Assembly: GCA_040081395.1 (NCBI GenBank)
Contig: JBEBGN010000004.1
Coordinates: forward strand, 446 to 64,445
Source of the DNA: Longimicrobiales bacterium
GTDB lineage: Bacteria; Gemmatimonadota; Gemmatimonadetes; Longimicrobiales; Gaopeijiaceae
DNA length: 64,000 bases
Reading direction: 5' to 3'
Positions within the stretch are counted from its first letter, which is position 1; each line of letters starts with the position of its first letter. The translations under genes and the position numbers were made by a program. Of this stretch, positions 1 through 64,000 are shown one piece after another. The notes under the pieces were generated by a model, which had not been told where the DNA came from, did not search any database, and saw only the letters and a list, made by a program, of their open reading frames with translations.

Positions 1-198
1 GGCGGGGCCAAAGGGTCGGACGGCCTCCAAGCGATCAGCGGCGGTGTGGGGCTGGGCCTCGGCCCGGTGCACCTCGACGTGAGCGGCGGCCTCATGTCGG
101 GCGGCTTCGAGTTTGCGAGCTCGTTGGTGACGCCCGAGAACGTCGACTATGCCGGCGGCCACGTGACGGCGTCGGTCCAGATCATGGGAGGGCGGTAG
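1..198 (+). CDS. 3' end of an upstream gene (partial; product unknown, ends ...VQIMGGR*)
   Basis: Frame 1 is open from base 1 to TAG 196-198 with G/C-rich third positions. Its stop overlaps the next GTG by 1 nt (taGTG). No motif recognised. Confidence 0.3.
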   Translation, partial: GGAKGSDGLQAISGGVGLGLGPVHLDVSGGLMSGGFEFASSLVTPENVDYAGGHVTASVQIMGGR

Positions 199-1551
199 GT
201 GAGTTGCGCGCGTCGGCTGCTCGCGATGTGGTTCGCGGCAGCCGGCGCGGCCTGCTCCGATGGCGTGGCTCCCGATCCGTCGGACGGCCTCCCGCTCCTC
301 TTCTCGCTTCAGGCGCCTGCGGCGGTGTCGCAGGCAGAGGTCGGCGCCTTGTCTGCGGCGTTCGGGCTCGTCGATACCTATCACGTCACGGTGCAGGACA
401 GCCTGAGCCAGGGCACGCTCCTCGACGTTACGGTGAGCGTGACGCCGGGCGGGTCCGAACACGCGATCGAATTGGCGCTCCCGCGGCCAACCCTCGGGCT
501 CCCCGTTCTCGTGACCGTGGTAGGGCTCGATGGGTCGCAGGAGCTTTATCGGACGTCATCGTACCTGCGCGTGCAGGATTCTTCGACGGGGACACCGGTA
601 GCGCTCGGTGTCCGCTACACCGGCCCTGGCATTCGGGGGCGCGTCACGAGTGCGGCTGGTGTGCCGCTCGCGGGTGTGGATGTCGACCTGATGCAGGGGA
701 ACAGCCTGATCGGCTCGGTGACCACGGAGCCGGACGGCAGCTACCTCTTCCTCTTGGGGGGCGTCAACACTGGCCTCTACCAGGTAGCGCCCACACCGCC
801 GGGAACCCAGGTCGTGTGTCCGTCGCTGCGGAACGTGAACGTGGTGAACAGCGCCTCGTCGATCGTCGCCGACTTCGCGACGCAGGCGACGGCGTGCCAG
901 ATCGATCTGCTCATCGTGTCCGGGGGTGACCTCGCGTTTGCCGACGACACCGTTGCGGTGAAGGCGTTGTTCGCCGGCGTGCCGAACCTCACCACGCGAG
1001 CGTTCTTCTTCGTGAACGGTCCGCCCGGGCTGAACGTTCTATCCCAGTACGACGTCGTGCTCCTCTTCGCGAACGGTCTCTTCAATCAGTCCCCGGTGCT
1101 GGGCGATCAGATCGAGGACTACGTGCAACTCGGCGGCAACGTCATCACCGCCACGTTCTATTGGCAGAACCGTAGTGACAGCGGCCTAGGCTCGCCGGGG
1201 TGGGGGGCCTTGGAGGCGTTCGATCCGTTCACGAGCGGGAGCGGGCAGACGTATCAGTCCGCGACGCTCAGGAACGACAGCACGCTCATCGCGCATCCGC
1301 TGACCGCGGGGCTGACGACGCTGACCTCCACCGGCTTCCGGGGCGCGGTTGCGGCCAAAGCGAACACGACGGTCGTTGCGCGTTGGAGCGACAACAGCCC
1401 GCTGGTCGGATACCAGACGCTTCCACAGGGGTCGCGGATGGTGGCCATCAGCCTCTTTCCGGCCTCGGGCGCGTCCGCGACCGGCAACGTGGCGACCCTG
1501 TGGCAGAACGCAGCGACGTGGGCGGGAGCGGCCGGAGGGCCTGTCCCCTAG
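199..1551 (+). CDS. Secreted protein with a carboxypeptidase-regulatory-like (CarboxypepD_reg) domain and an unassigned alpha/beta C-terminal half
   Basis: N-terminal hydrophobic signal (LLAMWFAAAGAACS, lipobox-like). GRVTSAAGVPLAGVDVDLMQGN...TTEPDGSYLF matches the CarboxypepD_reg pattern. The C-terminal half (LLIVSGGD...VVLLFANG...GGNVI) is not assigned. Confidence 0.6.
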   Translation: MSCARRLLAMWFAAAGAACSDGVAPDPSDGLPLLFSLQAPAAVSQAEVGALSAAFGLVDTYHVTVQDSLSQGTLLDVTVSVTPGGSEHAIELALPRPTLGLPVLVTVVGLDGSQELYRTSSYLRVQDSSTGTPVALGVRYTGPGIRGRVTSAAGVPLAGVDVDLMQGNSLIGSVTTEPDGSYLFLLGGVNTGLYQVAPTPPGTQVVCPSLRNVNVVNSASSIVADFATQATACQIDLLIVSGGDLAFADDTVAVKALFAGVPNLTTRAFFFVNGPPGLNVLSQYDVVLLFANGLFNQSPVLGDQIEDYVQLGGNVITATFYWQNRSDSGLGSPGWGALEAFDPFTSGSGQTYQSATLRNDSTLIAHPLTAGLTTLTSTGFRGAVAAKANTTVVARWSDNSPLVGYQTLPQGSRMVAISLFPASGASATGNVATLWQNAATWAGAAGGPVP

Positions 1552-1566
1552 GTCACGCAAAGACGT

Positions 1567-2844
1567 CTACCGACGTCGCTCGACCACCATCGCGAAGCCC
1601 ATGCCGCCTGCTGCACAGACGGTGATGAGGCCGAACTGGACGTCGCGGCGCTTCATTTCGTTCAGCAGCGTGGTCGTCAGCCGGCCCCCCGTCGCACCGA
1701 AGGGGTGCCCGATCGCGAGGGATCCCCCCATCACATTGATGCGGTCGACATCCGGGTGTCCGACTGCCTCACTCCGTCCGAGCTCCTTCTGGGCGAACTC
1801 ACGCGACGACAGAGCTTGGAGGTTCGAGAGCACCTGAGCCGCGAACGCCTCGTGCATTTCCATGAGGCCGATATCGACCATGGTGAGGCCGGCTCGGTCG
1901 AGCGCGATCGGCGCTGCGTACGCCGGGCCCTGGAGCAGCTGAGCCGCCGGGTCGAGTGCGGTCCACGCCCAGCTGCGTACGTATCCCATGGGCTCGATGC
2001 CTTCGGCGAGCGCCTTGTCCGCGTTCATGAGCACGACGGCCGACGCGCCGTCCGTGAGAGGCGACGCGTTGCCCGCCGTCACGGAGCCGAACTTCCGATC
2101 GAAGACAGGCGGGAGCATGCCCAACTTCTCCGGCGTCGAGTCCTTGCGGATGCCGTTGTCCTTCTCGACGACCTTGGTGAATGCCGGCGGCACATACACT
2201 ACTGCGAGCTCGGCGGTGAGCCGGCCGTCCTCCGTGCCCGCCGCGGCCAGCCGGTGGGAGCGGAGCGCCCAGTCGTCCTGGGCCTGCCGCGAGATCCCGT
2301 TCAGCTTGGCCATTCGCTCGGCGGCCTGACCCATCGTTTCGCCGGTGGTGGGTTCGGCGATGGCCGGTTGCTGAGGCAGGAGATCCTTCGGTCTCACGGA
2401 CCTGAATGCCCCGAGCTTCTGACCGACCGTCTTGCCTTTGGCGGCAGACACGAGGCTCTTCGACAGGCGTGGGCTCACCGTGATCGGGATGTGCGAGAGC
2501 GATTCCGCACCCCCCGCGATGACCACGTCCGCCTGTCCCGACTCGATGAGCAGAACCCCGTCGGTGATCGCCTGATTGGCCGAGGCGCAGGCCCGCGATA
2601 CGGTGACTGCGGGTACCGTCTTGGGCAGGACCGCGAGACCGACCTCGCGCGCGATGTTCGGCGCCTTCGTGTCGTGCACCACCGTGCCGTACACGAGGTG
2701 GTCGACCCGCTGGCCCGGGAGCCCGCTGCGGGCGAGCACGTCCTTCACGGCCAGCTTGCCCAACTCGATCGCGTTGAGGTCGGCGAAGTCACTCCCGGAT
2801 CGCTGGAACGGCGTCCTGCACCCGGCGACGATGGCGGTCTTCAT
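1567..2844 (-). CDS. Acetyl-CoA C-acyltransferase (thiolase, FadA/FadI-like)
   Basis: MKTAIVAGCRTPF..., active-site SRACASA, C-terminal GHPFGATGGR and CAAGGMG thiolase signatures. Start moved to the ATG at 2844 (cat at 2842-2844); the ORF-track N-terminal extension looks non-coding. Confidence 0.9.
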   Translation of the reverse strand: MKTAIVAGCRTPFQRSGSDFADLNAIELGKLAVKDVLARSGLPGQRVDHLVYGTVVHDTKAPNIAREVGLAVLPKTVPAVTVSRACASANQAITDGVLLIESGQADVVIAGGAESLSHIPITVSPRLSKSLVSAAKGKTVGQKLGAFRSVRPKDLLPQQPAIAEPTTGETMGQAAERMAKLNGISRQAQDDWALRSHRLAAAGTEDGRLTAELAVVYVPPAFTKVVEKDNGIRKDSTPEKLGMLPPVFDRKFGSVTAGNASPLTDGASAVVLMNADKALAEGIEPMGYVRSWAWTALDPAAQLLQGPAYAAPIALDRAGLTMVDIGLMEMHEAFAAQVLSNLQALSSREFAQKELGRSEAVGHPDVDRINVMGGSLAIGHPFGATGGRLTTTLLNEMKRRDVQFGLITVCAAGGMGFAMVVERRR

Positions 2845-3011
2845 GGCCTCAAGCTCGCGAGCGGCGCCCGGGGAATCAAACGTAGGCGCGCTCGCGGTCG
2901 GGCCCCGACTATATTGGCGGCCCGTTCCGTCGAACGGCGCAAACCCTTCCCGCGACTCATGCTCGGCACCAAAGCCCTGCTGGCGGTGGTCCGACGGAGG
3001 AGTGTCCAGAG

Positions 3012-3551
3012 ATGACGAATCCCCGGCACGTGATGGCAGCCATCGAGACCGAGTACCGGCGCTACAAGGCACTCGGAGAAGGTACGATCGAACAGCTCGC
3101 GGACGATCAGCTCGTGTGGCGACCGACGCCCGAGAGTCTGTCCATCGCGATGATCGTGTGGCACGTATCGGGAAACCTGGAGTCGCGCTTCACAGACTTC
3201 CTTACCACGGACGGCGAGAAGCCGTGGAGGAATCGCGACTCGGAGTTCGAAGACCGTCGCGTAGGGCGGGCCGACGTCATGGCCAAATGGGAGCGCGGCT
3301 GGAGCATCCTGTTCGCGGCCCTGGCGCCACTCACGGACGTGGACCTCGTCAGGGTGGTCAGCGTGCGGGGCGTTCCCGCCACGGTCGGCGAGGCGCTGGA
3401 GCGGTCGCTCGCGCACACCAGCTATCACGCCGGGCAGATGACCTACTTGGGGAAGATGTTGCGACGCGATCAGTGGACGTATCTGAGCATCCCGCCGGGT
3501 GCGTCGGTCGCGTACAACACGAACCCGACACTCGAGAAGGGACCGCGCTGA
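3012..3551 (+). CDS. DinB-superfamily / DUF1572-like protein
   Basis: WHVSGNLESRF... and HTSYHAGQM histidine pattern; length about 180 aa, typical of the DinB/DUF1572 four-helix-bundle family. Confidence 0.7.
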   Translation: MTNPRHVMAAIETEYRRYKALGEGTIEQLADDQLVWRPTPESLSIAMIVWHVSGNLESRFTDFLTTDGEKPWRNRDSEFEDRRVGRADVMAKWERGWSILFAALAPLTDVDLVRVVSVRGVPATVGEALERSLAHTSYHAGQMTYLGKMLRRDQWTYLSIPPGASVAYNTNPTLEKGPR

Positions 3552-3554
3552 GCG

Positions 3555-3833
3555 ATGGGCGGCGGGAATGCTGCCGAGCGCGAAGTGATCCTGGCGCGCT
3601 TTGGTCATCGTCACGAGGCAGAGCTAGCGGCGGGCTTCTTGGAAGACGCCGAGATCCCCTACCGCCTCCAGATCGATGATGCTGGCGGGGTCGATTTCGG
3701 TACGACGTTTTCACGTCCGCCCATCCTTTGGGTGCTGGCCGCCGACGAAGCCGACGCTCGCGATGTGTTGGGGCTCGACGACGACGCAGAGATCGGCGAT
3801 GGGGACCCCGAATCGCCAGGGGAGGATTCCTAG
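3555..3833 (+). CDS. Small protein, DUF2007-like (putative signal-transducing fold) with an acidic tail
   Basis: 92 aa. The pattern ILARFGHRHEAELAAGFLEDAEIPY...WVLAADEADARDVL resembles DUF2007. Starts 4 nt after the DinB-like stop and ends 3 nt before the ADH start. Confidence 0.45.
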   Translation: MGGGNAAEREVILARFGHRHEAELAAGFLEDAEIPYRLQIDDAGGVDFGTTFSRPPILWVLAADEADARDVLGLDDDAEIGDGDPESPGEDS

Positions 3834-3836
3834 CCC

Positions 3837-5093
3837 ATGCGAGCAGTCACGTTCGACGTTACGGTGCCCGGGTACCTCTTGGGGAAGGGCCTAGGCGGTG
3901 TCACCGAGTCAGTACTCTTCGGAGGGCTGAGCGGGGTGCGGCTGCGCGATGTGGCGGAGCCCGAACTTCCCGGCGGCGAATGGGTTCGTCTCCAGGTCGT
4001 AGCCTCGGGGATCTGCGGCTCGGACTTGGGCAACATCACGTTCAAGTCGAGTCCTGCAATGGAGCCGTTCGGCTCCTTTCCTGCGGTTCTGGGACACGAG
4101 ATCCTCGCACGGGTCGTCGAGGTAGGCCCCGACGTCAGGGGCCTGGAGCGCGGCCAACGCGTCGCCGTCGACCCGGTCATCTCCTGCACGGTACGTGGTT
4201 TCCACGGTCTGGAGCGATGCGCATCGTGCTCGAGCGGACTCCACGGCACGTGTGAGCGCGCGGGCGAGAGTGGCACGACCGAGGTGGCAGGTCGCGCACT
4301 TCGGCGGGGGCTCACCATCGGATACCAGGCCGATCTCGCGGGCGGGTGGGGCGAACGGATGGTCGTGCACCAGAGCCAGGTCTTCCCGCTCGATGATCGC
4401 GTTTCGGACAAGACGGGCGTGCTCATGGAGCCCCTCGCCGTAGGCATGCATGCGGCGCTCGGGATGCGGCCCTTCGGGCCTGGTCCGGCTCTCGTGATCG
4501 GCAGTGGACCGATTGCGTTGGGATCCATCTGGGCTCTCAGGGCCGCGGGCTTCGAGGGTGAGTTGATCGCGCAGATCAAGCGGGGTCACGAGGCGGATAT
4601 CGCTCGCAGTCTGGGCGCTACCGACGTGGTGTCGCCGGGTGACGAGGCGCGGGAGGCTCTTGTAGAGACGGGCGCGCACGCCTACATGCCGATCGTGGGT
4701 GATGAGGTGTATTCCGGCGGCGGCTTCCCACTGATCTTCGATTGTGTCGGTAGTGCCGAGACGGTCAAGCAGGCGCTGCGCTACGCCGCGCCCCGCGCAC
4801 GCATCGTCCTGCTCGGGTGTGCCGCGGAGATTCCGAAGCTCGATCTCACGTTCGTGTGGGCACGCGAGCTCGCCATCAAAGGGTTCGTTTGCTACGGCGA
4901 AGAGGAGTGGCGCGGGGAGCGACGACACACCTTCGATGTGACGCAGCAACTACTGATCGAGACCGGAGCGCCGCTGGAGCGCATGGTGACGCACGTGTAC
5001 CCGCTGGCGCAGTACCGCGACGCGCTGTCGACGGCGTGGAACCGGCGACGGACAGGGTCGATCAAGGTGCTGCTCGACCCCACGGTCGGCTGA
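3837..5093 (+). CDS. Zinc-dependent alcohol dehydrogenase family (MDR) oxidoreductase
   Basis: GICGSDL and GHE zinc-ligand motifs, structural-zinc Cys cluster (CTVRGFHGLERCASCSSGLHGTC), Rossmann VIGSGPIALG. Confidence 0.85.
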   Translation: MRAVTFDVTVPGYLLGKGLGGVTESVLFGGLSGVRLRDVAEPELPGGEWVRLQVVASGICGSDLGNITFKSSPAMEPFGSFPAVLGHEILARVVEVGPDVRGLERGQRVAVDPVISCTVRGFHGLERCASCSSGLHGTCERAGESGTTEVAGRALRRGLTIGYQADLAGGWGERMVVHQSQVFPLDDRVSDKTGVLMEPLAVGMHAALGMRPFGPGPALVIGSGPIALGSIWALRAAGFEGELIAQIKRGHEADIARSLGATDVVSPGDEAREALVETGAHAYMPIVGDEVYSGGGFPLIFDCVGSAETVKQALRYAAPRARIVLLGCAAEIPKLDLTFVWARELAIKGFVCYGEEEWRGERRHTFDVTQQLLIETGAPLERMVTHVYPLAQYRDALSTAWNRRRTGSIKVLLDPTVG

Positions 5094-5102
5094 CGGGCGT
5101 CA

Positions 5103-6365
5103 GTGCCCATGGGGAGCAGTCCGCGCGTCATCGTAGTCGGCGGGGGCGTCATCGGGGTGAGTTGTGCGTACTATCTCGCTCGCGCCGGTGCTCGCGTGGT
5201 GATTCTCGAGCGCGAACGGCTGGGTGCCGGAGCGTCGTGGGGCAACGCGGGCACGGCTACCCCGGGGCACCCACCGCTCAACAAGCCGGGACGGGTAGGC
5301 AAGGCGATCCGGCACATGCTCGACCCCACCAGTCCGCTCTACATCCATCCGAGCTGGAACCCAGGGCTGTGGCGGTGGCTCATCGGGTTCGCGCGCTACT
5401 GCACTCCCGAGCACGTCGGACACGCCGTGGGCATCATGGCACCGCTCGGCAAGCAGTCGCTCGCGCTCTTCGACCATCTCGTGGTCGAGGAGCGCATAGA
5501 ATGCGAGTACAGGAGGGAGGGCTACTACGACGTCTGTGCCACCGAGGCGGGGCTGGCGGAGGCGCGGCATGAAGCGGCGCTCATCGAGCCGCACGGATAC
5601 AGGCCGGAGACGCTCGATGGCGAGGAAGTGAGACGGCGCGAGCCGGCCCTCGGACCGCACACCATTGGCGCGGTCTTCCACCCCGAGGCCGCATCCATGG
5701 ATCCCGCGCTGTTCCTTGAGCGGTTCGCGCTGGCCGCGGCAAGACGGGGTGTCGAACTCAGAGAGGGCGTCGAGGTGGCGTCGGTGGTACTGGAGAGCGG
5801 ACGCACGACGGGCGTCGCGTTGGCGAGTGGTGCCGTCGAGCCGGCCGACGCGGTGGTATTGGCGACCGGGCCACTGAGCCTGCAGTTGGCCAAGCGGCTC
5901 GGAACCCGACTTCCCGTGCAGCCGGGGAAGGGGTATCACCGGGACATCCCCATTGGGCCGAACGGGGCACCGCGCATCCGCATCGCGTGTGTGCTGCACG
6001 AGGCATCTACGTTCTGTCTCCCCATGGACACGGTGGTGCGCTTCGCCGGCACCATGGAGTTCTCGGGCGCGAACCACGTGATGCGGGGTCCGCGCCTGAG
6101 ACAGCTCACCGCGGCCGGCCGTCTCTATTTCCCCGGCATCGGCACGGCGCGACCCCTCTCCGAGTGGTGCGGGCTCCGCCCCATGTCGGTCGATGGCCTC
6201 CCGATCGTGGGTCCGCTGCCGGGCGTGGGCGGCGTGAGCGTCGCGACCGGGCACGGCATGCTGGGCCTCACGCTTGCGCCCGTCACCGGCGAGCTGATCG
6301 CGAACCACGTCATGGGCCAGGTCGATCCGCGACTCGAGGGACTTTCTCCCGCTCGCTTCGGCTGA
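5103..6365 (+). CDS. FAD-dependent oxidoreductase (D-amino-acid dehydrogenase / DAO family)
   Basis: N-terminal dinucleotide fold VIVVGGGVIGVSCAYYLARAG, C-terminal GLRPMSVDGLPIVG and ATGHGMLG motifs typical of DadA/DAO. GTG at 5103 or ATG at 5109. Confidence 0.85.
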   Translation: MPMGSSPRVIVVGGGVIGVSCAYYLARAGARVVILERERLGAGASWGNAGTATPGHPPLNKPGRVGKAIRHMLDPTSPLYIHPSWNPGLWRWLIGFARYCTPEHVGHAVGIMAPLGKQSLALFDHLVVEERIECEYRREGYYDVCATEAGLAEARHEAALIEPHGYRPETLDGEEVRRREPALGPHTIGAVFHPEAASMDPALFLERFALAAARRGVELREGVEVASVVLESGRTTGVALASGAVEPADAVVLATGPLSLQLAKRLGTRLPVQPGKGYHRDIPIGPNGAPRIRIACVLHEASTFCLPMDTVVRFAGTMEFSGANHVMRGPRLRQLTAAGRLYFPGIGTARPLSEWCGLRPMSVDGLPIVGPLPGVGGVSVATGHGMLGLTLAPVTGELIANHVMGQVDPRLEGLSPARFG

Positions 6366-6424
6366 CGTCAGGGGGCCGGCGGTGCCCAACGGGGGCCATC
6401 GCAGCCAGCCGACCCTCCGCCCGC

Positions 6425-7039
6425 CTACAGGTCGAGCGGAATCACCTCGGGGTGCACCTTGCTCGTCGGCTTCACGCCGTCGACGTCGATCCCTTCGAGC
6501 TTGAGCAAGGCGACCTTGGCCGGAAGTCCGCCGCCGAAGCCGGTCAGGGTCCCGTCGGAAGCCACGACTCGGTGGCACGGGACGATGATCGGGATCGGGT
6601 TCGAGCCCACGGCTTGGCCGACTGCGCGGGCCATGTCGGGCTTGCCGATATCCTTCGCGACTCGGCCGTACGAGACGACGTGCCCGTAGGGGATCGCCAG
6701 CAGGCGGTCATAGACCTCCCGCTGGAAGCCACTAACGGAATCCGGGAAGTCGAGCGCCACCTCGAACGTTCGGCGCCCCTTCGCAAAGTAGTCCTGCAAC
6801 TGATCCACGACCCGGGTCAGCTGCGACGGCCATGCTTCCGGTGGGTCCTCGCGGTGCCCCCGCGGCAGGAGGCCGAACTCGATCCTGCGAACCCCCGCGG
6901 GGGAGACCCACACGGTCAGCGGCCCAGCGCGCGTTGCGCTGAGGTGGGCCGAATGGACCTCGACGGAGGTCAGTGACCGTCTCCGGCGGGGTGCTTCTGG
7001 AGCGCCTGCTGTAGGGCATCGAAGCCGAGCAGCGCGCAT
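6425..7039 (-). CDS. ogt: Methylated-DNA--protein-cysteine methyltransferase
   Basis: Active-site IVPCHRVV and the YGRVA...GQAVGSNP helix-turn-wing. The only canonical in-frame start is the ATG at 7039, which overlaps the sufU 3' end by 70 nt, so the start is uncertain. Confidence 0.8.
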   Translation of the reverse strand: MRAARLRCPTAGAPEAPRRRRSLTSVEVHSAHLSATRAGPLTVWVSPAGVRRIEFGLLPRGHREDPPEAWPSQLTRVVDQLQDYFAKGRRTFEVALDFPDSVSGFQREVYDRLLAIPYGHVVSYGRVAKDIGKPDMARAVGQAVGSNPIPIIVPCHRVVASDGTLTGFGGGLPAKVALLKLEGIDVDGVKPTSKVHPEVIPLDL

Positions 7040-7422
7040 TTGATGCGCACGGGGAACTTGCTGACGCCTGCCAGAGCGCGCAGGTCACCAAGGGCTTTGT
7101 CCTTTGCAGCGTCCGCGTCGCCGTGCATCAACTGGGTGAACCGCTTGGCGAGCGCGTCTGCGTCGGTCAGCGAGCGACCCTTCAGGAGCGTGGTCATCAT
7201 GCTGACGGCGGCCTGCGAGATCGAGCACCCGGAACCGACGAACTTCGCCTCGGCGATCCGGTCGTCCTCGATGCGCAACTGGAGTCGAATCTCGTCGCCG
7301 CAGACCGGATTGGCGAGGTGGACCTCGATCGTCTTCTCGGCCAGCTCTGCTTTGTTCCGAGGATTGCGATAGTGCTCGAGGATGATCTGCTGGTAGAGCG
7401 AGTTGAGCTGCGGAGTGTCCAT
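6970..7422 (-). CDS. sufU: SUF-type Fe-S cluster scaffold / sulfur acceptor SufU (IscU/NifU N-terminal family)
   Basis: LYQQIILEHYRNPRN, NPVCGDEI and GSGCSISQA conserved Cys motifs. Confidence 0.9.
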   Translation of the reverse strand: MDTPQLNSLYQQIILEHYRNPRNKAELAEKTIEVHLANPVCGDEIRLQLRIEDDRIAEAKFVGSGCSISQAAVSMMTTLLKGRSLTDADALAKRFTQLMHGDADAAKDKALGDLRALAGVSKFPVRIKCALLGFDALQQALQKHPAGDGH

Positions 7423-7585
7423 CGGCCGGTCCGTCTCGGGTTCGAGGTCGAAATCTAGGGTACCGCCCGGCAGGCGCTACGGTCCGCGTCCTGGGCGTCG
7501 GCTCCCCCGAGACTCGAGTCGGCTTTCCCGCGCGTTCCCCGCCCGCGACCTTTCACTTTACCCGACGACTCCAACTGCCCGCGTG

Positions 7586-9595
7586 ATGCACGCACCGCTC
7601 CTCGCCGACCTCGTCACACTGCTGGTCGTCTCGATCGGCGTGTTGTACGCATCGTACCGAGTGCGTCTGCCGCCGATCGTCGGGTTCCTGATTTCCGGCA
7701 TGCTACTCGGGCCGCACGGCTTCGTCCTCGTCGAGGGCGGGGAAGACGTCCAGCAGATCGCAGAGATCGGCGTCGTGCTGCTCCTGTTCACGATCGGTCT
7801 CGAGTTTTCGCTCGCGGACCTCATGCGCATGCGGCGCGCTGCGCTCGTCGGTGGGTCGGTTCAGATCGCCCTGGTGACGGGCGCGGTGTTCCTGACGCTG
7901 ATCCAGTTCGGGGTGCCGCCCAATGGTGCACTCTTTTTGGGCCTGACGACGTCACTGAGTTCGACTGCGGTCGTCCTGCGACTCCTGCAGCAGAGCGCCC
8001 AGATCGACGCGCCGCACGGGCGCATGAGCATGGCCATGCTCGTCTATCAGGACCTGATGATCGTCCCGATGATGTTGTTGATCCCAGTGCTCGCAGGTAC
8101 CTCGGGAGGGCTCGTCGGGGCGCTCGGCCGCTTCTTTGTGCAAGCCGTCGCGATCCTCACGGTCGTGACCCTGCTGGCCCGCTTCGTCGTGCCACAGTTG
8201 CTGGACCGCGTTGTGCACACGCGCAGTCGTGATCTCTTCCTGCTCACGATCCTGACCCTGTGCCTCTCGATCGCCTGGGTCGCGTCGCTCGCCGGACTGT
8301 CGCTCGCGCTCGGGGCCTTCCTCGCAGGGCTGCTCGTGTCCGAGTCGGAGTACAGCCATCAAGCGCTCGCGGACATCCTGCCCTTCCGCGACGTGTTCGC
8401 GAGTTTCTTCTTCATCAGCATCGGCATGCTGCTCGACCTGCAGCTTGCGGCCAGCCAGCCCATCCTGCTCGTGGCGCTCGTCCTCGGCGTGCTCCTGGTC
8501 AAGGTCTTGGCCGGAACCATCGCGGTGCTCGTGGTGGGTTCGCCGCTCCGCACAGCGGTCATCACCGGCATGGCGACGAGCCAGGTCGGGGAGTTCTCGT
8601 TCGTGCTCGCGGGTGCGGGCATCGCGGCCGGCCTGGTCAGCGACTCGAGTTACCAGTGGTTCGTCGCCACCACGGTCGCGACCATCGGCCTCACACCTTT
8701 CTTGGTCACGTCGGCACCCCGGCTCGCGAGCCTCCTGCACAGGCTCCCCCTTCCGCACCGCCTCCAGAGCCGGGGACGCGTGGCGGAATCGGAGCGCACA
8801 CCCAAACGGCTCGAGAACCACCTGGTGGTGATCGGATACGGGATCAACGGCCGGAACGTGAGTCGGGCCGCCACCGTCGCCGGCATCCCCTACGTGGCCG
8901 TGGACATGAACCCTGCCCTCGTGACGACCGAGCGCGCGCTCGGCGTCCCGGTGTTCTACGGCGACGCGACGCGCGAGGCGCTGCTCGAGCATCTCGGGGT
9001 ACCGCGCGCGCGGGCGGTGGTCGTCGCGCTCTCCGACGCGGCCGCCACGCGCCAAGTGACCTCCCTCGTCCGAGCGCTCAACCCCACCTGCTCGATCGTG
9101 GCGCGCACGCGGTATGTGCGCGAGGTCGAGGCACTGAAGGGCTTGGGCGCGGATACGGTCGTGCCCGAGGAGCTCGAGACCTCGGTCGAGATCGTCTCGC
9201 GGGTGCTCACCGGCTACCTCGTGCCGCGCGCCGAGATCGAGGCCTTCGTCTCCGAGATCAGGGCGGGCAACTACGAGATGTGGCGCTCGCCCGCCGCCGT
9301 GGCGCCGAGCCTGCATGACCTCAAACAGACGCTCACGGACGTCGAGATCACCACGTTGCGCGTCGATGCGGGCAGCACGCTTGCCGGCCAGCGCCTCGTG
9401 GACTCAGACCTGCGGCGCGTGTTCGGCGTGACGGTCGTCGCGATCCGTCGGGGCGAGCAGCTCATACCGAACCCGCGTGGCGACGAGCGCGTCGTCGAGG
9501 GCGACCTGCTCGTCGTGCTCGGTCTGGGCGAAGAGATCGCGGCGGCGGCCGGCCTGGCCGCCGGCCCACCGGTGGCAGCCGGGAAGACGGACTAG
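7586..9595 (+). CDS. Monovalent cation:proton antiporter-2 (CPA2, KefB/KefC-like) with RCK/TrkA-N and TrkA-C domains
   Basis: About 12 TM segments, then VVIGYGINGRNV (Rossmann TrkA-N) and a C-terminal TrkA-C-like segment (LRVDAGSTLAGQRL...VVAIRRGEQ). Start set to the ATG at 7586 (MHAPLLADL...). Confidence 0.9.
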   Translation: MHAPLLADLVTLLVVSIGVLYASYRVRLPPIVGFLISGMLLGPHGFVLVEGGEDVQQIAEIGVVLLLFTIGLEFSLADLMRMRRAALVGGSVQIALVTGAVFLTLIQFGVPPNGALFLGLTTSLSSTAVVLRLLQQSAQIDAPHGRMSMAMLVYQDLMIVPMMLLIPVLAGTSGGLVGALGRFFVQAVAILTVVTLLARFVVPQLLDRVVHTRSRDLFLLTILTLCLSIAWVASLAGLSLALGAFLAGLLVSESEYSHQALADILPFRDVFASFFFISIGMLLDLQLAASQPILLVALVLGVLLVKVLAGTIAVLVVGSPLRTAVITGMATSQVGEFSFVLAGAGIAAGLVSDSSYQWFVATTVATIGLTPFLVTSAPRLASLLHRLPLPHRLQSRGRVAESERTPKRLENHLVVIGYGINGRNVSRAATVAGIPYVAVDMNPALVTTERALGVPVFYGDATREALLEHLGVPRARAVVVALSDAAATRQVTSLVRALNPTCSIVARTRYVREVEALKGLGADTVVPEELETSVEIVSRVLTGYLVPRAEIEAFVSEIRAGNYEMWRSPAAVAPSLHDLKQTLTDVEITTLRVDAGSTLAGQRLVDSDLRRVFGVTVVAIRRGEQLIPNPRGDERVVEGDLLVVLGLGEEIAAAAGLAAGPPVAAGKTD

Positions 9596-10821
9596 CCGAA
9601 GATCCCGGCCACCACTGCCAGGCCCTCGACCAGCCGGTCGACGTCCTCTTCGGTGTTGTACAGGTAGAACGAGGCGCGGGCAGTGGCCGCGATGCCGTAG
9701 CGCTTCATCACGAGCTGTGCGCAATGGTGTCCCGCACGGATCGCGATGCCCTCGGCGTCCAGGATCGTCGAGATGTCGTGTGGGTGGGCATCGCCCAGCG
9801 TGAACGACACGACGGCGGAGTGCTCATCGAGCGAGTCAGGGCCGTAGATGCGGATGCCGTCGATCGCCCGGACCTTGTCGAGCGCGTACTTCATGAGCTT
9901 TCGCTCGTGCGCCTCGATCGACTCCATGCCGATCTCGGACAGGAAGTCGACCGCGGCGCCGAGTCCGATCGCGCCGGCGATATTCGGCGTGCCCGCCTCG
10001 AACTTGTGCGGCAACTCGGCCCAGGTGCTCTCGTCCCGGTGCACGAAGTGGATCATCTCGCCGCCCCCCTGATAGGGGGACATGGCTTCGAGTAGGTCCC
10101 GGCGACCCCAGAGCGCCCCGCTGCCGGTCGGGCCGCACATCTTGTGACCGGAGAGGGCGTAGAAGTCCACGCCGAGGTCCTGCACGTCAACCTTGGTGTG
10201 CACCGCGCCCTGTGCGCCATCCACCACGACCAGCGCTCCGACGCGGCGCGCCGCGGCCGCGATGCGCTTCACCGGGTTCACGGTGCCCAGCGCGTTCGAC
10301 ACATGCGAGATCGCGACGATCTTGGTGCGGTCAGTAAGCAGCGAGTCGAGGTCATCGAGAATCAGCCGCCCCTGATCGTCGATCTCGATGTAGCGGAGCT
10401 TCGCGCCGGTGCGACGGGCGAGTAGCTGCCACGGCACGATGTTCGAGTGGTGTTCGAGCACCGAGAGGAGGATCTCGTCCCCCTGCTTCACGTTGTCGAG
10501 TCCCCATGCGGACGCGACGAGGTTGATCGAGCCGGTGGTGCCGCTGGTCCAGATCAACTCGGCGGGGTCGCTCGCTCCGATCCAGCGCGCGACCTTGCCG
10601 CGCGCCTCCTCGAATGCCTCGGTGGCGCGGCGTGACAGCTCGTGGATGCCGCGGTGCACGTTGGCGTTGTCGTGCTCGTAGTACGCGTCCAACGCGTGCA
10701 GCACGTGCTTCGGTTTCTGCGAGGTAGCTGCGCTGTCCAGATAGATGAGCGGCTTCCCGTTCACCTTCTGGTCGAGCGCCGGAAACTCGGCTCGGATGCG
10801 CTTCGGGTCGAAGACGGCCAT
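9592..10821 (-). CDS. sufS: Cysteine desulfurase SufS (class V aminotransferase, group II)
   Basis: IYLDSAATSQKP, SGHKMCGPTG (PLP lysine), RAGHHCAQ (catalytic Cys loop). Confidence 0.95.
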   Translation of the reverse strand: MAVFDPKRIRAEFPALDQKVNGKPLIYLDSAATSQKPKHVLHALDAYYEHDNANVHRGIHELSRRATEAFEEARGKVARWIGASDPAELIWTSGTTGSINLVASAWGLDNVKQGDEILLSVLEHHSNIVPWQLLARRTGAKLRYIEIDDQGRLILDDLDSLLTDRTKIVAISHVSNALGTVNPVKRIAAAARRVGALVVVDGAQGAVHTKVDVQDLGVDFYALSGHKMCGPTGSGALWGRRDLLEAMSPYQGGGEMIHFVHRDESTWAELPHKFEAGTPNIAGAIGLGAAVDFLSEIGMESIEAHERKLMKYALDKVRAIDGIRIYGPDSLDEHSAVVSFTLGDAHPHDISTILDAEGIAIRAGHHCAQLVMKRYGIAATARASFYLYNTEEDVDRLVEGLAVVAGIFG

Positions 10822-10824
10822 GAC

Positions 10825-11136
10825 TCAGTCCACGTCCACGAAGATGTCCCCGTCGCGCACTTCCACGGGATAGGACCGCACGGGGAGCACGGCCGGTAGT
10901 GTCTTGCGTGCTCCCGAGCACGCGTCGAAGCGCGCGCCGTGGTACGCACACACGACCTGATCGCCGTCGAGCTCACCGTCCGAGAGCGGGTACTCCTCGT
11001 GCGAGCAGCGGTCCACCAGCGCGCAGATCCGCCCGTCGACGTTGGCGAGCACGATCGCCGTGCCCTTCGCGTCGACCCCCTTCAGCGCGCCGACGGGGCA
11101 GTCAGCCACGCGGGCCACGCGAACCCAGTCAGCCAT
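10825..11136 (-). CDS. Rieske [2Fe-2S] ferredoxin-like protein embedded in the suf operon
   Basis: CSHEE...CAYHGARF (CxH...CxxH Rieske ligands). Start set to the ATG at 11136 (MADWVRV...); ends 3 nt before the sufS start. Confidence 0.85.
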   Translation of the reverse strand: MADWVRVARVADCPVGALKGVDAKGTAIVLANVDGRICALVDRCSHEEYPLSDGELDGDQVVCAYHGARFDACSGARKTLPAVLPVRSYPVEVRDGDIFVDVD

Positions 11137-11180
11137 GCGTGGTCGCGCGCCCGGAAGGTGCTGTTCTGCCCGCGCGAAAG

Positions 11181-11322
11181 GCGCACGGGGTACGCTTCTC
11201 GAAGGGGACATCGGCGCGGGGACCTGGTCGGCCCCGCGCCGCTAAGCGAGGCGTCGCATGCGGGAGCGTACCCACCAGGTAGCCGCCCGAGCGGTCCCCG
11301 GAGAGGAGCGTACCCCGTGCGC
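11181..11322. repeat. Single copy of a ~140-nt palindromic intergenic element (same family as 49771-50078)
   Basis: Terminal inverted repeat gcgcacggggtacgct (11181-11196) / agcgtaccccgtgcgc (11307-11322). Inner hairpin ggcgcgggg-N10-ccccgcgcc followed by gctaagcga; collinear with the 49.8-50.1 kb units. Confidence 0.65.
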
Positions 11323-11330
11323 CGAACCCC

Positions 11331-12680
11331 TCACGCGTGCTGCGCAAGCTTCTCCTCGATGACCCGCGTGACTTTATCGGCCACACCCCCCAGCGGGAGC
11401 TTCGACAACACCTCCCCCAGGAACCCGAGTACGACCAGCCGCTCGGCCGTCGTCCGGTCGAGTCCGCGCGACATCAGGTAGAACTTCGCCTCCTCGTCGA
11501 GCTCTCCCACGGTGGCGCCGTGTGAGCACTTCACGTCGTCCGCCTGGATCTCGAGGTTCGGCAGCGAATCGGCGTGCGCCTTGGGAGAAAGGAGCAGGTT
11601 GCGGTTCTTCTGATATGCGTCCGTCTTCTGCGCGCCGGGAAGTACGCGGATGATCCCGCGAAACACCGCGCGGCTCGAACCGTCTAGGGCGCCTTTGTAG
11701 AGCAGGTCGCTCGAGGTGTTCGGCGTGGTGTGGTCCTGGCTGGTGTTGAAGTCGAAGTGCTGATCGCCATCGCCGAAATAGAGTCCGAGCATGTCCGAGT
11801 TGGCGCCGGGCCCGAGCAGTCGCGCGTTCAGGTCGACGCGGCTCACCGAGGCTCCGAGGCCGACGTTCAGCGTATCGAGCGTCGCGTCGCGCCCAGCCAG
11901 GGTGCGCTGCACCGACTGATAGAACGCGCCCTTGCCGAGCCGCTGGACCGCCACGTACTGCACCTGCGCGCCGTCCCGTGCGATCACCTCGACGGCGCTC
12001 GACGTGAACGTCTGCGAAGCGAAGTCGTCGGAGAGGATCTCGTCGACGTAGGAGACCTGGCTCACGCGTTCCGCGACGATCAACACGCGACTGAAGTATG
12101 CCGCACCCGCCTCGGAGAGCCATCGTGTGACGCGCACCGGGAGATCCAGTCGGACGCCACGCGGCACGTGCAGGAACACGCCGTCAGCCCAGAGGGCGGC
12201 GTTCAGTGCCGCCAGCTTACCATCCTCGGCAGGCACGGTGACGGCGAGGTGCTCGCGCAGGAGAGTCTCGTGCGTCTGCACCGCCTGGTGCAGCGAGCTG
12301 AGCACGACCCCCTTCTTGACCAGCGACGGGTCGAGGTCCGCGTGCACGACGTGGCCGTCGATGAGTACGACGTGGCCCGACGCTTCGTGGTCCTCGTCCA
12401 TCGCCGCGCGCAGCCGCTTCGGCCACTTCTTCGGGTCGTCGGGCACGGGCCGGCTCTTCGCGAGTCTCAGGGACTCCCAAGCGAGCTTCTTCTTCAGGTC
12501 GGTGTAGCGCCACTCCTCGAGCCGCGTGGTCGGGAGCGGTGTCTGCTCGTACACGGACCAGGCCTGCATCCGTCGCTCGGCGAGCCACGAGGGCTCACCC
12601 TTGGAGAGGCGTTTCGCGGCGTCGGCATTGAATGCCGGCGTCACGCCTTCCGGAGCCAGCGTCGACGGCGCGTTAACCAA
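11331..12680 (-). CDS. sufD: Fe-S cluster assembly protein SufD
   Basis: C-terminal SufBD beta-helix signature ([36 protein letters not shown]). 8-nt overlap with the sufB stop. Confidence 0.9.
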
Positions 12681-14088
12681 CGCTACCCTCCATCTCCATC
12701 TCGATGAGCCGGTTCAGCTCCACGGCGTACTCGAGCGGCAGCTCCTTCGCGATCGGCTCGATGAAGCCGCGCACGATCATCGCCATCGCCTCGTCCTCGG
12801 GAATGCCACGGCTCGTGAGGTAGAAGAGCTGCTCTTCGCCGATCTTCGACACCGAGGCTTCGTGACCGACATTGGCGTCGTTCTCGTCGATCTCGATGTA
12901 CGGATACGTGTCGGTGCGCGAGGTGTCGTTGATGAGCAGCGCGTCGCATTCGACGTTCGAGCGCGCGTGGTGCGCGCCCTTGTAGACCTTGCAGAGGCCG
13001 CGGTAGGTGGCTCGGCCCGTGCCCTTCGAGATCGACTTCGACACGATCGAGGACGTCGTATGCGGCGCGACGTGCACGACCTTGCCGCCCGTGTCCTGGT
13101 GCTGGCCGTTCCCCGCGTACGCAATCGACAGGATCTCGCCGTGCGCGCCCTCGCCCATCAGGTAGCAGGACGGATACTTCATGGTCAGCTTCGACCCGAG
13201 GTTGCCGTCGAGCCACTCCATGTGCCCACCCGCGCCCACCATCGCCCGCTGGGTGACGAGGTTGTACATGTTGTTCGACCAGTTCTGGATGGTCGTGTAG
13301 CGGAAGCGCGCGTTCTTCTTGACGATGATCTCGATCACGCCCGAGTGGAACGACTCGGTCGAGTAGACCGGCGCGGTGCATCCCTCGATGTAGTGCGCGT
13401 TCGCACCCTCGTCGACGATGATGAGCGTGCGCTCGAACTGACCCATCCGCTCCTGGTTCACGCGGAAGTAGGCTTGCAGCGGCGTCTCGAGCTTCACGCC
13501 CTTCGGGATGTAGACGAAGGAACCGCCCGACCACACCGCCGAGTTCATGGCGGAGAACTTGTTGTCCTCCGGAGGGATGACCGTGGCGAAGTGCTCGCGG
13601 AAAATTTCGGGATGGTTCTTGAGGCCGTCCTCGATCGAGTCGAAGATCACGCCCTTGTCAGTCCACTCCTTCCGCAGCGAGTGGTAGACCATCTCGGACT
13701 CGTACTGTGCGCCGACCCCTGCGAGGATCTTACGCTCCGCCTCGGGGATGCCGAGCTTCTCGAAGGTCTCCTTGATCGAGTCCGGCACGTCCTCCCAGGA
13801 GTTCATCATGCGGTCCTGGGGACGCACGTAGAAGTAGATCTCGTCGAGCACGCGCTCGAGATCCGAGAGGTCGCCGCCCCACTTCGGCATCGGCTTGGCT
13901 TCGTACGTCTTCAGCGCCTTCAGCCGGAAGTCGAGCATCCACTGGGGCTCCTTCTTATGGGCGGAGATCTGTCGAACGACCTCCTCCGAAAGGCCCTTCT
14001 TGGCCCTGAATACCGGCTCGCTCTCGGTGACGAAGTCGTACTTGTATTCGTCGAGGTTGAGCTCTGTGATCGTGGTGTCTTGCGGCAT
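12673..14088 (-). CDS. sufB: Fe-S cluster assembly protein SufB
   Basis: Highly conserved SufB blocks ([55 protein letters not shown]). Confidence 0.95.
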
Positions 14089-14103
14089 GGATTCCTCCCC
14101 GGC

Positions 14104-14895
<792 letters not shown>

Positions 14896-14939
14896 CTAGA
14901 CCCTCGGGCAGTAGGGTTCACGGTGCCCGGTTGGGCCCG

Positions 14940-14964
14940 TCTATCAATAATGATTCTTTATTTC
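14940..14964. promoter_or_regulatory. AT-rich island in the sufC / patatin divergent intergenic region; candidate operator (Fur-box-like half site ATAATGAT) or promoter
   Basis: tctatcaataatgattctttatttc is the only strongly AT-rich stretch in this region. It lies 46-70 nt upstream of the sufC start. 14947-14954 equals the Fur-box core ATAATGAT; by hand alignment 12 of 19 positions match GATAATGATAATCATTATC. Confidence 0.35.
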
Positions 14965-15002
14965 AGGGCCCGTAACCTAGGCCGCCCAAAAGGGGGGGTC
15001 AA

Positions 15003-15899
15003 GTGAAGCGTCCCGGGCCTGGCAAGGCTTCCGGGGAGCCCGATCCGGGGCCGCCGGCCGGCTTTTCTTCTGCCGCGGGCCTCCCTGGGCGGGGCGGCAC
15101 CTGGCTGGTGCTCGGCGGGGGGGGGCTCAAGGGCCTCGCGCACGTCGGCGCTTGGCAGGCCCTCGTCGGGGCCGGAGTGAAAATCGACGGAATCGTGGGC
15201 ACGAGCATCGGTGCCTTGGTGGGCGCGCTCGCGGCCAGCGGCATGCCCATCGACCAGATGCGAGCGCACGCACTGGCCGTCGACCGCGCTCGGGTCGCGA
15301 AGGTGAACCGGCGCGCCGTGTGGATCAACGGGATACGCCAGGCGAGTGTTTTCCACGGAGAGACGCTCCGAGCTCTGTACGCGTCGATCCTGCCCAAACA
15401 AGGATGGGGCGCGCTCCGCGTGCCTGTCCTCTTCAACTCCGTCGACCTGACCTCCGGGTCGATGGTGTGGTTCGGTGTCGGAGGACGCACGGACGTTCCG
15501 CTGGCCGACGCGGTCTACGCTTCGTCCGCCTTGCCCGTGTTCTATCCCCCGTACGAGCGCGACGGACGGGCGTTCGTGGATGGTGGAATGGCGGATACCT
15601 TGCCGGTTGGCAAGGCCGCCGAGGTAGGTGCGGAGAGGATCATCGCGGTCGACGTGGGCTCGGGCGGGGACGCGGACGCGCGCCAGATCCTGCGCGGGGG
15701 CATGATCGCCGTGCATCAACGCGTGGTGACGATCATGATGGCTCAGCGCCGCCGCGAGTCGGTCAGCGAGTGGGCCGGCCCACCGCTCGAGTACGTGCGT
15801 CCGCGCCTGGCCGGCTATGGAACGTTCGACTTCGAGCACATCCCGTACTTTCTCGAGGAAGGTCGGCGCGCGATGCAGGAGGCCTTGGCGACGACATGA
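15003..15899 (+). CDS. Patatin-like phospholipase (RssA/NTE family)
   Basis: GGGGLKG oxyanion motif, GTSIGA nucleophile elbow (GxSxG), catalytic DGG (FVDGGMAD). GTG start preceded by aaaggggggg. Confidence 0.85.
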   Translation: MKRPGPGKASGEPDPGPPAGFSSAAGLPGRGGTWLVLGGGGLKGLAHVGAWQALVGAGVKIDGIVGTSIGALVGALAASGMPIDQMRAHALAVDRARVAKVNRRAVWINGIRQASVFHGETLRALYASILPKQGWGALRVPVLFNSVDLTSGSMVWFGVGGRTDVPLADAVYASSALPVFYPPYERDGRAFVDGGMADTLPVGKAAEVGAERIIAVDVGSGGDADARQILRGGMIAVHQRVVTIMMAQRRRESVSEWAGPPLEYVRPRLAGYGTFDFEHIPYFLEEGRRAMQEALATT

Positions 15900-16276
15900 G
15901 ATGCCTCCGGGCACTCGGGGTGTGTGCGACCGCGGTGCTCCTCACCGCGTGCTCGGATCAGGGTCCTGAGTCGGCACCGGGCACGCTCACTGCGGCGCTG
16001 GTGTCGCCGAACGGGGCAGAGGGTGCCGCCGTGGTCACCCTACGCGGCCAGGGCCTCGGTGCGACGACGGGCCTCGGTGACGTTGTGCTCTTCCGGCTCG
16101 ACGATGCAGACGTCACGACCATGGTGCTGGTGAGCCCGAGTGGTGGGTCGCTCTCGTTCCGGGCCGAGGTGGCGGATACGACGCGCCCGCCGACCACGGC
16201 GGTGCTCCAGATCGCTGGGCCGGACGACGAGCTTCGAGCGACGTTGTCAGGGTACCGATTGGAGTGGGTTCGTTGA
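15896..16276 (+). CDS. Small lipoprotein, function unknown
   Basis: MRCLRALGVCATAVLLTACSD: signal peptide plus lipobox (LLTAC). The ATG overlaps the patatin TGA (ATGA at 15896-15899). 126 aa, predicted beta-rich. Confidence 0.55.
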   Translation: MRCLRALGVCATAVLLTACSDQGPESAPGTLTAALVSPNGAEGAAVVTLRGQGLGATTGLGDVVLFRLDDADVTTMVLVSPSGGSLSFRAEVADTTRPPTTAVLQIAGPDDELRATLSGYRLEWVR

Positions 16277-18153
16277 GAGCCCTCTGCAGAGTGCTGCGCG
16301 GCTTGGCCGTCACCGTAGCGTTGTCGGCGCGCGGCGCGTTTCCCGCGGCGGCCCAAGACGTCGACGCAGCTGCGGCCCTGCGCGGGCTACCTCTGCCCGC
16401 TGCCTACTACGAGCAGGTTCGGACCGACCCCACGGCCTATCAATTCAGTCGAGCGCTCTTCGCGCGTTCGGCGCCCGCCCGCGCCGCTGCCGCCGGCTCG
16501 GTTCGACTTCCTGTCGTGCTGGCCCTCTTCGCCGACTCACCGACGCCGACCATCACGCGCGAGATGGTGCAGGAGGCGCTGTTCGACGGGCCTTCCCCGC
16601 ACGGAACCCTCAGCGATGCGTACCGGGAAATGTCACGCGGTGCTCTCGACGTGCGGGGTGACGTCCTCCCCTGGGTGCGAACGAGCTGGACGGTCGCGCA
16701 GGTGGTCGGCGCGAGCGACGGGTTGGGCAACGACGGCAAGGTAGGGGCGTACTTCCGCGAGGCCCTGGATTCTCTGGACGGCACCGTCGACTTCGCTGTC
16801 TATGACAACGACGGTCCGGACGGAATTCCTGACAGTGGCGACGACGATGGCTTCGTCGACGTCGTCACCTTCGAGTATCTCGAAGTCGCGGCGTCCTGCG
16901 GCGGACCCGCCATCTGGCCGCATCGCTGGACGCTCGGGGCCCGCCTGGGGGCGCCGTATCGGACCGATGACCTCGGAGCCAGCGGCGACACGATCCGCGT
17001 TCAGGACTACATCACGCAGGGGGCGACGGACTGTACAGGTACCAGCGTGCAAGGTGCGGGTACGCTGGCGCACGAGTTCGGACACGCGCTCGGGCTCGCC
17101 GACTACTACCACTGGATCGATCGGGCCGCCGGTGCCCAGGGGCGCAGGTGGGTGCTCGGCTGCTGGGAACTCATGGCAGCCGGCTCATGGGGGTGCGGGC
17201 CGACCACGGCTCCCACCGGGACCTTCGGGCCGACGCACTTCACCGCGCCGCTCAAGCACGAGCTGGGGTGGCTGGATTATGTGACCGTGGGCGAGGTCTG
17301 GAATGAGGTCATCGAGCTCGAGCCCGTGCAGACCTCCGGGCAGGCCCTGCGCATCCCGATGGGGAGTGGCGGCAACGAGTTCTTGATCGCCGAGTACCGG
17401 CCCGCGACCGGCTTCGACCAACAGCTCCCCGCGGGGGGCGTGCTCTTCTACAAGCAGGACCTAACGGCCGCGCGGCAACCGGACCCGCTCAGTGGTGCCC
17501 CCTACTACCTCACGCTGCTCGAGCGCGACGCCAACCGCGGCCTCCTCCGTATGCACGCGGAGGGGGGCAATCGCGGCGAAGCGGGGGACGCCTGGGCGGT
17601 GACCGGGTTCGACGGGGGGGACCTGCACGCACTGAGTCTTCCGGCCCTCACGCTGAGCGACGGCACCGCGACCCCGGTCGTCGTTCACGACGTCAGTGTG
17701 GTCAACGGACGCGCTCGACTCGTGGTGTCGACGTCGCCGACCCCGCGACTGATGGCCCGCTCGGGTTCGCCGCCGGGAAGCCTGGCCCTGCGCGTCGCCG
17801 GCGGGGTCATGCCGTACTCCATCACGGTTGGTGCTACAGCCGGGACAACGTCGTCCGTGAACGGCGACGACGTCGCCCTATCGATTGCGTCCGGCCCCTT
17901 CCTGGACTCCGATGCCGTGGTGTCGGTGCGTGACGCGGCCGGAACGATGTCCGTCCCGGTCTACTTCAGTGCCTCGGGTGCCACGACGTGGGCGCCCGAT
18001 CCGGAGGGCTTGGCGGCCTTCTTCACGTCGGGTGGCACCGACCCCACGGCACCGACTGGGGCCATGGCGGACTATCTCGACCAGGTCGGCAACGCCAATG
18101 GCGCATACGACGTGGGGGATCTGCGGCGCTGGCTTGCCACCCATACGCCGTGA
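16264..18153 (+). CDS. Secreted M6-family (immune inhibitor A-like) zinc metalloprotease
   Basis: Signal peptide (LAVTVALSARGAFPAAAQ). AGTLAHEFGHALGLADYYH matches the M6-domain HExxH...DxY motif. The start overlaps the preceding lipoprotein gene by 13 nt. Confidence 0.8.
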   Translation: MGSLRALCRVLRGLAVTVALSARGAFPAAAQDVDAAAALRGLPLPAAYYEQVRTDPTAYQFSRALFARSAPARAAAAGSVRLPVVLALFADSPTPTITREMVQEALFDGPSPHGTLSDAYREMSRGALDVRGDVLPWVRTSWTVAQVVGASDGLGNDGKVGAYFREALDSLDGTVDFAVYDNDGPDGIPDSGDDDGFVDVVTFEYLEVAASCGGPAIWPHRWTLGARLGAPYRTDDLGASGDTIRVQDYITQGATDCTGTSVQGAGTLAHEFGHALGLADYYHWIDRAAGAQGRRWVLGCWELMAAGSWGCGPTTAPTGTFGPTHFTAPLKHELGWLDYVTVGEVWNEVIELEPVQTSGQALRIPMGSGGNEFLIAEYRPATGFDQQLPAGGVLFYKQDLTAARQPDPLSGAPYYLTLLERDANRGLLRMHAEGGNRGEAGDAWAVTGFDGGDLHALSLPALTLSDGTATPVVVHDVSVVNGRARLVVSTSPTPRLMARSGSPPGSLALRVAGGVMPYSITVGATAGTTSSVNGDDVALSIASGPFLDSDAVVSVRDAAGTMSVPVYFSASGATTWAPDPEGLAAFFTSGGTDPTAPTGAMADYLDQVGNANGAYDVGDLRRWLATHTP

Positions 18154-18160
18154 AAACGAC

Positions 18161-18192
18161 GAGCCCCGCCCGGACTAGGCCGGACGGGGCTC
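18161..18192 (-). terminator. GC-rich hairpin between convergent genes; followed by a T-tract on the minus strand
   Basis: gagccccgcccgg / ccggacggggctc forms a 13-bp stem with one mismatch. On the minus strand it is followed by gtcgtttt, 24 nt after the Spy-like stop. Confidence 0.5.
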
Positions 18193-18215
18193 GAATCGGG
18201 CTCGCTGGGTGCGTG

Positions 18216-18746
18216 TCAGCGTGGCCCGAATCCTCCTCTACCTCCACGTGGCCCGCGACCCGCGTCACCCGGAGCGAAGCCGCCCGGTCCGACACCGCCG
18301 CGTCCAACGCCGCCATTGCCGGGTCCAACGCCGCCACGGCCGGGTCCGAAGCCCTGTCGGCGATCGCGCACTCGGTCCGCGCGCGTCCGCATCTGGTCGA
18401 CCGCGGTCCGCTGCTCCTCGGTCAACACCGCGTCGATGCGCGTACGCCGCTCTTCGGCTCGCCCTTCGGCAGCCGCCTGGCGATCCTCCTGAGCGGCAAT
18501 CACCTCGCTGCGGCGCACCTGTCCCGCCGCGAGCTGTGACCTGAGCTCCGCCATTTCGGCCATCTCGGCCGAGCGCTGCGCCACGATCTCTCTGCGGATC
18601 GCATCCAAACGCTGGATCTGATCGGCGCTGAGCTCGAGGGTCTCCCGCGCACTCATGATCGCCTCGACGCCCTGTCCGGAGATCCCCGGCGCGCTGACCA
18701 GCGCCAAACCAACCAGGATGAACGATGCCCTTCTCATGCCCTTCAT
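18216..18746 (-). CDS. Periplasmic Spy/CpxP-family (LTxxQ) protein with a Gly/Arg-rich C-terminal tail
   Basis: Signal peptide MKGMRRASFILVGLALVSAPG, LSADQ and LTEEQ (LTxxQ) motifs in a helical Arg/Glu-rich core. The last ~45 aa are GFGPGRGGVGPGNGGVGRGGVGPGG... Start set to the ATG at 18746. Confidence 0.7.
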   Translation of the reverse strand: MKGMRRASFILVGLALVSAPGISGQGVEAIMSARETLELSADQIQRLDAIRREIVAQRSAEMAEMAELRSQLAAGQVRRSEVIAAQEDRQAAAEGRAEERRTRIDAVLTEEQRTAVDQMRTRADRVRDRRQGFGPGRGGVGPGNGGVGRGGVGPGGFAPGDAGRGPRGGRGGFGPR

Positions 18747-18830
18747 ATAGACGACTCTCCAACGCACCCTAGGTTCGAGACGACTCCCTGTCGTCTCTCG
18801 TGCATTTCGAGTCTCGGTGCGGTGGCGTCG

Positions 18831-19427
18831 TTAAACGCCGATCACCACAGCGATCAGCCGACCGGGTCCGTGCACGCCCTTCACCATGACGTGACCGATG
18901 TCGGCGGACTTGGATGGTCCGGAGTGCAAGCCGAGCGCCGAGGGTAGGTCCGCGCGTAAGGTCATCAACGCGGAGCGAAACGTGTCGTGCACATCGCGTC
19001 GATGCACGAACACGACGTGGGTGGGCGGGAGGAGTTGAGCGCGGCGCCCGTCGCGGGCGTCCATGACCAACGAGCCCGTCTCGGCGATCGCGCAGCGCGC
19101 CATCGAGACACCGAGAGGTGCTTCGTCGGGCACGCGCTCCGGCAGGCTGGGACGGAGCGCAGCGGGCACGGTCGCTCCCGACGCGGCGGAAGGAAAGTCG
19201 GCCGCGAAGCGCGCGAGCCATGCCGCAGCGGTCGGCTCGTCCGGTTGGCACACGACCTCGCCCCCAGCGCTCTCGAGCATTGCCCTGAAGCCCTCGACGC
19301 CTGCGCGCACGGCACCGTCTGGTCGCCACCCCTCGAAGGGACGCGGCAGGTTGGTCGTCTCGCGATCCCTCAACGCGTCGCGGACTCGCCCGAGGATGCG
19401 GTCTCTCGCTGCGTTTGGCCCACTCAC
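18831..19427 (-). CDS. lutC: Lactate utilization protein C (LUD domain, YkgG-like)
   Basis: LUD-domain pattern (IAETGSLVM...LLPPTHVVFV...SKSADIG). The GTG at 19427 overlaps the lutB TGA (GTGA). Confidence 0.85.
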   Translation of the reverse strand: MSGPNAARDRILGRVRDALRDRETTNLPRPFEGWRPDGAVRAGVEGFRAMLESAGGEVVCQPDEPTAAAWLARFAADFPSAASGATVPAALRPSLPERVPDEAPLGVSMARCAIAETGSLVMDARDGRRAQLLPPTHVVFVHRRDVHDTFRSALMTLRADLPSALGLHSGPSKSADIGHVMVKGVHGPGRLIAVVIGV

Positions 19428-20821
19428 TCGATGCCGTCCTTCCACAGAGAGCGGAAGCTCTTCGGACTCGGCTCCGGCGCCGAGCGCTCCTGCATCCATC
19501 CGCTCAGAATCGGGAGTGCGCGCCCACCGGCGCTCCATGGCAGCACACGCATCAGTGCGGCCCCGACGTCGAACAAGCCACGATGCTCGGCAGCGGCTGT
19601 GAAGGCGGTGATGCCGATGGCTTCGGTGGTGGATCCGAGGCCCGCTTCGACGGCCTTCTCGCGCCAATGGAGCAACAGGTCTGGAATCGGGATGCGAACG
19701 GGGCAAGCGTCGGCGCAAGCGCCGCAGAGCGTAGACGCGAACGGGAGGGGCATGGATTCCTCCAGCCCGAGGAGCGCCGGCGCGATGATTGCCCCGATGG
19801 GACCCGAGTAGGTCCATCCGTACGCGTGTCCCCCCGTCTGACGGTAGACCGGGCAGATGTTCAGGCACGCGCCGCAGCGCACGCATCGCAACGCTTCCCA
19901 CGCGGCATCGTCGGCGAGCAGGCGCGTTCGGCCGTTGTCCACAAAGACGACGTGCACTTCTTCCGGGCCGTCCGACTCGTCCTGCCTCCGCGGCCCCTGG
20001 ATGAGCGACACGTAGTTGCCGATCGGCTGGCCGGTGGAGGCGCGCGTAGTGAGCTGCACGAATCCGGCGATGTCCTCCAGCCTCGGTACGATCTTCTCGA
20101 TGCCCACGAACGCGACATGCACACGCGGAAGCGAGGTGCTGAGGCGAATATTCCCTTCGTTCTCGATCAACGCGATGGTGCCGGTGTCCGCCGCCAGGAA
20201 GTTCGCGCCGCTGATCCCGAGGTCGGCAGCCAGGAACTCTTTGCGCAGGACCTCCCGCGCGGCGCGCGCCAGCGTGTCGGGATCCCCGTCCAGGGGCGTG
20301 CCGAAGCGTTCGTGAAACAGCTTCTGGCAGTCGGCCACGCTCAGGTGGATGGCAGGCCCCACGATGTGCGTCGGTGGCTGGTCGAGCATCTGGACGATGT
20401 ACTCGCCCAGGTCCCCTTCGCGTACGTGGACCCCGAGGCCTTCCAGGTGCGCGTTCACGCCGAGCTCTTCCGTGAGCATGCTCTTGCCCTTGATCGCGCG
20501 CTTCAGGTCGTGCTCGCGCACGATGCCGCGTAGCGCGGTGAGCGCGTCGGTGGCGGTCTCGGCCCAGTGCACGTGCACGCCGTTGGCGACGAGGCTCGCC
20601 TCGGCTTGCTCGAGGTACCGATCGAGGTGCGTGAGCATGTGCGTCTTCACGTCGCGCGCCCAGTCACGCCAACGACTCGAGTCGATCTCGGCGTAGGCGC
20701 GTCCGCGGTTCACGTTCGAGTGGTCGGTGGCTGCGGTCACCGCCGCGCGCACGCCCGGCTGCTCGATGATCGTGCGCGCCGCCACTGCCCGGTAACGCCC
20801 CGGCCCGGTGCCGCCGCTCAT
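19424..20821 (-). CDS. lutB: Lactate utilization iron-sulfur protein B (YkgF-like, 4Fe-4S + LUD domain)
   Basis: CVRCGACLNICPVY and CGACADACPV ferredoxin-type clusters. The ATG at 20821 overlaps the lutA TGA (ATGA). Confidence 0.9.
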   Translation of the reverse strand: MSGGTGPGRYRAVAARTIIEQPGVRAAVTAATDHSNVNRGRAYAEIDSSRWRDWARDVKTHMLTHLDRYLEQAEASLVANGVHVHWAETATDALTALRGIVREHDLKRAIKGKSMLTEELGVNAHLEGLGVHVREGDLGEYIVQMLDQPPTHIVGPAIHLSVADCQKLFHERFGTPLDGDPDTLARAAREVLRKEFLAADLGISGANFLAADTGTIALIENEGNIRLSTSLPRVHVAFVGIEKIVPRLEDIAGFVQLTTRASTGQPIGNYVSLIQGPRRQDESDGPEEVHVVFVDNGRTRLLADDAAWEALRCVRCGACLNICPVYRQTGGHAYGWTYSGPIGAIIAPALLGLEESMPLPFASTLCGACADACPVRIPIPDLLLHWREKAVEAGLGSTTEAIGITAFTAAAEHRGLFDVGAALMRVLPWSAGGRALPILSGWMQERSAPEPSPKSFRSLWKDGIE

Positions 20822-21549
20822 CGCGGGACGCCCGCTCCCACACCCCGCCAGAGCGCGCTCGCCAGGTGCAGAAAGCGCGGTTGGCCGGGTCGACGCGCGG
20901 CCCGACCGGAGAGCTGGAGGAGGCACCCCGCGTCGGTCGAGGTGACGAAGTCGCCCGGGGGGAGCGTGCCGAGCTTGCGGTCCGCCATACCGGCCGAGAC
21001 CTCGGGGAGCTTGGCGCTGAACAGACCGCCGAAGCCGCAGCACTCCTCTGCGGCCACCCACGGAATCACCTCGGCGCCACAGCCGCGCAGGAGATTCTGC
21101 GGCTCGTCACGCACGCCGAGCTCCCGTAGAGCATGACAGCTGTGGTGGTAGATCACGCGCGCGCCGGCGAGGCCTGAACCGAGACGCTCGACGCCGAGCA
21201 CGCCCACCAAGAACTGTGACAGCTCGTAGGTCCGCCCGGCCAACGACTGCGCAGCGCCGTCCCCTCCGGGAAGCAGGGAAGGGTAGAAACAGCGGAGCAT
21301 CCCCGCGCAGCTCCCCGAGGGAAGCACGACGTACTCCGCGTCGCGCAGGACGTCGAGAGTGTGCCGAGCCATGCGCGCTGCCTCGCTCCGGCGGCCCGCG
21401 TTGAACGCGGGTTGTCCGCAGCACGTCTGACCCGAGGGAACGTCGACGTGCGCGCCAAGGTGCCGCAGCAGTCGCACCGTGTCCGCGCAGGCCTCTGCGT
21501 AGAACTGATCCGCGAGGCAGGTGGCGAAGAGGGCGACCCGGATACTCAC
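20818..21549 (-). CDS. lutA: Lactate utilization protein A ((Fe-S)-binding CCG-domain oxidoreductase, YkgE-like)
   Basis: Two CCG motifs (QTCCGQPAFN, ECCGFGGLF). The GTG at 21549 overlaps the upstream gene's TGA (GTGA). Confidence 0.9.
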   Translation of the reverse strand: MSIRVALFATCLADQFYAEACADTVRLLRHLGAHVDVPSGQTCCGQPAFNAGRRSEAARMARHTLDVLRDAEYVVLPSGSCAGMLRCFYPSLLPGGDGAAQSLAGRTYELSQFLVGVLGVERLGSGLAGARVIYHHSCHALRELGVRDEPQNLLRGCGAEVIPWVAAEECCGFGGLFSAKLPEVSAGMADRKLGTLPPGDFVTSTDAGCLLQLSGRAARRPGQPRFLHLASALWRGVGAGVPR

Positions 21550-23123
21550 AGGGTCGGCGCGTCCGGGTCGGGCAGAACCTCGAACACCGCCTCTCGTTGT
21601 GTCTCGAGTGCGAGCCTGTAGCGCGGGTCGTTGAGCAGGTAGAGCGAGAAGCGGGGGTTGCGATAGGGCTCGACCACCACCCAGCGCGCGCCGAAGTGGT
21701 CGGTGAGCACCCGGTGCGTGTCGTTCGCGTCGCCGCTCGCGCACGGGAACGCATCGCACGTCCACTCGGTGTTCAAGTCGGCCGACAGATAGAAGAACTC
21801 CCAATAGCGCCGCGAGTCGTGCGCGAGCTGGAAGACCGGATCCATCCCACCCAGGTAGCGGCTCGTGCGATTGTGGGCCAAGAGTGGTCCGAAGTTGTCC
21901 CACTTGGCGTGGAAGACGACGTCACCGGGAGTGGCCTGCCCCTCCAGGAAGTCCGCCACCTGCGCCATGGTGTCCGGGGGTGAAGCCACGAGCTCCACGT
22001 TGAGCGCGTATCGCCACGCGCCCCAGCCCAGATGCCCGGCCAGGACGAGCGCGCCTGCGGCGCGGACGGCACGGCGTGCCGTCAGCGTGCGCACTTGGTC
22101 CCAGAGGAACGGGAAGGCGAGGGCCCCGAACGCGACCCAGTACTCCATGGCCCTCCTCGCGGAGAACAGCGTGAGGAGCAGGAACGCGGTCGATACGAGC
22201 AGTGCGCTCACGAGGAGCGTGCGCTGCTCTGGCCTCGCCCGGAGTCCGCCGGTCGCCACGCCGTGGATGGCCACACCGATGGCCGCGAGCCAGGCAATGA
22301 GGAAGAGCCATGACGTCCTGGTCAGCTCTCCGAGCGACAGCGGATAAAGCTCGGCCGCGAACGTGAGTGGCTCTTCGGTGGCCTTTTCGGCGAGCAGTCG
22401 GATGATCTGCACGCCCGCGAGCGCAGCCGTGTCGATGGGATGCGGGCGCAGGAGCCAGCCCGCGCCCACGCCGAGCGTCACCGCCGCGATCGCGGTGATC
22501 GGTGCGACGCTCTCCGGGGCGCGTGGAACGACCAGTCCCCGCTCGACGGCCCGAACGAACGCATACGCCACGGCCACCGCGATCGGGGCCCACGCCAGTC
22601 CGATGTGAACCCAGGCGACCGCCGCGCCGAGCAGCGCTGCCTGCCACCAGCGTCCACGGACCAGCACCGCGAGGAGGAGGAGCGCGCCCGCGAGCGAGAG
22701 CATGTGCGGGCGCAGCATGACCTGGCGGAAGAGCACATTCGGCACGGCGAGAAAGAACACCAGCGTCCACCAGGTGGCCGACTCGACGCTGTGTCGCCGA
22801 AGCGCAACATAGAAGCTGCCGACCAGCAGGACCGTCAGCATCAGCGCGGCGAGGCGGATGCCCCAGGCCACCGAGTCCAGGGCAGCGATCGGCACGAGCG
22901 CAACGTGGAAGCCCCACCAGAGGTCCGCGCCGCGGTCCGCGATGACGGACTGCGTGGCCCAGGGAAAGGACGTGTCGAAGATGGAGCCTTCGGCGTACGC
23001 CGCGGCATGCCCGAAGTGATAGAAGGCATCCGGGTCTGCGATCTTCGGGAACAGCGATGCGTGCGCCACCAGCACGGCCAGGACCAGGACGATCCCGGGG
23101 AGCGTCGGGGCGCGGTGTATCAC
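21546..23123 (-). CDS. Polytopic membrane protein with a C-terminal soluble domain (possibly glycosyltransferase-C-like; unassigned)
   Basis: About 11 hydrophobic segments. First loop has ADPDAFYHFGHA. About 170-aa non-hydrophobic C-terminus. GTG start 4 nt after the desaturase stop. Confidence 0.65.
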   Translation of the reverse strand: MIHRAPTLPGIVLVLAVLVAHASLFPKIADPDAFYHFGHAAAYAEGSIFDTSFPWATQSVIADRGADLWWGFHVALVPIAALDSVAWGIRLAALMLTVLLVGSFYVALRRHSVESATWWTLVFFLAVPNVLFRQVMLRPHMLSLAGALLLLAVLVRGRWWQAALLGAAVAWVHIGLAWAPIAVAVAYAFVRAVERGLVVPRAPESVAPITAIAAVTLGVGAGWLLRPHPIDTAALAGVQIIRLLAEKATEEPLTFAAELYPLSLGELTRTSWLFLIAWLAAIGVAIHGVATGGLRARPEQRTLLVSALLVSTAFLLLTLFSARRAMEYWVAFGALAFPFLWDQVRTLTARRAVRAAGALVLAGHLGWGAWRYALNVELVASPPDTMAQVADFLEGQATPGDVVFHAKWDNFGPLLAHNRTSRYLGGMDPVFQLAHDSRRYWEFFYLSADLNTEWTCDAFPCASGDANDTHRVLTDHFGARWVVVEPYRNPRFSLYLLNDPRYRLALETQREAVFEVLPDPDAPTL

Positions 23124-23127
23124 CTCG

Positions 23128-24153
23128 TCAGGCGGCCGCCCGCATCCTCTTGAGGTCCTTGAAGCGGATCAGCTTGCGGCTCTCTTCGTCCCACAGCGCG
23201 AGGTTGATCAGCTTGATCGTGTCCCGGAAGCGGACCTTGTTCACGACGTGGAACTCCGGATTCTCGTCGTGCACCTGTTGGAGCTTGTAGTTCGGAATGC
23301 GCGCGCTCATGTGGTGCACGTGGTGTACGCCGATGCTCGCGGTCAGCCACTGGAGCGGCTTCGGCAGCACGAGATACGAGCTTCCATGGAGGGACGCGTC
23401 GTAGTAGTCCCACTCCTGGTGCCAGTGCCAGTAGGTGTCCTCGTACTGGTGCTGCACGTAGAACATCCAGATGCCGATCGTGGACGCGATGAGCGTGATC
23501 GGAAGCTGTACCAGCAGGAAGCGGTCGAGTCCGATGGTCGCCCACGCCACCGCGAGCACGCCGACGAGCGCGACGTTCGTCCACCACACGCTTGCCCAGG
23601 CCTGCTTCCAATCCCGCGGAACGTCCCAGGGAAAGCGATGCTTGACGATGAACTGGAAGAACGGCGCCAGGCCGAAGAGCACGAGCGGGTGGCGATAGAG
23701 TCGATAGCGCAGACGTCGGGACTTCGGCCACGACAGGTACTCGCGCACGGTGAACGTGTCGACGTCGCCGAAGCCCCTGAAGTCCAGGTCTCCCGAGTGC
23801 GCGTGGTGGTACGCGTGCGTGCGCTTCCAGTAGTCGTACGGAGTCAGGAGCACGACCCCGATGCACCTGCCCACCCAGTCCCGCGCGTCGCGTGAGTGAA
23901 AGAACGAGCCATGACCGCAGTCGTGCTGGATCATGAACATCCGCATCAGGAATCCCGCGGCGGGAATCGCCACCAACAGGGTCAGCCAATACCCCACCTC
24001 GAGGCTCCGCAGGGCCAACCACCAAAGCGCCACGAATGGAATCACGGAGGTGAGGATCTGCGTCACGCTCCGCCGCGTATCGGCGCCCAGATACGGCTCC
24101 AGGATGTGATTCCAGCGCTCCACGGCCTCACGGTCGGGCTTGCGGTGGCTCAT
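23128..24153 (-). CDS. Membrane fatty-acid (acyl-lipid) desaturase
   Basis: Three histidine boxes: HDCGH, HAYHH, HHVHH. Confidence 0.9.
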   Translation of the reverse strand: MSHRKPDREAVERWNHILEPYLGADTRRSVTQILTSVIPFVALWWLALRSLEVGYWLTLLVAIPAAGFLMRMFMIQHDCGHGSFFHSRDARDWVGRCIGVVLLTPYDYWKRTHAYHHAHSGDLDFRGFGDVDTFTVREYLSWPKSRRLRYRLYRHPLVLFGLAPFFQFIVKHRFPWDVPRDWKQAWASVWWTNVALVGVLAVAWATIGLDRFLLVQLPITLIASTIGIWMFYVQHQYEDTYWHWHQEWDYYDASLHGSSYLVLPKPLQWLTASIGVHHVHHMSARIPNYKLQQVHDENPEFHVVNKVRFRDTIKLINLALWDEESRKLIRFKDLKRMRAAA

Positions 24154-24247
24154 CGGGTCGCGGTCTGGGGTGGGTCAAAGTGCGCGGCCCCGACGGTAGG
24201 AGCACCACCCGACCGGGACAAGTGGGGGGCGACCGCCCCCGCGTGTC

Positions 24248-25321
24248 CTACAGAACCACCTGGCTCTCCAGTCGCAGTTGCGCGGCGCGAGCGCACCCCT
24301 GCATGACCTGGAAGTACCGCTGCACCGACTCCTCGCCCACGATGTACGGATGGGTCCCTGCGGGAACGCCCATCAGCTGTAGGGCTCTCCAACCGGCGAG
24401 CAGACGGTTCTTCGTCGTGGCGCTGTCGAACTCGGAGTGGTTCGACAGGATGACCGTGGCGCCGGTGCTCGCGGCCTGCTCTGCCATGTGGCGTTGCGAG
24501 TCGATGTAGGTCTGGAAGTTCTGGATTCCCGGGTTGGGCGCGTTGTTCACGAAGTTGAACGCGGTACCACCCGAGTAGGCGACGTTCACGGGCCTACCGT
24601 TCTCCTGTACGGTGAACGTGTACGACAGCGTGCCGGGTGTGTGGCCGGGGGTCTCCCAGACGGTGACCGAAGCGTCCCCCAGTGTGATGCGCATGCCGTC
24701 CGTCGCGACGATGTCCCGCCGCGGCGCCATCGTCCGATAGCGGTTGGGGTAGCGCTCGACCAGATCCCAATCGGGGGCGCCCATGACCACCCTCGCGCCG
24801 TACCGCTCCTGGAGCATCTGCGCTCCGCCGATGTGATCTCCGTGCGCGTGCGAGATGATGACGTAGCGGATGTCGGCAGGATCGAGTCCGAGACGGCGCA
24901 GACCTCCGATCACCAGCTCTTCGGAGTTATACGGGTAGATCGTGTCGAGGATGATGATGCCCTCGCTGGTGGTGATCGCCCACGAACTGTGCTCACTCCC
25001 ACCGACGAAATAGAAATTGTCGAAGACCCGAGCCGGGTCGGCGTACCAGTTCTCGCGAGGGGGCGCGGTGGAGGGGTCGGTCACGTAGCGCGGCACGTTG
25101 TCGTTCGTGTTCTCGCCCCCGCTCGCAGGTAGTAGACAGATCCGGTTGAGCGTGCCGAGATGCTCGGTGCCGGCGGCCTGTTTGGCCGAACGGATCGCAT
25201 CCTCGATCTCCGCATCGAAGTCGCGACCGCGGTTGCCCTGAGCGGCCAATGGGGTCGTACAGCCGAGTGCGACCGTGGCGAATGCCAAGGCGCCGACGTA
25301 GGGGACGGCAACTGATCTCAT
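24248..25321 (-). CDS. Secreted metallo-beta-lactamase-fold hydrolase (subclass B3-like motif set)
   Basis: Signal peptide, HAHGDH (HxHxDH), TPGHTPG, LSNH. Confidence 0.8.
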   Translation of the reverse strand: MRSVAVPYVGALAFATVALGCTTPLAAQGNRGRDFDAEIEDAIRSAKQAAGTEHLGTLNRICLLPASGGENTNDNVPRYVTDPSTAPPRENWYADPARVFDNFYFVGGSEHSSWAITTSEGIIILDTIYPYNSEELVIGGLRRLGLDPADIRYVIISHAHGDHIGGAQMLQERYGARVVMGAPDWDLVERYPNRYRTMAPRRDIVATDGMRITLGDASVTVWETPGHTPGTLSYTFTVQENGRPVNVAYSGGTAFNFVNNAPNPGIQNFQTYIDSQRHMAEQAASTGATVILSNHSEFDSATTKNRLLAGWRALQLMGVPAGTHPYIVGEESVQRYFQVMQGCARAAQLRLESQVVL

Positions 25322-25345
25322 GGGGATCCTCGTGGGTGCGTCCGG

Positions 25346-25804
25346 TCAGCGCATGGGCGAGAAGTCGGTCGGATCGAGGTACATCCGCACCACCTGCGAC
25401 ACGATGCGTCCGTCCCGCTGCGACTCCTCGGAGACGCGCTGCCATTCCGGGTCCGCAGCGAAGTCGCGCCACGCCTGGTCGGCAACGGCGCGAGACGGAT
25501 GCGCGAGCAGGTACACGAGCGTGTTCTGGCGCAGCGTCGTGTCCTGGGGGAGCCAGTAGCCGACGTTGGTCATGCCATGGCGCTCGAAGATCCGCATGGT
25601 GTGATCGCGGAACCGGGTCTGGAGCGCGTCCAGCTTTCCTTCCGGAGCCGTATACGTACGCAACTCGAACACGCGATCCGCGGCCTGGAGCGTTGTGAGG
25701 GGGCTCGCTTGCGCCTCCTGGACGGTGCCGACTCTGCCGAGCAGGAAGCCTGCTCCGAACAGCGCGACCATCGAACCGGCGAGCAAGGCTCGCTTCGTAG
25801 CCAT
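25346..25804 (-). CDS. NIPSNAP-family protein with an N-terminal signal/anchor
   Basis: ELRTYTAPEGKLDALQTRFRDHTMRIFERHGMTNVGYW matches the NIPSNAP pattern. Start set to the ATG at 25804 (MATKRALLAGSMVALFGAGFLLG). Confidence 0.7.
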   Translation of the reverse strand: MATKRALLAGSMVALFGAGFLLGRVGTVQEAQASPLTTLQAADRVFELRTYTAPEGKLDALQTRFRDHTMRIFERHGMTNVGYWLPQDTTLRQNTLVYLLAHPSRAVADQAWRDFAADPEWQRVSEESQRDGRIVSQVVRMYLDPTDFSPMR

Positions 25805-25875
25805 CGTCGGGTACTCCTTGCCGAATGTGAGCGTCCGGCCGACGAGATTCGGCGCCGGACGACGTTCCAGCAAGT

Positions 25876-28467
25876 TCAGGGGGACGCGCCCGCTGGCACC
25901 CCTGTGCCGACGATCAGCTGCGCGAGGTCATAGCGGAGGACCGCCCGGTCGCTTCCGGTGCTCACGTCGGGCGCCAGCTCGGCCGGACGGCGGAAGACAT
26001 CCGGTCCCACGAGTTCCTCCGGTCTGAGCAGGTGCTCGACGACATGCATGGAGAACGGCGCATCCGGGGGGAGGGCGAGATCGAGCACGACCAGGGAGTC
26101 GGGCTCACCCCAGTGCTCCACCCATTCGAGGCCGTCGGGGTTCGCGAGCGCGCGCCCGTTCACCGCCAACAGGCGCGCCCCGGGCAGGTCGGGCATCTGG
26201 AACCGAAGCAGCTCGGCACCCAGCGCCGAGCGTACTCCAAGGCTCAGGCGCCTCACGGACAAGTCGGCGGTGTCGCGCAGCACGACCACGATCGGTGGCG
26301 TCGCTTCGTAGACCGGCGCCGTAGCGACGAGCATTTCGCCGGGGATCCCGAAGTCGGCGAGGTCGCGTGTCGCCGAGTAGCTCGCACCCGCCGGGGCGGC
26401 TGCCCACGCGAGCGCAGCGGAATCGACCGAGGGGTCGGCGGCGCGGTCGGTGGCCCAGAACGCCGCGGTGTCCCCTTGCTGGTACGCGTAGACGAGCGTG
26501 CTGGGCGCGGGTCGGTCCGCGGTCGGACGCGCAGTGAGCGTCCCGACGCCGAACGCGCCGCCTGCTACGGCCAACCCCGTGAGCGGCGCCCACCAGGCGT
26601 TGGGCTGACGGACGAACTCGAGAGCCGGCGTACACAAGTAGAGCACGGCGGCCGCGAGCACCGCCAAGATGGGAGCCTGGCCGAGGCTCAGGGTCGCCCA
26701 CAGCAGCTCCAGCACGGGGGCTAGGAGCATGAGTACGGGCACGGTGAACAGGAGCGTGCCGACCCATCCGATCAGGCCGTAGGCCCGCGACCGGGCCAGC
26801 GCGAACACCAGGCCGCCCAAGATCGCACCTGCCACCGGCCACTGCAGGTTCATCGCGCCGAGCGGCGCTACGAAGCCGAGCCAGGCCGCCAACCCAAGCG
26901 GCAAGAGGATCGCGCCGATGGTGAGCTCGTTCGGCCTGAGCCACCGGCGTGTCAATGCGTTCAGGCCGGTGACGATCGCGAAAGTCGCTGCGACGAGGCC
27001 GATCACGTACCAGCCCTCGTTGTGATAGAGCGCAGCGCTCAAGCTGCCGGCCTCGGGATGGGATCCGGCGGTGAGTCGCAGCAGACCCAAGCCCGCACCG
27101 TACGCGAGCGCGCCCCCGAGGACCGTCACACCGAGCGCGCTGACCATGCCCGCCGGGCGGGACCCCGTGCGAAGTCCGACCAGGACGAGTAGCAGGAAAC
27201 CCGCTACGAGTCCTCCGGTGATCGCGATCACCCAGCTAGGGTCGTAGGTGACGAGCCCGAACAGCGGAAGCGTGAAGTACACGAGGTTCGGCGCATCCAC
27301 CGTGCCGAGCTCGGCGTTGCCGAACCAGCGGAGCGCCGAGAGCGCGCGCAGGCCGTGATGCTGGAGGGTGGCCTCTGAGAGGCGCTCCGGCGTGTCTGTG
27401 GCCTGATGGTAGACGTGCGCACGCCCGATTGCGGCGAAGTTGAGCCCCTGTTTACCCGCTTCCTTGAACGGTGTGAAATCCGTGTCGTTGGGGAGTCGCT
27501 CGTAGACCTCGTAGGCGAGCGAGTTCGCGAACGGCTTCGGGTCGAAGTCGGCGAGCGCCCGCACGACCCATCCGCTCTGCTCATTCGTCTCGAACATGAT
27601 CGACGGACCGCCCGCCCCCCGCATCTCGAACGAGAGCACCAGGGAGACGTCGTCGAGCCAGGGGTGCTCGTCCACGAAGGCCCGCGCGCCCAGGAGCCCG
27701 AGCTCCTCCGCGTCCGTGAAGAGCACGATCACGTCGTTGCGCACCGGGCCACCTGCTTGCAGCGCCCGGACCGCTTCCAGAATGGCGACCAATCCCGAGC
27801 CGTCATCGCCGGCACCCGGCGACAGCTCACGGCTGTCGTAGTGTGCGGTCACGAGCACTGCACCCGTCGGATTCGTCCCTGGCAGGCGGGCCATCACGTT
27901 GCGGACCGTCGCCGTGCGCACGGCGCTGCCCCGCTGGATCGTGGCCGTCGCGGTTTGCACGACGGGTTCGAGGCCGAGCGACCCGAGCCGGCCCAGCAGG
28001 TAGTCGCGCACTCGCGCGTGCTCCGGAGAGCCCGTCGGGTGCGGCGCTCTGGCCACTTCCACCAACATGGCCATCGCACGCGCAGAGGAGAACGCGGTGT
28101 CGGGCGCATTCGCCGGTGCCGGGCGCGGCATGGCGACCCGGCTGCTGGCGAGTGCGACCATCGCCACCAGGATGGCCACCGTCAGCGGGCCTCGCCCGCG
28201 CTTCTTTGGCCCTTCGTCCCCGGGCGCTGCGGCCGCCTTGGCCTCGGCTTTCGCCGCCTTGCCCTTCTTCTTCGACTTTCCCGCCTTGGGGTCCCCCGCC
28301 TTTCCCCCCGCGGCCGCAGTCGAGGCCTTGTCACCCAGCAGGGCGAGCAACTCGGACTTGGAGAGTTCGCCTTCCCCGGTGTCTTCCTCCTCGTAATTCT
28401 CCCGGTCCGCCTTGGAGATGCCCAACTCCTCGTCGGAGGGAAGTTCGGGAAGCTTGTAGTCGCTCAT
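25876..28467 (-). CDS. Polytopic membrane M28-family aminopeptidase-like protein
   Basis: M28 motifs TAHYDS, GAGDDGSG, TDAEELGLLG, followed by ~8 hydrophobic segments and a C-terminal soluble domain. The N-terminus is acidic, then Lys/Ala-rich. Confidence 0.8.
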   Translation of the reverse strand: MSDYKLPELPSDEELGISKADRENYEEEDTGEGELSKSELLALLGDKASTAAAGGKAGDPKAGKSKKKGKAAKAEAKAAAAPGDEGPKKRGRGPLTVAILVAMVALASSRVAMPRPAPANAPDTAFSSARAMAMLVEVARAPHPTGSPEHARVRDYLLGRLGSLGLEPVVQTATATIQRGSAVRTATVRNVMARLPGTNPTGAVLVTAHYDSRELSPGAGDDGSGLVAILEAVRALQAGGPVRNDVIVLFTDAEELGLLGARAFVDEHPWLDDVSLVLSFEMRGAGGPSIMFETNEQSGWVVRALADFDPKPFANSLAYEVYERLPNDTDFTPFKEAGKQGLNFAAIGRAHVYHQATDTPERLSEATLQHHGLRALSALRWFGNAELGTVDAPNLVYFTLPLFGLVTYDPSWVIAITGGLVAGFLLLVLVGLRTGSRPAGMVSALGVTVLGGALAYGAGLGLLRLTAGSHPEAGSLSAALYHNEGWYVIGLVAATFAIVTGLNALTRRWLRPNELTIGAILLPLGLAAWLGFVAPLGAMNLQWPVAGAILGGLVFALARSRAYGLIGWVGTLLFTVPVLMLLAPVLELLWATLSLGQAPILAVLAAAVLYLCTPALEFVRQPNAWWAPLTGLAVAGGAFGVGTLTARPTADRPAPSTLVYAYQQGDTAAFWATDRAADPSVDSAALAWAAAPAGASYSATRDLADFGIPGEMLVATAPVYEATPPIVVVLRDTADLSVRRLSLGVRSALGAELLRFQMPDLPGARLLAVNGRALANPDGLEWVEHWGEPDSLVVLDLALPPDAPFSMHVVEHLLRPEELVGPDVFRRPAELAPDVSTGSDRAVLRYDLAQLIVGTGVPAGASP

Positions 28468-28478
28468 GTGCGCGTGCT

Positions 28479-30797
28479 CTATCTCGCGAGGATCCCGACG
28501 ATCTCGTCGATCGCCTCCTCGACGAGATCGTCGTCGAGGCCCGCCCCGTTGGCGAGGATCGAGAAGATCACCTCCCGACCGTCCTCCTGTACGAGATATC
28601 CCGACAGAGAGTTGACGTTGGAGATCGTTCCGGTCTTTGCGAAGACCCTCCCTTCGAGTCCGCCGAGGCGCTCCTCGAGCGTCGAGTCGGCCTCTCCCGG
28701 CTCGGCCATCGCGGCCCGGTATGCGTCACCGTCCGGTCGCGCGCGCATGTGACCCAGGACGCGCACCAGGGCCCTGGGCGTGACGAGGTTGTAGGCCGAG
28801 AGCCCCGATCCGTCTCGGCTGGAGACGTCCAGCGTGTCCACCCCGACTTCGTCTCTCAAGAAGTCGTCCACGACCCGCAATCCCTCGGCCCAGCTTCCGC
28901 GCTCCCCATGCGCTGCGCCGAGGCCGAGCAGGAGCTGCTCCGCCATCCAGTTCTGGCTTGGTTCGAGAGCGCCGCGTACGAGTTCGGCGACCGGCGGCGA
29001 CTCGATCGCCGTCAGGAAGTGCGCGCGCGGGCAGCTGCGCACGGCGCCGGCGAGGCAGTTCGGTCCGATCGCCTCGCCCGTGGTCCAACGGACCGCCCAC
29101 CCGTGTTGCGCGATGATGCCGACGCGCTCCAGCGCCTGCGCCAGGGCACCGGAGGCGATGCGCACGGGGTCGCGCTGGGCGAGTGCCAGAGTGTCGACGG
29201 TACCGATCTCGATAGCCCCTTCGAGCTCGATGCGCCGTGATTCGGGCAGGTAGCGAGCGACCATCCGGCGGGAGCCCTCGCTCGACGACGTCCTTACACG
29301 CGGGATCAGGAACGTGTCGTCGACGCGGGGGGACCACGCCACCTCGGCGGGAGCGCCGACCCAGGGGCCGGCCCGCACGATCACTTCGAGCTCTCCTTCG
29401 TCGAGCGCGAAGGCGCCTCCCGAGGCGCCGTAGCCGAGCGGGAGATCGTCGACCTCTCGTGTCGGCGCCACGCTCGTCGAGTCCCAGGCAGAGACGTCGA
29501 TCAGGAGCGACCCGGTCACCTCCCTGATTCCCGCGGCAACCACGCTGTCTGCCAACGCACTGACCGCTGCGCTCCCGGACTCCCAGTATCGCCTGGACAG
29601 GGAAGGGTCCCCCGAGCCGATGACCACGAGGTCACCCTCGAGCCGCCCCCCGGTCAGCTTCCCCGACGCCCACACCTCCGTGCGGAACCGATACTCTGGC
29701 CCGAGAAGTGACCACGCTGCAGCCGTGATCAGGATCTTCTGATTGGACGCGGGCACGAACCACTGTCGAGAGTTGCGCTCGTACAGGGTTCGTCCTGAGC
29801 GCTCGTCGACGGCAAGAATGCCAAAATGCGCCCGGTCGAGGGGCTCTGCCCCGACCACCGCGTCGACGGCTTCACGTGTCCCCCCCGAACCGCCCATCCC
29901 ACCGAGAGACGCACAGCCAGCCAGCACGAGGAGCAGGGCGACCGATGCAATGCGGCCTAGGTGCCCCTGTGCGGAGCCACGCGTGCGGTCGTCGGGGAAG
30001 AGGGCGTCACGAACGCGCTCCATGCCGCCGTGCGCGGACACCTCACGCGGCGTGAGCCCGGTCTGCCTCTTCATGGCCCGGGCGAGCGAAGTGGCGGTCG
30101 CGTAGCCGAGGGAGAACGCGACGTCCTCGACCGTCCGCCCGTCACTGGACAGGCGCGCGCCGGCGAGCAGCAAGCGCCCCCACAACAGCACCCGCGTGGG
30201 TGCGGGCAATCCCGCCTCTTCGAGCGCCTGGCGCAGGCTCCTCGGTGTGTGCCCCAACGCAGCGGCCAGCTTCTCCACGTTGGTGTCGTCACCAGCGTGC
30301 TCGACCGCCCAGCCGATGGCGACCGGACCGGGCGAAGCGAAGCGACCTTCCAGGCCGCGCGCGATGCCGTCGGCGCGTGCGGTGGCGAGGGCCTTGTCCA
30401 CGATGGCCCGCATGGCCGGGGGCTCTGCGCTCGCTGCCAAGATGCCGTCGACACCGAGCCCACCGAGGTCGTAGTACGCCAGCGCGTAGCTCTCTTCCAC
30501 GCAGGCGATGATGGCGAGGCTGGGGTACTGGCTGCGGAACCGCTCGATCTCTCGACTGGCGAGGTGGCGGTTGGGTTGATCTGCATCGACCAGGCATCCG
30601 TCGAAGCTCCTGCGACCCAGCAAGCGTCGCATCGACTCCCATGACGAGCACACGACGACCTCGTGGTCGCCGGAGAGCGCCTCGTAGAGGCGGGCGACCG
30701 CACGTGCGTCGGCTTGCAGGATGACCAGGGCCGCCAAAGTACCCCCGGGACGGGACGCGGTACGGCGAAGATGCTCCGCCGCGTGGACCGTCAGCAA
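28479..30797 (-). CDS. Fusion ORF: degenerate receiver + AraC-type HTH (aa 1-258), lipobox/TM segment, PBP4-type D-Ala-D-Ala carboxypeptidase/endopeptidase (S13, DacB). The internal ATG at 30023 would alternatively give a 514-aa lipoprotein PBP4.
   Basis: AraC HTH (VEDVAFSLGYATATSLARAMKRQTGLTPREV); hydrophobic LLLVLAGC; PBP4 SxxK in FVPASNQKIL. No in-frame stop between the parts. Confidence 0.7.
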   Translation of the reverse strand: MLTVHAAEHLRRTASRPGGTLAALVILQADARAVARLYEALSGDHEVVVCSSWESMRRLLGRRSFDGCLVDADQPNRHLASREIERFRSQYPSLAIIACVEESYALAYYDLGGLGVDGILAASAEPPAMRAIVDKALATARADGIARGLEGRFASPGPVAIGWAVEHAGDDTNVEKLAAALGHTPRSLRQALEEAGLPAPTRVLLWGRLLLAGARLSSDGRTVEDVAFSLGYATATSLARAMKRQTGLTPREVSAHGGMERVRDALFPDDRTRGSAQGHLGRIASVALLLVLAGCASLGGMGGSGGTREAVDAVVGAEPLDRAHFGILAVDERSGRTLYERNSRQWFVPASNQKILITAAAWSLLGPEYRFRTEVWASGKLTGGRLEGDLVVIGSGDPSLSRRYWESGSAAVSALADSVVAAGIREVTGSLLIDVSAWDSTSVAPTREVDDLPLGYGASGGAFALDEGELEVIVRAGPWVGAPAEVAWSPRVDDTFLIPRVRTSSSEGSRRMVARYLPESRRIELEGAIEIGTVDTLALAQRDPVRIASGALAQALERVGIIAQHGWAVRWTTGEAIGPNCLAGAVRSCPRAHFLTAIESPPVAELVRGALEPSQNWMAEQLLLGLGAAHGERGSWAEGLRVVDDFLRDEVGVDTLDVSSRDGSGLSAYNLVTPRALVRVLGHMRARPDGDAYRAAMAEPGEADSTLEERLGGLEGRVFAKTGTISNVNSLSGYLVQEDGREVIFSILANGAGLDDDLVEEAIDEIVGILAR

Positions 30798-30839
30798 GCA
30801 AGTCGAGCGCGACGGCGAGCCGATCGCGTTCGATCACCC

Positions 30840-31163
30840 CTACTCGATGGGTCCCAGCCGCACCGCGGTGCCATAGCAGAGCATCTCCGCGGCACCCGCC
30901 ATCACTTCGGATGTCTGGAAGCGTACGCTGACCACCGCGTCCGCCCCGAGTGCCTGGGCTTCCTCCACCATCCGGTCGATCGCCTGCTCGCGCGTTTCCG
31001 CGAGGACCTTCGTGTACTCGCGGATCTCGCCGCCGGCGAGGTTGCGAAGGACGGCGATGAAGTAGAGGCCGAGGTGCCGGCTCCGGATCGTGCTGCCCCG
31101 CACGAGGCCGAGGGTCTCCTTCACGCGCTGTCCGGCGACGTCCGCGGTGGTGACGACGATCAT
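30840..31163 (-). CDS. YbjQ/DUF74-family (heavy-metal-binding-like) protein
   Basis: 107 aa. MIVVTTADVAGQRVKETLGLVRG...ALGADAVVSVRF... is typical of YbjQ. The ATG at 31163 overlaps the anti-sigma TGA (ATGA). Confidence 0.85.
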   Translation of the reverse strand: MIVVTTADVAGQRVKETLGLVRGSTIRSRHLGLYFIAVLRNLAGGEIREYTKVLAETREQAIDRMVEEAQALGADAVVSVRFQTSEVMAGAAEMLCYGTAVRLGPIE

Positions 31164-31585
31164 CGATGCACGTCCCTGTAGGGATCCCGCAGCCATTCCC
31201 GGTACCGCTCCCAGATCACCGACGCGAACAGGATCAGGATCCCGATCGCGATCGCTCCGGTCGCCATCTTCTCCCACGGGTCGGACGGAGAGGTCGTGAA
31301 GAGATACACGCCGTATGAGAGCCAGACGGCGAGCCCCGCGACCAGCAGTATCCACCCGATAGGCCGCGTCACGCGTGCGTTCACGCGATCCCAGACCGAC
31401 GTGTAGCGCGCCGCCGGGTGGAACGACAGCTCCTGGAAGTCCGACTTGAGCGCGCGAAAAATGGCGACCTCGCGTTGGAGTTCCGTCGATGTGGCCAGCT
31501 CGGTATCCACCCGCGCCCGTTCCTCGGGCGCCAGCTCGCCGTCCAGGTAGCGCATGAGATCGTCGGTCGTGATGCGCGTGTTCAT
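31160..31585 (-). CDS. Putative anti-sigma factor (single TM; N-terminal anti-sigma domain without the zinc ligands)
   Basis: DDLMRYLDGELAPEERARV matches the ASD helix-1 pattern. Two hydrophobic segments. The ATG overlaps the sigma TGA (ATGA at 31582-31585). Confidence 0.6.
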   Translation of the reverse strand: MNTRITTDDLMRYLDGELAPEERARVDTELATSTELQREVAIFRALKSDFQELSFHPAARYTSVWDRVNARVTRPIGWILLVAGLAVWLSYGVYLFTTSPSDPWEKMATGAIAIGILILFASVIWERYREWLRDPYRDVHR

Positions 31586-32148
31586 GGATGCTCCACGTTC
31601 ATTCCGACCAGCGCCTCGCGCAGGGCGTTGCGCGCGTGGTAGAGCCTGCTCGCGACCGTGCCCTCGGGGATCTCGAGGATCTGGGCGATCTCGCCGTACC
31701 GGAACCCTTCGAGCTCCTTCAGCACGAGGATCTCCCGGTGCTCAGGACCGATGCGCTCGAGCCCCTTCCACAGCGTGGTGCGTGCGTCGCTGCGCTGATG
31801 CGCGCGCTCGGGGCCGCGCTCATGGTCTGCCGGGCGCTCCTCGATGAACTCATCGACCTCCTCCATGCGGAACTTGGCCTTCCGGCTGCGCAACATGTCG
31901 CGGCACTGGTTCCTGAGGATCTGGAAGAACCAGGGGCCGAACGGCCGGCGGAGGTCGAAACGTTGGAGGGTGTCATACGTCTTGATGAACGCGTCTTGGA
32001 GCGCGTCCTGAGCGTCCTCGGTGTTGCCCATCATGGCCACGGCCAACCGGAGGCCAGACGGTTCGTAGGCCCTGACCAAAGGCTCGTAGAACCGCGCGTC
32101 TCCGGCTTTGCACTTACGAATGAGCTCGCGTTCCAGCTCCGGCTGCAA
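31582..32148 (-). CDS. ECF-type RNA polymerase sigma-70 factor
   Basis: Region 2 (DAQDALQDAFIKTY...FGPWFFQILRNQC) and region 4 (ILVLKELEGFRYGEIAQILEIPEGTVASRLYHARNAL). Start re-assigned to the in-frame TTG at 32148, preceded by aaaggaaacccg (SD-like). The ORF-track extension to 32439 would overlap the ligA start. Confidence 0.8.
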   Translation of the reverse strand: MQPELERELIRKCKAGDARFYEPLVRAYEPSGLRLAVAMMGNTEDAQDALQDAFIKTYDTLQRFDLRRPFGPWFFQILRNQCRDMLRSRKAKFRMEEVDEFIEERPADHERGPERAHQRSDARTTLWKGLERIGPEHREILVLKELEGFRYGEIAQILEIPEGTVASRLYHARNALREALVGMNVEHP

Positions 32149-32306
32149 CGGGTTTCCTTTCTTGGCGTCGCGGATGGCGGGCCACCCGTGAAGCTCGTGA
32201 CGGCCTCTACGCGAGGCCCGTCGGATTCCTTCACCGGGGGGCAGGACCGCCCCATCTTCCGTGTTCGCCCGCCTCGTCCGCAACTTCGGCCCGAACCACG
32301 AGTCCC

Positions 32307-34337
32307 GTGACGCGCTCTCGCGACGACCGCTCCCGCGCCGCTCAGGAGGCGGAGCGGCTTCGGGCCGAGCTCCACCGCCACAACTTCCTCTACCACGTCG
32401 AAGCGCGCCCCGAGATCTCGGACGCCGACTTCGACGCACTCTTCCGGCGTCTCCAGGCGATCGAGGCCGAGTACCCGGACCTCGTCACTCCCGACTCTCC
32501 GACACAGCGCGTGGGGGCCGAGCCGCAGGCCGAGCTCCAGACGGTCGAGCACGAAGCACCGATGCTGTCCCTGGACTCCACGCAGGACGAGGACGACGTG
32601 CGCCGCTTCGACGAGCGCGTGCGGAAGGCGCTCGGGGGCGTGAAGCCGAAGTACATGCTCCAGCCCAAGCTCGACGGCGCCTCCATGGAGCTGGTCTATG
32701 AGCGTGGTGTGCTGGTGCGTGCCGTTACGCGAGGCAACGGACGCGCGGGTGAGGCCGTCACCGAGAACGTGCGCACCATCCCGTCCGTGCCCCTCCGCCT
32801 GCGCACCGAGAAGCGGGACGCCCCTGAGCTGTTGGCGCTCCGCGGAGAGGTGATGATGTACATCTCCGACTTCCAGAGCTTCAACGCCGCGCTCGTCGAG
32901 CGTGGGGCCGAACCGTACGCCTCTCCGCGCAACTCGGCGGCGGGCGCCGTGCGTCAGCTCGACTCGGCCATCACGGCAGGCCGGAAGCTCGACCTCATCG
33001 CCTATGACGTGATCGCGGCCACGGGCGTTCGCTTCACCAGCGACTCGGAGGCCGTGCAAGCGATCCGGGACTGGGGCTTCAAGGTCCCCGAGCGCACGCG
33101 GCCTGCGCACACCTTGGAAGAGATCCTCGAGTACCAGCGTGCGTTCGGGCGAGACCGGGACGATCTCGACTACGAGATCGACGGCGTGGTCATCAAGCTG
33201 GACGACGTGAGCGCGCGCGCCGCGATGGGGTCCACGTCGCACCATCCGCGCTGGGCCATCGCGTACAAGTTCGAGCCGCGTCAGGAAGTAACCCGCATCG
33301 ACAAGATCGACGTACAGGTTGGGCGCACAGGGGTGCTCACGCCCGTGGCGCTGCTGCGTCCCGTCGTGGTGGGGGGCGTCACGGTGTCGCGCGCGTCGCT
33401 GCACAACCGCGAGGAGCTGAAGCGAAAGGATCTCCGCGAAGGAGACATCGTGCGCATCCAGCGCGCGGGGGACGTCATTCCTCAAGTGGTCGAGGTGGTC
33501 GAGAAGGGCGCGCACCGCGGGCCCGAGTTCGAGATGCCCGGCAAGTGCCCGGCGTGCGGCACGCGCGTCGTCGAAGACGGACCGCGCACCGTGTGTCCCA
33601 ACCGCTTCGCGTGTCCTGCTCAGCTCAAGGGCCGCATCGTCCACTTGGCCGCGCGCGACGCGCTCGACATCGAGGGACTGGGGGATGAGACCGCCAACCT
33701 GCTGGTCGAGCGGGGATTGGTCGACGAGATCGCCGACCTCTTCGACCTCACACCCGAGCAGCTCATGGACCTCGAGGGCTTTGCCGAGAAGTCGTCGAAC
33801 GCCCTCGTCGCTGCGATCCACGCACGCAGGAAGCCCGAACTCGCGCGCTTCCTCATCGCGCTCGGCATTCCCGAGGTGGGGGTCTCGGTCGCGCGCGACC
33901 TCTCCGCACACTTCGGCGACTTCGAGCGCATACGTAGCGCGAGCCGCGAGGAGTTGGAGGCGGTCCATGGCATCGGTCCGCGCATGAGCGAAGCGATCAC
34001 CGTCTTCTTCGAGGACCCGCGTAGCCGCACGGCGATCGACGCGCTGCTCGCGCGCGGCGTGCAGCCGCTGGTGACGGAGCCGACGCCGACCGACCTGCCC
34101 GACCTCGGAACCGCGGTCTTCACGGGCACCTTGCCGGTGGCGCGGGTAGTGGCCGAGACCGCCTGGCGGCGCATCGGTGGCAAGACCGCGGGCGCCGTCT
34201 CGAAGAAAACCGCCTTCGTGGTGGCGGGCGAGGAGGCGGGGTCGAAGCTGGAGAAGGCCGAGAAGCTCGGTGTGGAGGTGCTCGACTTCGACCGCTTCGT
34301 GGCCCGTCTGCACGACCTCGGCGGCTCGCTCGACTAG
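32307..34337 (+). CDS. ligA: NAD-dependent DNA ligase
   Basis: KLDG adenylation motif (PKLDGAS), Zn finger CPACG...C, HhH repeats, C-terminal BRCT (FVVAGEEAGSKLEKAEKLGV). Confidence 0.95.
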   Translation: MTRSRDDRSRAAQEAERLRAELHRHNFLYHVEARPEISDADFDALFRRLQAIEAEYPDLVTPDSPTQRVGAEPQAELQTVEHEAPMLSLDSTQDEDDVRRFDERVRKALGGVKPKYMLQPKLDGASMELVYERGVLVRAVTRGNGRAGEAVTENVRTIPSVPLRLRTEKRDAPELLALRGEVMMYISDFQSFNAALVERGAEPYASPRNSAAGAVRQLDSAITAGRKLDLIAYDVIAATGVRFTSDSEAVQAIRDWGFKVPERTRPAHTLEEILEYQRAFGRDRDDLDYEIDGVVIKLDDVSARAAMGSTSHHPRWAIAYKFEPRQEVTRIDKIDVQVGRTGVLTPVALLRPVVVGGVTVSRASLHNREELKRKDLREGDIVRIQRAGDVIPQVVEVVEKGAHRGPEFEMPGKCPACGTRVVEDGPRTVCPNRFACPAQLKGRIVHLAARDALDIEGLGDETANLLVERGLVDEIADLFDLTPEQLMDLEGFAEKSSNALVAAIHARRKPELARFLIALGIPEVGVSVARDLSAHFGDFERIRSASREELEAVHGIGPRMSEAITVFFEDPRSRTAIDALLARGVQPLVTEPTPTDLPDLGTAVFTGTLPVARVVAETAWRRIGGKTAGAVSKKTAFVVAGEEAGSKLEKAEKLGVEVLDFDRFVARLHDLGGSLD

Positions 34338-36100
34338 TGGAGAACCTCGACGTCGCCCGCGAGCTCACCCTGCTCGCCGACTTGCTGGAAATCCAAGGCG
34401 CGAACCCCTTCCGCATCCGCGCCTATCGGAACGCGGTCAACACCATCGAGGGACTCTCTCGTCCGTTGTACGAGATGGTCGCGGCGGGCGAAGATCTCAC
34501 GGAGCTGCCGGCCATCGGGGACAACGTGGCTGCCCACGTCGTCGAGCTGCTCCAGACGGGCTCGATCGGCCGTCTGCGCGAGGTCGAGGCCGAATTCCCG
34601 CGCTCGCTCGTCGAACTCATGGCGCTGGATGGTCTAGGCCCCAAGAAGGCGCGTAAGCTATTCGAGGACTTGGGCGTGCGAACCATCGACGACCTGGCTG
34701 CGGCTCTGGACACAGGGAAGGTCGAGGTGTTGGAGGGCTTCGGCGCGAAGAGCGTATCGAAGCTGCGCAACTCGATCGAGGCCCACAGGAAGCGCACGGG
34801 CCGCCCGCGCCTGGACGAGGCCGAACTGCTCATCGCCGGGCTGCTCGAGCACATGAAGCGTGCGCCCGGTGCCAAGCGGCTCGAGGTCGCTGGAAGCTTG
34901 CGTCGACGGCGCGAGACCATCGGCGACGTCGACCTCCTTGTGCAGGCCGAGGGGGACGGCACGCCCATCGTCGAGCACTTCACGTCCTTCGAGGGTGCGG
35001 CCCGCGCCGAGGCAGCCGGGCCCACGAAGGGGAGCGTCGTCCTGACGTCAGGCCTCCAGGTCGACCTCAGGGTGGTCCCCAAGAGGTCGTTCGGTGCCGC
35101 GCTCGTGTACTTCACCGGATCGAAGGACCACAACGTGGCTATCCGCACCCGCGCCGTGCGCGATGGGCTCCGGGTCAACGAGTGGGGTGTCTACCAGGTG
35201 CCCGAGGACGTCGACCCCACGACGCTCGGCCCGACCGACGGGAAGCGGCTCGCAGGGGACACCGAGGAGTCGGTCTACGAGGCCTTGGGCCTGGCCTGGA
35301 TCCCTCCAGAACTGCGGGAGAATCGGGGGGAGGTCGAGGCTGCAGCAAAGGACACGCTGCCCCGACTCATCGAGCTCGGCGACCTGCGCGGCGACCTCCA
35401 GATGCACTCCACCTGGAGTGACGGGAAGGCATCCATCGAGACCATGGCGCGTGCGTGCGCGACCCGTGGCTACGAGTATCTTGCGATCACCGACCACAGC
35501 GGTGCGATGGCCATGCTCGAAGGGCTCGACGCGAAGCGCGCGCGCAAGCAGTGGCAGGAGATCGAGCAGGTGCGCGAGAAGGTGCCCGAGATCGAGATCC
35601 TCCGGAGCGCCGAGGTCGACATTCTCAAGGATGGCACGCTGGACCTGCCGGACGACGTGCTCGAGGAGCTGGACCTCGTGTTGGTGTCCATCCATTCCTT
35701 CTTCGATCTGGACAAGAAGAGAATGACCGACCGAGTGCTCAAGGCGATGAGCCATCCCGCGGTGGACATACTCGCGCACCCGACGGGCCGTCAGATCAAC
35801 CGACGCGACCCCATCGCCCTCGACGTCGAGGCCGTGCTCGAGGCCGCCGCGGAACTGTCCGTCGCGGTCGAGATCAACGCCAATCCTCGGCGGCTGGACC
35901 TCAACGAGGCGCACGCGCACCGCGCCAAGGAACTCGGCGTGCCCCTCGTGATCAGCACGGACGCGCATTCGCCATCGGGACTCGACGATATGCGCTTTGG
36001 CGTCGATCAGGCCCGTCGCGCCTGGCTCGAGTCGAAAGACGTGCTGAACACCCGGACCGCGAAGCAGCTGCGGAAGTGGTTGCAGAGGAAGCCGACATGA
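34337..36100 (+). CDS. polX: Family X DNA polymerase with a C-terminal PHP domain (PolX)
   Basis: N-terminal HhH/8-kDa-like (NPFRIRAYRNA), GSLRRRRETIGDVDLLV palm motif, PHP metal ligands (LQMHSTWSDG, ITDHS, HP, STDAH). The GTG overlaps the ligA TAG by 1 nt. Confidence 0.9.
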   Translation: MENLDVARELTLLADLLEIQGANPFRIRAYRNAVNTIEGLSRPLYEMVAAGEDLTELPAIGDNVAAHVVELLQTGSIGRLREVEAEFPRSLVELMALDGLGPKKARKLFEDLGVRTIDDLAAALDTGKVEVLEGFGAKSVSKLRNSIEAHRKRTGRPRLDEAELLIAGLLEHMKRAPGAKRLEVAGSLRRRRETIGDVDLLVQAEGDGTPIVEHFTSFEGAARAEAAGPTKGSVVLTSGLQVDLRVVPKRSFGAALVYFTGSKDHNVAIRTRAVRDGLRVNEWGVYQVPEDVDPTTLGPTDGKRLAGDTEESVYEALGLAWIPPELRENRGEVEAAAKDTLPRLIELGDLRGDLQMHSTWSDGKASIETMARACATRGYEYLAITDHSGAMAMLEGLDAKRARKQWQEIEQVREKVPEIEILRSAEVDILKDGTLDLPDDVLEELDLVLVSIHSFFDLDKKRMTDRVLKAMSHPAVDILAHPTGRQINRRDPIALDVEAVLEAAAELSVAVEINANPRRLDLNEAHAHRAKELGVPLVISTDAHSPSGLDDMRFGVDQARRAWLESKDVLNTRTAKQLRKWLQRKPT

Positions 36101-37242
36101 GACAGGAGGCCCACAGGCTGTACGAAGCGATCGACCGGTGGGAACGCTCGGGCCTGATCGACGCCGACACCGCGTCCCGACTGCGCGTCGACGTGAGTCA
36201 CGAAGCGAGCGCCGGTACGCTGCGGCTATCCCGGTACCTGTTGGCGGTGACCGGAGGGGTGGTCCTCCTCATCGCTGGGGGTGTCTTCCTGGATTGGGCG
36301 TGGCCCCTGATCGGTGACGGAGCCCGCGCCCTCGTCCTGGCGGCTGCGGGCGCGGTCGTGGTGACGGTCGGCGTCGCACTGGAAGAGCGCACGGAGCGAT
36401 GGAGGCCGGCCGCATATCTCATGCAGACGGCGGGTCTGGGGCTGCTCTTCTCGGCCTTCGTTTACTCGCGCCGGGCATGGGCGGACCTCAGCCTGGGTGG
36501 GGTCCTGGTAGGTGTGTTGTCCCTCGTCGTGCCGATCGTGCTGGCACCACGCGCGATGAGGCGCAATCGCGTCATGCCTGCGGTGCATCTCGCGTTCGGC
36601 CTGGCCTTCCTCGCGGTCTTCCTGGAGCGCGCTACCCCGCTCTCCGAGGATGCCATCATCTGGGTGCTCGACGCCGTACTCCTGGCCACGCTGCTGATGC
36701 TCTCCCGCGCGCTATCGAGCGAGGGGGGTGTCGAGCGCCACCCCTGGATGGTCAACGCACTCGTGACCGCGATGGGCTCGGGTTTCCTGTTGGTCACCTG
36801 GACCGGGCTCGGCCCGCTCGACCTCTCGGAAGATGCCATCTGGCCACTCGACCTCTGGCTGGCGCTGACGGTCGGGCTCGGGGTCTGGGGCATCGAGCGA
36901 GGCCCACCCAGCCTCTCCCGCGAGTGGCTCGGCGACCTACTCGCCTGGCTCCTCGTCGCCTGGATCGCGTTGGGATTCTACACCTCGCTGGAGGCGCTCG
37001 ACGGGCCGCCCGAGCTTCCGCTCCTTTTGGTGGGCGGCGCGGGCGTCGCGGCCTTCGTATACGCGAACGGCCGCGGACTGCGCTCCCTCATGGGCGCGGC
37101 GACCCTCGCGTTCGTGGCCCCGCTCTGGTACTGGGCGGTGGACCGCGGTGGTGCACTGGGTGCCGTTGCGGCCCTAGTCGCCACCGCGGGCATCCTGTTC
37201 TGGGTGTCGGGACGCATCGGGAAGCGACCCGCGGCGGGGTAG
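36097..37242 (+). CDS. DUF2157-like polytopic membrane protein
   Basis: N-terminal soluble helix (LYEAIDRWERSGLIDADTASRL) followed by ~10 hydrophobic segments. The ATG overlaps the polX TGA (ATGA at 36097-36100). Confidence 0.6.
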   Translation: MRQEAHRLYEAIDRWERSGLIDADTASRLRVDVSHEASAGTLRLSRYLLAVTGGVVLLIAGGVFLDWAWPLIGDGARALVLAAAGAVVVTVGVALEERTERWRPAAYLMQTAGLGLLFSAFVYSRRAWADLSLGGVLVGVLSLVVPIVLAPRAMRRNRVMPAVHLAFGLAFLAVFLERATPLSEDAIIWVLDAVLLATLLMLSRALSSEGGVERHPWMVNALVTAMGSGFLLVTWTGLGPLDLSEDAIWPLDLWLALTVGLGVWGIERGPPSLSREWLGDLLAWLLVAWIALGFYTSLEALDGPPELPLLLVGGAGVAAFVYANGRGLRSLMGAATLAFVAPLWYWAVDRGGALGAVAALVATAGILFWVSGRIGKRPAAG

Positions 37243-37314
37243 GCGGCCCGGCAAGGCCCGGGTAGCTTCTTCCCCTCACCAGGAATCCGAGCATAGATAA
37301 GGAGCCTCGCTTCC

Positions 37315-38205
37315 ATGTTGCCGATCGACCTCACGGGCAAGCGCGCCTTCGTCGCGGGCGTAGCCGACGACAAGGGGTACGGGTGGGCCATCGTGCGCGC
37401 GCTCGCGCAGGCTGGCGCATCGGTCTGCGTGGGGACCTGGCCTCCTGTGCTGCGCATCTTCACCAAGAGCTTGGAGCGCGGGAAGCTCGATCTGTCGATT
37501 CCCGGCGGCGGCGAGATCGCCTTCGAGAAGGTCTATCCGCTCGACGCGGTGTTCGACTCGCCGTCAGACGTGCCCGAGGACATTCGGACAGACAAGCGCT
37601 ACATCGAGCTGACCGGGTACACGATGCAGGAGGTCGCGGATCAGGTGCGTGCGGACTTCGGCGCACCCTGCATCGATATTCTAGTGCACTCGCTCGCCAA
37701 CGGCCCGGAGGTCCAGAAGCCGCTGCTCGAGACCAGTCGCGGCGGATATCTCGCGGCGGTGAGCGCGAGTGCGTTTTCCATGGTGAGCATGGTCCAGCGT
37801 TTCGGGCCGCTCGCGCGGCCCGGCTCGTCGCTGGTATCGCTCTCGTACCTCGCTGCGGAGCGGGTCATTCCTGGCTACGGCGGAGGCATGAGCTCCGCCA
37901 AGGCCGCGTTGGAGAGCGACACACGCACCCTCGCCTTCGAGGCCGGCCGCAAGTATGGCATGCGGGTGAATACCATCAGCGCGGGACCGCTCGCCAGCCG
38001 CGCGGCCAAAGCGATCGGCACCATCGACAAGATGGTCGACTACTACCGCGCGAACGCCGCGCTCCCCGAGGCCAACACCGCCGACGAAGTCGGGTGGGCC
38101 ACTGCCTTTCTTTGCTCCTCGCTCGGCTCGGGCATCACCGGCGAGACGCTGCACGTCGACAAGGGCTACCACATCATGGGAATGCCGGCGGCGCCCCAGC
38201 TGTGA
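37315..38205 (+). CDS. fabI: Enoyl-[acyl-carrier-protein] reductase (NADH), FabI
   Basis: [19 protein letters not shown] (long-form FabI N-terminus), [24 protein letters not shown] (Y...K catalytic pair). aaggag SD upstream. Confidence 0.9.
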
Positions 38206-39566
38206 CGGTCTCGCGGGCCTTCGGCTCCCGTCTGCCGGACATGCGGGTGCCCATCCCGGGTCCGGCGTCGAAGGACTTGGCGGACAGACTGCGAGCCGTC
38301 GAGTCGCGCAACGTCACGTGGCTGAGCGACGACTGGCCGATCTTCTGGGAGGAAGCCGCGGGGGCCAACGTCCGCGACGCCGACGGTAACGTCTACGTCG
38401 ACCTGTGCGCCGGCTTCGGCGTCGCGCTGCTCGGGCACTCCCACCCCTCTGTCGTGGCCGCGGTGAGCGAGCAGGCGCGTCGCCTGATTCACGGCATGGG
38501 CGACGTCCACCCACCGACCCTCCGCGTCGAGTTGCTCGAGCGCCTACGCGACCTCGCTCCCTGGCCGGAGGCCCGCGCGGTGCTCGCCTCGACGGGCTCC
38601 GAGGCCGTCGAGATCGCGCTCAAGACCGCACAGCTCCGCAGCGGCCACGCGGGTGTGCTCGCGTTCGAGGGCGGCTACCATGGCCTCACGATGGGGTCGC
38701 TCGCGACGACGGCTCGCCAGACCTTTCGTCGCCCCTTCGCCAAGAAGCTCTACCGGGGCGTGGCGTTCGCGCCCTATCCGCTGGCAGGGCCGCGCTCCGG
38801 TGTGAGCGCGGCGGCCACACTCGATTTCGTGCGTCGCGCGCTCAGGGACGGCGCGCCGAACGGGGACCCTATCGGAGCCATGATCATCGAGCCCGTCCAG
38901 GGGCGGGCCGGGGCGCGCGTCGCGCCCGGGGGCTTCATGGCCGACGTATCCGCGTTGGCGCGCGAGGCCGGCGTGGTCATCATCGCCGACGAGATCCTCA
39001 CGGGAATGGGACGCTGCGGCGCGATGCTGGCAACGACGCGCGTAGGCCTCTTGCCGGATCTCGTGTGCGTGGGCAAGGCCCTGGGCGGCGGACTGCCACT
39101 GTCGGCGTGCATCGGCAGGAGCACCGTGATGGACGCGTGGCCCGCGAGCGATGGCGAAGCGATCCACACCAGCACCTTTCTCGGTCATCCGCTCGCCTGT
39201 GCCTCTGCACTCGCCGCGCTCGATCGCTACGGCCCGGAGTCCGTGTTGGCGCGGGTGGAGGCCCTGGGTGAGCGGCTCCGGACCCGTCTCGGGGAGCGAC
39301 TTTCCCCGGAGGGGGGTGTAAAGGAGGTACGCGGCTTGGGGCTCCTGATCGGGATCGAGTTGATCTCGGACCGGCCCGCCCCTGCCGCGCGAGTCGCCGC
39401 TGCCGCGCTGCGCGAAGGTGTGATCGTCTTGCCGGCGGGGGAGGCGGGGCAGGTCGTAGAGTTGACGCCGTCGGTCGCGTTGACCGACGAGCAGGCGGAC
39501 CACGCCGTGGAGGTATTGGTGAGGGCGATCGCAGCGCAGCAGGTGACGAGCGAAGGGACGAAGTAG
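38202..39566 (+). CDS. Class III pyridoxal-phosphate aminotransferase (acetylornithine/GABA aminotransferase-like)
   Basis: [29 protein letters not shown] (PLP Lys). The GTG at 38202 overlaps the fabI TGA; an ATG alternative is at 38241. Confidence 0.85.
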
Positions 39567-39568
39567 AC

Positions 39569-40270
39569 GTGCGTAGGCGCTTGCTCGTCGTTGTGGTTCT
39601 CGCGGCGGGTTGGCTCTCCTCGATGGCCGCTGGCCCACGGCCGAGCGAGGGGCCACCGCCGGCTCGGCTGGACGTGCCCGTCGTCCTCGTGCCCGGTTGG
39701 TTCGATACCGCGCGGGATCTCGCGGCGCTCAAGATCCGATTGCTCGGGGCGGGTGCGGCGCACGTGGAGACGCTGACCTTCCAGGAGCCCACCGGAAGCA
39801 ACCGCGAGCATGCTCAGGAGATCGACTCGCTGGTCAGCCAGGTGCTCCGCGAATCCGGGGCGGATCAGGTCGACATCGTCGCCCACTCGATGGGAGGGCT
39901 CGCCACCCGTTGGTACTTGAAGACGCGTCCCGAAGCACCGGTGCGCCGCACCGTGTTCATCGCGTCTCCGCACCATGGCACCTATACTGCGCTCGTGGCC
40001 TGGGGCGAGGGGCGTGACGAGATGATGCCGGATAGCGAGTTCCTGGCATCTCTGAACTCCGGAGCGCCCCTGCCGGAGGGCATCGAGGCCATGACGATCC
40101 GCACGCCCATCGACACGCACGTACTTCCCGGCGAGAGCGCCACGCTCCCGGGAGTGGAGGACCACACCGTCTGCTGCCCGACCCATCAGGGGCTGCTGCG
40201 CAGTGACGACGTTTTCTATCTCGTGATCGACTTCCTCGAGCGCACCGGACCGCCGGCGGAGCCTCGTTGA
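39569..40270 (+). CDS. Secreted alpha/beta hydrolase (lipase class 2 / PGAP1-like)
   Basis: Signal peptide; nucleophile elbow VAHSMGG; PVVLVPGW oxyanion region. Confidence 0.75.
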   Translation: MRRRLLVVVVLAAGWLSSMAAGPRPSEGPPPARLDVPVVLVPGWFDTARDLAALKIRLLGAGAAHVETLTFQEPTGSNREHAQEIDSLVSQVLRESGADQVDIVAHSMGGLATRWYLKTRPEAPVRRTVFIASPHHGTYTALVAWGEGRDEMMPDSEFLASLNSGAPLPEGIEAMTIRTPIDTHVLPGESATLPGVEDHTVCCPTHQGLLRSDDVFYLVIDFLERTGPPAEPR

Positions 40271-40929
40271 CGGCAACGCGCGGCTGGAGTGGCGTTTTCT
40301 TCGATCTGGATGGCACGCTGGCGGATACCGTCGAGCTCATCCTCATGAGCTACCGGCACACCATGCGCGCCCATTTGGGGGAAGCGCCCCCCGACGCGCG
40401 CTGGCTCGCGACGCTCGGGACGCCCCTCCGCGATCAGCTCGGTGACTTCGCGCGCGACGAAGACGAGGCCGCGGCCATGCTCGCGACCTACACGGAGTTC
40501 CAGCGCCGAATCCACGACGAGATGGTGAAGCCGTTCCCCGGCGCGGTCGAGCTGCTGGATACCCTGCGGTCGCGAGGATCGAAGTTGGCCGTCGTCACGA
40601 GCAAGCGCGGACAGGTCGCGCGCCGCACGCTCGAGGTCTGTGGCCTCGCCGACGCGATCGATTTCGTGGTGTCGGCGGAGGACGTCCGAAGGGGAAAGCC
40701 CGATCCGGAAGCGGTGCACGTCGCTCTGGAAGCCCTCGGCCTCGCGACAATGGCGCGCGAGGTGCTCTTCGTGGGCGACTCGCCGTTCGACCTGCGTGCG
40801 GGCCGCGCGGCGGGCACGCGAACCGCCGCTGCGCCGTGGGGCGCCTTCGACAGGGCCGCGTTGGAGGTGGAAGCGCCCGACTACGTCCTGAGGGGACTCG
40901 GCGACGTGCTCGAGATCGCGCCCGACTAG
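40267..40929 (+). CDS. HAD-superfamily hydrolase (phosphoglycolate phosphatase / PpaX-like)
   Basis: FFDLDGTLADT (motif I), VTSK (motif II), GDSPFD (motif IV). The TTG start overlaps the lipase TGA. Confidence 0.85.
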   Translation: MTATRGWSGVFFDLDGTLADTVELILMSYRHTMRAHLGEAPPDARWLATLGTPLRDQLGDFARDEDEAAAMLATYTEFQRRIHDEMVKPFPGAVELLDTLRSRGSKLAVVTSKRGQVARRTLEVCGLADAIDFVVSAEDVRRGKPDPEAVHVALEALGLATMAREVLFVGDSPFDLRAGRAAGTRTAAAPWGAFDRAALEVEAPDYVLRGLGDVLEIAPD

Positions 40930-41241
40930 CTACTCGGCCCGCGAGGTCGCGAAGTCGATCTGTTCCGCTACGTCGAGGTCCTTGCCGGTGATCCCCCCGA
41001 GGTCGTGCGTCGTCAGCGACACCGTGACCTTGGAAAAGCGAACGTCGATGTCCGGGTGGTGGTTGAAGTGGTCAGCGACCGACGCGATGCGGTTGACGAA
41101 CACAATCGAGTCCCGGAACGACGAGAAGACGAAGTCCTTGGTCAGCTTGTTCGCCTGACGCTTCCACCCGCGGTGGGTCGTCAGCCAGCCCTTGATGGAC
41201 TCGGCAGTCAGCTTCTCGAGCGTGCGCGTTGCGGGCATCAC
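40930..41241 (-). CDS. phhB: 4a-hydroxytetrahydrobiopterin dehydratase (pterin-4-alpha-carbinolamine dehydratase)
   Basis: NHHPDIDVRFSKVTVSLTTHD signature. Its stop directly abuts the HAD stop (convergent). Confidence 0.9.
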   Translation of the reverse strand: MMPATRTLEKLTAESIKGWLTTHRGWKRQANKLTKDFVFSSFRDSIVFVNRIASVADHFNHHPDIDVRFSKVTVSLTTHDLGGITGKDLDVAEQIDFATSRAE

Positions 41242-41304
41242 GGCTACCCCGGCGGAGGATTCCTACCCGTCTGTGACACCTCGGGCGGGCAAGTCGTTGA
41301 GGGG

Positions 41305-41334
41305 TTGACGCTTGAGACGACACCTCCTTAAGAT
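41305..41334 (+). promoter_or_regulatory. Sigma-70-like promoter candidate for the tRNA pair
   Basis: TTGACG (41305-41310), 17-18 nt spacer, TTAAGAT (41328-41334), about 45 nt upstream of tRNA-Glu. Followed by a 9-bp hairpin ctcccctcc/ggaggggag (41338-41364). Confidence 0.4.
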
Positions 41335-41376
41335 TGCTCCCCTCCTGCCACCGGGAGGGGAGCATTGCGTACGGAC

Positions 41377-41449
41377 GCCCTCATCGTCTAGTGGCCTAGG
41401 ATAACGCCCTCTCACGGCGTAGACCGGGGTTCGAGTCCCCGTGGGGGTA
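41377..41449 (+). tRNA. tRNA-Glu (anticodon CUC)
   Basis: Hand-folded cloverleaf: acceptor gccctca/tgggggt (2 G-U pairs), anticodon stem acgcc/ggcgt with loop ctCTCac, T arm cgggg-ttcgagt-ccccg. No encoded CCA. Confidence 0.9.
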
Positions 41450-41471
41450 TGGGCGGTAGCGCCTCGCCCGA

Positions 41472-41543
41472 GGTCGCTTAGCTCAGCGGTAGAGCACCAC
41501 GCTCACATCGTGGGGGTCGCAGGTTCAAATCCTGCAGCGACCA
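41472..41543 (+). tRNA. tRNA-Val (anticodon CAC)
   Basis: Acceptor ggtcgct/agcgacc, D arm gctc-agcggta-gagc, anticodon stem ccacg/cgtgg with loop ctCACat, T arm gcagg-ttcaaat-cctgc. Confidence 0.9.
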
Positions 41544-41645
41544 TGCGGACCAGGCTCGGGGCCGGAACGGCCCCGAGCAGGTTGTCACAAGCGTGCCGCG
41601 CAAACCGTTCCAGAGGCACTCGTTCTCTCGCCTCGGTTCTCGCCC

Positions 41646-42923
41646 ATGCTTTCGTCACTTCGCGTTGCCCTGCTGACCGCCGCTCTGTGCCTAGGGTGCA
41701 GCGATCCATCCGGCCCAGGCCCCGGTGTGGACCCGATCACGGAGCTGCCCCGCCCGCTCACCGCGAACGAGCAAGCGGTGATCGCCGCCTCGAACCTGTT
41801 CGGCTTCGACCTCGCTTCGCGCGTGGTGGCCAACGACCCGCGCGCCAACGTGGTCCTGTCCCCCCTCAGTGCCTCGATGGCGCTCGGCATGGCCCTCAAC
41901 GGCGCGGATGGCACGACCTTCACGGCCATGCGCGATGCGCTGGGCTTCGGCGGCCTGACCCAGCAAGAGGTCAACGCCTCCTACCGCGATCTCATCGACC
42001 TCCTCACCGATCTCGACCCCACGGTCCAGTTCGAGATCGCCAATGCGATCTGGGCCAACCAGGGCGTGCCTTTCCACCAGGCGTTCTTCGACGCCGTGGC
42101 CGCGGCGTTCGACGCACGCGCCGAGTCGAGGGACTTTGCCGATCCTGCCACCCTGGACGCGATCAACGCCTGGGTGGAGGACCATACCGGAGGGCTCATC
42201 GACAGCATCCTCGATTCGCTCGACCCGGCGTTGGTCATGCTGCTCGTCAACGCGATCTACTTCGACGGAGCGTGGACGGCCCAGTTCGATCCCGCCGACA
42301 CGCGACGCCAATTCTTCATGCGCGGCAACGGTTCGACCGTCGACGTCGATATGATGACGATGGAAGATCCCGAAGTGCGTGGCGGGTACGGTGCGACCTA
42401 CTCGGCCGTCGAGTTGCCGTACGGCGGAGACGCGTTCTCCATGGTGATCGTCCTCCCGCACCAGGGCACCAGCGCGCGAGACTGGCTCGCCACGCTCGAC
42501 GCGAACGGCTGGACGTCTCTGGTGGGCGGGCTGGGGCCGAGCAACGTGGAGTACTTGGCCCTGCCGAAGTTCACGCTCACGTTCGACTCGTACCTGAACG
42601 AGCCTCTTCAGGCGATGGGCATGGACCCTGCGTTCCACCCTGGAGCCGACTTCACGAACATGTCGCCGATCGGCGACCAACTGTGCATCGGATTCGTGCG
42701 GCAGAAGACGTACATCGAAGTCGACGAGCGCGGCACGCGGGCCGCCGCCGTGACGGCCGTGGGTGTGAGCGTCACGTCCGCCGGGGGCAGCTTCGTGGTC
42801 GACCGCCCCTTCGCCTTCGCCATACGAGAGCGACTGTCCGGCACGGTGTTGTTCGTCGGACTCGTCGAGGACCCGACTGCGCAGGACACCGGACCCGAGC
42901 CCTTCACGACCGACTGCGGTTAG
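41646..42923 (+). CDS. Serpin-family serine protease inhibitor, lipoprotein
   Basis: Lipobox LCLGCSD. Serpin blocks (SPLSASMALGMA, LVNAIYFDGAW, FTADHPF-like VVDRPFAFAIRE) and reactive-centre hinge ERGTRAAAVTAV. Confidence 0.85.
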   Translation: MLSSLRVALLTAALCLGCSDPSGPGPGVDPITELPRPLTANEQAVIAASNLFGFDLASRVVANDPRANVVLSPLSASMALGMALNGADGTTFTAMRDALGFGGLTQQEVNASYRDLIDLLTDLDPTVQFEIANAIWANQGVPFHQAFFDAVAAAFDARAESRDFADPATLDAINAWVEDHTGGLIDSILDSLDPALVMLLVNAIYFDGAWTAQFDPADTRRQFFMRGNGSTVDVDMMTMEDPEVRGGYGATYSAVELPYGGDAFSMVIVLPHQGTSARDWLATLDANGWTSLVGGLGPSNVEYLALPKFTLTFDSYLNEPLQAMGMDPAFHPGADFTNMSPIGDQLCIGFVRQKTYIEVDERGTRAAAVTAVGVSVTSAGGSFVVDRPFAFAIRERLSGTVLFVGLVEDPTAQDTGPEPFTTDCG

Positions 42924-42932
42924 CCGGTCGAC

Positions 42933-43316
42933 TCAAGCGGCGCGCTGGAAGATCGAGGCGGCCAGAGCGGCGCCGATCGCCGCGGCCAGTACACCCGCAC
43001 CCATCGATCCCATGGTGTAGGCCCCGGCTCGCCACCACGCGCCGAGGCGCACCATTTCCAGCGCCTCGAAGCTGATCGCGCTGAAGGTGGTGAAGGAGCC
43101 GAGGAATCCGACGACGAGCAGCTCGCGAGCGGCGGGTGCCGAGACCACCGATTGCAGCCAGATGGCCACGAAGCCGATGGCCAGCGAACCGGACAGGTTC
43201 ACCGCGAGGGTGCCCCAGGGCAGATAGGCTCCGGCGGCACCCTGCACCCAGCCCCCGAGCAGATAACGCGCGAGCGCTCCGGCTGCACCTCCGAGTGCCA
43301 CGGCCAACAGTGTCAT
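42933..43316 (-). CDS. crcB: Fluoride ion channel CrcB/Fluc
   Basis: GGAAGALARY, GTLAVNLSGS, GFLGSFTTFS conserved CrcB motifs. Start at the ATG at 43316 (alternative upstream ATG at 43352). Confidence 0.85.
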   Translation of the reverse strand: MTLLAVALGGAAGALARYLLGGWVQGAAGAYLPWGTLAVNLSGSLAIGFVAIWLQSVVSAPAARELLVVGFLGSFTTFSAISFEALEMVRLGAWWRAGAYTMGSMGAGVLAAAIGAALAASIFQRAA

Positions 43317-43370
43317 GGCCGAAAGGATGGCCCCCCGCGTGTGGCACGCCAAGGGAGGTCGAAATGAAAG

Positions 43371-43401
43371 GACCCGGGCCGGCGCGAGGCCGACCCGGGT
43401 C
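43371..43401 (-). terminator. Rho-independent-type terminator of the OmpA-like gene
   Basis: gacccggg...cccgggtc inverted repeat. On the minus strand it is followed by ctttcatttc, 30 nt after the stop at 43431. Confidence 0.5.
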
Positions 43402-43430
43402 CGATGGACCTGCGATGGCGACGTCTCGGG

Positions 43431-44114
43431 CTATTGGGTCGAGTCGTCGGTGATGGTCGGCATGGCCGGGGCCTCGCCGTTGTGGTCGATGACGAGCACC
43501 ACTCGGCGGTTCTGCCAGCCTGCCATCCCAGGTCCCTGATCCGCGGGGACTACGAGACGGGACGTGTCTTCACCGTACGAAACCGCGCGGATCTGCTCTT
43601 GCGCGATGCCGGCGCCCACGAGGTACTCGCGTACCGCACCAGCGCGCCGCAGGCCGAGGGCGGTGTTGAACTCCGCGGAGCCAGCCGGATCCGTGAACCC
43701 TTCGACCGTGACCAAGGCGCCCGGGTAGTACTCGCGAGCCACCGCCTGGAAGCGGTCGAGCACCGCCTGGTCGTCCTGCTCCACCGTCGCGTCGTTGAAC
43801 GCGAAGTAGACGGGGACGTCGAAGCGGAGCTGATCCTCGAGGCGCGTGATGGCGACTTCGAAATCTTGCTCGAGCTGGTTCAGGTCCCCCTCGAGGGCGG
43901 CCTGTCGCTGCTCCACCGTGCTGATGCGGCCGGCCAACCGCTGTGACGTGGCTTCGTCTCCAGCCTGCATCTCGCGCTGCATGTCGGCCCTGAGTGCCGC
44001 GAGGCTCGCGTCGAGCTCCTCCGGCTTGACCCTGGAGCAGGCACCTGCGGTGACCGCCAGGCTCAGCGCAGACAGGACGGCCAGCCTCCTCCGATTCGTT
44101 CTCATCATGTCCAT
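43431..44114 (-). CDS. OmpA-family peptidoglycan-associated lipoprotein with a coiled-coil N-terminal half
   Basis: Lipobox VTAGACS. C-terminal OmpA_C motifs (FAFNDATV, GFTDPAGSAEFNTALGLRRA, NRRV). Start at the ATG at 44114. Confidence 0.85.
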   Translation of the reverse strand: MDMMRTNRRRLAVLSALSLAVTAGACSRVKPEELDASLAALRADMQREMQAGDEATSQRLAGRISTVEQRQAALEGDLNQLEQDFEVAITRLEDQLRFDVPVYFAFNDATVEQDDQAVLDRFQAVAREYYPGALVTVEGFTDPAGSAEFNTALGLRRAGAVREYLVGAGIAQEQIRAVSYGEDTSRLVVPADQGPGMAGWQNRRVVLVIDHNGEAPAMPTITDDSTQ

Positions 44115-44421
44115 GCTAGGACTCCCCCAGAGGGTTGGTCTATCGAACGCTGGGCAGAGTGTGCAGGAAGGATGCCAGGCGAGGCCGGACCTACCTCTTG
44201 GGAGGGGGAGGTACATCCCGGTATCCCCACCATGTATCCCCCGTGGGGGGCGGCGATCGAGGGGGTCTGGTGGCTCGCGCGGTCGCGGACGGTTACCCGG
44301 CCGTAGCCGTACCCTTGCGGTTCAGATTGGCGACGCGTAGTCTGCCGGTTGCAGTGGTGCCGGCGCCCGCCGGTGCCGCGCCATTTGGCAACTGTCCAAG
44401 CGGCCTACTAGGAGGAAGCAA

Positions 44422-47400
44422 ATGGACAAGCTCATTCGTCAGCGTTTGTCGCAGAGTCTGGGGGTGCTAACAGCAATGTTGCTGTTGGTGGCCCCCGGTC
44501 TGGCTGCGCAAACCGGCACGATCGCCGGAAGAGTGATCGACGCCGGAAGTAACCTCCCGATCCCAGCCGCGCAGGTGTTCATCGCGGATCTGGACATCGG
44601 TGTGCTGTCTCAGCAAAACGGGTCCTATATCCTCCTGAACGTACCTGTGGGTCCGCGGACGGTGACCGTCCAGCGCATCGGGTATCGCCAGGTGACCCAG
44701 AACGTGACGGTGGCCGGCGGTCAGACCGCGGTGCTCGACTTCCGTATCTCGGAAGAGGCGCTGCAGCTGGACGAGATCATCATCACCGGTACGCCCGGCG
44801 GTACGCAGCGGCGCGCGATCGGTAATGCCGTCTCGTCCGTCGACGTGTCCGATGTCGTTCAGGACGTGTCGATCTCGGGCGTGCAGGACCTGCTCTCGGG
44901 CCGTACGCCCGGCGTGCAGTTCACGCGCCTCACGGGCAACGTCGGGCAGGGCTCCCCGGTCCGCGTCCGCGGCATCGGGTCCTTCACCGACGCGAACACG
45001 AACCCGCTCGTCTACATCGACGGCGTGCGCGTGAACAACGACGTCAACGCGGGCCCGACGGTGGGCGGTGGTGACGGCGTCAGCGTTCTCGACGACATCA
45101 ATCCGGAAGACATCGAGAGCATCGAGATCATCAAGGGACCCGCGGCCGCGAGCCTGTACGGCACCGAGGCTTCGGCGGGCGTGATCCAGATCATCACGAA
45201 GCGTGGCCGCGAAGGCACACCGGTCTTCAACGTGTCGATCCGCCAGGGCGTGAACTACATGGCGGATCCGGCGAGCCGTTTGGGCGAGATGTGGTACTGC
45301 CCCTATGACAACAGCCCGGTTTCTGCTGGCGCCAACGAGATCTACGCCGGTGTAGCGGGTGTGCCGACCGGTTCGGACAGCCGGCTCTGCAACGAAGCGA
45401 GCGAGCTCGTTCCGTACAACATGTACGACGAGGCGAACGAGTACATCGCGGAGGGCTACTTCCCGTGGCCGTCCGAGAACCTGTACCAGAATGGCCCGGC
45501 GCAGAGCTACAACCTCGACGTCAGTGGCGGTACGCAGGCGATCTCCTACTTCCTCTCGACCAACTACGATCGCGAGGACGGCTACATCTACTGGAACCAG
45601 GATGAGACGTTCCGCCTGCGCGCGAATGTCGGCGTCGTCTTCAGCGAGCTCTTCTCGCTCGACGTGTCGACGTCGTACGTGGACGGGTACACGCGCTTCG
45701 GCGCGCCGGTGCAGGGCGACGGTGGCGAGTGGCAGGACATGGTGTGGTCGAACGGTACCTATCTGAATGACAACATTCCGTTCGGTACGCAGGTCACGCA
45801 GACGAACGGCACCGTCCGTACGATCGGTGACCCGCGCCTCGGTGGTTTCCAGGAGAAGCTCCCCTCGGACATCGAGGACAACGAGGCCACGCGTGAGTAC
45901 AACCGGTTCACAGGCTCCACGACGATGCGCTTCCAGACGGGGGACGTCAGCCTCGGTGGCATGACGGCTTCGATGACGCACCGCGCGGTCGTCGGCATCG
46001 ACAAGCAGTGGGACATCAACCAGAACGTCTTCCCGATCGAGGACGGCGTCGTTCCGGCGCACCTCATTTCGTACTTCCCGGTCGGGTACAAGTGGCGCGA
46101 GGCGTATCCCGAGAACCTCGAGGGTACGGCCGCGTACGAGCGCCCCATCACCACGAACCTGAGCTTCGACTACGCGCTCACGACCAACCTGCGCGTGAAC
46201 GACACCTGGGCCTTCGCTACGTCGGCGGGTGCACAGTACAACCTCCGCGAGGTCGACTACTTCGACAACTCCGGTACGGGGTACGCGACCCCGCTGTCCC
46301 GTACGATCAACCAGATCCAGCAGTCGAAGATCCAGACGGGCTATAGCAACACCACGAACAAGGGCATGGGTTTCTACTTCCAGGAAGAGATCAACTACGG
46401 CGACCGCATCTTCCTCACCGGTGCGGTGCGCTTCGACGACAACTCCACGTTCGGCGCAGATGCGCCGTCGCAGAGCTACCCCAAGGTTTCGGCCTCGTGG
46501 GTGGTGTCGGACGAGAGCTTCTGGAATTTCGACTTCATGCCGTCGCTGCGTCTGCGCGGCGCGTGGGGCAAGTCGGGTCGTCAGCCGACCTCCATCGCCG
46601 GCTTCAACGTGTACGCAGCGTCCCCCGGTCCGCTCGGCGGCGCGGGCATCCGCCCGTCGGCTCCGGGCAACCCGATCGTGGAGCCCGAGGTGAGCACGGA
46701 GCTCGAGTTGGGCTTCGAGTTCTCGATGTTCGAGGACCGCGTCTCGGGTGAGTTCACGCGCTACGCCAAGAAGAACGAGCAGGTGCTCCAGGGCGTCCCG
46801 CTCCCGGCGAGCTTCGGGTTCCCAGGCAGCGTGCAGACCAACATCGGCCGCCTGGACAACTGGGGCTGGGAGGCGCAGCTCAGCACGCGCCTCTACGAGA
46901 GCGACCTCGTGTCGTTCGACGTCGACTGGTCAGCGGATCATACGGACAACGAGATCAAGTCGCTTTGCAACGAGGTGGGTGGAGTCCAGAAGTGCTTCGC
47001 TGGCAACACCACGCAGGCGATCGGGCTTCCCTACCCGAACCAGATCATCGACTACAACGTTTCGCACGGCGTGTGGCAGTGGGAGGCTGGTTACGATCCC
47101 ACGACGGCCAACACCAGGGTGAGCGATCACGGCGACCGCCTCAACCCGTTCTGCTTCCCGGCGGAGTCCCTCGCGCCGCGTGATTCGAACGGACAGGCGT
47201 CTGCGGACAGCCTGCGCTACGGGAAGGAGTTCGGCGATACGCCGGTCCTGTGCAACACCCTGACGTCCTGGACCCGGAACGCCTTCGCCGGGCGCTCCTA
47301 CGCGACGCACACGTACTCCATCGCGCCGCGCATCACGCTGTTCAACAATGCGCTGCAAGTCTTCGCAATGGCGCAGGGCGAGTACGGCCGTACCCGCGAG

Positions 47401-47790
47401 GAGAGTGCACACACCTGGACGCACAACTACTTCAGCACCAAGGCGTCCAAGCTTCAGGAAGACGCGGCCTGGACCGCCAGTTACATCCTGAACGGGACCA
47501 GCGCTAACTCGTACTACAAGGGCCTCTTCGACGGAGATTTCTGGAAGCTCCGTGAGGTCGGTATGCGCTACAACCTGCCCGAGTCGTGGGCTGGCCGTGT
47601 GGGCGCTTCGCGCGCCTCGCTGGCCATGTCGGCACGCAACATCCTGACCATCTGGCAGGCTCAGAAGCGCATTCACGGCAACGCGATCTCCGATCCGGAG
47701 TTCGGCACGGCCGGCCTGACGGGCGACGGCAACTTCTACGAGACGCCGCCGCTCTCCAGCATCAACATCACGCTGCGGGCCACTTTCTAG
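44422..47790 (+). CDS. SusC/RagA-family TonB-dependent outer-membrane receptor
   Basis: CarboxypepD_reg N-domain, plug (IEIIKGPAAASLYGTEASAGVIQIITKRG), large barrel, C-terminal ...NITLRATF. aggagg SD upstream. Confidence 0.9.
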   Translation: MDKLIRQRLSQSLGVLTAMLLLVAPGLAAQTGTIAGRVIDAGSNLPIPAAQVFIADLDIGVLSQQNGSYILLNVPVGPRTVTVQRIGYRQVTQNVTVAGGQTAVLDFRISEEALQLDEIIITGTPGGTQRRAIGNAVSSVDVSDVVQDVSISGVQDLLSGRTPGVQFTRLTGNVGQGSPVRVRGIGSFTDANTNPLVYIDGVRVNNDVNAGPTVGGGDGVSVLDDINPEDIESIEIIKGPAAASLYGTEASAGVIQIITKRGREGTPVFNVSIRQGVNYMADPASRLGEMWYCPYDNSPVSAGANEIYAGVAGVPTGSDSRLCNEASELVPYNMYDEANEYIAEGYFPWPSENLYQNGPAQSYNLDVSGGTQAISYFLSTNYDREDGYIYWNQDETFRLRANVGVVFSELFSLDVSTSYVDGYTRFGAPVQGDGGEWQDMVWSNGTYLNDNIPFGTQVTQTNGTVRTIGDPRLGGFQEKLPSDIEDNEATREYNRFTGSTTMRFQTGDVSLGGMTASMTHRAVVGIDKQWDINQNVFPIEDGVVPAHLISYFPVGYKWREAYPENLEGTAAYERPITTNLSFDYALTTNLRVNDTWAFATSAGAQYNLREVDYFDNSGTGYATPLSRTINQIQQSKIQTGYSNTTNKGMGFYFQEEINYGDRIFLTGAVRFDDNSTFGADAPSQSYPKVSASWVVSDESFWNFDFMPSLRLRGAWGKSGRQPTSIAGFNVYAASPGPLGGAGIRPSAPGNPIVEPEVSTELELGFEFSMFEDRVSGEFTRYAKKNEQVLQGVPLPASFGFPGSVQTNIGRLDNWGWEAQLSTRLYESDLVSFDVDWSADHTDNEIKSLCNEVGGVQKCFAGNTTQAIGLPYPNQIIDYNVSHGVWQWEAGYDPTTANTRVSDHGDRLNPFCFPAESLAPRDSNGQASADSLRYGKEFGDTPVLCNTLTSWTRNAFAGRSYATHTYSIAPRITLFNNALQVFAMAQGEYGRTREESAHTWTHNYFSTKASKLQEDAAWTASYILNGTSANSYYKGLFDGDFWKLREVGMRYNLPESWAGRVGASRASLAMSARNILTIWQAQKRIHGNAISDPEFGTAGLTGDGNFYETPPLSSINITLRATF

Positions 47791-47880
47791 TTCGAGGACG
47801 GAGGCACCTGGGTGGTGGGGGTGAAACCCCGCCACCCAGGCGCTCTACGGACTTCGACAACCCTTTCGACTTCGGATAGG

Positions 47881-49665
47881 ATGCGAGGAATGCGACAGAG
47901 ACTTCACGAGCGCTGGACGACGAGGGCCACACGCGTCCTCGTCACCGGCCTGGGGGTGGCAGGGCTGACCGCCTGCGATAGCCTGCTGGAGGTCGAGCTC
48001 CCCCACCTGCTCACAGACGATGCAATTCAATCGGCGAACACCGCCGAACTTCAGGTCAACTCCGCGATCGCGCTGTTCGAGTGCGGGTACACGCACTTCG
48101 GCCTCACGACGCTGGGTCACGACGACACGATGACGTCGGTGTCGGGCGTGGGAAGCGGGAACAACGTCTACTCCGCAACAGCGGCCTCAGGGAACTGCGA
48201 CACCAGCGATACTGCTATCGCATGGTTCGACCAGATCATGGGCGCGCGCGCTATGCTCAGCACCACGCCGTCACGCATGGTGGCGACGTCGCAGGGCACG
48301 GTCACCGGTGACTTCCCCGTCGGCCGGGGTGTGTACGACCGCATCCAGGACGAGTGGGGGATCGCAGGCGTGATCAACGGCGAGCGGCTTTCCGCGCTCG
48401 CCTCGATCTACGTAGCCATGTCGCTCGGGCACTTGGGCGAGATCATGTGCGACATGTCGATCGACGGCAGCGACTTGCTCACGCCGGACGAGGTGTTGGC
48501 GGTCGCGGAGGGCTGGATCACGAGTCGTGCTCTGGGCCACATCACGAACGCCGGTACCGGGTTCACGGTGATGCCGTTCGGCGTCACTTCGAGCGCCACT
48601 GCTACGACCGGTGGAACCCCCACCGAGATGGCGCTGGCGGTCCGCGCGCGGATTCGCTGGGCGCGTGGCGACCTGGCGGGTGCGGATGCCGACGCGGCGA
48701 CGGTTCTCGGCACACGCTCGCGCTTCACGGCGTGGGTGACACGTGACGTCGGACCGACCCGCCGGAACAAGGTCTGGTTCACGAACACCTTCCAGGGCTA
48801 CTCCGGCATGATGGGCCTGAACCGGAACTGGAACGGACCGGCGCGCAATCCGAACCCTGCGACCGGCACGCAGTGGCCCACGATCCTTCCCTTCACCGGG
48901 TATATCGGCCTCGGCCTGACGCCGGACGGGCGTGCGCTCGAGCCGCATCCCACCGGGGGAGCGCCGAGCATTCCGGTGCGGTTCGCTGAAGAGGCACGCA
49001 ACTCGACATTCGCGCAGGTGCCGTGCACGGTGGCGTCGCCGGCGCCCGGGTGCGTGGTGGGCGCGGTGCAGGACCACCGCGTTCAGCATGGCCGCAAGCA
49101 GATCCAGACCGGTTTCTACGAGGTGCCCTTCCGCTATGGCACCACCGCGGCTGGCTCGGACGGCAACGACATTCCGTACATGACGTGGGAGGAGCTGCGG
49201 CTCATCCGTGCGGAGCGTTATAACCAGCTGAACGACCGGACGAACGCGATCGCGCAGATCAATGCGATCCGCTCTGCGCCGAGCATCACGGGCGCCAGCT
49301 CGAGCAACCAAGCGGCCGCTGCGCTGCCGGCGATTTCGGGCGCATATCTGGCGGCACTCACGGACGGGACGAACGATCAGGCCGAGATGCGGGCCGCGAT
49401 CATCGAGGAGCGCCGTCGTGAGTTCTTCAGTGAAGGCCGGTACATGGCCACGAAGATCCAGAACACGGATCTGACCTGGTTCCCGCGGCTCCAGGGCAGC
49501 GGTCTGACGTACCAGAATGCTGGCGGCGTGCGGTTGCTCCTGCCGGCTGACGAGTACACCAACAACCCGTACATGATTGCGCGTGGACGTGAGTCGGCGC
49601 GTGGCACGGGTTGCACCACTGCGGCTCCCGGCCTGCTGCCCGGCGCGACGGTCCCGCTCTTCTAG
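47881..49665 (+). CDS. SusD/RagB-family outer-membrane lipoprotein
   Basis: Lipobox GLTACDS. Position immediately after SusC. C-terminal RAAIIEERRREFFSEGRY pattern is typical of SusD/RagB. Start at the ATG at 47881 (or 47890). Confidence 0.8.
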   Translation: MRGMRQRLHERWTTRATRVLVTGLGVAGLTACDSLLEVELPHLLTDDAIQSANTAELQVNSAIALFECGYTHFGLTTLGHDDTMTSVSGVGSGNNVYSATAASGNCDTSDTAIAWFDQIMGARAMLSTTPSRMVATSQGTVTGDFPVGRGVYDRIQDEWGIAGVINGERLSALASIYVAMSLGHLGEIMCDMSIDGSDLLTPDEVLAVAEGWITSRALGHITNAGTGFTVMPFGVTSSATATTGGTPTEMALAVRARIRWARGDLAGADADAATVLGTRSRFTAWVTRDVGPTRRNKVWFTNTFQGYSGMMGLNRNWNGPARNPNPATGTQWPTILPFTGYIGLGLTPDGRALEPHPTGGAPSIPVRFAEEARNSTFAQVPCTVASPAPGCVVGAVQDHRVQHGRKQIQTGFYEVPFRYGTTAAGSDGNDIPYMTWEELRLIRAERYNQLNDRTNAIAQINAIRSAPSITGASSSNQAAAALPAISGAYLAALTDGTNDQAEMRAAIIEERRREFFSEGRYMATKIQNTDLTWFPRLQGSGLTYQNAGGVRLLLPADEYTNNPYMIARGRESARGTGCTTAAPGLLPGATVPLF

Positions 49666-49703
49666 ACCACCGTGTAACCAAGCAGTTCAGCCGTTGCTGT
49701 AGC

Positions 49704-49739
49704 GAGGCCCGGGGCGAAAGCCCCGGGCCTCTTGCTTTC
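49704..49739 (+). terminator. Rho-independent terminator of susD
   Basis: gaggcccgggg-cgaaag-ccccgggcctc (11-bp perfect stem, GAAA-type loop) followed by ttgctttc. Confidence 0.7.
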
Positions 49740-49770
49740 GGGGTCTGGGGCTCAAGCGTTGGTCGGAGTG

Positions 49771-50078
49771 GTGACAGGTCCGCGAAGCGGGGCGGTGAGG
49801 GTACCTCCCTCGGAGGGGACATCGGCGCCGGGCCCCGGATGACCCGGCGCCGCTTAGCGACGCGGCGCCTAGGTCAGAGGTGCAGAAGCGGTCGCCAGCC
49901 CGAGCGGTCCGTGACAGGCCCGCGAAGCGGGGGCGGTGAGGGTACCTCCCTCGGAGGGGACATCGGCGCCGGGGCTCGGACGACCCGGCGCCGCTAAGCG
50001 ACGCGGCGCGCGGGATGAGGGGCTGAAGCGTTCGCCAGCGGAGCGGTCCCCAAAGAGGGAGGTACCCTCACCGCCCCC
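49771..50078. repeat. Tandem array (2 full ~140-nt units plus a flanking partial unit) of a palindromic intergenic element, closed by a 24-nt perfect inverted repeat
   Basis: Units at 49771-49910 and 49911-50049. 49929-49952 (gggggcggtgagggtacctccctc) is the exact reverse complement of 50055-50078. Each unit carries ggcgccggg-N10-cccggcgcc followed by gct[t/a]agcgacgcggcgc. Confidence 0.75.
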
Positions 50079-50093
50079 GAGGAGCCAAGTAGC

Positions 50094-51470
50094 TTACGTC
50101 GGCTCGTAGCGATACGCCGACGCCACGCCCTCGAACCGCACCTCGAAGTCCACGCTCTCGCCCGTCGGAGGGGCCGCGAGCGTAACCGTGGTCGTGCCAA
50201 TCTCCTGGGCCGCGTCGTCGTAGAAGACGAACCGCACCGTCACCGCTGTACCCGCGTCGGCCATGTTACCCGTCAGGTCCCCGATGATCGTGGTCGCCGC
50301 GCCGCTCCGTTGCATGCGCAGGGACTCCAGGAACACGGGGAGCTGTTCGGCCCCCCGCAGGCTCTCGAGCGCACCCTGGCGGTCACCGCTCTCGAGCTGG
50401 GCGCGCGCGGTGATGAGCCGGGCGTTCTCGCCAAGTGGGTCCACCGCGATCAGGCGCGGCCCCGCACTCTGGAGCTCGGTCCACGACTCGGCCGCGAACA
50501 GGGAGTTCACATAGTTGAACCATGCGTCCCGCGACTCGGGGTGGATCGTCGTCAGGCGCGCAAAGGCCTCGGCGGCCTGCGCGTACTCACCCGACCGGAA
50601 GAGACCCGTGCCTAGGTTGAACAGCTCCGTCGACTCGAGGGTCGGCTCCTCGAGAAGTGTCTCGTATACCACCCGCGCCTCCTCCTCCCGCCCTTGGCCG
50701 GTCAACGCCGCAGCGAGTTCGGCGCGGAGCTCGACATTGTCCGGCTCCCGCTCCAGCTGGCGCCGGAGCAGGGGCTCCGCCTCTGCGAACATCCCCGTGA
50801 TGAGATAGATGGGCGCCAGGTCCTCCTCGAGCTCACTCCTAGAAGCCTCTCGGTCGCGGGTCTCCTCGAGAGTGAGCAGGCGCGCCACTGGGACCTTGCC
50901 GAGCCCGACCAGCGCTCCCTCGAAGGCTTCGATGGCCTCGGGATAACGTCCCTCAGTGATCAGCAGGCTGGCGAGGTTCCTGTGCGCCTCGGGGCGGAGA
51001 TCGAACATGAGGGTAGCCCCCGCCCAGATATCGATCGTCCGTGTGACATCCCCTTCCTCGTAGGCCTGGAGGCCATCGTTGAACGCCTGCCCCCACGCCG
51101 CCTCGCGCTCCGGCTCGATGTCCAGCTGATAGGCCGGATAGATGCTCTGAGCCGCGGTGAACATCGAGTCCGCGCTCGCGTATTGGCCCAGCCGCGCGTG
51201 AGCGACTCCCGCGAGGAAGAAGTGGATGGGGTTCGTGGAGTCGGCCGCGATCCCCTCGAGGGCCCGCTCGAGCGCCCGGTCGGGAAGGGCTGACCGCAAA
51301 TAGAGCGTGGCCGTCTGGGAGGCCCGAGTCTCGCGAGGCGGTATCCCCCCCTCGAACACGATCCCGGTGGGGGAGACCACGGGCCCGACAGGGCCGGAAG
51401 GCCGGGACACACAGCCGCAGAGCAGGAGGACCGCGAGCAGGCGGCCCAGCGCCGCCGGACCCCTCACCAA
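50094..51470 (-). CDS. TPR-repeat lipoprotein with a C-terminal beta-sandwich-like domain
   Basis: Lipobox LLLCGC. Multiple 34-aa TPR-like repeats (...AIEAFEGAL..., ...AEPLLRRQLE..., ...AAEAFARL...). TTG/GTG start 4 nt after the TonB-like stop. Confidence 0.7.
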   Translation of the reverse strand: MVRGPAALGRLLAVLLLCGCVSRPSGPVGPVVSPTGIVFEGGIPPRETRASQTATLYLRSALPDRALERALEGIAADSTNPIHFFLAGVAHARLGQYASADSMFTAAQSIYPAYQLDIEPEREAAWGQAFNDGLQAYEEGDVTRTIDIWAGATLMFDLRPEAHRNLASLLITEGRYPEAIEAFEGALVGLGKVPVARLLTLEETRDREASRSELEEDLAPIYLITGMFAEAEPLLRRQLEREPDNVELRAELAAALTGQGREEEARVVYETLLEEPTLESTELFNLGTGLFRSGEYAQAAEAFARLTTIHPESRDAWFNYVNSLFAAESWTELQSAGPRLIAVDPLGENARLITARAQLESGDRQGALESLRGAEQLPVFLESLRMQRSGAATTIIGDLTGNMADAGTAVTVRFVFYDDAAQEIGTTTVTLAAPPTGESVDFEVRFEGVASAYRYEPT

Positions 51471-51474
51471 CGCC

Positions 51475-52338
51475 CTACCAGGGGTAGTTGACCGAGAAGG
51501 TCACGGACCTGGAGATGTACAGCCCCCGCTCTCTCGCCGCCCTGAAGTCCGCCACCTCATTGAACAGCGCCAGCGTGAACTCGTCCAGGTCGGGCCGTCC
51601 GCTCGACTTGCTGATCTCCGCCCATTCCACCGAGCCACGCCTATCGATCCAGAGCGTCACGCTCACGGACCCGGTCGCGCTCTCGTCGAGGAGGCCCTCG
51701 CGATAGCTGCGACGGAGGTAGGCCTCCACCTCGGCTTGGTTGCGGATGAGCACCCACGCCGAAGCACTCATGAAGGCCAACTCGGGCCGCAGCGCCGAGA
51801 GTCGATCCAACTGGAGGCTGTCGGGCTCCGGCAGCTCGGCGAGATCGCTCAACACCGCATCGCTCTCGAAGCTCGGCGTGTCGTCCTCCTCGGTCGGCGC
51901 GCCATCCTCGTCGGGGCTGGCGTCGTCCGCCGGCCGCGGGTCGACGGCGGGCTCTGCGAGGGCGGGGAGGCGGATGCGACCCCGCCGCGTCTGGTCGCCG
52001 AGTGCATCCCAGAGTGCGGCCACCTCGGCGTCCGTGACGAGTGGCACCTCCTGCCCGGTCGCCGAGACGCCGGCGGGGTCGGCATCTCCCAGGATCGTGG
52101 GAACGGGGGAAAGCAACTGCTCGGTCGACGAGCCATCCCCATAGGACACGAGGAGCACGGCATCACTTCCGGCAGCCATGGGATCCATCAACTCCTGAGA
52201 CACCTGCCAAGCCGGGGAGAGGGCGAACACCGTCGCGTGCGCTACGACCGCAGCCGCGGTGGCGCGGGAGACGTACGCCTCCCAGCGTCCCCGCAGCTGC
52301 TCGCTTGCGCTCAGGCCGATCACGGCCGAGTTGGTCAT
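51475..52338 (-). CDS. TonB-family protein (C-terminal TonB_C domain; acidic/Pro-rich linker)
   Basis: One TM (AAAVVAHATVFAL), a Pro/Asp/Glu-rich spacer, and a C-terminal GSVSVTLWIDRRGSVEWAEISKSSGRPDLDEFTLALF...F pattern of TonB_C. Start set to the ATG at 52338. Confidence 0.6.
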   Translation of the reverse strand: MTNSAVIGLSASEQLRGRWEAYVSRATAAAVVAHATVFALSPAWQVSQELMDPMAAGSDAVLLVSYGDGSSTEQLLSPVPTILGDADPAGVSATGQEVPLVTDAEVAALWDALGDQTRRGRIRLPALAEPAVDPRPADDASPDEDGAPTEEDDTPSFESDAVLSDLAELPEPDSLQLDRLSALRPELAFMSASAWVLIRNQAEVEAYLRRSYREGLLDESATGSVSVTLWIDRRGSVEWAEISKSSGRPDLDEFTLALFNEVADFRAARERGLYISRSVTFSVNYPW

Positions 52339-52591
52339 CGACCGCAACCGTCGAAACGGGTACGTCGCATTGCCGACCTCGTGCGCCCGATGGAGATGAC
52401 AGGGCGGGCGCGGACCCCGCTTCAGGTAGGATACAGCCCCTGTCCGCGCACGCACAACCACCCGCCGGACGTGGGAAGGACCACGGGGCCAAGGCCCCAC
52501 GAAACGCCCGCTTGACCGCCCTGTCGGCCCGGTGGCGACGGCCCTACGATAGGAATCCAGGATTCGCTGCGATGGGTGCGGCGGAAGGGAT

Positions 52592-53614
52592 GTGACCATG
52601 AGGACCCGAGCCGTGTGGCGTTGCGTTGCCCAGCCGATTGCGGCCTGTCTGGTTCTGGGCGTCTGCGCTTCCGCAGCCTGGACAGAAGCAGATGCCCAAT
52701 CCGCCAGCTCGCCGGCAAATGGGGGCGGCTCGGAGGTGCCTTGCGCGGTGCCGCTGACCTGGCGCGTCGCCCGCATCGATCGCGAGTTCGGGCTCGACGC
52801 CAACCGAGCCACCGCCATCATCCGTGAGGCTGGGGGGCTGTGGGAGGGCGCATCGGGACAGCCCCTTTTCCTGCACGACCCCGATCAGGGGTTCCCTGTG
52901 CGACTGATCTACGATGAACGCCAGGAACGCACACAGGAGCGGCTGGGGCGGCAGGCCGTTCTCGATGCGTTCACCCGCGATCTCGAACGCCTGCGCGACG
53001 GACACGCCGAACGGGTGCGCTCCTTCAACGAAAGCAGTGCCCGGCACGCCGAGCGCGTCCGGGACTTCGAGCGCCGGCTGGCCGAACACAACGTCGTGGT
53101 GCGTGAGTGGAACGGGCGCGGCGGTGCTCCGGAGGCCGTGGGTGTGGAGCTCCGTACGGTGGGCGAAGCACTGGACCGGGAGCGCCGCGAATTGGAAGAG
53201 TCGAGCCGGCCTCTCGAGTCGGAGCGGGCCGGCCTCGGCGACGCGGAGCGTCAGATCGAAGGAGCGGCACGGGAGCGGGAACGCTTGGCTGCCGAGTTGG
53301 TGCGCGATTTTCCTCCCGCGGCGGTCGAGTCCGGGGAGTATCGGGAGGCGATACGTCGGGAGGGTACGCGCGTCGTCTCCGTGGGTCGTGAGATCCGGAT
53401 CTATCGGTTCGGAAGCGACGAGGAGTTGCGGTTGATCGCGGCGCACGAGTTCGGACATGCGCTCGGCCTGGGGCATCTCTCGGGCTCCGGCGCCGTGATG
53501 TCCGGCCAGCAGCACGTGGGCGGGGGGGGCGGCGCCCCTTCGGGGGTCCTCACCGACGGGGATGTACGCCTCCTGAGGGCCACCTGTCCCGGGCTGACCG
53601 GGGGGACCCGGTGA
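52592..53614 (+). CDS. Secreted metzincin (matrixin/M10-like) with a long coiled-coil insert
   Basis: Signal peptide; HEFGHALGLGH (HExxHxxGxxH) and Met-turn AVM. About 140 Arg/Glu-rich residues lie between the N-terminal strands and the catalytic helix. Confidence 0.75.
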   Translation: MTMRTRAVWRCVAQPIAACLVLGVCASAAWTEADAQSASSPANGGGSEVPCAVPLTWRVARIDREFGLDANRATAIIREAGGLWEGASGQPLFLHDPDQGFPVRLIYDERQERTQERLGRQAVLDAFTRDLERLRDGHAERVRSFNESSARHAERVRDFERRLAEHNVVVREWNGRGGAPEAVGVELRTVGEALDRERRELEESSRPLESERAGLGDAERQIEGAARERERLAAELVRDFPPAAVESGEYREAIRREGTRVVSVGREIRIYRFGSDEELRLIAAHEFGHALGLGHLSGSGAVMSGQQHVGGGGGAPSGVLTDGDVRLLRATCPGLTGGTR

Positions 53615-53709
53615 GGTTTGCCCCCTCGATGGGGCGGGGCTCCCCCGGGGAGCCCCGGGGTATGAGTTGGGCAGCTTGCCCATGCCGGCAGGCCAGGGAG
53701 GGCCGAGTC

Positions 53710-54459
53710 ATGAGCCGTTCATTCATCGTCGCCACAGCAAGACGAGCTGCGTATACAGTGCTTGTCGCGGCCTGGACGACCTCGGGGAGCCTCGCAGCCC
53801 AGGACCAAGCCTTCTTCTCGGGCCTCGTGGTCGACAACATGTCCGCGCGCCCACTGGGAAACGCGAGGGTTTCTATAGCGGCGCTGGATCTGGAAATCGA
53901 GACGGAGGGGAACGGCCAGTTCCTCTTCGCTGGTGTCCCCACGGGTATGTTCGAGGTGCGGTTCGAGGCACAGGGGTACGTCGGTGTCGTCGAACAGATC
54001 GAGCTGGCGGCATCCGAGTTCATGCAGGTACGCCTCGACCCCCTCGCCGCGGTGCTGGACGAGCTGCTCGTGGTGGCAGGGCGCCGGCGTCCGATCACGG
54101 CGAGCAGCGTCGAGCCGACACATGAACTCGCCGGCAAGAACGCGCTCGACCTCCTGGCCGAGATTCCTGGCATCCGCGTGCAGACCGGTGGCGGTATTCT
54201 GACAGGCGGCTTCATCTTCATTCGGGGCATCAATACGTTCCGCGGTGAGTCTGCACCGACGATCTACCTCGACGGCATTCGGCTCGACAATGCGCAGTCG
54301 GTTCGCGGAGGGATGCACGCGCTAGAAAAGATTCCCGCAGAAACCGTCGCGCGCGTGCGCGTGCTCAAGGGCCCGGACGCGTTCACATATCCGCTCGGGG
54401 CGAACGGCGTGATCCTCATCGAGACGCATAGGGGCGACGCCCCGAACAGGCCCAACTGA
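53710..54459 (+). CDS. Stand-alone CarboxypepD_reg + TonB-receptor plug-like protein (no beta-barrel)
   Basis: GLVVDNMSARPLGNARVSI...TEGNGQFLFAGVP (regulatory domain). IPGIRVQ...IFIRGINTF...TIYLDGIRLD...VRVLKGPDAFTYPLGANGVILIETHRG (plug motifs). Only 249 aa. Confidence 0.7.
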   Translation: MSRSFIVATARRAAYTVLVAAWTTSGSLAAQDQAFFSGLVVDNMSARPLGNARVSIAALDLEIETEGNGQFLFAGVPTGMFEVRFEAQGYVGVVEQIELAASEFMQVRLDPLAAVLDELLVVAGRRRPITASSVEPTHELAGKNALDLLAEIPGIRVQTGGGILTGGFIFIRGINTFRGESAPTIYLDGIRLDNAQSVRGGMHALEKIPAETVARVRVLKGPDAFTYPLGANGVILIETHRGDAPNRPN

Positions 54460-54464
54460 GCGCG

Positions 54465-55016
54465 GTGGGCCCGGCCGGTGCCGGGCACCTGTTCCGGGTC
54501 GCCCGGCTCGCGGCCGCCGTCGTGGTCGTGGCGGTATCGGCCCGTGTGTCGGTGCCCGTTCCGGGGACCGACGTGCCCCAGAGTCTACAGACGCTTGCGG
54601 TCTTGGTCGTAGGGTCCTGGCTGGGCATGCGCGAAGGTACGCTCGCCCTGACGGCCTACGTGCTGGTGGGAGCGCTCGGGGCCCCGGTCTTCTCGGACGG
54701 TGGGTCGGGGTGGGCCCACCTGGCAGGCTCGACCGGTGGCTACCTGGTGGGCTTCGTGGTCGCCGCGGGCGCGCTGGGACTCTGTTCGGATCGGGGGCTC
54801 ACCAACCGGGTCGGGTGGGCGTTCGCGGCGATGCTCGGAGGGCACGTGGTGATTCTAGCCCTCGGCTGGGCTTGGCTGGGGACCTCGGTCGGCGCCGCGG
54901 CTGCCTACCAGGGCGGGGTCGCCCCCTTCCTGGTGGGTGGGGTGGCCAAGTCGATGGTCGGCACGCTGATCGCAGTCCTGATCGCGCGCCGCAACTCTGG
55001 CGCGCAGCTTCCCTAG
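54465..55016 (+). CDS. bioY: Biotin transporter BioY
   Basis: PQSLQTLAVLVVG, GAPVFSDGGSGWAHLAGSTGGYLVGF, six hydrophobic segments. Confidence 0.85.
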   Translation: MGPAGAGHLFRVARLAAAVVVVAVSARVSVPVPGTDVPQSLQTLAVLVVGSWLGMREGTLALTAYVLVGALGAPVFSDGGSGWAHLAGSTGGYLVGFVVAAGALGLCSDRGLTNRVGWAFAAMLGGHVVILALGWAWLGTSVGAAAAYQGGVAPFLVGGVAKSMVGTLIAVLIARRNSGAQLP

Positions 55017-55048
55017 AACGGCTCCGGCACGGGGGTTAGGATTCCGCC

Positions 55049-58000
55049 GTGAAGAACTTCGAGCGGGTCCTGGCTGCGAATCGAGGCGAGATCGCCATTC
55101 GGGTCTTCCGCGCGTGCACCGAGCTCGGGAAGCGAACCGTGGCGGTGTACAGCGAGGAGGACGCGCTCGCGCTCCATCGCTACAAGGCCGACGAGGCGTA
55201 CGTTCTCCCGTCTAAGCTCGGGCCCGTGGCCACGTACCTCGACATCGAATCGATCATCGCGCTCGCCAAGGAGCGGAAGGTCGACGCGATCCACCCCGGG
55301 TACGGCTTCCTGTCGGAGAACGCCGACTTCGCCCGACGCTGCGCCGAAGAAGGGATCGTCTTCATCGGTCCCTCCCCCGAGCTGCTCGACCTGTTCGGCG
55401 ACAAGATCCGAGCGCGTAAGCTCGCCGAGGAGGCGGGCCTGCGGGTGGTGCCCGGCACTCCGCAGCCGGTCGACGACGACGAGGCCATGGCCTTCGCCAA
55501 GCGCATCGGCTTCCCGGTCATCGTAAAGGCCGCGGCGGGAGGGGGCGGGCGCGGCATGCGCGTCGCACGGGACGAGGCGGAAATGCGGCAGGTGCTGCCC
55601 GTCGCGCGCCGCGAGGCCACGACCGCGTTCGGGCGCGGCGACCTCTACGTCGAGAAGCTGGTGCGCGACCCGCGCCACATCGAGGTGCAGATCCTCGCCG
55701 ACGGGCATGGACGGGTCGAGCACCTCTGGGAGCGCGACTGCTCGATCCAACGGCGCCACCAGAAGGTGGTCGAGATCGCGCCCGCGATCGGGCTCGACAA
55801 GAAGATCCGGAACGAGATCTGTGCCGCCGCGCAGCATCTCATGCAGAGCGCCGGCTACAAGAACGCGGGCACGGTCGAGTTCCTGCTCGAGCCGGGTGGC
55901 GACTTCTACTTCATCGAGGTGAACCCGCGCATCCAGGTCGAGCACACCGTCACCGAGCTGGTGATGGGGATCGACCTCGTGCAGGCCCAGATCCGTATCG
56001 CGGAGGGCGCGACGCTCGAGGAGCTCGGGCTGCCCAAGAAGATCCCGGAGCCGCGCGGCTTCGCGATCCAGTGCCGCGTCACCACGGAGGATCCCGAGAA
56101 CGACTTCCTCCCGGACGCGGGGCGCATCACGCACTACCGCTCCCCGGGTGGATTCGGCGTGCGCCTCGACGGAGCGACCGCGTTCACGGGCGCGGTGGTG
56201 AGCCCGCACTACGACTCGCTGCTGGTGAAGGTGTGCACGCACGCGCTGCGCTTCGATGATGCGATTCGGAAGATGCACCGCGCGCTCACGGAGTTCAGGC
56301 TGCGCGGCCTGAAGACCAACCTGCGCTTCCTCGAGAACGTGGTGACGCACCCGGATTTCGCGGCCGGCCGCGTCGACACGGGCTTCATCGCGTCGCACCC
56401 CGAGCTGCTCGCGTTCCGGCCCCGGAAAGACCGAGGCACACGACTGCTCCGCTACATCGGGCACATCGTGGTGAACGGCCAGATCGAGGGGCCGAAGAAC
56501 GCCACCAAGCCCGACTTCGCCGCTGCGGTCATCCCGGCTCCGGATCCGGCCTGGAAGCCACCCACGGACACGTTCAAGCACACCCTGGACGCGAAGGGGC
56601 CCGAGGCGGTGGTGGAGCGGCTGCGCCGAGAGAAGCGCGTCCTGCTGACGGACACGACGTTCCGAGACGCGCATCAGTCGCTGCTCGCGACCCGGATGCG
56701 GAGCTTCGACATCCTGCGGGTTGCCGCCGACACGGGCCGGCTGGCCCCTGGGCTCTTCTCCATGGAAGTGTGGGGAGGCGCGACCTTCGACACCGCCTAT
56801 CGGTTCCTCAAGGAGGACCCCTGGGAGCGGCTCGCCGCGATGCGCGAGGAGATCCCGCACATCCTCTTCCAGATGTTGCTCAGGGGTCAGAGCCTGGTGG
56901 GGTACTCGGCGTACGCGGACAACGTCGTGCAGGCGTTCGTGCGCGAGTCGGCCAAGGGGGGCGTCGACGTCTTTCGCATTTTCGACGCGCTGAACTGGGT
57001 GCCGAACATGCGCGTGGCGATCGACGCCGTGTGCGCGGAGGGCAAGATCGCCGAGGTCGCGCTCTGCTACACGGGCGACGTGCTCGACAAGAGCCGCAAG
57101 AAGTACGACCTCGGCTACTACGTGGAGCTCGCCCAAGAGATCGAGGCCGCCGGCGCGCACATCCTCGCCATCAAGGACATGGCCGGGCTGCTGAAGCCGG
57201 GTGCGGCCAAGGTGCTCATCGAGGCGCTCCGCGACGCGACGGACTTGCCCGTGCACCTGCACACGCATGACAGCACCGGCGTCGGTGTGGCGACGTGCGT
57301 CCAAGGTGCGCTCGCCGGTGCGGCCGTGGTGGACGGCTGTATCGACGCGCTCGCCGCAGGCACCTCGCAGCCGAGCCTCCGCTCGATCGCGGCGGCCCTA
57401 CAGGGAAGCGAACGCGAGCCGGACCTCGACCTGGAGGCGCTGGAGCCCCTCAACGAGTACTGGTCCTCGATTCGGGCGTACTACCGGTTCCTGGAACGCG
57501 GGTCGGCGGCCCCTGATGCGCACGTGTTCATGACGCAGGTGCCGGGTGGCCAGATCACCAACCTCAAGCACCAAGCGGAAGCGCTCGGCCTGCTCGGCCA
57601 ATGGCGCGAGATCGTGGAGCGCTACCGCCAGGCCGACGCGGCGCTCGGCGAACTGATCAAGGTGACCCCCTCCTCGAAGGCGGTGGGTGACCTGGCGCTC
57701 TTCATGGTCCAGAACGACCTGGACGGCGACACGCTGCTCGCGCGCGCGCCCGAGTTGTCCTTCCCGGAGTCGGTGGTCGGGCTGCTGAAAGGGCGTCTGG
57801 GCCGTCCGCCCTATGGGTTCCCGCCCGAGCTACAGGCCGCGGTGCTGGGGGGCGAGAAGCCGCTCGAGGATCGCCCGGGGGCCTATCTGGCTCCGGTGGA
57901 CCTCGAGGCGGTTCGAGGCGAAGTGCGCGGCCTCATGAAGGGGGAGCCCGTGGAGCGCGAGGCCACGGACCGCGAGGTCCTGTCCCGGCTGCTGTTCCCA

Positions 58001-58522
58001 GAGGTGTACCGCGACTTCGCCCAGCACCGGGCCGAGTACGGGGACACGTCGGGGCTCGATACGCCGACCTTCTTCTACGGGCCGAGCATCGGCGAACGCG
58101 TGGCGGTGGACATCGAGCACGGCAAGACGCTCATCATTCGCTTGATCTCGATCGGCGATGTGCACGCTGACGGTACGCGCCCTGTCGTCTTCGAGCTGAA
58201 TGGCCATGCGCGTGAGGTGCGGGTGCGTGACGCAGACGTGGCCGTGTCGGCTGCGGTGCGCACGAAGGCCGACGCGGAGAACTGGCAGGAGGTCGGGGCC
58301 TCCATGCCAGGGAAGGTGCTCAAGATCATGGTCAAGCCGGGGGACCTGATCGCGAAGGGGGCCGACCTCCTGGTGACCGAGGCGATGAAGATGGAGACCA
58401 GCGCCCGGTCGCCGAAGCACGCGGTCGTCGAGGAGGTGCTCGTGCACCAGGGCGATACCGTCGAGGCCGGCGACCTGTTGGTCCGCCTGGGCCCGGTTCC
58501 GGAGACCACCGCGGAGGTCTGA
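55049..58522 (+). CDS. pyc: Pyruvate carboxylase (single-chain; BC + CT + biotinyl domains)
   Basis: Biotin carboxylase ATP-grasp (KAAAGGGGRGMRV), CT TIM barrel (FRDAHQSLLATRMR, HLHTHD), biotinylation motif EAMKME. Confidence 0.95.
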   Translation: MKNFERVLAANRGEIAIRVFRACTELGKRTVAVYSEEDALALHRYKADEAYVLPSKLGPVATYLDIESIIALAKERKVDAIHPGYGFLSENADFARRCAEEGIVFIGPSPELLDLFGDKIRARKLAEEAGLRVVPGTPQPVDDDEAMAFAKRIGFPVIVKAAAGGGGRGMRVARDEAEMRQVLPVARREATTAFGRGDLYVEKLVRDPRHIEVQILADGHGRVEHLWERDCSIQRRHQKVVEIAPAIGLDKKIRNEICAAAQHLMQSAGYKNAGTVEFLLEPGGDFYFIEVNPRIQVEHTVTELVMGIDLVQAQIRIAEGATLEELGLPKKIPEPRGFAIQCRVTTEDPENDFLPDAGRITHYRSPGGFGVRLDGATAFTGAVVSPHYDSLLVKVCTHALRFDDAIRKMHRALTEFRLRGLKTNLRFLENVVTHPDFAAGRVDTGFIASHPELLAFRPRKDRGTRLLRYIGHIVVNGQIEGPKNATKPDFAAAVIPAPDPAWKPPTDTFKHTLDAKGPEAVVERLRREKRVLLTDTTFRDAHQSLLATRMRSFDILRVAADTGRLAPGLFSMEVWGGATFDTAYRFLKEDPWERLAAMREEIPHILFQMLLRGQSLVGYSAYADNVVQAFVRESAKGGVDVFRIFDALNWVPNMRVAIDAVCAEGKIAEVALCYTGDVLDKSRKKYDLGYYVELAQEIEAAGAHILAIKDMAGLLKPGAAKVLIEALRDATDLPVHLHTHDSTGVGVATCVQGALAGAAVVDGCIDALAAGTSQPSLRSIAAALQGSEREPDLDLEALEPLNEYWSSIRAYYRFLERGSAAPDAHVFMTQVPGGQITNLKHQAEALGLLGQWREIVERYRQADAALGELIKVTPSSKAVGDLALFMVQNDLDGDTLLARAPELSFPESVVGLLKGRLGRPPYGFPPELQAAVLGGEKPLEDRPGAYLAPVDLEAVRGEVRGLMKGEPVEREATDREVLSRLLFPEVYRDFAQHRAEYGDTSGLDTPTFFYGPSIGERVAVDIEHGKTLIIRLISIGDVHADGTRPVVFELNGHAREVRVRDADVAVSAAVRTKADAENWQEVGASMPGKVLKIMVKPGDLIAKGADLLVTEAMKMETSARSPKHAVVEEVLVHQGDTVEAGDLLVRLGPVPETTAEV

Positions 58523-58632
58523 GGCCGGAGGGCCTGCGCCCGCCCCGCGACCGCTGGCGCGTCGCCTGACCCTGGGCCAGAATTCCCGCTCCGAGGGGCC
58601 TGCTGGTAGTACAGAGGCCCTCCTGCCCTGGA

Positions 58633-59535
58633 ATGCCGGAGAGCTTGCCTATGCGACGCGCGAACTCGTTGATCGCCCCACTCGTCCTCGCCCTGGGGCT
58701 CCCCGCCGTGGGGGCCGCCCAGAACTTCGACGAGATCCAGATCAGCACCACACCGGTCGCGGGCTCGATCTACATGCTCCAGGGGAGCGGCGGAAACATC
58801 GGCGTGTCGGTCGGCGAGGACGGCGTGCTGATCGTGGACGATCAGTTCGCTCCGCTCACGGGGAAGATCCAGGCCGCGATCGCAGCACTCTCGCGTGAGC
58901 CGGTCCAGTTCGTGGTGAACACTCACTGGCACTATGACCATACGGACGGCAACACCAATTTCGGTCGTGCAGGGGCGCTCATCGTGGCCCACGAAAACGC
59001 GCGCACGCGCATGACCCGCACGGACACCGTGTCGCTCAACAATCGCGTGCAGGAAGCGTACGGCCCCGACGGCCTGCCCAAGATCACGTTCTACCAATCG
59101 ATGCGATTCCACTACAACGAGAACGTGATCGACGTGATCCATCTCGCGAACGCGCACACCGATGGCGATGCGGCGGTGTTCTTCCGTGATACCAACGTGA
59201 TTCATACTGGGGACACGTTCACCCGCGGCACGGTCCCGTTCATCGATCAACCGAATGGCGGGACCTTGGATGGCATCATCGACGCGGCTTGGACCGTGGC
59301 CGGCTTGGCGAACGACCAGACGCGCATCATTCCGGGGCACGGGGCCCTCTCGACGCGTGCTGACCTGCTTGCACACCACGCGAAGCTGGTCGTCATCCGC
59401 GACCGCCTGCGCGCGCATGCCGCTCGAGGCGACACGCCCGACCAGGTGGTGGCGGCCAATCCGCTGCGCGACTACGGCGAGATGAACGCAGGCAACGAGC
59501 GCTGGGTCCGGGCGGCCTACGAGGAGTACCGGTGA
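58633..59535 (+). CDS. Secreted MBL-fold metallo-hydrolase
   Basis: Signal peptide LALGLPAVGAAQ; THWHYDHTDGN (HxHxDH), NAHTDGD, PGHG. Confidence 0.8.
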   Translation: MPESLPMRRANSLIAPLVLALGLPAVGAAQNFDEIQISTTPVAGSIYMLQGSGGNIGVSVGEDGVLIVDDQFAPLTGKIQAAIAALSREPVQFVVNTHWHYDHTDGNTNFGRAGALIVAHENARTRMTRTDTVSLNNRVQEAYGPDGLPKITFYQSMRFHYNENVIDVIHLANAHTDGDAAVFFRDTNVIHTGDTFTRGTVPFIDQPNGGTLDGIIDAAWTVAGLANDQTRIIPGHGALSTRADLLAHHAKLVVIRDRLRAHAARGDTPDQVVAANPLRDYGEMNAGNERWVRAAYEEYR

Positions 59536-60341
59536 GCGAGATGGCACGCCGCGACTTTCTCTCGGTGGGAGGGATGTCGCTCGCTGGGGCCGCGCTCGGT
59601 AAGGGCAGTCCGATCGCCGAGCGCGATCAGGCCGCGCCCGGCGTCGACGCGCTCGTGTTCGACACGTTCGGCACTGTCGTCGACTGGCGCACGTCGGTGA
59701 TCCGCGAGGGTCAGCTCCTCGGACGCACGCACGCGATCGATGTCGACTGGGACACGTTCGCCGACGAGTGGCGCGGGGGGTACGGCCCGGCCATGAACCG
59801 CGTGCGCTCGGGCGAGCTGCCGTGGACGAAGCTCGACGAGTTGCATCGCATGGTGCTCGACCGGCTCATCGAGGACCTGAGCATCGTCGCGTTGTCGGAG
59901 CAGGAGATCGAGAACTTCAACCGCGTCTGGCACCGCCTGATCCCGTGGCCCGACTCGGTGCCCGGGCTCTACCGTCTGAAGGCGCGCTTCGTGATCGCGC
60001 CGCTCTCCAACGGCAACGTGTCCCTGCTCACGAACATGGCGAAGCATGCCGGCCTTCCGTGGGACTGCATCTTGTCCGCGGAACTGGCGGGGCACTACAA
60101 GCCAGACCCCGAGGTCTACCTGAAGGCGTGCGAGCTTCTGAGCCTGCCTCCCGAGCGAGTAATGATGGTCGCCGCGCACCGAGGTGATCTGGCTGCGGCA
60201 AAGGCGCTCGGCCTGAAGACCGCGCTCGTGCACCGGCCCCTCGAGTTCGGCCCGGCGGGCACCGTGGACACGACCAACGATGACCGCTTCGACTACAACA
60301 CCCGCGACTTCCTCGAGCTCGCCGACCGACTCGGAGCCTGA
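59532..60341 (+). CDS. Type II haloacid dehalogenase (HAD superfamily) with a twin-arginine signal
   Basis: ARRDFLSVGGMSLAGAALG Tat-like leader; VFDTFGTVVDW (motif I with the type II T...D spacing), SNGN, KPDPEVY. The GTG overlaps the MBL TGA (GTGA). Confidence 0.8.
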   Translation: MSEMARRDFLSVGGMSLAGAALGKGSPIAERDQAAPGVDALVFDTFGTVVDWRTSVIREGQLLGRTHAIDVDWDTFADEWRGGYGPAMNRVRSGELPWTKLDELHRMVLDRLIEDLSIVALSEQEIENFNRVWHRLIPWPDSVPGLYRLKARFVIAPLSNGNVSLLTNMAKHAGLPWDCILSAELAGHYKPDPEVYLKACELLSLPPERVMMVAAHRGDLAAAKALGLKTALVHRPLEFGPAGTVDTTNDDRFDYNTRDFLELADRLGA

Positions 60342-60350
60342 GGGCTGTCC

Positions 60351-61349
60351 GTGAGGAGCCGCGAAGTACAGCTCGTCCGACGTCCACCGGGAGTGCCGAC
60401 CATCGAGGACTTCCGCGTCGCGGAGGTCGAGGTCGGCGAGCCCGGTCCCGGAGAAGTGCTGGTCCGCAATCTGTTCGTCAGCGTGGACCCGTACATGCGG
60501 GGACGCATGCGCGAGCGGAAGTCGTACGATCCGCCCTACGCGCTGGGCGAGGCCATGACAGGTGGAGCGGTGGGGCGGGTGGTCGCTTCCCGCGCTGAGG
60601 GGTTCGCGCCGGGCGACCACGTGCTCAGCCGGCTCGGCTGGCGCGAGGCGTTCCGCTGTCCCGCTGAGCAGGTGAGCGCCCTGGGGCTTCTGTCGGCGTC
60701 GCCCTCCGCCTACCTGGGCATCCTCGGCATGCCGGGCATGACGGCTTACGTGGGGCTGCTCGGCGCCGCCGCTTTGAAGGATGGCGAGACCGTGTTCGTC
60801 TCGGGTGCCGCTGGCGCGGTGGGAAGCGCCGCCGGTCAGATCGCCAAGGTGAAGGGGTGCCGCGTGCTCGGCAGCGCAGGAGGGGCGGAGAAGGTGCGCT
60901 ACCTAGAGGAGCTGGGCTTCGACTACGCGTTCGACTACCGAGCGGGCAGCATCCGAGACCACCTGCGGCAGGGCGCTCCCGCCGGCCTCGACGTCTACTT
61001 CGACAACGTGGGGGGGGATCACCTCCAGGCCGCGATCAGCAGCATGCGCGCGTTCGGCCGCATTGCCCTCTGCGGCTCCATCTCGATGTACAACGACACC
61101 GCGCCGACCGCCGGGATCACCAACCTGCCGAGGATGTCCGGACTCGGACTGAACATGCGCGGCTTCCTCACGCGCCACTACGACCACATGCGCGACGACT
61201 TCCTTCGCGACATGAGCGCGTGGCTCGCTGCGGGGAAGGTCAGCTACCGCGAGACGGTCTACGAAGGAATCGAGTCCGCGCCGGAGGCGTTCATCGGGCT
61301 GTTCACGGGGGCGAACGTCGGCAAGGCGGTGGTGCGGGTGGGGGAGTGA
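60351..61349 (+). CDS. NADP-dependent oxidoreductase (zinc-free MDR; alkenal/one reductase, YncB/CurA-like)
   Basis: GMPGMTAY, VSGAAGAVGS Rossmann motif, C-terminal FTGANVGKAVV typical of this family. Confidence 0.85.
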   Translation: MRSREVQLVRRPPGVPTIEDFRVAEVEVGEPGPGEVLVRNLFVSVDPYMRGRMRERKSYDPPYALGEAMTGGAVGRVVASRAEGFAPGDHVLSRLGWREAFRCPAEQVSALGLLSASPSAYLGILGMPGMTAYVGLLGAAALKDGETVFVSGAAGAVGSAAGQIAKVKGCRVLGSAGGAEKVRYLEELGFDYAFDYRAGSIRDHLRQGAPAGLDVYFDNVGGDHLQAAISSMRAFGRIALCGSISMYNDTAPTAGITNLPRMSGLGLNMRGFLTRHYDHMRDDFLRDMSAWLAAGKVSYRETVYEGIESAPEAFIGLFTGANVGKAVVRVGE

Positions 61350-61358
61350 GGTGGGCCC

Positions 61359-62402
61359 TCAGAACGTCCCGCGCGTCCACACCACCACGACACCGCATTC
61401 GGCTCCGAGCAGGTTGAACTCTATCGGTAGCCCCGCGACGCCGCGGTAGATCTCCAGACCCTCGATGTTTTCGGGTCGTACGGACTCGGTCAGCACGGTA
61501 AGGTCACCGACGAAGGCGCCATCGAGGAACGCGAGGGGAAGCGCGGTCCGGCCGCAGTTCCCCGTCATGGTGAGGCCGAAGCTGGTGGCCGCGCGGGTAC
61601 GGCTGAAGCGCACGCCGCGGAGCAGGTCGTCCCAGTCGTCGGGGTCGCGCTCCATGATGTCGATGGCGGTCCAGAAGATGCCGGAGCTGCTGTCCTCCAT
61701 ACGCTCGTAGAATCCTCGGGCCTCCAGCCGGTTGGATCGCGCGGGCGCTGCGGTCTCGACGGTCACCCCCGGGAGGGCGAGCACGGCGACGTCGAGCGAG
61801 ACGGTGAGGTCGACGGTCTCATCCGGGTTGGCGATCCAGAACTCGTCGGTCGTCTGCGCCTCGGTGAACGCGCGATGCGTGATCCGCACGACGTTTTGCC
61901 CCCATAGGATCGGCACAGTCGGGAGGCCGAACGTACCCAGGCTATCGGTCTCGGCGACGACGCGCCCGTTCACCTCGATCACCGCACCCGAGAGCGGCTG
62001 ACCGCCGACCTGCTCGGTCACGACCCCCGTCAGGGTTGCGGTGGGGTCGGGCCCGGGACGGAGAACGACGCCCCCGACATCGAGGGTCTCGTCATCGGGC
62101 AGCAGCTCGAGGTTGAAGGACCGCGGCGCGAATCCGGTGCCGCGGTAGCTGAGTCGGTGCGGCGCGCGCGTCACTCCCTCGAGCCGGAACATGCCGAGCG
62201 AGTCCGAGCGAGCGAAGATCTCGCCGTCGTCGATGAAGACGAGCGCTCCTGTGATCGGCATGGTCAGCGTGTCGAGAACCACGCCGGTGACGGTCGACTG
62301 CTGAGCGACCAACGCGCGCGGCGCGAGGAGCAGCGCCACGAACACGAGAACTCGCACTGCGCGCACGATGACCTCCTCCTCCGCCGAGCCACGCTTCGTC
62401 AT
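61359..62402 (-). CDS. Secreted protein with two CarboxypepD_reg-like domains and a C-terminal plug-like segment
   Basis: Signal peptide; GVVLDTLTMPITGALVFI...SDSLGMFRLEGV and GVVTEQVGGQPLSGAVIEV...TDSLGTF. C-terminus FLDGAFV...IEGLEIYRGVAGLPIEF...CGVVVVWTRG. Confidence 0.65.
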   Translation of the reverse strand: MTKRGSAEEEVIVRAVRVLVFVALLLAPRALVAQQSTVTGVVLDTLTMPITGALVFIDDGEIFARSDSLGMFRLEGVTRAPHRLSYRGTGFAPRSFNLELLPDDETLDVGGVVLRPGPDPTATLTGVVTEQVGGQPLSGAVIEVNGRVVAETDSLGTFGLPTVPILWGQNVVRITHRAFTEAQTTDEFWIANPDETVDLTVSLDVAVLALPGVTVETAAPARSNRLEARGFYERMEDSSSGIFWTAIDIMERDPDDWDDLLRGVRFSRTRAATSFGLTMTGNCGRTALPLAFLDGAFVGDLTVLTESVRPENIEGLEIYRGVAGLPIEFNLLGAECGVVVVWTRGTF

Positions 62403-62423
62403 GGTACGGTCGGTGCGACGATC

Positions 62424-64000
62424 CTACAATCGGAACAGGTACTGGAACTTGGCGAAGATGGCTCGGTTGGTGCGCCGCAGTCCCTGCGTGTAGTAGAGCT
62501 GCTCGTCGAAGCCGTCTCCATCACGGTCGCCCTCGATGAGGTCTCCCTGCTGGTAGTGGTCGTCGTAACCCAGGAAGAACACGGTGCCCGCGTTCACCCG
62601 GTAGTTGAAGAGGACATTCAGGTCGAACGTCTTATCCTCCGTATTCCACTCGGTGATGTTGCGCACCCCGAGCCGCGGCGTGACGTAGAAGTTGGTGTTG
62701 GCGCGGATGATCTTGATTGAGAACACCTCCGCGTCCCCGTTCGCGGGGTCGGTGAGGCGCGTCGAGTTGAAGTTGAGGCTGGTCGAGAGCGCGTCCGTCG
62801 GGCGCAGGGTGCCGTTCACGTTCCAACCGATTTGGCGTCCCAGGAAGGGACCCGCGTAGTAGATCTCGTCCCCCATCGAGAAGTTGCCGCCGAACTCGTA
62901 GCGCCGGTTGGTGTTCACGCGGCCGCCGATGGAGAAGCCATCCTTCTCGTACTCGACGCCCTGCCAGCGCTCCATGTCGACGTCATAGCCGCCGTTCAGG
63001 CTGATGCTGCGTGCGAACGAGAAGTTCATCCGGAAGCCCAGGTTCTCGTCCTGGAGGATCTCGTCGTAGTCGTAGTTGCGCGTATAAGTGACCTGCGGGC
63101 CCCAGTTGATGATCCAGCTCTGAGGCCAGAAGCGGTACGACAGGTTGGTGCTGGCTTGACGGGTGTCACGACGTCGCACGAAGCCCACGTCGGTGTCGAA
63201 GTCCGGCGAGATCTGGTAGGCGTTCAGGGACCAGCCGAGTTGTCGGCCACTCCTCGAAAGGCGGGTCGAGATCATGTGCCCGTCTTCGGACACGTCCCCC
63301 GGATCCTTGAGCCAGGAGCCGACCGCCGTCAGATCGCCTGACACGGTTGGTGTGATCCGTATGTTCGTATTGAGTCCGAACGCACGGCTGAAGCCATCCA
63401 TGAACTCCCGATCCGTGAAGATCGCCCCCACCTGGGACTCGGGCCAAAGCTCGAAGAGCGCGCGACCGATCACCGTTTGAGCGTTCTTGTCGAACGCGGG
63501 ATCGTTGGGGTCGGGCACGTTGCCAGGCGCTTGATCGTTCGCGGTCAGCAACCCGAGCGACAGGCGACCGATCTGGCCGGTCAGCTTCGCACCGTAGTCG
63601 GGGTCGACGATGGTGCGGGTGTGCACGAACGTGACCGGCGCCGTGATCGCGAAGATCTCGGCCCCTTCGACGAAGAAGGGCCTGAGCTCGTTGAAGAAGA
63701 GCGGGAAGCGCTGGTTGACCTGGATCTGCGGCTGGTCGGATTCGATCTGCGAGAAGTCCGGGTTGACCGTGAAGTCGGCGGTGAGGTTCGACGTGACGCC
63801 GTACTTCACGTTCAGGCCGATGTCAGGGTCGGGATCGCCATTCACGAAGTCCGGGCGCGTGGGATCGATGTCGCCGTACTGGATCGCCGTGACGGTCGGG
63901 AGCATCTCGATGTTCCGGCTCGTCGACAGGTCGGTCATCCCCTCGAGCAGCCCCATCTGGGCGAAGAAGCTCGTCTCGTCGCGCGACATGGGCGCCCAGA
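62424..64000 (-). CDS. DUF5916-family outer-membrane protein (partial; N-terminus beyond the window end)
   Basis: NPDFSQIESDQPQIQVNQRFPLFFNELRPFFVEG motif; alternating beta-strand pattern; C-terminal ...FQYLFRL. The frame stays open to base 64000. Confidence 0.6.
   Translation of the reverse strand, partial: WAPMSRDETSFFAQMGLLEGMTDLSTSRNIEMLPTVTAIQYGDIDPTRPDFVNGDPDPDIGLNVKYGVTSNLTADFTVNPDFSQIESDQPQIQVNQRFPLFFNELRPFFVEGAEIFAITAPVTFVHTRTIVDPDYGAKLTGQIGRLSLGLLTANDQAPGNVPDPNDPAFDKNAQTVIGRALFELWPESQVGAIFTDREFMDGFSRAFGLNTNIRITPTVSGDLTAVGSWLKDPGDVSEDGHMISTRLSRSGRQLGWSLNAYQISPDFDTDVGFVRRRDTRQASTNLSYRFWPQSWIINWGPQVTYTRNYDYDEILQDENLGFRMNFSFARSISLNGGYDVDMERWQGVEYEKDGFSIGGRVNTNRRYEFGGNFSMGDEIYYAGPFLGRQIGWNVNGTLRPTDALSTSLNFNSTRLTDPANGDAEVFSIKIIRANTNFYVTPRLGVRNITEWNTEDKTFDLNVLFNYRVNAGTVFFLGYDDHYQQGDLIEGDRDGDGFDEQLYYTQGLRRTNRAIFAKFQYLFRL

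Follow-up and report, generated by a model that had tools for sequence, protein, structure and literature searches.

Classical PBP4/DacB enzymes are exported as proteins of their own, by way of an N-terminal signal peptide, and in Pseudomonas the loss of DacB is linked to AmpC/CreBC induction, a connection that serves the locus described here as an analogy only. In BlaR1 and MecR1, an SxxK acyl-serine penicillin-binding domain outside the cell is linked to a cytoplasmic effector controlling transcription. BlaR1 crosses the membrane with four helices, carries a zinc-protease (M56) domain in the cytoplasm, and acts through cleavage of a separate repressor, BlaI; its sensor is kin to class D beta-lactamases, not to S13 PBP4. 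ToxR, TcpP, and CadC combine an N-terminal cytoplasmic DNA-binding domain of the OmpR winged-helix type, one hydrophobic segment (a ~20-residue helix in the ToxR type), and a periplasmic domain at the C-terminus; RseP-type intramembrane proteolysis acts on ToxR and TcpP (PMC10202637). In a census of transmembrane transcription regulators (Demey et al. 2023, PMC10269533), HTH_18 is more frequent than any other DNA-binding domain, and no Peptidase_S13 partner is listed in those parts of its tables that are covered here. Lipoprotein precursors can also yield functional signal-peptide products through signal peptidase II and then RseP/Eep, as do the enterococcal and streptococcal pheromone precursors (PMC10202637), and RseP clears signal peptides out of the membrane (PMC8144685).

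The window analyzed here, a stretch of 64,000 nucleotides, encodes a 752-aa protein in which a degenerate receiver, an AraC DNA-binding domain, an internal lipoprotein-type signal peptide (Cys275), and a complete PBP4 follow one another. Its C-terminal 465 aa match the whole PBP4 model with SxxK, SxN, and KTG intact, as in E. coli DacB, Bacillus PBP4a, and Actinomadura R39, but a 255-aa regulator precedes the signal peptide. The domain layout is common to ToxR, TcpP, and CadC, whereas the DNA-binding domain is of the AraC type and lies behind a receiver fold, an apparent lipoprotein signal peptide, short and with an invariant lipobox, takes the place of the ToxR-type helix, and a full enzyme forms the periplasmic part. 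The outside acyl-serine domain recalls BlaR1/MecR1, but the fusion has no protease domain, carries the DNA-binding domain in the same chain, and has a link that is probably cut. YesN/AraT-type response regulators (AraT 6swi/6swl) show the same receiver-then-AraC order, yet the fusion lacks three of the five canonical pocket residues, a Response_reg match, and a nearby histidine kinase, and adds an export signal and an enzyme at the C-terminus. As in the pheromone precursors, the signal peptide would have a second function, although those release a 7-8-residue peptide from an N-terminal signal peptide, whereas here the signal peptide would carry a 255-residue folded transcription factor, its processing being inferred. 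No description of a regulator-PBP4 architecture (AraC plus PBP4, internal signal peptide or lipobox, membrane-bound AraC regulators) was found in the literature searched.

The minus-strand open reading frame at 28479..30797 contains no stop over 772 codons, counted from the first TTG past the preceding stop, as a sequence-only reading of the window had stated. That reading's start at 30797 did not hold: the true start is almost certainly the TTG at 30737, which gives 752 aa, because TTGGCG behind GGGGGT is kept in relatives and an NCBI protein of 752 aa (P0031), annotated from the same codon, is 100% identical. The N-terminus of the regulator family, M-A-x-L-A-I-L-Q, agrees with this start, and the TTG at 30797 falls within a conserved promoter-like box upstream of the gene. 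In an alignment of the upstream regions of 8 loci, the only invariant blocks were CTTGCT and GCATCTTCGC, which suggest a promoter-like element. A generic sigma-70 promoter and terminator scan of both strands over 28300-32600 gave 0 matches, a result that is uninformative for a high-GC phylum.

Table 1 Features of the fused gene and its surroundings, in coordinates of the window.
Feature	Coordinates	Strand	Basis
Upstream neighbors: YbjQ-family, zf-HC2 anti-sigma factor, ECF sigma factor	30840..32150 (5' limit approximate)	(-)	Pfam
Promoter-like element CTTGCT - 19 nt - GCATCTTCGC, upstream of fused gene	30765..30798	(-)	Upstream-region alignment, 8 loci
Start codon TTG (30737-30735) with Shine-Dalgarno-like GGGGGT (30748-30743) before it	30735..30748	(-)	TTGGCG position kept in relatives
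Complete fused gene, 752 aa + stop	28479..30737	(-)	Frame without stop; 100% identity to P0031
Receiver (CheY-like) fold, degenerate phosphorylation pocket, aa 1-130	30348..30737	(-)	AlphaFold2 + Foldseek
AraC/XylS-type DNA-binding domain, two helix-turn-helix units, aa 137-246, includes GGM motif	30000..30329	(-)	Pfam, profile, model
Basic disordered linker = signal-peptide n-region, aa 247-260	29958..29999	(-)	Low pLDDT, Lys/Arg excess
Hydrophobic h-region + lipobox L-A-G-C, aa 261-275 (Cys275 codon TGT 29915-29913)	29913..29957	(-)	Conservation, model, alignment
PBP4 / peptidase S13 domain, aa 289-751	28485..29873	(-)	PF02113, TIGR00666, full-length model
PBP4 motifs S331-x-x-K334; S594-x-N596; K701-T-G703	29747-29736; 28958-28950; 28637-28629	(-)	Codons checked
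Polytopic membrane M28 peptidase, start 11 nt past PBP4 stop	25876..28467	(-)	Pfam Peptidase_M28, E 1e-45
Metallo-beta-lactamase-fold gene, downstream of M28 gene region	24248-25321		

In its AlphaFold2 model (pLDDT 91), the N-terminal domain has the (beta/alpha)5 order of a CheY-like fold, and Foldseek matched it to the receivers of HupR, ArcA, NtrX, and NtrC1 (target TM 0.73-0.84, rmsd 2.1-3.3 Å). By sequence, a profile of the regulator returned only AraC DNA-binding-domain matches in the PDB, plus marginal receiver and IMPDH matches for the N-terminal domain, so that a fold search was needed to recognize the receiver; Pfam Response_reg had no match in the fused protein at E <= 1. In the phosphorylation pocket, D51 (beta3), with a conservation of at least 90%, and P55 are the sole residues retained. 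After beta1, Q8-A9 stand in place of the acidic pair, with D10 next, beta4 ends in A-C-V without Ser/Thr, and G-I-L-A-A-S without Lys follows beta5, which leaves the canonical pocket without its acidic pair, Ser/Thr, and Lys. The second domain has the ~100-residue, two-helix-turn-helix make-up of the AraC/XylS C-terminal domain: it is matched by Pfam HTH_18 (aa 177-253 of the 772-codon ORF, E 4e-13, 49.8 bits against a cut-off of 33.6) and, over ~95-108 residues, by the AdpA DNA-binding domain (3w6v, E 1.6e-9) and SoxS, and it is modeled as seven helices with pLDDT above 90. Both the receiver-like region with its degenerate acidic pocket and the AraC-type pair had been proposed from the letters alone and were borne out.

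The C-terminal part is, by family match and motifs, a complete PBP4 and a predicted DD-carboxypeptidase/endopeptidase. Peptidase_S13 (PF02113) covers aa 309-771 of the 772-codon ORF (E 7e-79, 266 bits against a cut-off of 22.8) and spans model positions 3-442 of 444, NCBIfam TIGR00666 PBP4 gives 214.8 bits (cut-off 107.8), and the full-length model shows a well-folded domain. SxxK, located in PASNQK as previously read, SxN, and KTG are all invariant among 40 diverse homologues (alignment A3). Hence, this half has both the full-length family match and the catalytic motifs of a peptidase S13, and the earlier claim of a complete PBP4 domain stood.

At the joint, HLGRIASVALLLVLAGC was found just as the sequence-only reading had described it, with an n-region, h-region, and lipobox in the middle of a protein (in the window G-H-L-G-R / IASVALLLV / L-A-G-C275). 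The linker has a pLDDT below 50 across residues 251-284, and in 101 homologues the 15 residues before the hydrophobic run hold a mean of 4.1 Lys/Arg against 1.0 Asp/Glu, followed by an uncharged stretch with a median of 12 residues; in the full-length model, the hydrophobic segment is a 14-residue helix. Cys275 is invariant across the 40 diverse homologues, the lipobox reads LAGC, LGGC, ASGC, or LSGC among homologues, with small residues at -1 and -2, and residue +2 is Ala in most of them. AxA-type sites replace the lipobox in one subclade (L022/L025/L036/L041). The segment thus has the features of a Sec/SPII signal (basic n-region, h-region of 7-22 residues, lipobox [LVI][ASTVI][GAS]C) but not its N-terminal location, the lipobox Cys being residue 275 of 752 with two folded cytoplasmic domains before it. 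Stand-alone PBP4s align from their residue ~7 (to ~25) onto query residue ~259 onward, and their N-termini are classical lipoprotein signal peptides homologous to the internal segment of the fusion. In sequence terms, the segment appears to bear every hallmark of a cleavable lipoprotein signal peptide.

Hydrophobicity was computed as a Hessa-type sum, with values reportedly those of Hessa et al. 2005. The best 19-mer gave +0.1 kcal/mol in the window segment and +1.6 as the family median. Internal segments were more hydrophobic than stand-alone PBP4 signal peptides (median +1.6 against +4.4; Mann-Whitney p = 3e-9, with phylogenetically non-independent sequences), and their range overlaps that of the neighboring M28 transmembrane segments (-2.2 to +2.2). 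This intermediate hydrophobicity fits co-translational targeting and a stable anchor equally and is not decisive.

At least 120 distinct homologues with the same ~750-aa architecture, HTH_18 plus Peptidase_S13 in a single polypeptide as the earlier reading had it, were found in NCBI, JGI, ENA, and Logan assemblies. In 25 of the 27 Gemmatimonadota species loci with an adjacent PBP4, at regulator identities down to 39%, the frame runs across the junction without a stop. In a set of 26 loci, made of Gemmatimonadota species representatives retrieved by the regulator alone and having PBP4 downstream, the stretch from HTH to SxxK is in frame and stop-free in 23 (binomial P = 9e-9 against 1/3, the loci being phylogenetically non-independent). 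The DNA spacers have 12 different lengths, every one a multiple of three (23 lengths for the protein spacers), and frame kept over 12 lengths means joining far beyond chance. As the fused state occupies all deep branches of the regulator tree, it appears to be ancestral in Gemmatimonadota, and rare relatives would have split the genes or lost PBP4. The truly split loci, L001/L002 and L031, consist of two ordinary genes set apart by a stop and a change of frame, and have acquired their own GGAGG and ATG for PBP4. The sequence-only reading had named such a stop or frame change in orthologues as evidence against it; these loci are indeed separate, but the large majority, including all deep branches, keep one frame. 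PBP4 is absent behind the regulators of L003, L023, L026, L028, L032, and L034, and the regulator of a further PBP4-less relative, L007, retains a 22-residue hydrophobic C-terminal tail, a hint that selection may act on the membrane attachment of the regulator itself. As the split and PBP4-less relatives show, neither the regulator nor PBP4 depends on a covalent link in order to work. Damaged relatives also occur, with frameshifts in L004, L019, L027, and L039 and an in-frame stop in L005, several of them from long-read assemblies. L027 and L039 first gave the impression of split genes, which was dropped after their frameshifts were located inside PBP4, downstream of an in-frame junction, and in the linker, respectively; both are long-read assemblies and were left uncertain.

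The gene neighborhood (Table 1) is as claimed from the window alone: ECF sigma, anti-sigma, and YbjQ genes upstream, an M28 peptidase 11 nt downstream, and a metallo-beta-lactamase-fold gene beyond. The upstream order YbjQ / zf-HC2 anti-sigma / ECF sigma is repeated in L001-L007, and the M28 peptidase lies directly behind PBP4 in L001, L004, and L005 and directly behind the regulator where PBP4 is absent, e.g., in L003. The conserved neighborhood contains no histidine kinase.

That a missing base or a lost stop joined two ordinary genes in one metagenome-assembled genome would agree with the damage seen in some relatives, several of them long-read assemblies, and with the few orthologues that are two separate genes. 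However, the same in-frame junction recurs in 25 of 27 species loci and in a set of at least 120 non-identical proteins that stem from independent projects and assemblers, and purifying selection is clear on both halves (invariant catalytic and structural residues, confident folds), so that an assembly error or pseudogene is effectively refuted by the comparative data and has a very slight probability. It is also improbable, though less so, that two genes overlap in frame, with most of the PBP4 being initiated internally, either at the GGM ATG (30023) or from a leaderless transcript, and the read-through protein being a role-less by-product of a lost stop. Such an arrangement would suit a GGM-motif ATG that is present in most loci, often behind glycine codons reading GGAGG, as well as the scarcity of chance stop codons in high-GC genomes and the viability of both the fission and fusion states. 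The ATG is present at 30023-30021 and, as already noted from the letters, has no convincing Shine-Dalgarno; the GGAGG-like codons lie only 1-2 nt away, too close for that role. Moreover, stand-alone regulators without a downstream PBP4 conserve the GG[ML] motif just as well, which makes it a protein motif and not a start signal, L010, L029, L035, and L036 have no Met at this position, and between the HTH and the h-region of all fused loci there is no conserved in-frame ATG/GTG/TTG with a Shine-Dalgarno, for which reasons the internal start was dropped. The sigma-70 scan found no promoter-like site inside the gene, which is weak evidence. If PBP4 had its own start, the frame would be needless, yet at least 11 indels preserved it, and the regulator would still have no stop codon, so the fusion protein must be made anyway.

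The fusion can therefore be taken as genuine, and N-in/C-out is the natural reading of the chain. It is possible, but unlikely, that the hydrophobic segment is an uncleaved signal anchor and that the periplasmic PBP4 senses muropeptides or beta-lactams (e.g., by Ser331 acylation) and signals to the AraC module in the cytoplasm, much as ToxR/CadC do or, in functional terms, BlaR1. Transmembrane transcription regulators, a widespread class (PMC10269533), have a matching topology and domain order, the fusion is retained phylum-wide, its internal segment exceeds ordinary PBP4 signal peptides in hydrophobicity, the L007 regulator holds a membrane tail though PBP4 is absent, and the context is envelope-related (ECF sigma/anti-sigma, M28 peptidase, metallo-beta-lactamase-fold protein). 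Long retention of the fusion, in particular, would be expected also if covalent coupling serves signaling. However, a plain anchor needs neither an invariant lipobox Cys nor small -1/-2 residues, ~12 uncharged residues and a 14-residue modeled helix are short for a stable span, and one subclade swaps the lipobox for AxA cleavage-type sites and not for a longer helix. Together with the homology to stand-alone signal peptides, this speaks against the permanent signal anchor of the sequence-only reading; of its BlaR1/ToxR-like sensor, the genuine fusion and the N-in/C-out arrangement are supported. The split and PBP4-less relatives further show a regulator that has no need of a covalently attached sensor, and all PBP4 catalytic motifs are kept, as in an enzyme and not a degenerate sensor. 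Nor does the protein resemble BlaR1/MecR1 in make-up, since Pfam gave no Peptidase_M56 or related match, the chain has just one hydrophobic segment, and its domain outside the membrane is S13. The same relatives and the signal-peptide hallmarks make cleavage into two products likelier than an uncleaved sensor. We thus favor, with some confidence, an ancestral regulator-PBP4 fusion whose joint is PBP4's own lipoprotein signal peptide and which is processed by Lgt/Lsp, the most likely outcome being a lipoprotein PBP4 and a signal-peptide-anchored regulator.

In the processed fusion, the nascent chain would go to Sec once the internal signal peptide emerges, the regulator being retained in the cytoplasm by the positive-inside rule while the PBP4 part is translocated. 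Cys275 would then be lipidated by Lgt, and signal peptidase II (Lsp) would cut just before it, leaving an ordinary lipid-anchored periplasmic PBP4 and a regulator that ends in a spent signal peptide. This regulator may work at the membrane or may be freed by clearing enzymes (RseP/S2P, SppA). In this way, the fusion would tie the production, and possibly the release, of a transcription factor one-to-one to the export and maturation of PBP4. The literature searched yielded no documented case in which Lgt/Lsp act on a signal peptide lying 255 residues into the protein. A more speculative form of cleavage, which we hold to be rather doubtful, is a bacterial "polyprotein" in which Lsp (SPase I in one subclade) serves as site-1 protease in a proteolytic relay built into the chain. 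For each PBP4 exported, one AraC-type factor would stay behind, anchored by the spent signal peptide, and a signal-peptide-clearing protease (RseP/S2P or SppA) would release it. If such a relay exists, the level of active regulator in the cytoplasm would report Sec/Lgt/Lsp flux, i.e., the state of envelope and lipoprotein biogenesis, and the factor would remain tethered whenever lipoprotein maturation is blocked.

If the processing model is true, this would be the first natural bacterial case found of an internal lipoprotein signal peptide separating a cytoplasmic transcription factor from an exported enzyme; it would broaden the rules on what Lgt/Lsp accept as substrates and provide a new way to couple gene regulation with envelope biogenesis. 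An uncut chain would instead amount to a new type of one-component sensor, whose penicillin-binding domain faces outward and whose DNA-binding domain remains inside, and would bear on how bacteria sense cell-wall damage and beta-lactams. The fusion architecture is also a lineage marker for the poorly studied phylum Gemmatimonadota. Public annotation of the ~750-aa proteins reads "D-alanyl-D-alanine carboxypeptidase" only and misses the regulator half.

The joining of the regulator (the receiver-like and AraC part) to PBP4 in one gene is real, ancient and restricted to its phylum. As the sequence-only reading had stated, a single minus-strand frame runs without a stop from 30797 to 28479 in the window sequence, and every residue string that it quoted (ILQADA, LVDAD, HLGRIASVALLLVLAGC and PASNQK) was found, as was the ATG at 30023. 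The start codon had to be moved from TTG 30797, the choice of that reading and of the ORF finder, to TTG 30737, and the resulting 752-aa numbering was adopted. Regulator homologues open with M-A-x-L-A-I-L-Q, fitting a start at 30737, and the TTG at this position is kept in relatives as TTGGCG, preceded by GGGGGT. An NCBI protein (P0031, 'D-alanyl-D-alanine carboxypeptidase/endopeptidase [Longimicrobiales bacterium]') has 752 aa and is 100% identical to the window protein. The TTG at 30797 falls within a conserved upstream element, CTTGCT-N19-GCATCTTCGC, which sits about 30–60 nt ahead of the fused gene's start and is possibly a promoter (TTGCTG-18-CATCTT) or an operator.

Features of the fused gene and its surroundings in the window
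Feature	Position	Strand	Remarks
Fused gene	28479-30737	minus	752 aa
M28 peptidase	25876-28467	minus	starts 11 nt past the PBP4 stop; syntenic in all relatives examined
Upstream element CTTGCT-N19-GCATCTTCGC	30765-30798	minus	sole invariant blocks in the upstream alignment of eight fused loci
NAD-dependent DNA ligase gene	32307-34337	plus	directly abuts the ECF sigma operon

With the N-terminal 300 aa as query, most matches were stand-alone AraC-like proteins of ~250–290 aa and only three had both domains, which first pointed toward an artefact. Searching with the full-length protein gave 216 matches (E <= 1e-50), of which the top 120 are distinct 90%-identity clusters of ~645–800 aa from NCBI, JGI, ENA and Logan assemblies, almost all of them annotated with both PF12833 and PF02113. 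An unbiased sample, obtained with the regulator domain alone as query and one genome per GTDB species, comprised 34 loci, all from Gemmatimonadota metagenome-assembled genomes and none labelled as a cultured isolate. Regulator and PBP4 share one frame with a stop-free junction in 25 of these, at regulator identities down to 39%. In the others, the regulator is joined to a PBP4 remnant (one locus), the genes are truly split (one locus, L031), the linker carries a frameshift in a long-read assembly (one locus, L039) or PBP4 is absent downstream (six loci). By a stricter measure, which takes the spacing between RAMK in the HTH and SxxK in PBP4, 23 of 26 loci were in frame and stop-free (binomial P = 9e-9 vs 1/3, for loci that are phylogenetically non-independent); the 12 different DNA spacings were all multiples of three, and 23 different spacer lengths were found at the protein level. 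An assembly or sequencing artefact is ruled out by the joined homologues in independent assemblies and by the conserved junction frame. The fusion read from the window alone is thus genuine, backed by at least 120 homologue clusters and the sampled species loci, and the orthologous frames do stay joined in the 25 loci, but a stop or frame change separates them in L001 and L031. In a neighbour-joining analysis of the regulator domain, fused loci occupy every deep branch and the split or PBP4-less ones are scattered tips, which makes the fusion look ancestral and fission or loss look like a later event that happened at least six times.

In five loci (L004, L005, L019, L027 and L039), some from long-read assemblies, the fused gene is disrupted by frameshifts or an in-frame stop or has lost internal stretches, reflecting either sequencing errors or decaying copies. 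Regulator residues ~116–181 are missing from L005 and from the homologue P0146.

In the numbering of the 772-codon frame, Pfam places HTH_18 at aa 177–253 and Peptidase_S13 at aa 309–771, and the NCBIfam PBP4 equivalog model scores 214.8 bits vs a cut-off of 107.8. An AlphaFold2 model of residues 1–250 (19-sequence alignment, pLDDT 91) consists of a (beta/alpha)5 domain and, C-terminal to it, a domain of seven helices. Residues 1–130 were matched by Foldseek to the receiver domains of HupR (2jk1), ArcA (1xhf), NtrX (4d6x) and NtrC1 (1zy2), with target TM of 0.73–0.84 and rmsd of 2.1–3.3 Å. The degenerate receiver suspected earlier therefore holds for the fold, and D51 (end of beta3) and P55 are conserved, but the domain fails the canonical pocket test for response-regulator receivers: the acidic pair after beta1 is replaced by Q-A in the window protein and Q-P in relatives, the model and alignment have neither the Ser/Thr at the end of beta4 nor the Lys after beta5, and the Pfam Response_reg model gives no match to the protein. 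Residues 137–246 form an AraC DNA-binding domain with profile matches to AdpA (3w6v, E 1.6e-9) and also SoxS. In a full-length model (40-sequence alignment, pLDDT 84.5), residues 247–284 are of low confidence save for a 14-residue helix, 261–274, directly ahead of the lipobox Cys275, and residues 289–751 are a complete PBP4. Cys275, S331xxK334, S594xN596 and K701TG703 are invariant in 40 diverse homologues.

Because no stop codon intervenes, ribosomes translating the regulator must run on into PBP4. That the frame has survived at least 11 indels is an argument for PBP4 relying on the upstream start. No start of its own is conserved for PBP4, the sole recurrent candidate being the Met of a GGM motif. 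This ATG (30023) was rejected: the motif is equally conserved in regulators without a downstream PBP4, several fused loci have Thr, Leu or Ile in place of its Met, and the preceding glycine codons lie 1–2 nt from the ATG.

Among 101 homologues, the joint has a basic n-region (mean 4.1 Lys/Arg vs 1.0 Asp/Glu per 15 residues), an uncharged stretch (median 12 residues, mostly 8–17) and a lipobox (LAGC, LGGC, ASGC, LSGC or similar) usually with Ala at position +2. Those missed by the regular expression were inspected by eye and also have the lipobox Cys, except the P0101 cluster, in which the joint segment is deleted. When 1.8 billion representatives were searched exhaustively with HMMER, stand-alone PBP4s of ~500 aa aligned their own residue ~7 with query residue ~259; these proteins begin with classical lipoprotein signal peptides, such as MTRRPARLRALCSVPIFLLLAAC and ...ARRLTALAALLLLAGC. 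At the split loci L001 and L031, PBP4 opens with MRWLPATATTALLAGC and MLRRRPSKWLGIALVSGGC, with its own GGAGG and ATG in front. In a monophyletic subclade of fused loci (L022, L025, L036 and L041), AxA-type, signal peptidase I-like sites (AAA-Q, ASA-L, AVA-T) stand in place of the canonical lipobox, which has been lost. Taken together, these features suggest that the joint evolves as a cleavable export signal and not as a generic membrane span. In this subclade the SxxK motif reads S-N-E-K, and the junction is at about 6760–6900 in each locus.

The most probable fate of the joint, we infer, is processing at Cys275 by the lipoprotein enzymes Lgt and Lsp (signal peptidase II). The N-terminus would be retained in the cytoplasm by the folded domains there and by the basic n-region, and PBP4 would be translocated; cleavage would leave an ordinary PBP4 lipoprotein and a regulator ending in a signal peptide. 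Such processing is favoured by the invariant lipobox, the short h-region, the AxA subclade and the split or PBP4-less relatives, in which the two halves work separately, and the same points weigh against the permanent signal anchor of the sequence-only reading, in which the joint stays uncleaved and the protein acts as an intact sensor. That alternative retains about a quarter of the probability, because the hydrophobicity of the joint and the 22-residue hydrophobic tail kept by the PBP4-less relative L007 are as compatible with a stable anchor as with an internal signal that is targeted co-translationally. In hydrophobicity the internal segments exceed the N-terminal signals of 29 stand-alone PBP4 homologues (median +1.6 vs +4.4 kcal/mol, Hessa-type sum, p = 3e-9) and overlap with the transmembrane segments of the neighbouring M28 protein. 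As for the fate of a cleaved regulator, published accounts describe lipoprotein precursors cut by signal peptidase II and then RseP/Eep to give functional signal-peptide products, and RseP clearing signal peptides and cleaving ToxR and TcpP too (PMC10202637; PMC8144685). By analogy, later release of the regulator would be mechanistically plausible, if speculative.

By family, the C-terminal half belongs to peptidase S13/PBP4 and the middle to AraC/XylS. The layout resembles that of transmembrane transcription regulators, which are described as common, with HTH_18 as their most frequent DNA-binding domain (PMC10269533); unlike them, the mature protein may not keep a true transmembrane helix, and the census tables examined from that source list no Peptidase_S13 partner. 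The likeness to BlaR1/MecR1 drawn earlier does not amount to kinship, as the fused protein has no M56 domain, a single hydrophobic segment and a different penicillin-binding fold. Our literature search found no paper describing the architecture, and public records name the protein only as a carboxypeptidase. The protein is most aptly described as both a membrane-linked one-component regulator and a lipoprotein precursor, unusual in that its lipoprotein signal peptide is internal, with putative cleavage.

The envelope-type neighbours listed earlier were confirmed, and their order is conserved among relatives: ECF sigma factor, zf-HC2 anti-sigma factor, YbjQ, fused gene, polytopic M28 peptidase and metallo-beta-lactamase-fold protein, with no histidine kinase within this block. 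The M28 peptidase may be a functional partner. In the window its N-terminus is lysine-rich and of low complexity, and some eight hydrophobic segments follow the catalytic domain.

At two loci (L003:6001-6900 and L023), the regulator stops right after its DNA-binding domain, PBP4 is missing from a block that is otherwise conserved, and the M28 peptidase (MSDYKLPDLPSDEELG...) is the next gene. The closest stand-alone regulator from the N-terminal search (L007:1785-2645, NCBI JAWMQY010527054.1, 72% identity) ends in KLAALTLIGAALVLGTICYGVLRLYA and a stop, followed by an alcohol-dehydrogenase-like gene, and may be a tail-anchored regulator left after PBP4 loss. One homologue (P0167, 622 aa) joins the N-terminal half of the ECF sigma factor in frame to the signal peptide and PBP4, without anti-sigma factor, YbjQ or regulator, and represents either a deletion that arose naturally or a chimeric assembly. 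In three relatives (L001, L003 and L004), amidohydrolase and aminotransferase genes intervene between the DNA ligase gene and the ECF sigma operon; the window lineage has therefore lost or moved both.

What the first reader, a model, noticed from the sequence alone, without database searches (positions are those of the whole stretch)
49771..50078. Tandem array of a ~140-nt palindromic element between the convergent susD and TPR genes, closed by a 24-nt perfect inverted repeat
Seen in the sequence:
- Two head-to-tail units (49771-49910 and 49911-50049) are nearly identical over their first ~100 nt, with a few substitutions and one 1-nt indel. Their last ~40 nt are more diverged.
- A partial unit precedes them (ggggctcaagcgttggtcggagtg, about 49747-49770).
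- After unit 2 the sequence turns back on itself: 50055-50078 is the exact reverse complement of 49929-49952. This predicts a 24-bp stem enclosing ~100 nt.
- Each unit also carries a 9-bp GC hairpin (ggcgccggg-N10-cccggcgcc) followed by the conserved gct[t/a]agcgacgcggcgc.
- The array starts ~30 nt after a canonical susD terminator, so it is not needed for termination.
- A third, single copy lies inside the suf operon (11181-11322; see that finding). Its hairpin and outer stem differ in sequence but keep base pairing.

Inference: this is a REP/BIME- or MITE-like structured element family, or a structured sRNA / 3'-UTR element, that has been duplicated locally.
Basis: seen in the sequence. Interest (0 to 1): 0.62.

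Follow-up and report, generated by a model that had tools for sequence, protein, structure and literature searches.

The report
Structured repeat element family in Gemmatimonadota
The repeat downstream of susD is a locally duplicated copy of a previously undescribed ~150-nt element of Gemmatimonadota that folds into a long hairpin capped by a conserved three-way junction; its fold is clearly kept by selection, but what it does is still unknown.

Summary
A 141-nt period is repeated 2.2 times (units 88% identical) and closed by an exact 24-nt inverted repeat; a third copy lies in the suf operon.

It belongs to a family found only in Gemmatimonadota: 16 distinct full copies in 15 loci. Rfam 15, the papers searched, plasmids, phages and E. 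coli genomes hold nothing like it.

Each copy has a 22-25-bp outer stem of variable sequence, a purine-rich 3x3 loop, an invariant GGGGAC/GUCCCC helix, and a three-way junction (P2 hairpin, CUAA, P3 with tandem G.A). Covariation is strong: 96% of cells paired, 31 of 42 pairs changed on both sides. G.U outnumbers A.C 17:4 on one strand, so that strand folds.

It is not a MITE or REP. The arms vary while the centre is conserved, there are no target-site duplications, copy number is low, and paralogues are only about 70% alike by eye.

The suf copy is old, vertically inherited, often lost (2 of 8 unbiased loci filled) and inverted once in place.

Best reading: a selected structured RNA module rearranged through its own palindromic arms. 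No transcript or promoter was found, so a folded-ssDNA site remains a serious rival.

The parts
49739..49770 (+). Partial unit: remnant of the 3' part of a core (P3 3' side and GAGYGG)
   Evidence: Local alignment to the tail of unit B, CGGGATGAGGGGCTGAAGCGTTCGCCAGCGGAG
49771..49788 (+). Linker 1 (GTGACAGGTCCGCGAAGC). CCGCGAAGCGG forms a mini-hairpin that overlaps the start of the next arm
   Evidence: repeated at 49911-49928 (D3)
49789..49910 (+). Unit A, truncated. It has the 5' arm (49789-49811), GGA loop, P1 5' strand (49815-49820), P2 hairpin (49823-49852), CTTAGCGA, a P3-like region, and ends GAGCGGTCC. It lacks the last CC of P1 and the whole 3' arm
   Evidence: Model R1 partial hit 49817-49910, 60 bits, model positions 30-124; alignment
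49911..49928 (+). Linker 2 (GTGACAGGCCCGCGAAGC)
49929..50078 (+). Unit B, complete. 5' arm 49929-49952; loop GGA 49953-49955; P1 49956-49961 with 50046-50051; P2 49964-49993 (loop 49974-49983); CTAA 49994-49997; P3 49998-50044 (GC-GA...GA-GC base); loop AAA 50052-50054; 3' arm 50055-50078
   Evidence: Model R1 132.8 bits, E 4e-27; MFE -121.7 kcal/mol with this architecture; exact 24-nt reverse complement
11180..11323 (+). Single complete copy C between sufD (11331-12680, minus strand) and the Rieske gene (10825-11136, minus strand), antisense to the operon. 5' arm 11180-11200; GAA; P1 11204-11209 with 11294-11299; P2 11212-11241; CTAA 11242-11245; P3 11246-11292; GGA; 3' arm 11303-11323
   Evidence: Model R1 136.8 bits

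Best explanation
SHOWN. The region is a cluster of copies of a ~150-nt structured element family so far seen only in Gemmatimonadota.

Each complete element has:
- a 22-25-bp closing stem whose sequence differs between copies but stays paired;
- a purine-rich 3x3 internal loop;
- a GGGGAC/GUCCCC helix that is near-invariant (one broken pair, in L016);
- a three-way junction with a 10-bp hairpin (P2, 10-nt loop with conserved GG.CG.), the linker CUAA, and a second arm (P3) that opens with GC-GA...GA-GC (tandem G.A) and has a variable tip.

The fold is maintained on one strand, the '+' sense as written in the window.

The window array is a recent tandem duplication (2.2 x 141 nt) of one element. 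Only the last unit kept its 3' arm, so two 5' arms compete for a single 3' arm.

The family is low-copy and old. At the sufD-Rieske junction it has been inherited vertically, lost repeatedly, and inverted once in place. Neighbouring partial copies are common. The element's own long palindromic arms offer a likely cause for these rearrangements (inferred).

INFERRED. The element most likely acts as a folded RNA module, with the conserved junction and loops serving as a binding surface for a protein or another RNA. It would be made as part of read-through or antisense transcripts across gene ends, not from its own promoter. It is not an active transposon.
For: - Family: 5 genome loci, all Gemmatimonadota MAGs; 9 metagenome loci; 2 more found purely by synteny.
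- Structure: the same fold is predicted independently for every copy. On 16 copies, 96.3% of cells pair against 72% shuffled and 41-48% slid; 31/42 pairs change on both sides; 0/500 shuffles reach this. P2 has 7/10 covarying pairs, with no break and no G.U.
- Independent check: copies not selected by my pattern (L016, L018) keep the fold. L016 has a compensatory G-C to U-A change in a pair that was otherwise invariant.
- Strand: 17 G.U against 4 A.C in the outer stems. Two of the four A.C are in the inverted copy. The internal loops and the tandem G.A are purine-rich only on that strand.
- Selection in place: orthologous suf copies keep the core, while by eye the spacers beside them are too different to align.
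- Age: paralogues B and C are about 70% alike by eye, whereas orthologues winC and L003 look about 90% alike.
- Loss and inversion: empty 8-9-nt junctions occur in L015, L017, L022, and the genes overlap in L020. Remnant-like spacers occur in L019 and L021. L008/L011 flanks are 85-88% identical in the same orientation, but the core is 82% identical only when flipped.
- Not described: Rfam 15 has no match at gathering score, nor a credible one at E<=10. The literature searches found nothing.
Against: - No RNA evidence. Five riverine metatranscriptomes detect susC/susD of this or a very close organism at word depth about 2-8, but show depth 0 over the array and over the suf copy. These are assembled contigs, and structured RNAs of 150 nt are easily lost.
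- No sigma-70-type promoter or U-tract terminator flanks either window copy.
- Eight suf copies with resolved flanking genes are antisense to the operon, and L007 looks the same from its flank. The TPR gene also reads the array in the opposite sense. The obvious neighbouring mRNAs therefore carry the '-' sense, not the selected '+' sense.
- The element is dispensable: only 2 of 8 unbiased suf loci carry it.
- G.T wobble is also tolerated in folded single-stranded DNA, so the strand asymmetry does not separate RNA from ssDNA.
- Template-switch 'quasipalindrome correction' can keep DNA arms complementary without selection on a fold.
- The pattern-based scans pre-selected the most conserved core blocks, which inflates the apparent invariance.
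Confidence: 0.5

Rival explanations
1. It is a non-autonomous mobile or recombination element recognised as folded single-stranded DNA, in the way IS200/IS605 ends, REP sequences (by RAYT) or integron attC sites are. The '+' strand hairpin and junction would form on exposed ssDNA, for example the lagging-strand template, and be bound by a trans-acting HUH transposase or recombinase encoded elsewhere.
For: - Copies have sharply defined ends and sit at unrelated intergenic sites. All four fully resolved non-suf sites lie between convergent genes, the classic safe haven.
- The insertion splits an otherwise tight 8-9-nt operon junction.
- Presence and absence are patchy among close relatives.
- Nested and partial copies are frequent.
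- The strand asymmetry is compatible with G.T wobble in ssDNA.
- No promoter and no transcript were found.
- All three window cores lie on the same strand.
Against: - There is no target-site duplication and no conserved terminal sequence.
- Copy number is low. The strict scan of 185,579 species genomes gave at most one match per genome, and about 170 kb of unbiased flanks held no extra copy.
- Paralogues are old (about 70% alike by eye), so there has been no recent burst.
- Orthologous copies keep the core while the flanks have diverged, which immobile selfish copies should not do.
- Element similarity tracks the SufD clades, indicating vertical descent.
- No transposase lies next to any copy.
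- It is absent from plasmids, phages and viral contigs.
- The GC-skew test of replication strand was inconclusive.
Confidence: 0.22
2. It is a passive hairpin acting on neighbouring transcripts: a bidirectional factor-independent terminator, a 3'-end protector against exonucleases, or an RNase III processing site. Only the long stem matters, and the core is conserved through shared ancestry alone.
For: - The stem is very stable (complete copies fold at -92 to -118 kcal/mol) and forms in either orientation.
- Copies lie 8-20 nt past stop codons between convergent genes: the TPR stop is 16 nt from the array, the L004 fumarase stop 8 nt, and the L005 FtsX stop 15 nt.
- The TPR gene has no other terminator.
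- The inverted L011 copy persists.
Against: - Unpaired junction and loop nucleotides are conserved across lineages whose flanks no longer align, which a plain hairpin does not need.
- P2 and the base of P3 covary.
- The G.U against A.C asymmetry favours the strand that the suf and TPR mRNAs do not carry.
- A terminator in the middle of the suf operon would be harmful.
- No U tract follows the stem.
Confidence: 0.15
3. It is functionless palindromic DNA. The arms stay complementary through intramolecular template switching (quasipalindrome correction) and drift apart between lineages, so the apparent covariation is mutational and not selected.
For: - Several outer stems are perfect over all 22 pairs counted (L001, L004, winB), and stem spans reach 25-28 bp.
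- Symmetrical partial duplications occur on both sides in L012 and L002.
- The element is frequently lost.
Against: - It does not explain the near-invariant unpaired nucleotides.
- It does not explain the conserved non-Watson-Crick G.A pairs and purine loops, which correction should erase.
- It does not explain the 17:4 strand asymmetry of wobble pairs.
- It does not explain retention of the core over divergence that has erased similarity in the flanks.
Confidence: 0.06
4. It is a new self-cleaving ribozyme or rolling-circle-derived unit. Head-to-tail arrays with partial end units, and a three-way junction with CUAAGCGA...GAGCG strands, are loosely reminiscent of the hammerhead core.
For: - The head-to-tail array has partial terminal units.
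- The three-way junction has a conserved purine-rich core next to a tandem G.A.
Against: - No ribozyme model in Rfam matches, even at E<=10.
- From my own knowledge of the hammerhead core: the junction strands differ from it in length and at positions I recall as essential (G5, A14).
- Most loci hold single copies.
Confidence: 0.03

Closest known systems
ERIC / IRU elements of Enterobacteria (about 127-bp imperfect palindromes in intergenic regions)
   Same: - Similar size.
- Long imperfect palindrome.
- Found in operon spacers and at gene ends, in either orientation.
- Low to moderate copy number, with some copies at orthologous sites.
- Internal insertions and partial copies occur.
- From my own knowledge: compensatory changes that suggest an RNA-level fold have been reported for ERIC.
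   Different: - No sequence similarity: blastn against 5,426 E. coli genomes found nothing.
- Different phylum.
- Here a conserved three-way-junction core is capped by arms whose sequence varies freely. ERIC, as I recall, is conserved along its whole length.
REP/BIME elements with RAYT transposases
   Same: - GC-rich extragenic palindromes.
- Enriched between convergent genes and inside operons.
- Strand-specific single-stranded fold.
- Form local clusters.
   Different: - REP units are 20-40 nt simple hairpins with a conserved 5' tetranucleotide, present in tens to hundreds of copies (my own knowledge).
- This element is about 150 nt, branched and low-copy.
- No RAYT gene was seen near any copy.
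MITEs (for example Correia/NEMIS, RUP, Nezha)
   Same: - 100-200 nt.
- Terminal inverted repeats.
- Intergenic and co-transcribed.
- Can fold as long hairpins.
   Different: - MITE terminal repeats are conserved because the transposase reads them. Here they are the most variable part.
- No target-site duplication.
- Paralogues are old, not near-identical.
Orphan structured ncRNA motifs found by comparative genomics (Weinberg/Breaker-type candidates in Rfam)
   Same: - Phylum-restricted.
- Strong covariation.
- Conserved junction nucleotides.
- No known function.
   Different: - It matches none of the 4,227 Rfam 15 models.
- It is unusual for the very long closing stem, for frequent partial and nested copies, and for lying antisense to the operon that hosts its best-conserved site.

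Membership tests
REP/BIME | Unit is a 20-40-nt imperfect palindrome (simple hairpin) | tested here: not met
   The unit is about 150 nt with a three-way junction
REP/BIME | Tens to hundreds of copies per genome | tested here: not met
   There are 3 cores in 64 kb. The strict two-block pattern, which both window paralogues match, hit at most once per genome among 185,579 species genomes. About 170 kb of unbiased flanks held no extra copy. Caveat: MAGs lose repeats
REP/BIME | Cognate RAYT (Y1 HUH transposase) gene flanked by REPs | not testable with these tools
None appears among the neighbours listed
MITE | Terminal inverted repeats conserved in sequence among copies | tested here: not met
   All 22 outer-stem pairs vary between copies, while the centre is conserved
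MITE | Target-site duplication flanking each copy | tested here: not met
   No flanking direct repeat of 4 nt or more in 14 copies. Three of the 14 (L005, L006, L011) had poorly defined stem ends
MITE | Near-identical copies within a genome, indicating recent transposition | tested here: not met
   Window copies B and C are about 70% alike by eye, with a different P2 stem and a different P3. Only the tandem units A and B are similar (88%)
MITE | Parent insertion sequence with the same ends | not testable with these tools
   No whole-genome access. None was seen in the window or the loci
ERIC/IRU | Sequence homology to the enterobacterial consensus | tested here: not met
   blastn (word size 11) against all complete E. 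coli genomes gave no match
Any Rfam 15 family (including hammerhead, twister, Y RNA, 6S, 5S, retron-type ncRNAs) | Score at or above the family gathering threshold | tested here: not met
   Gathering search: only two tRNAs elsewhere in the window. Permissive searches of both loci: the best hits are the susD terminator and a generic long-hairpin miRNA model at 17.8 of 268 bits
Integron attC site | R''/R' core sites (RYYYAAC...GTTRRRY) at the ends, variable centre, arrays of cassettes beside intI | tested here: not met
   By inspection the arms lack these motifs, and the centre, not the ends, is conserved. No integrase is among the neighbours
Retron msr-msd ncRNA | Reverse transcriptase gene immediately downstream | tested here: not met
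   Neighbours are SufD/Rieske, SusD/TPR, FtsX permeases, HsdR and fumarase
Intrinsic terminator | GC-rich hairpin followed directly by a U tract | tested here: not met
   Only the separate susD terminator at 49704-49731 qualifies; none is found at the element ends
Independent sRNA gene | Own promoter, defined 3' end, detectable transcript | tested here: inconclusive
   No sigma-70-like promoter, though the promoter consensus of this phylum is unknown to me. Depth is 0 in five metatranscriptomes held only as contigs

The most novel reading that the evidence does not exclude
The element is the RNA (or folded-ssDNA) component of an undescribed, Gemmatimonadota-specific ribonucleoprotein or recombination system. 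The near-invariant three-way junction would be read by a dedicated protein encoded elsewhere in the genome. Genomes would then carry or lack the whole system together. This might explain why the sample that yielded L019, whose suf site holds only a remnant, also yielded L024, which has no element downstream of susD. It is not shown that L019 and L024 come from one genome.
Probability: 0.2. Interest if true: 0.7.

Novelty: new member of a known kind. Interest (0 to 1): 0.5.

Why it matters
Gemmatimonadota are abundant in soils and fresh waters but have almost no described non-coding elements.

This family has unusually clean covariation: 31 of 42 pairs covary, and the P2 hairpin changes repeatedly without a single broken pair. 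Its architecture is distinctive. That makes it a ready candidate for an Rfam entry and for structure probing.

It is also a caution for annotation and analysis:
- Gene callers extend the Rieske ORF into it.
- Its long arms drive tandem duplication, nesting, deletion and inversion inside an essential Fe-S operon.
- A 'MITE-like' look can hide a conserved-core, variable-arm organisation, the opposite of a transposon.

If a partner protein exists, the element would mark a new RNP or recombination system.

Tried and rejected
- **Known RNA families.** Rfam at gathering score and at E<=10 on both loci gave nothing credible.
- **Insertion of a core into pre-existing hairpins,** as an explanation for the variable arms. 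Rejected: arms of paralogues and orthologues share residual similarity (for example GGGTAC...CTC in winB and winC), and they change by wobble intermediates at the orthologous site.
- **Hammerhead-like core, Y-RNA-like GGUCC...GAAGG, 5S-like GCGCCGAUG.** All were compared by eye and are unsupported by any model hit.
- **Kissing interaction between the P2 loop and the P3 tip.** A perfect 6-7-nt complement exists in winC (ACCUGGU/ACCAGGU) and L004 (CCGGAC/GUCCGG). L001 and L003 carry one mismatch, and other subfamilies show no complement. Left open.
- **Small ORF or translational coupling.** The ATG inside the element is in frame with the Rieske gene in the window, and probably in L018, where the gene caller starts the ORF inside the element. 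It is out of frame in L006 and absent in L016. Rejected.
- **Replication-strand test by GC skew.** The signs differ between suf and non-suf loci and are confounded by coding bias. Inconclusive.
- **Mobility links.** Plasmids, phages and viral contigs gave none. Two loose-pattern viral matches are chance, with no model hit.
- **Transcript evidence.** All 4 run searches and 3 read-laying runs gave no coverage of either locus.
- **Orthologous susD junction.** L024 has no element, and the other contigs end inside the susD terminator.
- **Weak model hit in L016 (6036-6138)** and the **17-nt inverted repeat at 35999-36165.** Both are unremarkable.

Full report
**1. The observation**

- Units 49771-49910 and 49911-50049 are 88% identical: 93/100 over the first 100 aligned columns with a single 1-nt indel, and 31/41 over the rest.
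- A partial unit precedes them. It aligns to the tail of unit B from about 49739, slightly earlier than stated.
- 50055-50078 is the exact reverse complement of 49929-49952, and the pairing extends to 25 bp.
- The susD terminator (49704-49731) is a separate canonical hairpin with a T tail.
- The element arms are the three longest spaced inverted repeats in the 64-kb window.
- The array folds with z = -5.3 against shuffles.
- Tandem Repeats Finder did not list the array.

**2. It is a family**

Three cores match in the window, all on the + strand.
- A two-block pattern scan of one genome per species returned five loci. All are Gemmatimonadota MAGs, with one match each.
- A looser three-block scan of metagenomes returned nine more loci, two of them duplicates.
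- The same pattern found nothing in viral contigs.
- A covariance model built from 13 full copies found no further copy in the window or the loci. It did score unit A as a truncated copy.

**3. Architecture and covariation**

Every copy folds independently into the same shape:
- an outer stem of 22-25 bp;
- a purine-rich 3x3 internal loop (GNA opposite GRA);
- the helix GGGGAC/GUCCCC;
- a three-way junction formed by AU, a 10-bp hairpin P2 with a 10-nt loop, CUAA, and P3, which opens GC-GA...GA-GC and has a variable tip.

| Measure (16 copies) | Observed | Control |
|---|---|---|
| Cells forming a standard pair | 96.3% | 72% shuffled; 41-48% with partners slid by 1-3 columns |
| Pairs changed on both sides | 31 of 42 | about 20 shuffled |
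| Shuffles reaching any observed measure | 0 of 500 | - |

P2 has seven covarying pairs with no broken cell.

Two copies found by synteny alone, not by my pattern, keep the fold. L016 even changes a pair that was otherwise invariant, from G-C to U-A.

**4. Which strand folds**

In the outer stems, G.U outnumbers A.C by 17 to 4 when read in the element's own sense. This count excludes three copies whose bulges misregister.
- Two of the four A.C belong to the one copy that is inverted relative to its neighbours.
- The tandem G.A and the purine loops also exist only on this strand.
- The window's GC skew is only +0.014, too small for a mutational explanation.
- The transcription-linked C-to-T bias I would expect from general knowledge points the other way.

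A single-stranded '+'-sense molecule is therefore under selection. The data cannot say whether it is RNA or DNA.

**5. Context**
- **suf site.** Eight copies with resolved flanking genes lie between sufD and a Rieske-protein gene, antisense to the operon (window, L001, L003, L006, L008, L010, L016, L018). L007, truncated at a contig end, shows the same upstream flank.
- **Inverted copy.** One copy, L011, is in sense. L011 and L008 have flanks 85-88% identical in the same orientation. Their inner cores are 82% identical only when one is flipped. This is an inversion in place, as recombination between the two arms would produce.
- **Other sites.** The four other fully resolved sites lie between convergent, unrelated genes: SusD/TPR, FtsX-permease/HsdR, fumarase/small ORF, and small ORF/FtsX-permease. 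L012 lies downstream of a DUF2911 gene, with its far side unresolved. Several copies sit 8-20 nt from a stop codon.

**6. Evolution**

SufD orthologues were used to fetch eight suf loci without reference to the element.

| State of the sufD-Rieske junction | Loci |
|---|---|
| Filled with the element | L016, L018 |
| Tight 8-9-nt junction | L015, L017, L022 |
| Genes overlap | L020 |
| Short remnant-like spacer | L019 (50 nt), L021 (33 nt) |

- L019's SufD is the nearest neighbour of filled L003 in a crude tree. Its spacer keeps the right flank and what looks like one degenerate arm.
- By eye, element subtypes follow the SufD clades.
- Orthologues winC and L003 look about 90% alike, whereas window paralogues B and C are about 70% alike (by eye).
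- By eye, the spacers flanking orthologous copies no longer align, yet the core does.

I read this as an old insertion inherited vertically, kept under constraint where present, and lost repeatedly.

Partial 5' or 3' duplicates and nested copies occur in L001, L002, L003, L012 and the window array.

**7. What it is not**
- No target-site duplications.
- No conserved termini.
- No recent burst of copies.
- No neighbouring transposase, reverse transcriptase or integrase.
- No match in plasmids, phages, viral contigs or E. coli genomes.
- No Rfam family and nothing in the literature searches.

The REP/BIME and MITE labels therefore fail on tested features.

**8. How it may work**

The conserved unpaired nucleotides and non-Watson-Crick motifs argue for a specific three-dimensional fold that a partner reads. 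I favour an RNA module, with confidence of about 0.5 for the whole statement.

The weaknesses are real:
- There is no promoter, terminator or transcript. Five metatranscriptomes that detect susC/susD show nothing over either locus.
- In both window loci the neighbouring mRNAs would carry the non-selected sense.
- A '+' RNA at suf would have to come from antisense read-through. One possible source is the convergent transporter gene, whose end overlaps sufS (9592-9595).

The main rival, at 0.22, is a site recognised as folded single-stranded DNA by a trans-acting recombinase. A passive hairpin, neutral palindrome homogenisation and a ribozyme are less likely.

**9. The array itself**

The array is a recent local tandem duplication of linker + 5' arm + core. 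Only the last unit retains a 3' arm, which can pair with either 5' arm (I1 and I2).
- The relative with sequence downstream of susD (L024) has no element there.
- One metagenome holds a variant in which two units are separated by 39 extra letters. The same run has contigs that share the core but continue into other flanks.

The site is therefore young and variable.

**10. Verdict**

This is a real, previously undescribed structured element family with excellent comparative support and no known function. It is a new family within the known class of bacterial structured intergenic elements and orphan ncRNA motifs. Interest 0.5.

Noticed in passing
window 11136-11211: The reverse complement of the conserved GGGGACATC gives an ATG inside the element. 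In the window it is in frame with the Rieske ORF, so mechanical ORF calling gives 128 aa instead of 103. A gene caller made a similar extension in L018 (127 aa). The ATG is out of frame in L006 and absent in L016, so this is an annotation artefact and not a conserved ORF.
   Followed up: yes
window 9592-9595: The K+/cation transporter gene (7403-9595, + strand) and sufS (9592-10821, - strand) converge and overlap by 4 nt, with no room for a terminator. Read-through from the transporter gene would run antisense through sufS and the Rieske gene, and would transcribe the suf element in its selected '+' sense. L016 has a similar arrangement, with a convergent histidine-kinase gene overlapping sufS.
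   Followed up: partly
window 49769-50049, seen in run X2: One metagenome contig joins the end of a unit (50049) to the start of a unit (49769) through 39 unrelated letters. Other contigs share the core 49952-50001 but continue into different flanks. This suggests array variants and further core copies in related strains.
   Followed up: partly
L023, L025, L026 (contig ends 35-66 nt after the susD stop): Contigs carrying the closest SusD orthologues all end inside the susD terminator hairpin (GGGCCCGG...). Many SufD contigs are also barely longer than the gene. This may mean assembly breaks at hairpins or repeats, which would make MAG-based copy counts underestimates.
   Followed up: no
L001 about 7124-7180; L002 5181-5290 and 4950-5025; L012 about 1000-1041 and 1197-1240; L003 upstream of 4382: Partial extra 5' halves (arm + GGGGACATCGGCGCC) and extra 3' halves (GAGCGGTCCCC + arm) flank several full copies, sometimes symmetrically. 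This gives nested 'onion' arrangements. In every nested case the outer copy is interrupted just after the 5' strand of P2.
   Followed up: partly
window 49780-49790, 49920-49932, and 11166-11186: A small hairpin with a GAA(G/A) loop (CCGCGAAGCGG; GCGCGAAAGGCGC at the suf copy) overlaps the first bases of the 5' arm. It appears in the window copies and in L003, and would compete with the base of the outer stem. GCGAAGC is, as I recall, a very stable DNA mini-hairpin motif.
   Followed up: no
window 41377-41449 and 41472-41543: Two adjacent tRNA genes on the + strand. They are the only Rfam gathering-level hits in the window.
   Followed up: no
window 35999-36015 / 36149-36165: A perfect 17-nt inverted repeat with 133 nt between the arms, lying across a gene junction. 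The stretch 35990-36139 (5' arm and most of the spacer, not the 3' arm) folds no better than shuffles (z = +1.2).
   Followed up: yes
L019 and L024 (both from JGI sample 3300009873): The relative whose suf site holds only a remnant, and a SusD orthologue contig with no element downstream, come from the same sample. If they belong to one genome, that genome lacks the element at both sites, which would hint at genome-wide presence or absence.
   Followed up: no
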